Of a DNA stretch of 30,977 nt, positions 1-30,977 are shown piece after piece. The DNA comes from a virus (Duplodnaviria > Caudoviricetes). The DNA lies in the IMG/VR virus record IMGVR_UViG_3300006033_000083, positions 1 to 30,977 of that record, one strand, 5' to 3'. The position numbers were made by a program, and so were the translations under genes. How positions within the stretch are numbered: position 1 is the stretch's first letter; each line of letters starts with the position of its first letter. The notes below the pieces were generated by a model. That model had not been told where the DNA came from. It made no database searches and saw only the letters and a program-made list of their open reading frames with translations.

Positions 1-93
1 GTATATAATATATTGGAGTTATTGGGTTTTTTCTGTCCCATGTTCTGACAATCTAAACGGGGACTAGATGGGGACGGTGGGACAGCCGTTTTT

Positions 94-138
94 GTTCGGA
101 TTATCCATCGTTGAGAAAATCGCAAGCAATGCTATTCT
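94..138 (+). promoter_or_regulatory. terS promoter: upstream box (94-113), -35 TTGAGA (111-116), -10 TATTCT (133-138), palindromic operator 111-125
   Basis: GTTCGGATTATCCATCGTTG followed by TTGAGA-16 nt-TATTCT with TG before the -10; TTGAGAAAATCGCAA overlaps the -35; predicted +1 coincides with ATG 145 (no SD visible). Confidence 0.65.
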
Positions 139-144
139 GATGGC

Positions 145-693
145 ATGGCACTTAACCCAAAGCACAGGCTGTTCGTTGAACGATACCTCATTTGTCGCAA
201 TGGCAAGCAGGCGGCAATTGAAGCTGGTTATAGCGCGAAGTCCGCAGAACAGCAGGCTGTTGCCATCATGAAGTACCCTGAAGTTGCTAAGGCTATTGCT
301 GAGGGGATGGCTGAAGTTGCGCGGGAAGCCAAGATTGACGCGGCGTGGGTGCTCAAGCGTTTGGCCGCTGAAGCTGAGGCCGATATTTCTGACCTGTACG
401 ACGAAACCGGTGCAATCAAACCGCCAAGCCAATGGCCGCTAATCTGGCGTCAGGGCTTAGTGCAGGGCATCGACACGTTCGAGGAGCGCGACAAGCAGGG
501 CAACCTGATTGGCTACACGCGCAAGATCAAGCTTGATAGTCGCATCAAGCGCACTGAGCTGCTTGGTAAGCACGTTGCTGTACAAGCGTTCAAAGAACAA
601 ATCGAGCACAGCGGAACCGTTGCCCTTGCTGACCGCATTGCAAAGGCGCGTGCTCGTGCAAAAGCTGCCGAGGGTGAGGATGATGATGCTTAA
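145..693 (+). CDS. terS: Terminase small subunit
   Basis: LNPKHRLFVERYLICRNGKQAAIEAGYSAKSAEQQA is the typical Terminase_2 HTH N-terminus; lies upstream of terL. Confidence 0.9.
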   Translation: MALNPKHRLFVERYLICRNGKQAAIEAGYSAKSAEQQAVAIMKYPEVAKAIAEGMAEVAREAKIDAAWVLKRLAAEAEADISDLYDETGAIKPPSQWPLIWRQGLVQGIDTFEERDKQGNLIGYTRKIKLDSRIKRTELLGKHVAVQAFKEQIEHSGTVALADRIAKARARAKAAEGEDDDA

Positions 694-778
694 AGACCTA
701 TTGCTCGTAACCGCTGGCACCGTCGCTGTGCTGGCCATCATCGTCATCGGCATGCTGATTGGTGCCGCATTCGTATAG
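686..778 (+). CDS. Small single-pass membrane protein (about 30 aa)
   Basis: MLKDLLLVTAGTVAVLAIIVIGMLIGAAFV; GAGG SD at 676-679; overlaps terS stop and ends 3 nt before terL. Confidence 0.5.
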   Translation: MLKDLLLVTAGTVAVLAIIVIGMLIGAAFV

Positions 779-781
779 CCC

Positions 782-2245
782 ATGGCGGTTGACCCCGAGC
801 AGCAGCTAATCGAAGACATCGCGCGCTATACCCACGACCCTCGTGGCTTTGTGCGTTATGCTTACCCATGGGGCGAAGGCGAGCTGTCGAACAGCAATGG
901 CCCACGCGAGTGGCAGGATGACATCCTTGGCGTCATCGGCAAGCACTTGCGCAATAAGGCAACACGGCACCAGCCTCTTCTCATCTCAGTCGCATCCGGC
1001 CACGGCATTGGCAAGTCAGCGCTCATCGGGCAGGTGACGCACTGGGGCATGTCTACCTGCGAAGACTGCAAGGTGGTCGTTACGGCGAACACCGAGAAGC
1101 AGCTCATGACAAAGACCTGGCCTGAGATCACCAAGTGGTTCAGGCTTGGCGAGAACAACCACTGGTTCAAACCCACAGCGACCGCAATCTTCTCGACCGA
1201 CCCGCAGCATGACCGCTCATGGCGCGCCGACGCTGTGCCGTGGAGCGAGAACAACACCGAGGCGTTCGCTGGTCTTCACAACGAGGGCAAGCGCATCATC
1301 CTCATTTTCGACGAAGGCTCAGCAATCGCTGACAAGGTGTGGGAGGTGGCAGAAGGCGCGCTGACCGACGAGGGCACCGAAATCATCTGGATTGCATTTG
1401 GTAACCCAACACGGGCAACTGGTCGCTTCCGTGAGTGCTTCCGCAGATGGAAGCACCGATGGGTGAACAGGCAGATCGACAGCCGCACGGTCGATGGCAC
1501 GAACAAGGTGCAGATCGCCAAGTGGGTTGAGGATTACGGCGAAGACTCAGACTTTGTGAAGGTGCGTGTTCGCGGCGTATTCCCCTCGATGTCAGCCAAG
1601 CAGTTCATCTCCGAAGCCGATGTGGATGCAGCATTTGGCCGCTTCCTACGCAAAGAGCAATACGACTTCGCGCCGGTCATTCTCGGCGTTGACCCTGCAT
1701 GGTCTGGTGATGACGAGCTGGTGATTGTCAAGCGTCAGGGTCTTTTTAGCGAGGTTCTTCTCACCATGCCGAAGAACGACAACGATGTGCATGTGGCCAA
1801 CATTCTCGCCCGCTTGCAAGACGAGCACAAAGCTCAGGCCGTGTTTGTCGATGGCGGCTATGGCACTGGCATCGTGTCAGCAGGCAGCACCATGGGGCGT
1901 GGCTGGCAAATCGTCTGGTTCTCGGGCAAGCCGACCAGCGCCGGCTACCTGAACAAGCGTGCTGAAATGTGGGGCGAGATGCGCGACTGGCTGAAGTCTG
2001 GCGGTGCAATACCCAAAGACAACGTGCTGCGCGACGACCTGACCGGCATTGAAACCGTGCCGCGCATGGACGGCAAGATTCAGCTTGAGCCAAAAGAGGC
2101 GCTCAAAGACCGCGGCCTTCCGTCGCCCAACCGAGCTGATGCCTTAGCACTGACGTTTGCATTCCCTGTGCTTGCTCAGTCGGTGTACGGCGCAGCGCCA
2201 CGCACTCAGTCGCGGCGACCTGACTACGACCCGTTCGCTGTGTAG
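782..2245 (+). CDS. terL: Terminase large subunit
   Basis: Walker A SGHGIGKS, Walker B ILIFDEGS, coupling motif GNPTR, RNase H-like nuclease GVDPA and terminal SPNRADALALTF. Confidence 0.95.
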   Translation: MAVDPEQQLIEDIARYTHDPRGFVRYAYPWGEGELSNSNGPREWQDDILGVIGKHLRNKATRHQPLLISVASGHGIGKSALIGQVTHWGMSTCEDCKVVVTANTEKQLMTKTWPEITKWFRLGENNHWFKPTATAIFSTDPQHDRSWRADAVPWSENNTEAFAGLHNEGKRIILIFDEGSAIADKVWEVAEGALTDEGTEIIWIAFGNPTRATGRFRECFRRWKHRWVNRQIDSRTVDGTNKVQIAKWVEDYGEDSDFVKVRVRGVFPSMSAKQFISEADVDAAFGRFLRKEQYDFAPVILGVDPAWSGDDELVIVKRQGLFSEVLLTMPKNDNDVHVANILARLQDEHKAQAVFVDGGYGTGIVSAGSTMGRGWQIVWFSGKPTSAGYLNKRAEMWGEMRDWLKSGGAIPKDNVLRDDLTGIETVPRMDGKIQLEPKEALKDRGLPSPNRADALALTFAFPVLAQSVYGAAPRTQSRRPDYDPFAV

Positions 2246-2253
2246 CCATCAAT

Positions 2254-2312
2254 GTTAGGAATATCCTGCGTTGTTGCCTTGCCGCAATTCTGGCATATTG
2301 AGGAAATCGCAA
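2254..2312 (+). promoter_or_regulatory. Late promoter with upstream box (2254-2273), -35 TTGTTG, -10 CATATT (2294-2299), operator 2298-2312
   Basis: GTTAGGAATATCCTGCGTTG, 17-nt spacer, TTGAGGAAATCGCAA; same geometry as 5824-5882. Confidence 0.6.
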
Positions 2313-2322
2313 CGGAGCATGC

Positions 2323-2628
2323 ATGTACAATCGTTCAATTAACGCACTCGTCATCGGCTACATCCTGACGCTTTTGCTCATCGTTATCTCGGGTTGGCTT
2401 CTTGGCCGCCGCATCGACGCGGGCATTATCCCTGGCATCTTTGGCGTCTTGTCGCTGGCCAGCGCGTACATGCACGAAGAGCTTTACACGAAGCTCATGG
2501 CATACAGCGAAGAGAAGGGCGAAGAGTACGAGAAGCTCTACGGCCTTTGGCGCTTATCGCAAACACTGCCAGCGCTCTCGGTAGCTGCCGGCTACCTGAC
2601 CGCAATCATCGTAATCCTTGGAGTTTAG
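2323..2628 (+). CDS. Hypothetical membrane protein (about 3 TM helices)
   Basis: GGAG SD upstream; hydrophobic segments ALVIGYILTLLLIVISGWLL, IIPGIFGVLSLASAYM, LSVAAGYLTAIIVILGV. Confidence 0.7.
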   Translation: MYNRSINALVIGYILTLLLIVISGWLLGRRIDAGIIPGIFGVLSLASAYMHEELYTKLMAYSEEKGEEYEKLYGLWRLSQTLPALSVAAGYLTAIIVILGV

Positions 2629-2630
2629 CT

Positions 2631-2849
2631 ATGTGCATGTTCTCTGCGCCCGCCGCGCCCCCGCCACCGCCTGAACCTGTAAAGCCGCCCGCACCGCCGA
2701 AGCAGGCTGATGAAGCCGTGCAGCGCGCACGTACCGATGAACGTAGCCGTGCTCGTGCAGCAGCAGGTTCGGCATCAACCGTCGCCACTAGCCCCATGGG
2801 TGTGACCGGCGAAGCAAACACGATGCAAAAGAAACTTATCGGACAGTAG
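2631..2849 (+). CDS. Small pre-portal virion protein (T7 gp6.7-like), starts MCMFSAPAAPPPPP
   Basis: GGAG SD at 2620-2623, ATG 2631; Met-Cys start, Pro-rich N-terminus, KKLIGQ C-terminus, position before portal. Confidence 0.7.
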   Translation: MCMFSAPAAPPPPPEPVKPPAPPKQADEAVQRARTDERSRARAAAGSASTVATSPMGVTGEANTMQKKLIGQ

Positions 2850-2858
2850 GGGCAAGCC

Positions 2859-3374
2859 ATGGCAACGAGCGCAAGCGGAACATTCACGGCGGCAGGCGCA
2901 TCGGCGCTTGTCACAGTCTACCCTGGCCAATTCGTAGACCTAACGCTTTCAGGCACCTATGCGGGTCTGAAGGTTGTTGTCGAGCGTGGCACCAGCCTCA
3001 ACGTATGGGACAAGGTGAACGAATACGCTGTGGACACTACGGCCACACTGTACGCCAACGACATCAACGAGCCGACGAACTACCGCCTCCGCGCGCTGGT
3101 CACTGACCCTGAAGAAGAAGAAGATGAGATTACGTACACGCTGACTGCGCGTGCGATGACGATCAGCGAAACCAAAGACCGCTTTGGTAACACGGTTGCC
3201 ACTGTTGGTGATGACCGCATTGCCATCGAGCTGCCGCTTGAGCTGCCGGTTTACACCGTGGCCACGCAGCCGGACGCAACCGAGTTCGCTGGCTGCATTG
3301 CATACTTCTCTGATGGTGACGCGGGTAGCGCGTGCATTGCTGTTTCTCTCGGCTCCGCGATTGCGGCTGAGTAG
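2859..3374 (+). CDS. Hypothetical beta-rich virion/decoration protein
   Basis: Fills the gap with an SD; Thr/Ala/Val-rich; LSGTYAG..VVVERG....W pattern similar to 5464-5814. Confidence 0.6.
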   Translation: MATSASGTFTAAGASALVTVYPGQFVDLTLSGTYAGLKVVVERGTSLNVWDKVNEYAVDTTATLYANDINEPTNYRLRALVTDPEEEEDEITYTLTARAMTISETKDRFGNTVATVGDDRIAIELPLELPVYTVATQPDATEFAGCIAYFSDGDAGSACIAVSLGSAIAAE

Positions 3375-3384
3375 GTGGTAATGA

Positions 3385-5088
3385 ATGGCTGACTTCAGCT
3401 ACAAATCAAAGCCTCGGCAGTATCTTGAACGCCGGCTCGAGGCGATGAAGGCTGACCGCACGCCGTGGGAATCCGACTGGAAAGATCAGCAGGACTTCAT
3501 TCTGCCGACCCGAGGCCGATGGCTGACGACTGAGGCCAACCGAGGAACCAAGCGCCCCCGTAAGATTTACGATGGCACCGCGACCTACGCGATGCGCACG
3601 CTGGCATCTGGCCTCATGGCTGGCATCACCTCGCCAGCTCGCCCGTGGTTCAAGCTGACCACGCCAGACCCCGACATGATGAAGCACGGCTCAATCAAGC
3701 TTTGGCTTGAAGAAGTCGAGAACCGCATGGCTGGGATGTTTGCGAACAGCAACGTCTACAACGTACTGTCGAATTGCTACGAGGAGCTTGGCACCTTCGG
3801 CACTGGCGTCATCATGCTGTACGAAGACCGGCAAGACATTATCCGCGGCTACGGCCTGACGATTGGTGAATACTGGCTGGCGTCTGATGACCGCGATGAA
3901 ATCAGCACGATGGTGCGTGAGATGCAGTGGACGGTAGGGCAGGCAGCCCGCCGCTTTGGCGTTGAGAAGCTCTCGCGTTCGGCCCGCAATCTCTACAACC
4001 GTGGCCAGCTCGATTCGACGCTAGTTGTCTGCCACATGATCGAACCGAATGACGAGTTCATGCCTGGCCTATTCGGCTGGCGTGGCAAACCGTGGCGCTC
4101 GATCTGGTGGGAGCAAGGCTCGAACGCAGACGAAATTCTCGCGACCGAGGGCTTCGACAGCAAACCATTCATGTGCCCGCGATGGAAAGTCATTGGCCGT
4201 GATGCATATGGGACGGGACACCCAGGCAGTGACGTGCTTGGCGATGCCATCTCGCTGCAAGCCATGACAAAGAAAAAGGCGCGCGCGGTTGACAAGCAAA
4301 TTGACCCTGCGGTGAACCTGCCTGGCGCGATGAAGCACGGCGGGGCTGCATACTCGCTCGACCCTGGCACACAGAATTTCGTTGACGGTATGGGGCAGGG
4401 CGTGAACGCAACGCCGGCGCAGACCGTGCAGCCGAACCTTCAGCATTTTGTGGCTGACATTCAGGAAGTGCAGCAGCGCATCGAGCACGGATGCTACAAA
4501 GACCTGTTCCTGATGCTTCACCAAATGGAGCGAGGGCAAATCACCGCGACTGAAATCATCGAGCGCAAAGCTGAGAAGCTTATCGGCCTCGGCCCTGTGG
4601 TTGAGCGCCTGAACGACGAGGTGCTTGAGCCGCTTATTGATCGCTCGTTTGATGTGATGATGACCGCGCAGGATATGGACGGCAACCCCATGCTAGTGTC
4701 GCCGCCGCCGCCTGAGCTGCAAGACGTGAAGCTTGAGGTGCAATTCCTCTCGATCTTCCGTCAGGCGCAGGAGCAAGAAGAAGTGACCCGCACCATTGGC
4801 TATGTGCAGAACCTTGCGCTGATGGCGCAGGCCACTGGCAACCCCGATGTGATGGATAATCTTGATGCTGATGAAGCTGCGCAGATTCTCGGCAACAAGG
4901 GTGGCGCGCCTGTTCGCATCATCACGCCGGTCGAAAAGCGCGATGCAATTCGCGAAGGCCGCGCGCAGCAGCAGCAGCAAATGGAACAGCAGGTGCAGGC
5001 CGCACAGGCAGTGGAAGCCGCGAAGGCTTTAAGTGAAACGCAAATCAACCCGCAGCAGAACGCTCTGGGTGCAATGTTGGGAGTGTAG
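3385..5088 (+). CDS. Portal (head-to-tail connector) protein
   Basis: 567 aa; [42 protein letters not shown] and Gln-rich C-terminus typical of T7/BPP-1-type connectors. Confidence 0.93.
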
Positions 5089-5462
5089 TTATGTGCGTAG
5101 CAGGCAATAACTCAGCGCCCCCACCTCCACCGCCGGCTTCCTCAGCTAAGCCTGAGTCATTAGAGTCTGGTATGATTGAGAAAGGTAACATAGACCTGAA
5201 CGCACGCCCGATTGCTAAGAACAGCGACGGCTCAATAAGCACAGTGCGGTCGATTTCTATTGGGACTGACGAGGGTGAGATACTCATACCGACAGTCAGC
5301 GATGATGGTCGTGTCGTGTCGAATAAAGAGGCCATCGAGATGTTTAAGAAAACTGGCAAGCATCTCGGTAAATTTAGAACGCCAAGTGCAGCGACGGCAT
5401 ACGCCAACCGCTTGCATGAGAGTCAAGCAAAACAATATGCGAAGTAGATTGGGAGTGTAGTT
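5077..5462 (+). repeat. 14-bp direct repeat TTGGGAGTGTAGTT (5077-5090 and 5449-5462) flanking gene 5091-5447
   Basis: Exact duplicate containing the SD; each copy directly precedes an ATG. Confidence 0.85.
5091..5447 (+). CDS. Met-Cys/polyproline-leader protein with a small globular domain of a type seen in phage virion proteins
   Basis: [15 protein letters not shown] then GNIDLNARP...[12 protein letters not shown]...EILIPTV..DG...TGKHLGKF...AYANRLH; SD GGGAG; more A/T-ending codons than neighbours. Confidence 0.75.
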
Positions 5463-5463
5463 T

Positions 5464-5814
5464 ATGGCAACAGTAGCAGGCGTCGCGCAAGACCTTGGCT
5501 TTGGCGCAATGAAAGTTCTTTGGGAAACGATCACGAACGCGAACTCTGATGGTTCGCCGGTTGCGGCTTCGTCGTTTGCGCATGCGAGCGTACAGGTGAC
5601 TGGCACGTTCGGTGGTGCTACCTGCACGATTCAGGCGAGCAATGACGGTTCAAACTGGGTGACGGCAACCGACCAGGCTGGCGCTGCTGTAACATTCACC
5701 TCTGCTGGCTTGAAGCACGTCTACACTAAGGCTGCATTCATTCGCCCGCTGCTATCTGGCGGTTCCGGCTCTGACCTTGATGTGACTTTAGTCGCCGTTA
5801 AGCAAAACCACTAA
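5464..5814 (+). CDS. Hypothetical beta-sandwich virion protein
   Basis: SVQVTGTFGGATCTIQASNDGSNW pattern; SD upstream; head-gene context. Confidence 0.65.
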   Translation: MATVAGVAQDLGFGAMKVLWETITNANSDGSPVAASSFAHASVQVTGTFGGATCTIQASNDGSNWVTATDQAGAAVTFTSAGLKHVYTKAAFIRPLLSGGSGSDLDVTLVAVKQNH

Positions 5815-5823
5815 TGGCTGTAC

Positions 5824-5882
5824 GTTCAGAATATCCTGCGTTGTGAGCGCGCTTCTTGTTTGATATGTTGAGATAATCGCAA
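5824..5882 (+). promoter_or_regulatory. Head-operon promoter: upstream box (5824-5843), -35 TTGTGA, -10 TATGTT (5864-5869), operator 5868-5882
   Basis: GTTCAGAATATCCTGCGTTG; 17-nt spacer; TTGAGATAATCGCAA whose last base is the A of ATG 5882. Confidence 0.7.
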
Positions 5883-6175
5883 TGGCTGAGATTGAACACG
5901 TTGATGAAGACAAGGCTAGGCGGCGCAAAGAAACCGAAGCGCAAAAAAAGAAGCGCTTGGCGGTTGCCGTTTCAGAGGTCTTGGCATCGGAGTCTGGCCG
6001 TACAGTTCTGGGGGAGTTCCTCAAGCTGTGCCAGCTCGAAAACATCAACGCGTTTGAAGGCGCAGCATCCGGTCGCGTCGAAGGGGCGCGCGCTGTGGGG
6101 CTGATGGCTACTCGAATCCTGCGCGATAACGACCCGCAAGGGTTCATGAAACTATATAGAGAGATGTATCTATGA
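5882..6175 (+). CDS. Bbp19-like small head-region protein
   Basis: VLASESGRTVL...EGARAVGL motif and position between portal and scaffold as in BPP-1-like phages. Confidence 0.7.
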   Translation: MAEIEHVDEDKARRRKETEAQKKKRLAVAVSEVLASESGRTVLGEFLKLCQLENINAFEGAASGRVEGARAVGLMATRILRDNDPQGFMKLYREMYL

Positions 6176-6855
6176 CCGTAGCCGCAGCAGCAGACACAAC
6201 CGCAACCGAGCAAGTCACAGAAGCAACCGAGGCCACTGAAGCCGCTGATGATCTTCTTGGCGATGCCGCTGGTGCTGAAGGTGCTGAAGACGCTGGCGCG
6301 AAAAAGACTGAGAGCGCTGACGATGGCGACGACCTGCTTGATGGCAAGGTTGGCGAAGAAGAGAAGCCTGAAGCCGCAGCCGATGGTGCTGACGAATACG
6401 GTGAGTTCACCATTCCCGAGGGCTATGAGGCTGACGCTGAGCTGGCCGATATTAGCAAGCCCATCTTCAAAGAGCTGGGGCTGAACAAAGACCAGGCGCA
6501 AGGTCTGGTCGAAAAGCTTGGGCCGCAAATCCTCTCCAAGGTTGGTGAGAAGATGGCGGCGCAGTGGAAGGCCACACAAAAACAGTGGGCCGCTGATGCC
6601 AAAAAGGATGCCGATATTTTCGACGCATCGGCAAAGGCTGTGCGCCCCGAGGTGGCTGTAGGCCGTGACTATTTAGGCGCTGACTTCTCGGCGGCAATCA
6701 AACAGCTAGGCGGGAATAACCATCCCGCTGTGCTCAAGGCACTCGCAAAAGTTGGCCAGGCTCTACGCGAGGACACTCCAGGTTTCGGCAAGCCAGCGGC
6801 TAAAGCCAAGACCGCGGAGCAACGACTCTATCCAAACGATCAACCAAAAAGTTAA
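6172..6855 (+). CDS. Capsid assembly scaffolding protein
   Basis: Acidic Ala-rich N-terminus, FKELGLNKDQAQGL, GNNHPAVLKALAKVGQALRED, C-terminal RLYP; immediately before capsid. Confidence 0.8.
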   Translation: MTVAAAADTTATEQVTEATEATEAADDLLGDAAGAEGAEDAGAKKTESADDGDDLLDGKVGEEEKPEAAADGADEYGEFTIPEGYEADAELADISKPIFKELGLNKDQAQGLVEKLGPQILSKVGEKMAAQWKATQKQWAADAKKDADIFDASAKAVRPEVAVGRDYLGADFSAAIKQLGGNNHPAVLKALAKVGQALREDTPGFGKPAAKAKTAEQRLYPNDQPKS

Positions 6856-6865
6856 GGAGTAAGTG

Positions 6866-7855
6866 ATGGCCACTTTAACCGCCAGCAACCTGACCCTTCT
6901 CGACATCGCGAAGCAGACCGACCCTGATGGTGGCATTGCTGATGTTGTTGAGGTTCTCGCTAAACAAAACCCAATCGTTGAAGATGCGATTGCCATGGAA
7001 TGCAACATGGGCACGAAGCATCGTCACACCATCCGCACCGGTCTTCCCTCGGTTTCGTGGGGCGCTCTCTATCAGGGCATTCCTCAAAGCAAGGGCCTGA
7101 CCCAACAGGTCGATGACACCACCGGTTTCGTTGAAGCCCTGTCGAGCGTTGATAAGCGCTTGCTGGACATCTCGAAGAATCCGGCAAAGGTTCGCCTGAA
7201 CGAAGCCAGCGGCTTCCTTGAGGCAATGAACCAAGAAGTTTCGACCGGCTTCTTCTACCACGACACCGCGACGACCCCTGAGAAAATCAAGGGTCTGGCT
7301 TCGCGTTATAACACCCTGAGCAACAGCCAGGTTGTGAACGCAAGCGGTTCGGACAGCGACCTGACCTCGATCTGGTTTGTGACTTGGGGTGAGAACTTCA
7401 CCCACATGATCTACCCCGAGGGCGTGACTGCTGGCCTGAAGCGTGAAGACAAGGGCGAGCAGCGTGTTCTTGACGGAAACAACAACCCGTACTTCGTCAA
7501 AGAAGAACTGTTTACCTGGCACCTCGGCGTTGCTGTACGTGACTGGCGCTACAACGCGCGCATCGCGAACATCGACGTGAGCAATGCTCGTGGCGGCTCT
7601 GTAGACCTCTACACCTACATGCGCAATGCTTACTACAAGCTGCAATCGCGTCGCGTGGCCGGTGGCAAACAGGTCATCTACATGAACCGCGACATGCTTG
7701 AAGTTCTGGACGCGCTGGCCACCAACAAGGGCAGCTCGGACAACTTCGTGCGTCTTGAGCGTCGTGAAGTGGAAGGTCAGGAAGTGATGACCTACCGCGG
7801 CATTCCGATTCGCGAAACGGATGCGCTGCTCAACACCGAAACCGCTGTAGCGTAA
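6866..7855 (+). CDS. Major capsid protein (epsilon15 gp7/BPP-1 Bbp17-like)
   Basis: Strong SD AAGGAG 6854-6859; biased codon usage; RTGLPSVSW, WHLGVAVRDWRYNARIANID, YRGIPIRETDALLNTE. Confidence 0.92.
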   Translation: MATLTASNLTLLDIAKQTDPDGGIADVVEVLAKQNPIVEDAIAMECNMGTKHRHTIRTGLPSVSWGALYQGIPQSKGLTQQVDDTTGFVEALSSVDKRLLDISKNPAKVRLNEASGFLEAMNQEVSTGFFYHDTATTPEKIKGLASRYNTLSNSQVVNASGSDSDLTSIWFVTWGENFTHMIYPEGVTAGLKREDKGEQRVLDGNNNPYFVKEELFTWHLGVAVRDWRYNARIANIDVSNARGGSVDLYTYMRNAYYKLQSRRVAGGKQVIYMNRDMLEVLDALATNKGSSDNFVRLERREVEGQEVMTYRGIPIRETDALLNTETAVA

Positions 7856-7880
7856 CCCATCGAAGGAAAGGAATAGAACC

Positions 7881-8324
7881 ATGATCTTCGACAAGAAACT
7901 TCAACTCTCGAACGCGCAGGCCATTACGGCAAGCGCGGCCTCGACCAACGTCATCGACTTCGGTGACAACGGGCGTGTCTATGGCGCGTCGGCTGACATC
8001 AACATGGACCAAGGCAAGGGCACTCCGGTGCCGCTGCTGATCCAGGTGGTGGAAACCTTCGACACTGCTGCTGAGGATGGAACACTGACCATCGCAATCC
8101 AACTCGACAGCACTGACACGTTCACGCCTGACAAAAGCATCAGCCTTGGTACTTACACCGAGGCCGAGCTGGTGGCTGGCTTCCAGATTCCTTTCGACTA
8201 CATCCCGAAAGGTGTGAACTACCAGTACATGCGCCTGTACTACACCGTAGGCGGTGCTGGTAACTTCACTGCTGGTAAGATCACTGCGGGCGTAACTGCC
8301 GGCAACCAGACTGCGCCTCTGTAG
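7881..8324 (+). CDS. Capsid cement protein (Bbp16-like)
   Basis: MIFDKKLQLSNAQAITASAASTNVID...YMRLYYTV...FTAGKITAG; follows capsid gene. Confidence 0.85.
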   Translation: MIFDKKLQLSNAQAITASAASTNVIDFGDNGRVYGASADINMDQGKGTPVPLLIQVVETFDTAAEDGTLTIAIQLDSTDTFTPDKSISLGTYTEAELVAGFQIPFDYIPKGVNYQYMRLYYTVGGAGNFTAGKITAGVTAGNQTAPL

Positions 8325-8332
8325 AGGTTAGC

Positions 8333-8539
8333 ATGAAGGTCGTTGCAACCAGCAAAGGCTATTACGGCGGTGCCATCCGCGAGAAGGGCGAAGAGTTCGA
8401 CATTGGCGCGAACGAAAAGCTCGGCTCGTGGATGGCCCCTGTTGAGCCTATCGAGGTCAAGGCAGACAAGCCGAAGCCATCGAAAAAGGAAACGCCCAAG
8501 GTAGCCGAGCCTGAACCGGCTGCTGACGAGGTGATGTAA
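8333..8539 (+). CDS. Small hypothetical head-tail region protein
   Basis: MKVVATSKGYYGGAIREKGEEF...GSWM motif, SD GAGG, position after cement gene. Confidence 0.7.
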   Translation: MKVVATSKGYYGGAIREKGEEFDIGANEKLGSWMAPVEPIEVKADKPKPSKKETPKVAEPEPAADEVM

Positions 8540-8544
8540 TGGGT

Positions 8545-8572
8545 GGCGGGGCGTAATGCCTCGCCTCTCGTA
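8545..8572 (+). terminator. Possible weak intrinsic terminator after capsid genes
   Basis: GGCGGGGC-GTAAT-GCCTCGCC hairpin (one G-U pair) followed by a broken T-tract TCTCGTATT. Confidence 0.45.
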
Positions 8573-8587
8573 TTGAGATAATCGCAA
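8573..8587. promoter_or_regulatory. Palindromic operator TTGAGATAATCGCAA
   Basis: Identical to copy at 5868-5882; between the hairpin and the start of the tail adaptor gene. Confidence 0.75.
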
Positions 8588-8602
8588 GCCGCGGGGCGTT
8601 CT

Positions 8603-9229
8603 GTGTCTAAGGTTTCCATTTTGAACCTTGCGTATGCTGGCATAGGCCACAAGGCATTCATCCAGTCTATCGACGAGGCAAGCGTAGAGGCTCGCTACGG
8701 CAAGCTTTACTATGACGTTGCCCGCCGCGCGACATTGCGCGCACACCCGTGGAACTTCGCGACCGTTCGCGTGAACCTTGCGCTGCTTGGCGATGGCCCA
8801 GCGCCGTGGACGTATATGTATGTACTGCCGACCGGCTGCGTGAAAGCGCGCTACATCGTGTCGTCGCTGCCTGGCGTCAAGATTCCATTCGAGGTTGGCC
8901 TGTCTGCTGACGGCACCACGCGCGTGCTCTACACAAACCAAGAAGATGCGGTACTTGTTTTCACGTTCGACGTTGAGAACGATCTGCTCTTTGATGCCAC
9001 TTTCATTGACGCATTCGCATTCGGCCTTGCGTACCGCCTGGCTCCGACCATCGCGCCGTCGAAGTCGCAGGAAGCCGCAACCAAATTCATGAATGCAATG
9101 CGCATGGCACAAGCTGCTGACGCAAGCGAGGGCGAGGCTGAAGAGCCTGCTGCACCGGACTGGCTTGAGGCACGGCTCGGCGGCACGCCTGAATACTATC
9201 TGCGCTATCTCGGCGGCGAAGGTTCGTAA
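8603..9229 (+). CDS. Tail tubular protein A / adaptor (T7 gp11-like)
   Basis: ILNLAYAGIG..., LRAHPWNFA, FDATFIDAFAFGLAYRLA; position before nozzle. Confidence 0.85.
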   Translation: MSKVSILNLAYAGIGHKAFIQSIDEASVEARYGKLYYDVARRATLRAHPWNFATVRVNLALLGDGPAPWTYMYVLPTGCVKARYIVSSLPGVKIPFEVGLSADGTTRVLYTNQEDAVLVFTFDVENDLLFDATFIDAFAFGLAYRLAPTIAPSKSQEAATKFMNAMRMAQAADASEGEAEEPAAPDWLEARLGGTPEYYLRYLGGEGS

Positions 9230-11511
9230 TGGCGCAATGGGTTCCTCAGCCATCATTTGCCAAGGGTGAGGTTGCCCCGTCATTGTACGGGCGTATAGAC
9301 CTTGCCGCGCTTGGCTCTGGTGTAAGGGTTGGCGAGAATGTTCTTGTCACACGGGCGGGCGGTCTGGTGAACACACCTGGCACCATGTTTGTGGGCGAGG
9401 TGAAGAACAGCGCCGCACGCACACGCCTGATTCCATTTCAATTTAACACCACGCAAACCTACGCGCTTGAGTTCGGCAACCTTTACATGCGCGTCATCAA
9501 AGACGGCGCATACGTGCTTGAAGATGCGCAGAACATTGGCGGCATCACTCAGGCTGCTACCGGTGTGCTCACCTATGTTGGCGCTGACCCGTCGAACGGT
9601 GACTGGTTCGTGCTTAGCGGCATCGTCGGCATGACCGAGCTGAACGGCAAGACGGTCGTTGTGGCGAATGTGAACGCAGGCGCAAATACTTTCGAGCTGA
9701 ATGACGTTGACGGTAACGCCATCGACACCAGCGGATTCACCGCGTACACCAGCGGCGGCAGCATGGCGCGCGTCTATACGCTTGTGACGCCATACGTGAC
9801 CGCTGACCTCCCGCTTCTGAAATACAAGCAGTCGGCTGACGTGATGACGCTGACGCATCGCAGCTATCAGCAGCGCGAACTGACCCGCACCGACCATGAC
9901 TCGTGGACGCTGACGACGCCAACCTATGCGCCTTCTATCAGCGCTCCCACGATTTCGAGCAGCTCATTCAGCGGCGCCGGTACTGCGCAGAACTACAAAT
10001 ATAAGGCGACATCGACGGACGAGGACACGGCTGAAGAGTCATTGCCAACCACTGAATACACCGCAGCTGGTGTGGTAGATGCCGACTGGAACGCCGGCGA
10101 GTATCTTGAACTTGTTGGTACAGCCCCCGCCACGGCTGGCAAGGTGAACATCTATAAAAGCGCTAACGGCGTTTACGGCTTCATTGGTCAGGCTGTGCCG
10201 GATGGCAGCAACAACTGGTCGTTCCGCGACACGAAGATCGAGCCTGACACCCTTGATGCGCCGCCTGAAGCGCGCAACCCGTTTGATGCGGCAGGCAAAT
10301 ACCCGCAGTGTTCGTCTTACTTTGAGCAGCGCTCAGTAGAAGGCGGCTCGATAAACAGGCCGCAGGGTTTGGATATGAGTCAGTCTGGCCAGTACAAGAA
10401 CTACAACATCTCTACCCCATCGAAGCCTGATGACGCAATCAGCCGGAACATTGCTGCGCGCCAGGTCAACGAGATTCGCCACTTTGTCCCCATCCGCGAG
10501 CTGCTTGTTCTGACCAGCGGCGGCGTGTGGAAAATCTCGGCTGGCGGCAATTCGGATGTTGTCACGCCTTCGTCGATGATGGTGCGGCTGCAAAGCGAGA
10601 TTGGCGTCAGCCATGTACCGCCCATCGTGATTGGTGACATCGTGCTGTACGTGCAGGAAAAGGGCAACATCGTTCGCGACCTTGGCTACTCGTTCTCTGC
10701 TGATAACTATGTGGGTTCTGACCTCTCGGTTATCTCGTCGCACCTGTTTGAAGGGCGTGAGATTCAAGAGTGGGCCTATGCGGCAGTGCCGTACTCAGTC
10801 GTGTGGGCTGTGCTTGATAACGGCCAGATGGCAACGATGACGTATATGCGCGAGCAAGAGCTTATCGCATGGACGCATCAGGTGACTGACGGTGAGTACG
10901 AGTCGGTCTGCTCGATCAGTGAGGGCAACGAAGATGCCGTGTATGTGATTGTGAAGCGCACTATCGACGGCGTGACCCGCCGCTATGTTGAGCGCTTTGC
11001 CTCGCGCCTTGTAAGCGCGCCTGAGGATGCATTCTTTGTTCATTGCGGCCTAACGTATGATGGCTCGCCGGTTTCGACGGTTTCAGGTCTTGACCACTTG
11101 GAAGGGGAAACTGTCGCCATTCTGGCCGATGGCGCAGTTCTTCCTCAAGACACGGTGACGAACGGCAGCATCACGTTGCCGGTCGCTGCCAGCGTGATTC
11201 ACATCGGTTTGCCTTACGTTTCTGAGATCGAGTCGCTGCCTATTGGCGATACACAAGGTGGCATTGGCCGGCGCAAGAAGACGGTGCGACTGCGCGCGCG
11301 TGTTGAGCGTAGCCGCGGCATGTGGGCTGGGCCGAACCGCAATGATATGACCGAGCTGAAGCGCGACCCGCTGTGGACGAACGGCCTGCGCACCGAAGAA
11401 CTCGAACTTCTTATTGTGCCTGAGAATGTTGAACAGGCGACGCTTATCGTGCAGCAGCGCGACCCGTTGCCGCTTTCCGTTCTCGCACTTATTCCTGAGG
11501 TTGACGCATGA
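9229..11511 (+). CDS. Tail tubular protein B / nozzle (T7 gp12-like) with an inserted small beta domain
   Basis: QPSFAKGEVAPSLYGRID start, RLIPFQFNTTQTYALEFG, IHIGLPY, QRDPLPLSVLAL end; 760 aa. Confidence 0.9.
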   Translation: MAQWVPQPSFAKGEVAPSLYGRIDLAALGSGVRVGENVLVTRAGGLVNTPGTMFVGEVKNSAARTRLIPFQFNTTQTYALEFGNLYMRVIKDGAYVLEDAQNIGGITQAATGVLTYVGADPSNGDWFVLSGIVGMTELNGKTVVVANVNAGANTFELNDVDGNAIDTSGFTAYTSGGSMARVYTLVTPYVTADLPLLKYKQSADVMTLTHRSYQQRELTRTDHDSWTLTTPTYAPSISAPTISSSSFSGAGTAQNYKYKATSTDEDTAEESLPTTEYTAAGVVDADWNAGEYLELVGTAPATAGKVNIYKSANGVYGFIGQAVPDGSNNWSFRDTKIEPDTLDAPPEARNPFDAAGKYPQCSSYFEQRSVEGGSINRPQGLDMSQSGQYKNYNISTPSKPDDAISRNIAARQVNEIRHFVPIRELLVLTSGGVWKISAGGNSDVVTPSSMMVRLQSEIGVSHVPPIVIGDIVLYVQEKGNIVRDLGYSFSADNYVGSDLSVISSHLFEGREIQEWAYAAVPYSVVWAVLDNGQMATMTYMREQELIAWTHQVTDGEYESVCSISEGNEDAVYVIVKRTIDGVTRRYVERFASRLVSAPEDAFFVHCGLTYDGSPVSTVSGLDHLEGETVAILADGAVLPQDTVTNGSITLPVAASVIHIGLPYVSEIESLPIGDTQGGIGRRKKTVRLRARVERSRGMWAGPNRNDMTELKRDPLWTNGLRTEELELLIVPENVEQATLIVQQRDPLPLSVLALIPEVDA

Positions 11512-11981
11512 GCTACCACCCACACTATGCAATCGTTCCGGCAACGGCTGAGTTCATTGAGCACGTAATTGCAAATCTGCGCGATGACGATGCGGCTGAG
11601 GTGAAGGCACAATCTGGCATGCATCCGGCCATGGCTATTGGAACGAGTGTTGGCGCAAGCGAGCGCGTGTACGCTGGCCTTGTGGATGGCACAGCTATGT
11701 GCCTGTTCGGCGTTGCAACGGTTGATGGCCTTGATGGCGTTGGCTCGCCGTGGATGGTTGGCACTGACCTGGTGGTGAAACACCAGCGCAAATTCCTGCG
11801 TGAGTGTCACGGCGTTGTGGCTGATATGCTTGATGACTTTCGAGTGCTTGAGAACCACGTAGACGCGCGCAACACCACATCAATTCGCTGGCTTAGCTGG
11901 CTGGGTTTTGATATATTCGCAACAGTACCTCACGGCCCGTATGGGCTACCGTTCCACCCTTTCCGCATGGTGCGAGAGTAA
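11508..11981 (+). CDS. GNAT-fold protein (T7 gp13-like)
   Basis: LRDDDAAEV, LENHVDARNTTSIRWLSWLGF GNAT C-terminal motif; canonical position after nozzle. Confidence 0.8.
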   Translation: MSYHPHYAIVPATAEFIEHVIANLRDDDAAEVKAQSGMHPAMAIGTSVGASERVYAGLVDGTAMCLFGVATVDGLDGVGSPWMVGTDLVVKHQRKFLRECHGVVADMLDDFRVLENHVDARNTTSIRWLSWLGFDIFATVPHGPYGLPFHPFRMVRE

Positions 11982-11982
11982 A

Positions 11983-12561
11983 ATGTGCGTAGCAATGGCA
12001 ACCATTGGCATGATTGGCAGCATCGCTTCAACGGCGATGAGCGTCATGGGTTCTATTCAGCAGGGCAAGGCGGCGAAGGCACAAGCGAACTATCAGGCGC
12101 AGGTTGCGACGAACAATGCGAAGATTGCTGAGTGGCAGGCGCAGGATTCGGAAGCACGCGGCAAGATTGCTGAGAATGAGCAACGCGCGAAGGTGCGCCA
12201 GTTTGTTGGCGGCCAGCGTGCTGCGATTGGCGGTAGTGGGTTTGAATTTGGTGACGACACATCGCTTTCGCTACTTGGCGATGCTGCGGCAATGGGCGAG
12301 TACGATGCGCTGGTTATCCGCAACAACGCGGCTCGTGAAGCTTGGGGCTACCGCACGCAAGGCAGCAACTTTACTGCGCAGGCTGGTGCCTATGGCGCGG
12401 CTGGTAAGAACGCGATGACCTCTGCGTACATGACCGCTGGTGCTGACCTGCTTGGCGGGGCGAGCAAGTTCGCGACGCAGTACGGCAAAAGCAGCACAAC
12501 TCTACCGTGGCAGACTTCCGGCAACGTGAAGCCTTCGTGGATGGGTGGCGGATTCTACTAA
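11983..12561 (+). CDS. Internal virion (ejection) protein, T7 gp14-like, starts MCVAMATIG
   Basis: Met-Cys start, Gly/Ala hydrophobic N-terminus, GGQRAAIGGSG, IRNNAAREAWGY motifs. Confidence 0.85.
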   Translation: MCVAMATIGMIGSIASTAMSVMGSIQQGKAAKAQANYQAQVATNNAKIAEWQAQDSEARGKIAENEQRAKVRQFVGGQRAAIGGSGFEFGDDTSLSLLGDAAAMGEYDALVIRNNAAREAWGYRTQGSNFTAQAGAYGAAGKNAMTSAYMTAGADLLGGASKFATQYGKSSTTLPWQTSGNVKPSWMGGGFY

Positions 12562-12590
12562 AAAAAATCCCCCGCCGAAGCGAGGGAAAA
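12560..12590 (-). terminator. Intrinsic terminator on minus strand
   Basis: Minus strand TCCCTCGC-TTCG-GCGGGGGA followed by a T run; C(UUCG)G tetraloop. Confidence 0.8.
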
Positions 12591-12611
12591 CCAAGAATAA
12601 AAGACACAGGT
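12560..12611 (-). ncRNA. Candidate small RNA of about 52 nt, antisense to the late operon
   Basis: Minus-strand promoter TTGCTA (12646-12641)-17 nt-TATTCT (12623-12618) with extended TG; predicted +1 A at 12611; ends at the terminator. Confidence 0.5.
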
Positions 12612-12614
12612 GCA

Positions 12615-12629
12615 TTGAGAATAACACAA
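12615..12629. promoter_or_regulatory. Palindromic operator variant TTGAGAATAACACAA
   Basis: Matches the repeated 15-mer; overlaps the -10 of the minus-strand promoter. Confidence 0.6.
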
Positions 12630-12646
12630 TACCGGGTGAGTAGCAA

Positions 12647-14896
12647 GTGCCAAGAGTGCCGACATATGACCAGCCGCAAGCGAATGTTGCCGCGCTTCCC
12701 GGCGTTCGCCAGTCGATTGATGCGCCGGCAGCAGCTTTCGGCGTAGACACGCGCGCTGCGTCAGCAAGCCTTGCGCGTACATCGGCCATGCTTGATCGCT
12801 ATGCGGCGAAGAAGGCTGAAGAGGATGCCGAGGCTGCTGCATGGAACGCATACACACAATTCTCGAACGAGCAACGCGATTATCTGTACGGGCCTGAGAA
12901 GGGCTTATTCAACGCTAAGGGCGGCAATGCAATGGGCATCGCTGGCCGTGGCGCAAGCGAACTTGGCACCATGGCGCAAAAGATCAGCAGCACGTTGCCC
13001 GAGGCCGCGCGCATTAAGTTCGACTCGCTCTACCGCCGCCAGCTTGATGGCACGCTTGACAGCCTGTCGCGCCACGAGTCGGCTGAGCGTCGCTCGTTTT
13101 TTGAACAAACGGCCAAAGGCGTTGTGACTGGCGCAGCGAATGACGCGGCTGTGAACTACAACAACCCGAAATACATCGAAGCATCTGCCGACCTTGCGGT
13201 GATGGCGATGCGCCAGAACCTAGCCATGAGTGGCACCGCGCCCGAGCTTGTCGAAGCTCAGGTTGCTGCAACGCGCTCAGGCATTTGGCGTGCGGCTGTC
13301 ACGAGCGCAATTAAAGCCAACCCACTTGAGGCAAAGGCGCTGCTTGACGCAAACCGCGACAAGATGACCGCTGAAGATGCTGTTGCGTTGGAAACCGCGC
13401 TGAAGACGCCGCTGAAAGTAGCGCAGGCCAGTGCGGATACGGCCATTGCAACTCAGCGCGTTCGCTCGTCGTTGCCAGCTAATATCTCGCAGGGCATCGC
13501 GGCTGAGGCGCAGGCGCAGAATGTTGATGTCAGCGTGGCCATGACCATCGCAAACCTTGAGAATGCCAAGGGCGACCCGAACGCAAAGAACCCGAACTCT
13601 TCGGCGCGGGGCATTTATCAATTCATCGACGGCACGTGGAAAGCTATGGGCGGCACTGATGCTGACCGTGGCGACACTGGCAAGCAGATCGAGCTAGGCA
13701 TTCGCCACATCAAAGATAACCAGCAGAAGCTGACCGCGCAGCTTGGCCGCCCGCCTGCCGGTTGGGAGGTGTACCTTGCGCACCAGCAGGGCATCGGCGG
13801 GGCATCGGCGCTTCTGTCTGCCGCACCAGGTGAGCGTGCGGTTGATGCTTTGGCGCGTGCACTCAAGTCGCCCGAGAAAGCGGCGATGGCTGTTGTGAAT
13901 AACGGCGGCGACGTGAATATGAGCGCGCAACAATTCGCGAAGATGTGGGAGAAGAAATACAACGCGCGTGCGACGGGCGGCACCGAGATGACGCTTGCCG
14001 AAAGCCTGACGGTGGTGAAAGCGCTGGCGAACGGCGACCCCGAGCGTGAGGCTGCTGCTGTTGCTCAGGTAACAGCGCATTACGCGACGATGAAGAAGAT
14101 CAAAGAAGACGAGCAAGACGCCGCTGAGATGGAAGTCTATGACCACATCAACAAGACCGGCGGTATCGCCGGGGCACCTGCTGCCGCCCTGTCGAAGCTC
14201 GACCCGAAAACGCTTTACAGCATCCAGAAGTCGGTGAAGACGGAAACTGACTGGGAATATTACGACAGCTATATGGCGAAGACGCCTGCGGAAAAAGCTG
14301 TGGTGCCTGTGAGTGAGCTGCGTTCTAAGCTTTCCCCGACCTTAATGAAAGCAGCAATCGACGAGCGCGCTGAAGCTCGCAACGGCGGTGGCACAAAGCA
14401 GCCTTGGCTTGAGCAACGCGCGACGATCATGAAAACATTCGCGGCTGAGGCTGGCATTGTGTCTGGCAGCAGCACCGACTGGTCTGAAGGTCAGCGCAAG
14501 CAATACAACGCTCTTGCGCAATACATGCATGGCCGCATGCAGGAATACCGCGATGTAAACGGCAAAGAGATGCCTGAGAGCGACTTCCGGCGCGAGGCCG
14601 CAAAGGCGGTGTCGAAAGTCTATATTGATAACAGCAACCAAAGCCGTGGTCTTTTTGGCGGGCTGTTCACTGGCCTGCTGTCCTCGGGCGCGGTCTACGG
14701 GTTTGAAACCGGTGGCCGTGAGATCACTGAAGTCAAGCAGCTCCCTGAATCTGCGCGGCTTGATATTGAGGCCACACTGCGCAAACGCGGCAAGGCAGTG
14801 ACCGACGAGGCTGTGCTCGCTGTAGCGCGCCCGCTGCTGACTGGCCGCAAAGACCTTATCCTAAAAGCTATCGACGGAATCCCGAATGCAAACTGA
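12647..14896 (+). CDS. Internal virion (ejection) protein with lytic transglycosylase domain
   Basis: MPRVPTY start; SLT motifs IANLENA (catalytic Glu about aa 305), ARGIYQFIDGTW, YLAHQQG at about 13480-13970. Confidence 0.85.
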   Translation: MPRVPTYDQPQANVAALPGVRQSIDAPAAAFGVDTRAASASLARTSAMLDRYAAKKAEEDAEAAAWNAYTQFSNEQRDYLYGPEKGLFNAKGGNAMGIAGRGASELGTMAQKISSTLPEAARIKFDSLYRRQLDGTLDSLSRHESAERRSFFEQTAKGVVTGAANDAAVNYNNPKYIEASADLAVMAMRQNLAMSGTAPELVEAQVAATRSGIWRAAVTSAIKANPLEAKALLDANRDKMTAEDAVALETALKTPLKVAQASADTAIATQRVRSSLPANISQGIAAEAQAQNVDVSVAMTIANLENAKGDPNAKNPNSSARGIYQFIDGTWKAMGGTDADRGDTGKQIELGIRHIKDNQQKLTAQLGRPPAGWEVYLAHQQGIGGASALLSAAPGERAVDALARALKSPEKAAMAVVNNGGDVNMSAQQFAKMWEKKYNARATGGTEMTLAESLTVVKALANGDPEREAAAVAQVTAHYATMKKIKEDEQDAAEMEVYDHINKTGGIAGAPAAALSKLDPKTLYSIQKSVKTETDWEYYDSYMAKTPAEKAVVPVSELRSKLSPTLMKAAIDERAEARNGGGTKQPWLEQRATIMKTFAAEAGIVSGSSTDWSEGQRKQYNALAQYMHGRMQEYRDVNGKEMPESDFRREAAKAVSKVYIDNSNQSRGLFGGLFTGLLSSGAVYGFETGGREITEVKQLPESARLDIEATLRKRGKAVTDEAVLAVARPLLTGRKDLILKAIDGIPNAN

Positions 14897-17800
14897 CCTT
14901 GAGCGCTACCTGGCTGACGAAACTCCTACCGCGCCGGCGCAGCCAAAAACCAACCTTGAGCGCTACCTTGACGGTGATGACGCTGAGGCTTCGGTGCGTC
15001 AGTCGCTTACTGCGGTGGAGGCCACTGGCGTTACTCCGCAGCAGGCTGTTGAAGCGAAGCAACTCAGCAAGAAGCTGGGCATGCCTCCGGTTGTGGTTGA
15101 GGCAGACCTTGATGGCGCAAAGAAGCGCGCTGAACAGCAAGAGATTATCAGCGCTGCCCGCAAAGACCCTGACATTGAGTGGCTGATGCGCGACCCGAAT
15201 ATGGCGAAGGTGGCGCGTGGCGATGTCGGTTCGCTGACTAAGTTATCGGAGGTGGTCAAGTCCATCCCAAGCAGCATCCCGATTATTGGCCCTGTAGCCA
15301 CGGCCTATGGGTTCGGCATCGACGCAGCACCTTACATTGGCAACTCACTTGAGCGTGGTGTGCTGCGGGTTAAGCAGGGTGCCCAGCAGTTTATGGCTGA
15401 GTCAGCCCGGCGGGCGCAAGATGACCAGTCGCGAAGCTTTCTTGAGATACTACAGGACGCTCAAAATATTGGCGGCATTGCTGCAATGCCTATGCAGCTT
15501 GCATTGCCGAATGCTGCAACCCGCTACTTACAGTCGCGTTATGACAGCGCTGTTGGCGTTGACAACAATGCGATCGCTCAGCAGCGGATGCTTAGCGTCG
15601 GACAGACTGCTAACGAAATCAGCCAAATTGAGATGTCACCAGCGGCAACTCGGTTTCGGGAGGCGGTGCAGCAGGGTGAGTCTTCAGGTGGGTGGACTGG
15701 TGCGCTTTCTGCTGCCGCGAGCGACCCTCTAGGCGCGCTTGCTTTTATCGGTGAGGCTGGCCTTGAATCGTTCCCGCAGCTTGCGGCGATGGTCGGGATT
15801 ACCGCGGCTACAAAGAACCCGCTTGCCGGTGCAGCGGTGATGGGTGGCGCTTCTGGACTAACTGAGCGCTACGTTTCACCCGCTGAGTTTTTCCAGGACA
15901 AGGGTATAGACCTAAGAAATCCAGAGGCCGTAAGGGCAATTTTCAGCGACAAGGCGTTGCTTGACGAGGCACAGCAATACGGCTTCACGCGTGGCGCTAT
16001 CATTGGTTCTGTTGACGCCTTATCTGGCGGCATTGCTTCCCGCACGCTTATGTCGTCGCCGCTTGGGAATATGCTCGCTCAAATGCTTGTACAGACAACA
16101 AGTGCGGGCGCTGGTGAAGCTGGGGCGCAGCTAGCTACAAAGGGGAAGGTTAGCCCTGCCGAGGTTATCTTTGAGGCGCTTGGCGAGTTATTTACCGCCC
16201 CGGCTGAAGTCGCGACGCTTAACTCTCAGTACCGCAACCAAATACAGATAAGCCGCATCACCGCGAAGGTAGCGGTAAAGACAGCGAATGATGCGACCAA
16301 GGCTCGCGAAGAAGGTGCGGCTCTTGACGCTGTGGTTGAAACCGCAGTGCAAACACCGCTGCGTGAGCAAGACCCCGAAACATTCCGCGCGTTCATGAAG
16401 CAGGTCGCGGCGCGCACTGGCCGTGAGGATGTGAGTATTCCTGCGGATAAGCTTGTGGAGTATTGCCAAAGCGTCGGCCTTGACCCTTACAGCATCCCAG
16501 AAATTGCTGACGACCTTGCCGACGCGCATGCGAACGGTGAAGACGTTATCATTCCGCTTGATGCGTATGTGACCAATATCGCGCCCGACCATCATGCTGG
16601 CCTCGCGCCACACATCCGTGTCGATCTTGACAGCCTGACGCGGCAGGAAGCTGAAGAGTCCAGTGCGGCCTTTGAAGCGCTGGTGCAAGAAGAGAATGAG
16701 CGTATTGCCGCGGCGATGGCTGACGAGAACGTGGCTGCGGTCGAACAGGTCAAGCAGGATGCCAAGTCGCAGTATGTGGAGTCAGGCGCGTATGCACCCG
16801 AAGTGGCTGAGTTTGGCTCTATTAGCGAGAGTAAATTGTGGGGCACATGGGCGTCACGACTCGGTGGCGCGATTGGCACGGCGGCAGACCTCTACAATAA
16901 GCATCGCCCATTGCGGGTTGCGCCGGTCAATGAGGCAGCGCAGCTTCGTCAGCGCGTTGATGACCTTGAGCTTGATATTGCAGCGCTGAAGGCGCGCCGT
17001 GGCGCGAAGACATCTGACCCGTATTTGAAGCAGCGCGCAGCACAAGGCGCTGGCCTGCTTGAGTTCATTGCGCGCCGTGGTGGCATCGAAGAGTTTAGCG
17101 GTGAAATGAAATCGCGCGGTGCTGATAAGTGGCATCGCAAGTACCCAGGCATGCCAAAGCTGGTGCGGCCTGAGCGCGACCGTTCACAGTCGGCCATGGC
17201 GGGTATGGCTGGCGATAATGAATACACGGCGGATAGCGTTGCGCGCGCTGCGTGGGAGGCTGGCTACTTCCCTGAGTTCGCTGAGCGCCCGTCTATCAAC
17301 GATCTGTACGAGGCCATCGACCAAGAGCTTCGCGGCAACTTCCGCTTCTTGCAGCAGCCTGACAGCGCAACGGTTGAGCGCGAGCAATACCTTGACCAGC
17401 TTGACGAATATCTCGGTCGCTTAGGCGTTGGCACCGACGCGAAGATCGAGGACGTGAAGGCTGCTATCGACGCTGACCAGAAGCGCATGGCCGATGAAGG
17501 CGAGCTGTATCAGGAAGGGCAAATTGCGACCGAGAGTGAGGCGTTCAAGCGCTGGTTTGGTGATAGCAAGGTGATTGATGAGGATGGTCAGCCGCTGGTG
17601 GTTTATCATGGGACTACTGCTGACTTTGAAGCGTTTGACCGAGAACGCGCAAATCCTGAAAGCGACCTCGGAGCTGGGTTCTATTTCTCAAATACAACTG
17701 ACGATGTCGGCGTGAACTACGCTGGTTTTGGGCCTGACCTTACGAACAAAATAGAGCGAGAGGCCGAACGAATTGCGAGCGAAACAGACCGCGAGTACGA

Positions 17801-20800
17801 CGACCCTGATGTGGTAGATGAGGCGCGGAAGCGATTTGCCACGAACGAAGGGGCTACGGTTCCGGTATATCTTTCTATGCAAAATCCTGTGCAGATTGGG
17901 GGTGGCGCAGAAACGTATCTCGATCTTGAGCAGAATTACGACGAGGACGCCGACGAATATAGTGAGCCGACAGGGGCACTGGTGGATTTCATCGAAGGGC
18001 TGCGTCAGGTCGCGCCCGACTTCTATGATGCTGATGTTGAGCGGGCCGCCTCTGTTCTGTTTGAGCGAGGCTTAGATGGCGGTTTAAGCGCCTCTGAGGT
18101 TTTTGATGTACTAAAGAGTGAAGAAGGAGGCTTGCTCTACGCGACAAACGAGAATGGCGACTTGGCCGGAAATGAGCTGATTCGACGAGCGTTCGAGGCT
18201 GCCGGATACGATGGCTACATTGACCGTACTGTGAACCAGAAGTTCGGCAGTGAGCGCCGTACCGGCAATGCCATGGCCGGCATGAATGAAGACACTGTTC
18301 ACTACGTCGCCTTCCGCCCCGCTCAAATAAAATCCATATTCAATCGTGGCACGTTCAACCCGAACGACGCGCGGATATTGTATCAAGACGGCAAGCGCGG
18401 CAGCTACAACCCTGAAACCAACATCACCCGCTTCTTCAAGGCGCGTGACCTTAGCACGATGCTGCATGAAGCCGGGCACCGCTGGCTCGAATCGTTCGCG
18501 GATGTGGTCGAGGATGTGCAGAACAACCTTGAGCGCCAAGACCTGACCGATGAACAGGTTGCCGGCATGCAGGGGTTGCTGGCTGACTGGGACAAGACGC
18601 TGAAGTATCTCGGCGTAAAAGACCGCAGCGAGATTGGGCGCGAGCAACACGAAACATTCGCTCGCACGGTTGAAGCCTATTTCATGACGGGCAAAGCGCC
18701 GAGCATTGAGCTGCGCTCGGTATTCAGTCGCTTCAAAGACTGGCTGATGGCTATCTACAAAGACCTGCGCGCTCTGAATGTGCAGATGACGCCTGAGATC
18801 ACGGGTGTGCTTGACCGCATGTTTGCGACCGACGAAGAGATTGCGGACGCTGAGCGCCTTGCTGGCTACGAGGGCGTGAAGATACCAGGCGCGACGGCTG
18901 CCGAGATTCGCACGCTTGAGAAGCTTACTGAAGAGGCCACTGCTGAAGCTGAGGCACAGCTTATCCCGAAGGCGATGGCACCTATCCGCCGCGTGCGTGA
19001 AAAGTGGTGGAAAGAAGAATGGAACCGTGAGGCTGAGCAAGTCGAGGCTGAGGTTCGCCAGCGCACTGAATGGCGCGCGCTTGAGCTTATTCGCGGCACC
19101 AAGGGCGACGGTGAGGATGTTGTAGCTCCGGTGAAGCTGAACCGCGACATGATGGTGCTGCTGTTTGGCGAGGGCGTAAAAGACTTCTTGCCGCGTGGCG
19201 CACTAGCCAAAGGCGGCGTTGACCCCGACATGGCAGCGCAGAAGCTTGGTCTGACGAACGCGCGCGAACTATTTGATGCCTTGTCGTCGGTGAAAGATGT
19301 CAAGCTAAAAGATGTGGTGCGTGCGGAAACTGACGCGCGCATGAACGCCAAACACGGCGACATTCTGAACGATGGTTCAATTGAAAGCGAGGCGGCTGAC
19401 GCTGTGCGCAACGAGAAGCATGCGCAGAAGATGGCGATGGAGCTGCGTGTGTTGCGCCGCTTGGGTGGCGACAAAGAGATTCGCAAGGTGGCTGAGCGCC
19501 GTGTTGCTCAGGAAGGTGCGCAGAACGCGCAGACCTATAAGAGTGAAGCGGTTGAGGCTGACAATGCTGCTGAGCTTATGGCGGCGCAGGAGGCTGGGCG
19601 GCTTGCAAGTTTCGCCCGCCGCTATGATCGTGAGGGCGCTCGCACTGCCAACTGGTACATGCGTGACATCGACCCTAAGAACATTCGCCGCATGGCTAAG
19701 GAAACCATTGGCAAGGTGCCGGTGCGTCATTCTGGCAAGGTCGCGGTGTATGCGCAGGCCACTGTTCGCTTCTCGAATATGTCGCGCAAGGCGTTGCAGA
19801 AGCGCCAATACGAAGAGGCGGCTGAGTACAAGTACCGCCAGCTATTGAACCACTACCTCTACATGGAAGCGCGCTCTCTACGTGATGAGATGGATAAAGC
19901 ATACAAGCGCCTTGAGCCGTTGCAGCGGGCTGAGAACAAGATCGGCGGCAAGTACGACCTCGACTATATGCGCATGGGGCAATACCTCATGGCGCGCACG
20001 GGCTTGTCGGAAGTGCCGGTGGATGTGACCGATGCGGAATTTGCCGAGTGGCGAGCTGGCCTGAGCGATGAAAGCAAGGCTGAGCTGATGATGTTCCAGC
20101 TCATTCCTGCGGATGTGGCGAACTACAAAGACCTGACGGTTGACCAGTTCCGTGACCTTGCCGCTGGCCTGAATAATCTGATTACGGTAGCGCGCGGCAA
20201 AAAGGAGCTTGAGCTGAACGGTGAGAAGTTTGCCCGCGACCAGGTGGTTGGTGAGCTGACCGGCATTCTAGCTGAGCGTGCACGTGAGCGTGAAACCGCA
20301 CAGATCGGCGCGACCGAAGAAGAAAAGTTCGCTGGCAAGCTCCTGTCGCTTGGTTCGGCTCTGACCCGCGTTGAGGCGTGGGCGTATAAGATGGATGGCG
20401 GCAAGCAAGATGGGCCATTCACCACATACCTTGTGCGACCCGTGATGGACGCGCTGGGCGTTTACAAGACGCAGAAGACGAAGCGGCTGGCTGAGATTGT
20501 TTCTATTATCGAGCCGTTGCGCGAACAAATGCTGAAGCCGCAGCAGATCAATGCGCCTGAGTTAAAGGCCGCTGGGCAGAACCGTGCACCATCATTCGAG
20601 AACAAAGGCAAGCTTATTCATGCCATTTTGCACACCGGCAACAAGAGCAACCGCGACAAGCTGCTTGGCGGCTATGGGTGGGGTGAGCCTGTCTACCGAC
20701 AGCGCGTGACGAAAACTGGCCGCCTGTCAGTTAGCCGCACCGGCCAGCCTATCATGGAGTTCGTCGGCATCGACACGAGCAAGTGGGATGCATTCGTATC

Positions 20801-22472
20801 GCGCATGTTCCGCGAGGGTGTGCTGACGAAGGCCGACATGGATATGGTGCAGGCCATTTGGGATTTGAACGAAAGCCTGAAGCCGGATGCGCAGGCGGCG
20901 CACAAAAAGATGTTTGGCTATGAGTTCGCTGAGGTAACTGCCGAACAGATGGAAACGCCCGTGGGCACATACCGTGGCGGCTACATGCCAGCGATCATCG
21001 ACCGCGACCTGTCTATTGACGGGGACAAGCGTGCGGCTGACGAGGCGCTTAGCAATACGCAGGCGGCCAATATGTTCCCCACCACTGGCCGCGGCTTTAC
21101 CAAGCAGCGTAGTGAGTTCTACCGTGAGCCGCTTCAGTTGAACCTGATGCTGATTCCGTCGCACGTCGATAAGGTGCTGCGTTTCACCCATCTTGAGCCG
21201 ACCATCAAAGAAACCGCCAAGATTGTGAACGACCGCAATTTTATGAAGTCGCTGCGTGAGATGAACCCCGCGGCGCATGGCAGCATGCTTGTGCCTTGGC
21301 TTCAACGCACGGCGCGGCAGGTAGTGGAAACACCAGCTACCGATAAAGCTGGCCAACTGATGGGTGAGTACCTTCGCGGTGCTCGCAAGCGCATGGGTAT
21401 TGCGCTGATGGCCGGTAACATCGTCAACGCGTTGCAGCAAGTTACTGGCCTTTCAAGCGCGCGCGCCGCTATCGGAAAAGGGTACATGAAGCGAGCGCTG
21501 GTGAACTATGTGCGTGACCACAGCGGCGTATCAACCGAAGTGCTTAGCCGTTCGGAGTTCATGCGCAACCGCTTGGGTAGCTCGGCGGTGGATATGATGG
21601 CGAACATCGAAGAGATTTTGGAAAGACCTGGCAACCTTAGGAAGCTGCAACGCATTGCCGACCGCCACGGATACTTCTTGCAAACAGGCGCACAGCGCAT
21701 TGTGGATGTTATCTCATGGTCTGCCGCATACGACAAAGCGGTTGGGCGGGGTAAGAGTGAAGCTGATGCCGTGTTCTACGCTGACAGCATTGTTCGGCGC
21801 ACGCAGGGTGACTTCTCGCCTGAGAACGTGTCGGCATTCGAGGCTGGCTCAGCTCTCAAGCGGCTGTTCACGCAATTCGCCAGCTACTTTAACACACAGG
21901 CAAATATGCTGGGGTCTGAAGCGGATGTGATATTGCGGCAAGACACAGGGTGGAGCGGTAAGCGCAACCAGCTCTTCGGCCTGTATTTCTTTGGTATGTT
22001 TATCCCCGCTGTGTTGGCTGAAGCTATCGTGCAGGGTGCGCGCGGCGAGCTTGGCGACGAAGATGATGACGGCTACTTTGACGACTTCCTTGAGTTGTTC
22101 CTCGGTTCGCAGGTTCGTTTCACTGCCGCAATGGTTCCGATAGGCGGGCAAATTGCTATGGCAGTGCTGAACGCGTGGAACGACAAATGGTACGATGACC
22201 GCATATCAACTTCGCCAGTTATCTCTGGTGCGGAAACTTTCGCCCGCTCATTCAAGTCGGTTCCCATGGCGCTGTTCGGTGATGGCGATAAGAGCATGGC
22301 TGTCAAAGATGCCACGATGGCTGTGAGCCTTGCAACTGGCCTGCCCCTCTACCAGCTATCGAAGCCGGTGGCGTATGTGGTTGACGTGGCTGAGGGCGAC
22401 TCGCGACCGCAAGGCATTGTGGACTGGATGCAGGGCTTGATTTCGGGGCGTGATGGCACTGCGAAGAAGTAG
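14886..22472 (+). CDS. Giant internal virion polyvalent protein (LPD22-like N-terminus, ART-PolyVal-like domain, zincin HExxH metallopeptidase, helical C-terminal body)
   Basis: 2528 aa in the T7 gp16 position; FKRWFGDSKV..PLVVYHGT..GAGFYFS..VPVYL..GYDG..QIKSIFNRGTF (17520-18380); STMLHEAGH (HExxH at 18465-18479). Confidence 0.85.
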   Translation: MQTDLERYLADETPTAPAQPKTNLERYLDGDDAEASVRQSLTAVEATGVTPQQAVEAKQLSKKLGMPPVVVEADLDGAKKRAEQQEIISAARKDPDIEWLMRDPNMAKVARGDVGSLTKLSEVVKSIPSSIPIIGPVATAYGFGIDAAPYIGNSLERGVLRVKQGAQQFMAESARRAQDDQSRSFLEILQDAQNIGGIAAMPMQLALPNAATRYLQSRYDSAVGVDNNAIAQQRMLSVGQTANEISQIEMSPAATRFREAVQQGESSGGWTGALSAAASDPLGALAFIGEAGLESFPQLAAMVGITAATKNPLAGAAVMGGASGLTERYVSPAEFFQDKGIDLRNPEAVRAIFSDKALLDEAQQYGFTRGAIIGSVDALSGGIASRTLMSSPLGNMLAQMLVQTTSAGAGEAGAQLATKGKVSPAEVIFEALGELFTAPAEVATLNSQYRNQIQISRITAKVAVKTANDATKAREEGAALDAVVETAVQTPLREQDPETFRAFMKQVAARTGREDVSIPADKLVEYCQSVGLDPYSIPEIADDLADAHANGEDVIIPLDAYVTNIAPDHHAGLAPHIRVDLDSLTRQEAEESSAAFEALVQEENERIAAAMADENVAAVEQVKQDAKSQYVESGAYAPEVAEFGSISESKLWGTWASRLGGAIGTAADLYNKHRPLRVAPVNEAAQLRQRVDDLELDIAALKARRGAKTSDPYLKQRAAQGAGLLEFIARRGGIEEFSGEMKSRGADKWHRKYPGMPKLVRPERDRSQSAMAGMAGDNEYTADSVARAAWEAGYFPEFAERPSINDLYEAIDQELRGNFRFLQQPDSATVEREQYLDQLDEYLGRLGVGTDAKIEDVKAAIDADQKRMADEGELYQEGQIATESEAFKRWFGDSKVIDEDGQPLVVYHGTTADFEAFDRERANPESDLGAGFYFSNTTDDVGVNYAGFGPDLTNKIEREAERIASETDREYDDPDVVDEARKRFATNEGATVPVYLSMQNPVQIGGGAETYLDLEQNYDEDADEYSEPTGALVDFIEGLRQVAPDFYDADVERAASVLFERGLDGGLSASEVFDVLKSEEGGLLYATNENGDLAGNELIRRAFEAAGYDGYIDRTVNQKFGSERRTGNAMAGMNEDTVHYVAFRPAQIKSIFNRGTFNPNDARILYQDGKRGSYNPETNITRFFKARDLSTMLHEAGHRWLESFADVVEDVQNNLERQDLTDEQVAGMQGLLADWDKTLKYLGVKDRSEIGREQHETFARTVEAYFMTGKAPSIELRSVFSRFKDWLMAIYKDLRALNVQMTPEITGVLDRMFATDEEIADAERLAGYEGVKIPGATAAEIRTLEKLTEEATAEAEAQLIPKAMAPIRRVREKWWKEEWNREAEQVEAEVRQRTEWRALELIRGTKGDGEDVVAPVKLNRDMMVLLFGEGVKDFLPRGALAKGGVDPDMAAQKLGLTNARELFDALSSVKDVKLKDVVRAETDARMNAKHGDILNDGSIESEAADAVRNEKHAQKMAMELRVLRRLGGDKEIRKVAERRVAQEGAQNAQTYKSEAVEADNAAELMAAQEAGRLASFARRYDREGARTANWYMRDIDPKNIRRMAKETIGKVPVRHSGKVAVYAQATVRFSNMSRKALQKRQYEEAAEYKYRQLLNHYLYMEARSLRDEMDKAYKRLEPLQRAENKIGGKYDLDYMRMGQYLMARTGLSEVPVDVTDAEFAEWRAGLSDESKAELMMFQLIPADVANYKDLTVDQFRDLAAGLNNLITVARGKKELELNGEKFARDQVVGELTGILAERARERETAQIGATEEEKFAGKLLSLGSALTRVEAWAYKMDGGKQDGPFTTYLVRPVMDALGVYKTQKTKRLAEIVSIIEPLREQMLKPQQINAPELKAAGQNRAPSFENKGKLIHAILHTGNKSNRDKLLGGYGWGEPVYRQRVTKTGRLSVSRTGQPIMEFVGIDTSKWDAFVSRMFREGVLTKADMDMVQAIWDLNESLKPDAQAAHKKMFGYEFAEVTAEQMETPVGTYRGGYMPAIIDRDLSIDGDKRAADEALSNTQAANMFPTTGRGFTKQRSEFYREPLQLNLMLIPSHVDKVLRFTHLEPTIKETAKIVNDRNFMKSLREMNPAAHGSMLVPWLQRTARQVVETPATDKAGQLMGEYLRGARKRMGIALMAGNIVNALQQVTGLSSARAAIGKGYMKRALVNYVRDHSGVSTEVLSRSEFMRNRLGSSAVDMMANIEEILERPGNLRKLQRIADRHGYFLQTGAQRIVDVISWSAAYDKAVGRGKSEADAVFYADSIVRRTQGDFSPENVSAFEAGSALKRLFTQFASYFNTQANMLGSEADVILRQDTGWSGKRNQLFGLYFFGMFIPAVLAEAIVQGARGELGDEDDDGYFDDFLELFLGSQVRFTAAMVPIGGQIAMAVLNAWNDKWYDDRISTSPVISGAETFARSFKSVPMALFGDGDKSMAVKDATMAVSLATGLPLYQLSKPVAYVVDVAEGDSRPQGIVDWMQGLISGRDGTAKK

Positions 22473-22473
22473 C

Positions 22474-22520
22474 GTTCTGATAAACCGTGCGTTGCGAAAA
22501 TCGCAATGAAAATGTATAGT
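22474..22520 (+). promoter_or_regulatory. Tail-fibre promoter: upstream box (22474-22494), -35 TTGCGA, -10 TATAGT (22515-22520), operator 22492-22506
   Basis: TTGCGA-17 nt-TATAGT; TTGCGAAAATCGCAA overlaps the -35; upstream GTTCTGATAAACCGTGCGTTG. Confidence 0.7.
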
Positions 22521-22541
22521 GTTTGTTCTAAGGGGTGAGTG

Positions 22542-24494
22542 ATGACTGTTCCTGCTTCAAGCAATAAAGGTGGGCCTTACAGCGGCAATGATGTGACCAC
22601 ATCGTTTGCGTATGGCTTTCGCATTTTAGACAAGACTCACCTGCGTGTGTACCTGACGAACGCCGATGATGAGGTGCAGGCAGACCTTACGGTTGACGAT
22701 GACTACACCGTGTCTGGTGTTGGCAGCGAGCTTGGTGGCAATGTGAGCTACCCTGTTTCTGGCTCGCCTTTGCCGACCGGCTGGAAGCTGACGATTCTGC
22801 GCAACGTGCCGTTCGATCAGGACACAGATATTGCAAACGCCGGCGCATTCTATCCCGATGTGCACGAAGGCGTTTTCGACAAACTGACCATGCAAATGCA
22901 GCAGCTTAAAGAGGCTGTTGACCGTGCGGTGAAGGTGGATGCATCAAGCACTGCCGACCCCGATGACCTTATTGCTGACCTGACTGTGGCGAGCAACGCC
23001 GCTGTGGCTGCTGCTATTGCTGCTGCTGCATCTGATGACCTTGCTGAAGACTGGGCGGTGAAGACTGACGGCATTGTTGACTCGGTAGACTATTCCTCGA
23101 AAGCGTGGGCGATTGGCGGCACTGGTGTGACGAACACCGCAAGCCGAGGCGCTGCAAAAGAGTGGGCGACAAAGACGGGCGGTACGGTTGACGGGACTGA
23201 ATACAGCGCGAAGAAGTACGCCGCTGACGCAGCCACGGCGCTCGCGAACATTCAGGCCGCTGTTGATAGCGCGATGTTCCGCGACGTTGTATTTTTGACC
23301 GCCGCTAACAGCCCTTATACTGTAACCCAGAACGACAACGGCAAGATGCTGGCAGTAAGCACTGCGAGTGGCACTGTGTCGATCACGCTGCCGCAGATTA
23401 GCGGCCTGACATTGCCGTTCACGCTCGGCATCAAGAAGACCTCAAGCGATGGCAGCTCGGTCACAGTGACCCGTAGCGGCACGGACACCATCGACGGCGG
23501 CACCTCGAAAACAATCACATCGCCTAACTCTGGCTCTACTTTTATTCCCGACACGGACAGCTCGCCTGATACGTGGACGACCGCAGACTTCGGTGCGGCT
23601 GGGGGCAACATCACCGTAGACGCGTTCGTGGGCGACGGCTCGAACGCCTCTTTCGTGCTTTCGGTTGACCCAGGAAGCAAAAACAACACAACTGTCGTTG
23701 TCGGCGGCGTGGTGCAGCTCAAGCAAGACTATACGCTGACCGGCGCGACCATCACCCTCGGCGCGGCACCTGGTCTTGGCGTTGACGTAGAGGTGTGGTC
23801 TGGAACCACGGCGAGCATTGGCGTGCCGAGCGACGGCACTGTGAGCAACGCCAAGATGGCAGACATGGCGCAGGCGACCATTAAAGGCCGCGCTTCTGGC
23901 GCTGGCACGGGCGCGCCGGTTGACCTTACGGCGACGCAGGCCACTGCAATCATCAACGCATTTGTTGGCGATAGCGGCGCTGGCGGCACGAAGGGTGCCG
24001 TGCCTGCACCTGCGGCTGGCGATGCTGCTGCGGGGAAGTTTTTGAAGTCAGACGGAACGTGGGCAGCGCCAACCACTATCAGCGGCCCTACCAGTTGGAC
24101 TCCCGCGCTCAGCTTCACTGTACCCGGCAACCTTAGCGTCACATATTCCACGCAGGCTGGTACTTATGTGAAGATTGGACGCCTCGTCATTGCATGGTTC
24201 ACCGTAAGTACTTCAGCGTTCACCCACACAACGGCCACTGGGGTTTTGCGCATTACTGGCCTGCCGTTTGCCATTAGCACGTCGCAAGAATTTCACATGC
24301 CGCTTGGGGCTTTCGCGGGGATTACGAAAGCGAACTACACGCAATTTGAATGCCGCATGACAAACGGCGATTCGTTCCTTGAAATTATTGCTTCTGGCAG
24401 CGGCCAGTCGCTTTCCACTGTGAGCATCATGGATGCGGCAAGCGGTACTAACAAAACATTATACGGCTGTGTGATGTACACGGCGGCTAGCTAG
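22542..24494 (+). CDS. Tail fibre protein
   Basis: T7 gp17-like anchor YSGNDVTTSFAYGFRILD...LTILRNVP; A(K/E)xWA repeats; Gly/Thr-rich shaft; C-terminal WTP...GTYVKIGRLV...ITGLPF tip domain. Confidence 0.88.
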   Translation: MTVPASSNKGGPYSGNDVTTSFAYGFRILDKTHLRVYLTNADDEVQADLTVDDDYTVSGVGSELGGNVSYPVSGSPLPTGWKLTILRNVPFDQDTDIANAGAFYPDVHEGVFDKLTMQMQQLKEAVDRAVKVDASSTADPDDLIADLTVASNAAVAAAIAAAASDDLAEDWAVKTDGIVDSVDYSSKAWAIGGTGVTNTASRGAAKEWATKTGGTVDGTEYSAKKYAADAATALANIQAAVDSAMFRDVVFLTAANSPYTVTQNDNGKMLAVSTASGTVSITLPQISGLTLPFTLGIKKTSSDGSSVTVTRSGTDTIDGGTSKTITSPNSGSTFIPDTDSSPDTWTTADFGAAGGNITVDAFVGDGSNASFVLSVDPGSKNNTTVVVGGVVQLKQDYTLTGATITLGAAPGLGVDVEVWSGTTASIGVPSDGTVSNAKMADMAQATIKGRASGAGTGAPVDLTATQATAIINAFVGDSGAGGTKGAVPAPAAGDAAAGKFLKSDGTWAAPTTISGPTSWTPALSFTVPGNLSVTYSTQAGTYVKIGRLVIAWFTVSTSAFTHTTATGVLRITGLPFAISTSQEFHMPLGAFAGITKANYTQFECRMTNGDSFLEIIASGSGQSLSTVSIMDAASGTNKTLYGCVMYTAAS

Positions 24495-24501
24495 GGGTTT
24501 T

Positions 24502-25833
24502 ATGGTTGATGTTCGAGAGTTCGGCACGTTTGTAAACGGCAATCACGCAACGCTTATCAACACGGCGCTTGCATCTGGGCATGATATTGAGTTGCCTAAC
24601 AGTGATTTTCTGCCTGATAGCCAATACGTCATCGACACGCCGCTGCTGCTTAGTAATACCGGCCAGACGTTGCGCGGCGGCTCACCGAATCGCTGCAAGC
24701 TGGTAACGCCCACCGACTTGACCAGCGACCTTGATATGATTCGTATCTCGGCTTCGCATTGCGTGGCTGAGAACATGTTCCTGTGGCCAGCCAAAAGCAA
24801 CCACATCGGCGCACGGGCTTATGCTGCGTGGACTAAGCTAGAGCGTATGCGTATCTTTGCTGCTGTGAACGGGCAGGGTAAGGCGGTCGTGCTTACCACT
24901 ATCAACCCCACAACTGGCCAGCCGGTTTCTGGTGCTTATAACAACCTGATTAAAAACAACTGGCTTGGGTACTGGGGCTACGGCTTCCAAACGGCAATCG
25001 AAGCATACGGCCAGAACGCTAACCGTTACCTAGAAAACCATATCCTTGGCGACAAGTTTATCAGCGCCACTTATGGTGGTGGCAACCTATACGCGCACAA
25101 CACCATGCAATCACTGACAGGCACCATTCCAACGAAAGCAGGTTACGCAATCGACCTTGCTGCTGATGCCGTGGGCGAAATGGTCATCGGCAATTACTTC
25201 GAGCGCTACCTTGCCGCCGTTCGCTCGGCCCGCACTGACAATACCTACAAGGTGTTTGGCCTGACGAACAACCACTACGATAACTGCGCTGCGCATTACA
25301 GCGTGCTTTCTGGTCTTGAGAACTACAGCGACGACGAAGAAGGCGCATACAGCCCACCTCCGCCACCCCCGCCGCCTCCGGGGGATTTTGCTGAAATCAC
25401 GGGCGGCACTGTCATTGGCAACATGACTTCGGGCGCTGGCATCAACGCGCCGTTCACTGGCTCGACCAGCAAAACTATAAGCGAGTGTGCGCAATCAGCG
25501 CCATACGTGCTTACCGGCCATGTCGGCAAAGACTGGGGTGCTGCGAAGACGGTCGCCAAATATGAGATTTGGGGTTCGTCTAACTACGGCTACGACCTAA
25601 CAAGCGGCACCGGCTCGACGGTTACCGTCACGGCAAAGCTGAAGGGTTGGAACGGTTCGGCTTGGATTGACCTGCACACTATCTCAGCTTTCCAAGACAA
25701 CAACACCAGCCAGCCAAAATCCATCACCAGCGGCATCACAGCTACCCCATGCACCAAGCACTATGTGGAACTGACATCCGCGAACGGTGGCGGCGTAGTT
25801 CTGGCGGCGGCTAAATTTTACGAGGCAGCATAG
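24502..25833 (+). CDS. Putative tailspike/depolymerase: beta-helix-like N-terminal domain, Pro9 linker, C-terminal beta-sandwich
   Basis: MVDVREFG...INTALA start resembles pectate-lyase-3-type beta-helix; Asn-rich rungs; PPPPPPPPP at 25354-25380. Confidence 0.6.
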   Translation: MVDVREFGTFVNGNHATLINTALASGHDIELPNSDFLPDSQYVIDTPLLLSNTGQTLRGGSPNRCKLVTPTDLTSDLDMIRISASHCVAENMFLWPAKSNHIGARAYAAWTKLERMRIFAAVNGQGKAVVLTTINPTTGQPVSGAYNNLIKNNWLGYWGYGFQTAIEAYGQNANRYLENHILGDKFISATYGGGNLYAHNTMQSLTGTIPTKAGYAIDLAADAVGEMVIGNYFERYLAAVRSARTDNTYKVFGLTNNHYDNCAAHYSVLSGLENYSDDEEGAYSPPPPPPPPPGDFAEITGGTVIGNMTSGAGINAPFTGSTSKTISECAQSAPYVLTGHVGKDWGAAKTVAKYEIWGSSNYGYDLTSGTGSTVTVTAKLKGWNGSAWIDLHTISAFQDNNTSQPKSITSGITATPCTKHYVELTSANGGGVVLAAAKFYEAA

Positions 25834-25840
25834 GAGGCTT

Positions 25841-26368
25841 ATGGCACTGACGAAATTACATGGCAACATGATCGAGGATGGCACTGTAAGTCCGACACAT
25901 CTGCACGCTAGCTCTAAGTCGGTTGTGGTGCAGCGTGTGCTTTCGTCTACCGGCGCGGTAGCCACTGGCACGACAATTACCCCATCTGACGACACGGTGC
26001 CAACAAGCTCCGAGGGCACCGAGTTCATGACGGCGAACATCACGCCGACCAGCGCAACAAATTATCTTGACATCTCCGGCGTAGTCCACGCATCAGCCTC
26101 TACCTCTGGCCGCATCACTGTCGCTGTTTTTGTTGGCGCTTCTGCAACGCCAATTAGCGTGGCGGGGCAGGCTATCGCAAACAACAACAACATTTTCGCA
26201 ATTCCGTTCCGCGCTCGCGTAGTGGCCGGTTCTACCAGTGAGCTAACCATCCGTGTTCGCGCTGGGCTTCACAACGCTGGCACCGTGACCTTCAACGGCG
26301 AAGGAGGCAACCGTCTGTATGGCGGTTCGCTCGTAAGCTACATTGAAATATCTGAGATCAAGGCGTAA
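25841..26368 (+). CDS. Putative small tail-fibre/receptor-binding protein
   Basis: SD AGGAGG; MALTKL start, ITPTSATNYL, C-terminal SYIEISEI typical of short fibre-tip proteins. Confidence 0.6.
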   Translation: MALTKLHGNMIEDGTVSPTHLHASSKSVVVQRVLSSTGAVATGTTITPSDDTVPTSSEGTEFMTANITPTSATNYLDISGVVHASASTSGRITVAVFVGASATPISVAGQAIANNNNIFAIPFRARVVAGSTSELTIRVRAGLHNAGTVTFNGEGGNRLYGGSLVSYIEISEIKA

Positions 26369-26376
26369 ATAAGGTG

Positions 26377-26391
26377 TTGAGAATATCGCAA
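26377..26391. promoter_or_regulatory. Palindromic operator TTGAGAATATCGCAA upstream of lysis cassette
   Basis: Matches the repeated 15-mer, intergenic. Confidence 0.75.
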
Positions 26392-26422
26392 TGTTATGTT
26401 ACAAATGGGAAAGGATAACCGC

Positions 26423-26620
26423 ATGACCGGCCAAGGGCATCACATGCAACATCAAGTGGACGTAGCTTTGGCTGGTGGGGCGATGACATCGCCAGTGTGG
26501 TTGCAGTTATTTGAAACCATCGCACAGTATTACCTCATCATCGGCGGCGTTGTCTTGCTGACGCTGCGCATTCTTATTGCGGCTATCGAGTTTCACCAGA
26601 AGCGCAAGAATAAAGCATGA
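26423..26620 (+). CDS. Putative holin
   Basis: SD AAGGA before ATG 26423; hydrophobic YYLIIGGVVLLTLRILIAAI and basic C-terminus HQKRKNKA; start of lysis region. Confidence 0.55.
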   Translation: MTGQGHHMQHQVDVALAGGAMTSPVWLQLFETIAQYYLIIGGVVLLTLRILIAAIEFHQKRKNKA

Positions 26621-26636
26621 AACCTAAGGGGGGTTT

Positions 26637-27692
26637 GTGGCACCAACCGATAAGTACCAAGAAGCCATCAATTTCGTAGAGCGTTGCGGCTCAATTCTCG
26701 GGGCATCGAAAGCCCTTGGCATTGCGTACTCAACCATGCACGACCGTTACAGCAGGGCCAAAGAGAAGGGCTACACGGCGAACGGCATCAAAGAGTTCTC
26801 GGTGCCAGAACTGCCCCCACTCGAACTACCCATTGAAGAGATTATTGACCAGGCCGCGCGCCGGTTTGAACAGCGCCATGCTGGCACGAAAGCGCGTGAG
26901 TGGTTCCCTGTGCACATCAACATCGGTGGGCCATATGCGCTTGCGTTTGTCGGCGACCCGCACATGGACGACGATGGCTGCAACTGGCCGCTGCTCAAGC
27001 GCGACCTGAAGATCATCAACGACACACCTGGCATGTTCGGCGTTGGCATGGGTGACTACCTGAACAACTGGGTTGGCAGGCTCGCCCGCCTTTACGGTAG
27101 CCAGAACAGTAGCCAGCACACCGGCTGGCGCATGATGGATTGGTTCCTGCATTCGGTGAACTGGACGCTACTTATCCGAGGAAACCACGACCTATTTTGC
27201 GGCAACAATGACCCGCTTGACTGGATGTTTACGGGTAGCGCCGCGATGGCTGACTGGAGCGCGAAAGTGAAGTTCGTAAACCCTGACGGCCACGAGGTTC
27301 GACTCAATGCGGCGCATAGCTTCAAGGGTCATAGCCAGTGGAACCCAGTGCACGGCCCGATGAAGGCGGCTAAATTCTCTGGCCTCGCTGACATCTATGT
27401 GCAGGGGCATCACCATGAATGGGCGATGTTCCAGACTGAAGACTCTGACCGTGGGCGCTCGTACTGGGCGCTAAAGGCGCGGGGGTACAAGTACATCGAC
27501 CAGTATGCCGACCTGCACGGGTTCGGTAGCCAGACCTATGGCGCGAGTGTGGTTGCCATCATCGACCCTGATTGTGAGGGGCCTGCGATGGTGCAGTGCT
27601 TTGGCGATCTGGCTGAGGCGGCGCGCTTGCTTACGCTGAAGCGTGAGGCGTGGAAGGCGAAACATAAAAAGCGGAGCAAGTGTGAAGCGTAG
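26637..27692 (+). CDS. Calcineurin-like metallophosphoesterase with N-terminal HTH
   Basis: Metallophosphoesterase motifs GDPHMD, GDYLNN, GNHD, AAH, GHHH; N-terminal GSILGASKALGIAYSTMHDRY HTH. Confidence 0.85.
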   Translation: MAPTDKYQEAINFVERCGSILGASKALGIAYSTMHDRYSRAKEKGYTANGIKEFSVPELPPLELPIEEIIDQAARRFEQRHAGTKAREWFPVHINIGGPYALAFVGDPHMDDDGCNWPLLKRDLKIINDTPGMFGVGMGDYLNNWVGRLARLYGSQNSSQHTGWRMMDWFLHSVNWTLLIRGNHDLFCGNNDPLDWMFTGSAAMADWSAKVKFVNPDGHEVRLNAAHSFKGHSQWNPVHGPMKAAKFSGLADIYVQGHHHEWAMFQTEDSDRGRSYWALKARGYKYIDQYADLHGFGSQTYGASVVAIIDPDCEGPAMVQCFGDLAEAARLLTLKREAWKAKHKKRSKCEA

Positions 27693-27945
27693 CGAAGTAT
27701 TGGATGCGGCTGCGGTCTGCATCAACCAGGATAGGGCGGCTGAGTACGGCAGCGCTCAGGAGAATTTCACCCGCATTGCGCTGCTGTGGGCAGTGATTCT
27801 CGGCAGGCCGATTGCACTGCACGAGGTGGCGCTGTGCATGGATGCTGTGAAGACGGCGCGCCTGATTGGAAACCCGAAGCACGCAGATAGCTGGGTGGAT
27901 AAGGCTGGATATTCTGGCCTCGGCGGCGAACTGACAACGGAGTAA
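27682..27945 (+). CDS. DUF6378-like protein (small helical, nucleotide-pyrophosphatase-related phage family)
   Basis: GTG start with GGAG SD; DRAAEYGSAQENFTRIALLW...VALCMDAVKTARL...DSWVDKAGY pattern. Confidence 0.75.
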   Translation: MKRSEVLDAAAVCINQDRAAEYGSAQENFTRIALLWAVILGRPIALHEVALCMDAVKTARLIGNPKHADSWVDKAGYSGLGGELTTE

Positions 27946-27948
27946 TGT

Positions 27949-28410
27949 ATGCGTAATTCATGGAAGGCGGCCTATGCCGCGGTGATTGCCTTGGCCACGC
28001 CGATGGTCGCGGGATGGGAGGGCTTACGTGTGCGCGCGTATCTCGACCCCGTTGGCATCCCCACCATTTGCTATGGGGAAACCGAGGGCGTGAAAATGGG
28101 CGACGTGAAGACAAAGGCTGAGTGCGACAAGATGCTGACCTTCAAGATGGCGTATCTCTCTTGGCGTGTGGATAACATTGTGATAATCTCAATGAAGCCG
28201 GAAACGCACGCGGCGATGGTGTCGTTCGTTTACAACGTAGGCGAGGGCGCATTCAAGCGTTCGACCTTGCTGAAGAAGCTGAACGCCGGCGACGTGGTTG
28301 GTGCGTGCATGGAGCTTGACCGGTGGACGTATGCCGGTGGGCGGCAACTGACCGGCCTTGTGAAGCGTCGCGCTGCTGAGCGTGACCTGTGCCTGAAAGG
28401 GGCTGTGTAA
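27949..28410 (+). CDS. Endolysin, GH24 lysozyme with probable SAR N-terminus
   Basis: Catalytic E-x8-D-x5-T (WEGLRVRAYLDPVGIPT), FVYNVG, GLVKRRAAE; Ala-rich weakly hydrophobic helix directly before the Glu. Confidence 0.92.
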   Translation: MRNSWKAAYAAVIALATPMVAGWEGLRVRAYLDPVGIPTICYGETEGVKMGDVKTKAECDKMLTFKMAYLSWRVDNIVIISMKPETHAAMVSFVYNVGEGAFKRSTLLKKLNAGDVVGACMELDRWTYAGGRQLTGLVKRRAAERDLCLKGAV

Positions 28411-28634
28411 TGTGGGCTTGGGTGATCGGCACGAAGGCCGGACGTATTCTTGCTGGGTCGGTTGCGATAATCGCAATGCTCGGGCTTGTGTATCTAAAGG
28501 GCTACAGCGACGGCAAGCAGTCGGCTGTGGCAAAACAAAAGGAGGCCGACGATGCGGCGCGTAAACGTATTGAGGCTGTTGAGCCTGCTACCCCTGACTC
28601 TGTTATTCGCAGCCTGCGCGAAGGAACCTTCTAG
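28410..28634 (+). CDS. Inner-membrane spanin (Rz-like)
   Basis: TAATG coupling to endolysin; N-terminal TM followed by helical periplasmic segment. Confidence 0.7.
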   Translation: MWAWVIGTKAGRILAGSVAIIAMLGLVYLKGYSDGKQSAVAKQKEADDAARKRIEAVEPATPDSVIRSLREGTF

Positions 28635-28821
28635 CGCGGTGACGCCAAAGCTGCGCGTGTACTCACGTGATGTGCAGGCGCGTGCCGCTGACGAGCTGCA
28701 AGCGATGCCTGCCCCATGTGCTCCTGATGCGGTTGCTGGGAATTGCAGCGCAGTGAAGCGCCTGGTCGTGGACTATAAGACCACGCGTGACGAGATTCGG
28801 GCGATCAAGAAAAAGCGCTAG
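28552..28821 (+). CDS. Outer-membrane spanin lipoprotein (Rz1-like)
   Basis: Signal peptide with lipobox LFAAC; overlaps the 3' end of the i-spanin in another frame. Confidence 0.75.
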   Translation: MRRVNVLRLLSLLPLTLLFAACAKEPSSAVTPKLRVYSRDVQARAADELQAMPAPCAPDAVAGNCSAVKRLVVDYKTTRDEIRAIKKKR

Positions 28822-28918
28822 GTTTATCGGGGGTGGTGGCCCGTCAATTTAACAACGCCACTGCATTTGGACGGCCTTTGCTTTGCGCTTAGGCACCCCC
28901 GATTGCCCACAGGAGAAT
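28822..28918 (-). ncRNA. Candidate structured RNA downstream of int
   Basis: Perfect 10-bp stem 28826-28835/28894-28903 enclosing two hairpins and a possible pseudoknot; minus-strand promoter TTGCGG (28950-28945)-17 nt-TATACT (28927-28922). Confidence 0.5.
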
Positions 28919-28951
28919 GTGAGTATAATCCTAACGGGCATTCCCCGCAAT

Positions 28952-30046
28952 TCAAATCTGCATCCGCGCGGCGACCATGTTGGCAACCTGCGTTGCGCTG
29001 GTGCGGTGCGACTCGTCGATCAGGTGGGCGTAGCGCTTGGTGGTCTGTGGCGACTTGTGACCAAGAAGCCCGCCTATCTGTTCGAGCGACAAGCCAGCGG
29101 CCAGCGCTTCGGATGCGAAGCTGTGGCGCAGGTCGTGCAGCCTGAAGTCTTTTAGGCCAGCTCGGTCGCGCACTTTGTACCAGCACCGTTGTGGCCGGTT
29201 CGATATTCCTATGAGCCTGCCGTCTAGTGATGGCGTAGCCTCGATGATGGCGAGCGCTTGCGGCGGCATGTAGATGCGCTTCTTGCCGGTCTTGCTGTCT
29301 GGCAGCTCCAGCCACTCACCACGCAACCACTCTCGCCTTGAGCCGGTTATCTCGCTGACGCGCGCGCCTGTGAGGGCGAGTAGCCTGATGACCGCCACGC
29401 CTTCGGGGTGCTTGGGATGGTAGTGGTCGAGCGCCTCGGCCAGCCGCTTGAACTCATCGGCGCTGAGGTAGCGCTCGCGGTTCTCTTCGCCGTCAAGCAC
29501 GAAGTTCTTTGTCGGGTTGTAGTGTAGCAGGCCGCCTCGTATCTCTTCGCGGAACACGGCGGCGATGGCACCGATGGTCATGTTGACGCTTGAGATGGCA
29601 TATTTGCTGGCGAGCTTGTGGGCAACGCGCTCGATCTGAGGCGCATCAATATCGACCATGCGCTCGCCGCCGATGTGCTTGCCCCATATACGGAAAGCGA
29701 ACCGGTAGACGTGGGCGCTTGTTGGTTTCAGCTTGGCCTTAGCCCAAAACCTCTGGACTGATGCGTTGAAGGTGGGGGAGGCTATTGCATCCTGCCGCTT
29801 CTTGCTCGGGTCTTCGCCCATGGCAGCGCGGGCGTACCAGTCGCGGGCTTTCTTGCGCGCCTGCTCAATGGTGATGGCTGGCCACTCACCAAGCTTGGGC
29901 TTGCGCTGCGTGCCTGACTGGGTGCGGTAGTAGAGATACCATGCTTTGCGCTTGGCAAAGACGCGAAGCTGAAGACCTGGCACTGCTGCATCGCGCAGCA
30001 CGTCGCCGTTGGCTGCCGCGCGGATGGCGGCGTTGGTTATGGTCAG
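28952..30046 (-). CDS. int: Tyrosine integrase with N-terminal arm-binding domain (probable CTG start at 30046; first GTG at 30001)
   Basis: Catalytic TGARVSEI, HDLRHS, LGHKS, TKRYAH; arm domain PGLQLRV...WYLYYR...LGEWPAITIEQAR; frame stays open upstream as LTITNAAIRAA with AGGA SD 8 nt before CTG. Confidence 0.92.
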   Translation of the reverse strand: MTITNAAIRAAANGDVLRDAAVPGLQLRVFAKRKAWYLYYRTQSGTQRKPKLGEWPAITIEQARKKARDWYARAAMGEDPSKKRQDAIASPTFNASVQRFWAKAKLKPTSAHVYRFAFRIWGKHIGGERMVDIDAPQIERVAHKLASKYAISSVNMTIGAIAAVFREEIRGGLLHYNPTKNFVLDGEENRERYLSADEFKRLAEALDHYHPKHPEGVAVIRLLALTGARVSEITGSRREWLRGEWLELPDSKTGKKRIYMPPQALAIIEATPSLDGRLIGISNRPQRCWYKVRDRAGLKDFRLHDLRHSFASEALAAGLSLEQIGGLLGHKSPQTTKRYAHLIDESHRTSATQVANMVAARMQI

Positions 30047-30058
30047 TTGCTATTTCCT

Positions 30059-30264
30059 GCTGGTCACGCACTGGTCACGGGTGGTGGGTAGTGCGGCGTA
30101 TCGTAGAGTATCCACAGCCCAATGGAATCAATGACTTAGTAACTCCAAGTAAGCTGCGGTTATCTACAGTAATTAACCCTTTCTTAATAGTCAAGCAGCG
30201 ATTCGTTGTGTGGGCGCAGGCACTTAGCTGGTTGATAGCAAACGCTGGTCACACACTGGTCACG
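30059..30264. other. Probable attP: tandem arm-type repeats flanking an AT-rich core with IHF site
   Basis: GCTGGTCACGCACTGGTCACG (30059-30079) and GCTGGTCACACACTGGTCACG (30244-30264); IHF consensus AATCAATGACTTA at 30126-30138. Confidence 0.75.
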
Positions 30265-30482
30265 CCGTCACTCTCACGGTATTGCTCGCGCTGGCTTGGT
30301 CTTCGTTTGATGCAGTGGAACTCCTCGCGCGGCATGAAGTTCTGCTTCCGGTAGGTATAGTCGGAAAGCAGGATGCGGCGGATAAAATCTCGGTTGTAGT
30401 GTGTGCGCTCATGAATGAACTGCACACGCTCAACGATCTGGTCAGGCCCGTGGGGTTTTGGAGGTCGGCGGTTATCGCTCAC
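30249..30482 (-). CDS. Small basic hypothetical protein (position compatible with excisionase)
   Basis: Coupled to upstream ORF, adjacent to attP; no recognisable motif. Confidence 0.5.
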   Translation of the reverse strand: MSDNRRPPKPHGPDQIVERVQFIHERTHYNRDFIRRILLSDYTYRKQNFMPREEFHCIKRRPSQREQYRESDGVTSV

Positions 30483-30649
30483 GCTGACCTCCCCAAGCCT
30501 TGCAGCTTCCAGCCGTTTTTAGCGGCAATGCCCTCGGCCATCTTGCGTGCCTGCCATTCATTCACGGCGTGCAGCACACGTGCTTCAGGAAACCACTGGC
30601 CGGTAAAGGCGCGGCGCAGGAAGGTGGCTCTGTATGCCTGGCGTGGCAT
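30479..30649 (-). CDS. Hypothetical protein (56 aa, MPRQAYRATF...)
   Basis: TAATG coupling with the upstream HTH gene and overlap with the downstream start. Confidence 0.55.
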   Translation of the reverse strand: MPRQAYRATFLRRAFTGQWFPEARVLHAVNEWQARKMAEGIAAKNGWKLQGLGRSA

Positions 30650-30930
30650 TAGCCAACCAGCCCGTCGATGACCTTCACCTGCACCATAAGCACAGCGCGG
30701 CGAGCCTTGAGCCAGCGCACGACCAGCCACGGCTTTTTCTCTGCGGTGACTTCAGGGGTATGCGTGACAACAGTCGGTTTCGTCTTGATGCCCTTGCCGG
30801 ATAGGTAGTTGTAGACAGACTGCGGGTCGCGACCAAGCGAGCGTGAGATGCTCGGTGCAGGTTGGCGAATGATGATTCGGCGGATAACTTCGTAGCGTTC
30901 TGCGAGGGTATAGCGTCTATAATTATTCAT
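30649..30930 (-). CDS. HTH DNA-binding protein
   Basis: YTLAERYEVIR...PSISRSLGRDPQSVYNYL helix-turn-helix; SD AGGAGA upstream. Confidence 0.7.
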   Translation of the reverse strand: MNNYRRYTLAERYEVIRRIIIRQPAPSISRSLGRDPQSVYNYLSGKGIKTKPTVVTHTPEVTAEKKPWLVVRWLKARRAVLMVQVKVIDGLVG

Positions 30931-30959
30931 AAAAAATTCTCCTGTTGGTTAAAAGCACG

Positions 30960-30974
30960 TTGAGATAATCACAA
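30960..30974. promoter_or_regulatory. Palindromic operator TTGAGATAATCACAA upstream of the HTH gene
   Basis: Matches the repeated 15-mer; 30 bp upstream of the minus-strand ATG 30930. Confidence 0.7.
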
Positions 30975-30977
30975 CAC

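Follow-up and report, generated by a model that had tools for sequence, protein, structure and literature searches.

A predicted antisense transcription unit between two ejection-protein genes of a temperate podophage

Why would a phage carry a promoter match and a terminator on the minus strand, between two late genes that are read from the plus strand? We asked this of one junction in the window, by which we mean the entire 30,977-nt stretch of DNA that was analyzed. Gene content identifies the window as the late half of a temperate podophage: it has terminase, portal, capsid and tail tube genes, T7-like gp13, gp14, gp15 and gp16 ejection genes, a tail fibre gene, lysis genes and an integrase. 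An overlapping record, which is identical across the shared stretch, contributes about 15 kb of early genes, for 46 kb of phage in total. The early region (L254) has genes for a candidate HTH repressor of 119 aa, a divergent Cro-like gene of 68 aa and, upstream of terS, an HTH gene of 66 aa. The top cultured relatives (Vibrio MZH0603, Pseudomonas Ab31-like phages, and BPP-1) are 41-43% identical in tail tube B, and a search with the integrase named no host.

The junction is flanked by these features:

11983..12561, plus strand: gp14-like internal virion (ejection) protein gene, 192 aa (Pfam T7_gp14, 31.6 bits; cut-off 27)
12634..12640, plus strand: likely gp15 ribosome-binding site, from sequence; outside the reach of the 52-nt RNA
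12647..14896, plus strand: gp15-like ejection protein gene with a muralytic-type domain, 749 aa (phrog_10475, phrog_4067)

The match of the first gene to phrog_418 (internal virion protein) came from a longer ORF, and the identity of the second as gp15 was assigned from gene order. An earlier note had proposed that a complete minus-strand unit for a small RNA lies between them. Its letters and positions are correct, including the promoter match, the predicted +1 (an A at 12611), the hairpin and the U tract. The elements are:

12618..12646, minus strand: sigma-70-type promoter match, TTGCTA-17-TATTCT with extended TG (sequence, matrix score)
12626..12653, minus strand: second, overlapping promoter match, TTGGCA-16-TATTGT, 9/12 (listed by the scanner; score 9.9)
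12613..12631, no strand assigned: 19-bp imperfect palindrome copy, presumed repressor site over the antisense -10 (about 20 sites in the phage)
12560..12611, minus strand: predicted 52-nt non-coding RNA (sequence, fold; block missing from the relative L110)
12588..12611, minus strand: single-stranded U-rich 5' half of the predicted RNA (fold)
12560..12587, minus strand: intrinsic terminator with an 8-bp stem, UUCG loop and U8 (hairpin 12587-12568, U8 12567-12560)

A terminator and a promoter match on the minus strand

The terminator is strong, and its hairpin is built for the minus strand, with a U.G pair, a cUUCGg loop and a U tract present on that strand alone. The TAA of the gp14-like gene overlaps this U tract. 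By our strict test it is the only minus-strand terminator in the 46 kb of phage; the plus strand gives three weaker ones. The test is conservative, because a plausible plus-strand terminator in L110 escaped it. Terminator-like sites listed by the scanner are about as common in the window (30 sites) as in shuffles (16 vs. 17.0 and 14 vs. 14.6), and a U8 tail is unique to the site at 12560..12587 among these 30.

As had been claimed, the predicted 52-nt RNA is essentially open in its 5' half and then forms one 8-bp hairpin (-15.2 kcal/mol, z = -2.96). We rejected a small minus-strand protein, as the frames run on through the terminator and none ends before the hairpin. With its terminator, no reading frame and, as a sequence match, its own promoter on the opposite strand, the predicted RNA shares these three features with cis-encoded phage antisense RNAs of the OOP/Sar kind.

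Covariance models from Rfam gave no match in the window at the gathering score. The Rfam check of the RNA that the earlier note had suggested did not place it in a family: there were five terminator-driven matches at E up to 10, far under gathering, and OOP, Sar and others were not matched. No homologue was found in Rfam or by sequence searches, including IMG/VR, where 18 nt of the 5' half were found only in this phage and in four unrelated contexts without the hairpin. We found no publications on this gp14/gp15 junction or its RNA, in a search that was mostly without subscription papers and hence weak.

On the minus strand, the promoter match consists of the -35 (TTGCTA, 12646-12641), which abuts the gp15 start codon, a 17-nt spacer, the TG (12626-12625) and the -10 (TATTCT, 12623-12618). 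To call it near-consensus was an overstatement: the elements are present, with the extended TG, but the match is 8/12 plus TG and is under the scanner's cut-off. With a matrix built on generic consensus frequencies, it scores 11.0 and is the sole minus-strand site of at least 11 in the window. By itself this score is unexceptional, because the window has four such sites on both strands together and shuffles have 3.46. What stands out is its place, 52 nt upstream of the end of the terminator: 45 of 5,000 local dinucleotide shuffles reached its score, as did 102 of 5,000 if the palindrome was held fixed. In other words, the pairing of promoter and terminator exceeds chance, at about 1-2%. The second, overlapping match would yield an RNA of about 60 nt. 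A plus-strand promoter from the palindrome copy at 12613 was rejected (no -10 follows, and the score is 2.1).

A close relative has the promoter match without the predicted RNA body

Viral and metagenome scans with alignment A1 gave matches listed from 39 of 64 and 56 of 64 parts. Among these matches there is one close relative, L110, with 61% identity in gp14, 72% in tube B and 46% in gp15. Its junction aligns with that of this phage across the palindrome, the ribosome-binding site and the start codon. The earlier note had tied its proposal to conservation of the promoter, and in L110 this holds: the antisense promoter recurs at the same place on its minus strand, and there it is stronger (TCGATA-17-TATAAT with TG). 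What L110 lacks is the stretch between the gp14 stop and the palindrome, and this corresponds nearly exactly to the predicted transcript, terminator included. Since L110 keeps the promoter without the RNA body, the promoter's position is common to both phages and the RNA is not. And because the body and terminator are missing in L110 and no homologue was found, the RNA has no support from conservation or covariation. So for the regulated sRNA that had been proposed, the promoter-terminator unit under a palindrome is supported, but the body of the RNA is not conserved. Judging from the DNA, the antisense promoter-terminator unit is real, non-random, lineage-specific and of a known kind, and its function we infer.

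The gp14-like sequence L111 (56%) ends at the gp14 stop, and close gp14 homologues are also present on 44-48 kb contigs, outside the junction comparison. Scans with P0012 and P0013 gave no closer relatives, and a scan with the tail-tube B protein gave its own copy only. There was no closer relative among 83 genomes of one alphaproteobacterial order (five matches, at 42-46%), and scans for the palindrome pattern (142 loci) gave no new relative at the gp14/gp15 junction.

A palindrome covers the antisense -10

The -10 had been described as covered by an operator copy. A palindrome does cover it, but this copy is weak, with five mismatches to the consensus. At up to four mismatches there are six copies, versus 0.08 in shuffles, for a consensus that was derived from the copies themselves. 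A matrix built without the 12613 copy gives that copy 17.7 bits in the plus orientation (11.8 in minus) and finds 26 sites in the 46 kb, of which we examined 21, dropping five weak in-gene hits. Most of the late-region copies are immediately upstream of gene starts, and in four of them the left half is the -35 of a plus-strand promoter match. At the early promoters, it is the -10 that the palindrome covers, and one of them has the register seen at 12613 (-10 at palindrome position 9).

Mycobacteriophage L5 has more than 20 repressor sites over promoters and in short intergenic spaces, oriented with transcription (PMC9283540). The L5 operators and stoperators are asymmetric 13-mers that are bound by a monomer, whereas here we have imperfect 19-bp palindromes that are putative sites (PMC9283540). 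We liken the palindrome network to the stoperator type, in a proteobacterial podophage, with the three HTH candidates (119, 68 and 66 aa) as the putative binder.

The palindrome might be all that matters here. If the local promoter is inactive, then this copy would be one of many sites that block elongation or promoters, and the terminator would stop distal antisense read-through. Most copies are just ahead of plus-strand late genes, and the one at 12613 is better in the plus orientation, which is reminiscent of the L5 stoperators (PMC9283540). The palindrome itself provides the TG and a -10-like core, and the promoter match is one that the scanner's cut-off would omit. However, the -35 lies outside the palindrome and yet fits (the 102 of 5,000 shuffles above). 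None of the 10 other late-region copies has a minus-strand promoter of at least 9.5, so the antisense promoter is not a routine by-product of the palindrome. Also, the antisense promoter that L110 has at this position is stronger, and the late region is without any other strict minus-strand terminator that might serve as a guard. We give an inactive promoter little credence.

Copies of the palindrome lie at 109, 2296, 5866, 8571, 11906, 12613, 22490, 26375, 28176, 28460 and 30958 of the window, and there are further copies in the L254 early region. The palindrome-like copy at 11906-11924, in the coding end of gp13, has a counterpart at L110:5236-5250 and so is kept in both phages; it lies about 60-75 nt before the gp14 start and contains a plus-strand extended -10-like core. 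Inside the endolysin gene, the copy at 28176-28194 covers the -10 of a promoter match on the plus strand (score 10.3), and the spanin genes are downstream of it. A second repeated 16-mer, at about 2255-2275 and 5825-5845 of the window, is 20-35 nt upstream of two palindrome copies. At the end of the L254 contig (L254:15670-15739), a long near-perfect inverted repeat is centred on a palindrome copy; it may have arisen in assembly, as an artefact, or by duplication of an early promoter unit.

The gp14/gp15 junction is a slot for small reverse genes

To compare junctions across phages, we took 208 distinct gp14 junctions from 246 loci, among the matches listed. A gp15 start was called in 183 of the 208, using a profile based on 139 of these loci. 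In these 183, the gap between gp14 and gp15 is at most 30 nt for 156, 31-120 nt for 9, and longer for 18. A minus-strand ORF ends close to the gp14 stop in 12 of the 18 long junctions, with a lipoprotein signal in five, and four further lipoprotein-type ORFs (L118, L121, L122 and L195) come from the 25 junctions in which no gp15 start was called. Four of 10 junction proteins that we scanned match phrog_3716, one of them weakly. Small reverse-strand lipoprotein genes lie between ejection genes in L055, L134, L196 and L227, and also in L046, L118, L121, L122, L195, L210 and L240. The junction lipoproteins, several of which belong to one uncharacterised family (phrog_3716), are candidates for superinfection exclusion. 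Overall, as judged from these genomes, phages of this group repeatedly use the gp14/gp15 junction as a slot for small genes on the reverse strand. This comparative result, with its phrog_3716 lipoproteins, holds independently of the RNA.

Counting loci that are not independent, and ignoring kinship, a minus-strand promoter match of at least 6.5 is present at the gp15 start of 8 of the 12 gene-bearing junctions, as compared to 18 of the 156 tight ones. At a threshold of at least 11, a match remains in 2 of the 12 gene-bearing junctions, which are near-identical loci, and in none of the 156 tight ones; among the 9 short gaps it is present in 2, namely this phage and L110. A strict minus-strand terminator is found at 2 of the 208 junctions, one of which is this phage. 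At the gp14 stop, a clean U-tract terminator is missing from all of the gene-bearing loci that we examined.

Because the slot carries protein genes in relatives, the promoter and terminator may be leftovers. The unit would then be an emptied accessory-gene (moron) slot that has lost its reverse gene; a short RNA may still be made, but it would be inert, and the terminator would merely shield gp14 from antisense transcription. We consider this a close rival, possible though on balance doubtful. It draws on the reverse-strand ORFs in 12 of the 18 long junctions, lipoprotein types among them, on the promoter matches of at least 6.5 at the gp15 start (8/12 vs. 18/156), and on L110, where there is a promoter without cargo, as well as on the lack of a homologue for the RNA. 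But the promoter and terminator show no decay in this phage, and the 24 nt from the +1 to the hairpin contain no visible remnant of a gene. The gene-bearing loci are distant (33-46% identity in gp14) and not independent of each other, and because those examined are without a clean U-tract terminator, the terminator is not a standard part of the slot.

The slot might also have swapped its membrane-lipoprotein cargo for a 52-nt RNA directed at the ejection machinery, which would cleave the late message in cis and block the gp15 start codon via a second, imperfect pairing site (described below). This elaborate version seems quite improbable. If true, the RNA would set the dose of ejection proteins or cripple a superinfecting sibling.

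What the RNA could pair with

In cis, the predicted RNA would form a perfect duplex (-96.5 kcal/mol) with the A-rich and mostly unpaired leader of the late mRNA. The plus-strand target of its 5' half has a mean unpaired probability of 0.79 and is 35 nt upstream of the gp15 start. The duplex covers the intercistronic leader and 2 nt of the gp14 stop, leaving 22 nt to the likely gp15 ribosome-binding site, whose predicted accessibility is unaltered by the pairing (0.15 to 0.16).

We also noticed a second site, whose choice was post hoc:

12649..12666, plus strand: possible second pairing site for nt 4-22 of the RNA, in the first gp15 codons (-18.3 kcal/mol)

This duplex has 16 bp, with four G.U pairs and a 3x2 loop, and the gain from cofolding is -11.3 kcal/mol. 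The site ranks second among 61 start regions and first among 183 gp15 starts. Just 4 of 3,072 synonymous codon sets are as strong as the native site, and 14 of 560 plus-strand windows pair as well. Shuffled seeds pair as well in 60-116 of 3,000 cases if bases are shuffled and in 138-315 of 3,000 if dinucleotides are shuffled, so these nulls are at 2-10%. With shuffled seeds, the native codons still come out on top in 19 and 31 of 400 trials (5-8%), and both the rank and the energy are equalled in 0 and 6 of 400. (We set aside another synonymous-codon null, at 0 of 3,000, because it was skewed by the codon usage of the whole gene, and used the shuffled-seed control instead.) These comparisons make a second pairing site over the gp15 start codon suggestive only. 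The site could instead be a decayed duplicate of the gp15 5' end, which would give the same appearance.

Does the RNA act in trans? The open 5' half, the U run ahead of the hairpin and the U8 tail would suit an Hfq-type sRNA that pairs with mRNAs of the host (or other mRNAs of the phage) via its U-rich 5' half; Hfq-binding sRNAs have seven or more terminal U (PMC5558911), and here the RNA is U-rich and has eight. Also, the RNA has its own promoter and terminator at a place where relatives hold host-facing accessory genes. But there is no good target in the phage besides the cis one: across the 46 kb, the best non-cis duplex is at -22 kcal/mol, away from gene starts, and is not beyond shuffles. 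Across the 61 start regions, shuffled seeds match the pairing of the RNA in 391 and 172 of 500 trials. Nor is the seed conserved, in either L110 or IMG/VR. Going by targets in the phage and by the seed, we think that an Hfq-type role in trans is unlikely. An anti-RBS role, in which the 5' CCUGUGU would target the ACAGG before some early genes, was rejected, since only one of five other ACACAGG sites is at a gene start and the pairing to start regions is no better than for shuffles.

A cis-antisense RNA as the leading explanation

Our leading explanation, which we hold tentatively and at somewhat short of an even bet, is that the minus-strand unit makes a lineage-specific 52-nt cis-antisense RNA, of the OOP/Sar kind, that lowers the expression of gp15. 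The expression of gp16 would probably be lowered as well. The terminator, the promoter match and the palindrome are seen in the DNA, and L110 retains the palindrome and the antisense promoter, not the RNA body. From there, we propose that a phage HTH protein would bind the palindrome and shut the antisense promoter, as at the early promoters. Because this protein would close the promoter, the RNA would be phase-controlled. Once the promoter is open, action in cis is plausible: the RNA would form a 52-bp perfect duplex with the A-rich intercistronic part of the late message. The duplex might invite cleavage by RNase III, as for lambda OOP, and mask what is likely a ribosome-loading leader, and convergent transcription may contribute interference. 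A second molecule of the RNA may perhaps pair over the gp15 start codon. The terminator would bar antisense transcription from gp14 and the genes upstream. That the promoter is kept and the terminator is intact argues for selection.

How podophages keep ejection proteins at low copy numbers, when a single long late message encodes them, is little understood. If an antisense RNA under repressor control does act at the gp14/gp15 boundary, it would offer a modest answer that can be tested.

Comparison to known systems

The predicted RNA is a single-lineage prediction of a familiar kind: we liken it to OOP and Sar in its working, and it is a member of neither family. OOP of phage lambda is a 77-nt RNA that acts via RNase III decay of the sense message (PMC5415839), and the OOP of P22 is called at 63 nt (PMC5415839, PMC12197685, PMC13397905). 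OOP is likewise a short cis-antisense RNA with its own promoter and with a hairpin and U run at its end, but it overlaps the end of the cII coding sequence, in an early operon, and is conserved among lambdoid phages. The predicted RNA lies between two late ejection genes, touches just the stop codon of gp14, and has no known homologue.

Sar covers the ribosome-binding site of ant. The perfect duplex predicted here, in contrast, leaves a distance of 22 nt to the gp15 site, and it would target a virion protein instead of an antirepressor. The likeness is that Sar of P22 is also a small intergenic antisense RNA, one that represses its neighbour gene (PMC13397905, PMC12197685). Another temperate podophage, BTP1, has an RNA (STnc6030) that is antisense to a DNA-injection gene region, and such an RNA can block phage (PMC7067206). 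STnc6030 is about 500-786 nt, is highly expressed in the lysogen, and overlaps coding sequence, while the predicted RNA is 52 nt and intergenic, with its -10 under a presumed repressor site.

Phage morons have their own promoter and terminator and are inserted between late genes, on the opposite strand. Our unit, too, has a self-contained promoter and terminator between late genes and is absent from relatives. Unlike morons, it has no ORF inside, so the cargo is missing, and its promoter is overlapped by a genome-wide palindrome. The layout of promoter and terminator is otherwise moron-like (PMC7067206), and relatives bear small reverse genes at the same junction.

Is the hairpin a mimic of a CRISPR repeat?

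The earlier note had also raised the idea of a crRNA mimic. An RNA anti-CRISPR of this type would mimic the type I-E repeat with its hairpin, be bound by Cas6e, and seed a dead Cas7 filament on the 5' half. The string GUUUU-CCC...GCGGGGG-AU does resemble I-E solitary repeats in the Racr table, in a comparison with 15 of its 234 I-E rows (PMC10651486). The predicted RNA also shares with Racrs and solitary repeats an intergenic and promoter-led position and a single GC-rich hairpin with a C run and a G run. Solitary repeats are often promoter-led, and a single-stranded stretch with a 3' hairpin supports a Cas7f filament (PMC10651486).

The details do not fit. Judged by eye, the stem has one pair more than in those 15 of 234 rows, the loop is UUCG, and a U8 replaces the 8-nt non-U handle, which is far below 90% identity. 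The stem length, loop and 3' handle all differ from a Racr, and the hairpin is a working-type terminator. The five Rfam matches at E up to 10 include no CRISPR-DR family, and four short pieces of the hairpin are in none of nine supplementary files, the repeat table included. Among 802 genomes from two proteobacterial classes, the hairpin pattern, at up to two mismatches, is found in 5 of the 401 from one class and 1 of the 401 from the other, as single copies with no array; this search is blind to ordinary I-E arrays and had no positive control. An annotated tail-fibre terminator of rV5-like phages matches 38 nt at 87%, which we also count against mimicry. Racrs and solitary repeats are recognized by a match to a known repeat with identity and coverage of 90% or more (PMC10651486). 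We found no such match to a type I-E repeat in Rfam, the published table and the 802 genomes. The proposal of a crRNA mimic failed against Rfam, the repeat table and the genome patterns, and we consider an RNA anti-CRISPR extremely improbable. Going by its sequence, the CRISPR likeness is that of a GC-rich terminator.

Other sequences at the junction

A few other junctions have distinctive content. In L135, the gap between gp14 and gp15 (164 nt) is free of ORFs, and its minus strand (L135:5380-5480) has a TATAAT and a hairpin followed by U6, with no sequence likeness to the unit in the window; this is possibly another, independent antisense RNA. Two alphaproteobacterial prophages have in common a non-coding stretch of about 55 nt right before the gp15 start (L187:7546-7630 and L192:10520-10602), with no promoter or terminator match. 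An 88-nt insertion flanked by inverted repeats is present at the junction in L058 (L058:10513-10600) and also in L152 and L168, and in the related L043 the gap is 11 nt. Finally, L128 and L129 have two tandem reverse-strand ORFs for small hydrophobic proteins (80 and 42 aa) at the junction, behind a TTGACA-16-TATAAT promoter.

Follow-up and report, generated by a model that had tools for sequence, protein, structure and literature searches.

A structured element downstream of the integrase gene of a temperate podophage may encode a small RNA complementary to early-gene ribosome-binding sites

The window analyzed here (the whole stretch of 30,977 nucleotides) spans 31 kb and belongs to a temperate podophage whose genes follow the epsilon15/BPP-1-type order: terminase, head-tail adaptor, capsid, tail, a large polyvalent protein, endolysin, an Rz-like protein and a leftward tyrosine integrase. 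The virus record is linear, with a completeness of 72%. The polyvalent protein (14886-22472) has 2,528 amino acids and carries LPD22 and ART-PolyVal domains. The last late gene (28552-28821, plus strand) likely encodes an o-spanin, overlaps the Rz-like gene and converges on the integrase gene, int (28952-30046, minus strand). Between the two stop codons, at 28821 and 28952, lies the 130-bp gap that is the subject of this report. A 93-amino-acid, orphan HTH-like gene (30649-30930, minus strand), here called gene 30930, is the first of a leftward unit that runs toward an xis-like gene and int. Its product matches HTH_23 with an E value of 0.019, below the cut-off; one low-confidence structural neighbor in a GcrA-family cluster provides a lead only. 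Both gene 30930 and the last late gene are near-orphans, and a tRNA search found none.

A capsid search yielded a companion record, G001, that is 100% identical to the window across 13.3 kb and adds 14.9 kb past its left end. The early region of G001 encodes a primase, a helicase, a Cro-like protein, a cI-like XRE repressor, exonuclease VIII, RecT and an excisionase-like protein. The end of G001 overlaps the right end of the window by 17 nt before folding back, and it provides the TTGACC -35 hexamer for gene 30930. The window and G001 parts have equal depth in sequencing run X1, where no contig bridges the two, and the junction rests on the 17-nt overlap. The fold-back (19130-19239 of L456, the locus numbering used below for sites beyond the window) is long and perfect, is centered on the operator upstream of gene 30930, and occurs also on a low-depth 65-nt contig in X1. 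It is probably an assembly artefact.

The integrase probably starts at a non-canonical CTG codon near 30046, ~15 codons upstream of the called GTG; its relatives have 366 amino acids and align with the N-terminal extension. The closest of these stand at 60% and 56%, and the best matches in cell genomes, at 30-44%, are mostly from Alphaproteobacteria. Two 21-nt arm-type repeats beginning at 30059 and 30244 delimit the likely attP (30059-30264), upstream of int, and a related phage has an att site annotated upstream of its int gene. The attP region gave no host assignment among five genomes. It holds the sequence TTAA-N7-TTAA near 30172, which has the form of a CtrA box.

The gap element is real and non-random. 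Read from the minus strand, it comprises a 10-bp stem, P1, the longest of the element, which is drawn from the fold (5' strand 28894-28903, 3' strand 28826-28835); a P2 hairpin with a 2x2 A internal loop and a GCAAA loop, seen in both sequence and fold (28875-28893); and P3, whose 5' strand is CCGUC (28870-28874). The P3 3' strand, GACGG, is followed immediately by GCCAC (together 28836-28845), which can pair with a GUGGC loop (28857-28861). The preliminary description of this DNA had named these three stems and the crossing GUGGC/GCCAC pair, and all are in the sequence. Because the nested minimum-energy fold keeps P1 and P2 and replaces P3 with GUGGC/GCCAC, the pseudoknot is possible only. 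When the gap was shuffled 3,000 times with its dinucleotides kept, 28 shuffles had a Watson-Crick stem of at least 10 bp, and one had such a stem around two crossing 5-bp helices. Among 703 real 130-nt windows, the gap is the sole one with such a stem and a 5+5 pseudoknot. The core folds slightly better on the minus strand (z score -3.1) than on the plus strand (-2.2), and the unpaired positions of the minus strand are A-rich (14/28).

The same description had reported no U-tract. A U5CUU run is nevertheless present at 28814-28807, 11 nt beyond P1; together with the 3' strand of a further helix, P0, it makes up a candidate 3' end (28807-28822). P0 has 7 bp and pairs with 28936-28930, in int read-through RNA only. 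No canonical terminator was called in the gap.

These features could mean that the element is a cis-acting 3' end structure (a terminator, a stabilizer or a sib-like decay element) of the int mRNA, the late mRNA or both, and that the complementarity to Shine-Dalgarno (SD) sequences described below is incidental. The element does lie between convergent genes without a canonical terminator, P1-P3 can form with Watson-Crick pairs on either strand, and in int read-through RNA P0 would close the element just before the U5 run and bury the SD-complementary segment. However, P1 has 10 bp, and a stem of this length is short for an RNase III site. Lambda sib, which is also structured and lies downstream of int, loses its link to int when attP recombines. 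In this phage, in contrast, the arm-type repeats put attP upstream of int, so integration would not part the gap element from int, and a sib-type switch of the kind raised earlier is unlikely. A cis-acting role would also leave unexplained the promoter, the box over its -10 and the target-specific segment that are presented below. We regard this explanation as unlikely, although a 3' end role may exist in addition to one in trans.

A second possibility is that a small RNA from the gap acts through its structured core, as a protein decoy, an antitoxin-like pseudoknot RNA, a ligand sensor or a ribozyme, and not by pairing. The compact stacked fold with its possible pseudoknot exceeds what an RNA that acts by seed pairing needs. 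However, the core matched no Rfam family, including the models of known self-cleaving ribozymes and pseudoknot riboswitches, and the consensus HDV-like, pistol and twister layouts did not fit on inspection. Such a function would also not account for the match to three leaders set out below, and we consider it rather improbable.

A leftward promoter, TTGCGG-17-TATACT, had been proposed just past the int stop, and its hexamers are there. The -35 hexamer (28945-28950, minus strand) lies one base past the stop, and a 17-nt spacer leads to the -10 hexamer (28922-28927). Under a matrix built from seven other candidate promoters of the same phage, it ranks 12th of 275,130 positions. A strict sigma-70 scan missed it because the -35 hexamer matches at three of six bases only. 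Usual promoter spacing puts the predicted +1 near 28915 (range 28914-28918), and the base at 28915 is a pyrimidine. Promoters without a -7T are treated in a part of PMC8407463. Two other candidates in the gap scored poorly: a plus-strand promoter antisense to int, with a perfect TATAAT (28924-28929) that overlaps the minus-strand -10 (rank 849), and another one on the minus strand (rank 1,347).

Two families of repeated sites bear on how this promoter might be controlled. Class A is a 17-bp palindrome, RTTGMGAWWATCGCAAY, with ten strong copies in the window (110, 2297, 5867, 8572, 12614, 22491, 26376, 28177, 28461 and 30959; a weaker one is at 11907) and further sites at L456 4505, 5861, 8009, 16387 and 17445. 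A consensus made from three boxes finds ten sites at two or fewer mismatches, where 15 shuffles give 0.2; the family also came up in an unbiased search for palindromes. The copies overlap the -35, the -10 or the +1 of candidate promoters, or sit inside lysis genes. The G001 sites, which were outside the training set, include two between cI and cro. We infer that class A is the operator of the cI repressor. Sites occur at early and late promoters and within the endolysin and spanin genes, a spread through the genome that resembles the phiC31 repeats or mycobacteriophage stoperators.

Class B has copies at 94, 2254, 5824 and 22474 that end directly before the TTG of the -35 of rightward late promoters. 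A class-B box (28919-28935, minus strand) covers the spacer and -10 of the gap promoter, likely a repressing position; 2e-4 such sites are expected in the gap. The likeness of this box to the one at 2254 had been noted earlier; it holds and extends to the four-copy family. At three or fewer mismatches, 2254 is the only match in the window besides the box itself (0.17 expected). In leave-one-out tests three of the four training copies rank first, and the box at 28935(-) is the best non-training hit with a 14-nt matrix and ranks seventh with a 17-nt matrix. Its geometry differs from the activating position at the four late promoters. Class B is probably an activator site that at the gap promoter takes a repressing position. 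No class-A operator lies on the gap promoter; the gap box was considered as one and rejected (rank 305).

The 5' end of the predicted RNA contains an anti-SD seed region (28906-28918, minus strand) with the core CUCCUGU(G) at 28915-28908. The preliminary description had paired this region with the SD region of gene 30930 (30936-30948, minus strand), and the complementarity of 12/13 nt is confirmed. A 13-nt duplex is another matter: the most likely +1, 28915, leaves 7+2 bp of it, and pairing from this start has 7-8 contiguous bp. The complement of the predicted first seven RNA bases, ACAGGAG, occurs five times on both strands of 45.9 kb: in the RNA template, at one coding site, and in the SDs of gene 30930 and of two genes beyond the window, at L456 8051 and L456 16429. 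The shared 7-mer ends exactly at the predicted most likely +1. Directly behind one of the predicted target genes lies a 263-amino-acid early protein with short tandem repeats (L456 8352-9143, phrog_7964).

The three genes are each first behind a leftward TTGACY promoter with a class-A operator over its -10 (30959-30975 for gene 30930), and their leaders have a common layout, in which the operator is followed by 12-13 nt and ACAGGAG. The 7-mer is found in three of five class-A-controlled leftward first genes (L456 4572 and RecT 17475 lack it) versus none of 59 other start sites. The corresponding p of 2.4e-4 holds if the leaders are independent and overstates the case because all three may descend from a single cassette, duplicated, in place of independent events. 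The objection that AGGAGA is common, and the match therefore generic, does not hold: among 64 hand-picked start sites, 11 are of the AGGAG type, and the two further matching bases are present in only three of these. The other eight, including cI, differ at the next base. From the sequences, the SD match appears specific to the phage's own operator-controlled leaders.

When the full-length RNA was co-folded with the 64 start regions, the three leaders ranked 1-3 with the +1 set at 28915 or 28918, and 1, 2, 5 or 2, 3, 5 with the +1 at 28920 or 28921; the cI leader ranked 22nd of 64 for predicted binding. Leader-only duplexes separate the three targets less sharply (ranks 3, 7, 8; 1, 2, 5; and 3, 5, 6). 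The longest Watson-Crick runs between seed and targets are 8-10 nt. Opening the seed is predicted to cost 1.6-1.8 kcal/mol when the RNA starts at its own promoter and 6.3-6.5 when it is read through from int. The promoter-like hexamers, stems, complementarity and leader layout are read from the sequence, whereas the binding ranks and the accessibility of the seed are predictions. An imperfect inverted repeat surrounds the -10, and the seed is also one of its arms. In this genome, an automated pipeline retrieved the operator family as well as the seed; among ten distant relatives, it gave weak 7-mer matches to two or three predicted start sites in five, of which one is incomplete and none has the operator-leader layout.

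It is conceivable that stems and SD match arose by chance, or that they are relics of a duplicated leader cassette, and that no functional RNA is made. The element is a single sequence without a homologue, and its features were picked after the sequence had been viewed. However, separate null expectations apply to the structure (1/3,000), the seed (CTCCTGT in 3/3,000 shuffles of the gap), the promoter (its rank given above) and the box (2e-4), and the plus-strand ACAGGAG of the gap is neither preceded by a class-A operator nor followed by a start codon at a suitable distance. We judge this explanation very improbable.

We give about an even chance to the proposal that the gap encodes a small RNA acting in trans, by which leaky early operons are silenced in the lysogen. 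An RNA of ~95-110 nt would be made from the minus strand, starting near 28915; its 5' end, predicted to be single-stranded, would cover the SDs of the first genes of three early units and block their translation. The block could be polar on the rest of each unit: the xis-like gene and int, the exonuclease and RecT genes, and small early genes. If cI bound to the class-A palindrome is the first lock on early lytic genes during lysogeny, the RNA would be a second one, and its promoter, which has no class-A site, could fire in the lysogen. A factor that activates late genes could bind the class-B box over the -10 and thus turn the RNA off when late transcription starts. The core formed by P1-P3 and the pseudoknot might take over the role of a terminator hairpin in protecting the 3' end. 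The earlier suggestion of an immunity RNA is strengthened by the seed match, but its single target gives way to three operator-controlled first genes.

A more specific version of this proposal is that a new pseudoknotted immunity RNA reads ACAGGAG as a private SD "barcode", spares cI and is turned off by the late activator; we offer it tentatively, as possible but doubtful. If it is true, the silencing of several repressor-controlled operons by one RNA, through a common SD extension, would represent a new wiring of the lysis-lysogeny decision, with an RNA layer that mirrors the genome-wide operator network. It would also suggest a search that needs genomes only: one would look for a rare SD variant common to several operator-linked leaders and for an intergenic transcript that begins with its complement.

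An anti-SD RNA could instead serve mainly to regulate host mRNAs, or it could shut off early genes when the phage grows lytically and not in the lysogen. Seeds of this kind are promiscuous, the corresponding locus of kin phages has another candidate RNA with an anti-SD hairpin, and the factor at the class-B box could be of either sign. However, the seed is specific to the phage's own operator-controlled leaders, and the gap box lies outside the activating geometry of the sites at 94, 2254, 5824 and 22474. This use of the RNA seems to us fairly improbable.

The proposed silencing RNA can be compared with C4, P4 CI and sar, each of which controls one transcript according to parts of PMC5320573, PMC12197685 and PMC4825925. 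C4 of P1 and P7 (RF01695) is a trans-acting structured RNA that occludes the ribosome-binding site of a phage mRNA and keeps lysogeny (sections of PMC5320573 and PMC12197685). It has three stem-loops, pairs through its loops a' and b', is processed by RNase P and controls an antirepressor mRNA (a section of PMC5320573). For the gap RNA, occlusion in trans of ribosome-binding sites on mRNAs of its own phage is a prediction. Unlike C4, it has one 5'-terminal seed outside P1 and a promoter that stands alone, may form a pseudoknot and has three predicted targets, and it does not match the Rfam C4 models. A C4-style RNase P cut at the base of P1 would remove its seed. The RNA-based immunity of P4 CI, as outlined in part of PMC4825925, uses an RNA that is cut from the transcript it controls and pairs with seqA and seqC, which flank the RNA itself, causing termination. 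The gap RNA shares with P4 CI, which acts on early/replication transcripts, a proposed immunity against early transcripts. In contrast to P4 CI, however, its predicted targets lie at least 2 kb away behind promoters of their own, and its phage also has a cI-like protein repressor.

The P22 RNA sar lies on the strand opposite its only target, to which it has long complementarity. It has its own promoter and blocks translation initiation of a phage regulatory gene (part of PMC12197685). The gap RNA differs in having seeds of 7-10 bp that would act in trans on three distant leaders. It would work like C4 or sar but is a member of neither family. A short anti-SD seed and multi-target logic are typical of the alphaproteobacterial RNAs MmgR/suhB and cuckoo and of Hfq-dependent sRNAs with a 5' seed. 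MmgR/suhB and cuckoo form simple hairpins, with CCUCC in the loops, and have a terminator, whereas the gap RNA has a multi-helix core, no canonical terminator, phage targets and no Rfam match. STAXI is a tandemly repeated pseudoknot near integrase genes, often with UUCG loops (part of PMC2864571); the gap element, by contrast, is present in single copy, has no UUCG and matches no Rfam family.

The preliminary description had suggested a comparison with Rfam and a collection of homologues for covariation. No Rfam family matched; the only hit was Pseudomonadales-1, on the plus strand, with an E value of 6.1. No homologue of the element was found in any of the phage, plasmid, viral and bacterial searches run, and there is therefore no covariation signal to support the stems. 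Blastn gave three short chance hits in phages and one in plasmids. Two pattern scans of viral sequences, the second covering 4 of 64 parts, listed 38 and 120 stretches, none with the remainder of the element. A pattern for the operator-SD cassette returned 18 stretches, two from G001 and 16 single, unrelated ones. A covariance model, built from a single sequence and thus of low sensitivity, found nothing in 56 and 16 other viral records, reached best E values of 4.4 in 99 loci and 1.4 in 41 stretches, and hit one of 151 bacterial genomes, inside a coding gene. A topology descriptor selected six other regions among 164 downstream of int, none alike by eye. The literature consulted, mostly without subscription papers, holds no account of the gap RNA or of a phage anti-SD RNA that acts on several operons. 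The part of the supplements of a catalogue of phage structured RNAs that was searched (PMC10690425) gave no hit, and the remainder may bear on novelty.

Kin phages (L459; L462 1442-1557; and L035, past the integrase match) carry a two-hairpin RNA candidate with UUCCUCCCU loops and a U-tract terminator. It lies near the 3' end of int, facing int, and has sub-threshold scores for suhB/MmgR, Atu_C7 and sX13. In four of five records, the complement of its 9-nt loop occurs at the element itself only. The promoter layout in the kin phages resembles a flipped version of that in the gap, and a 10-mer is common to it and positions 28939-28948 of the window.
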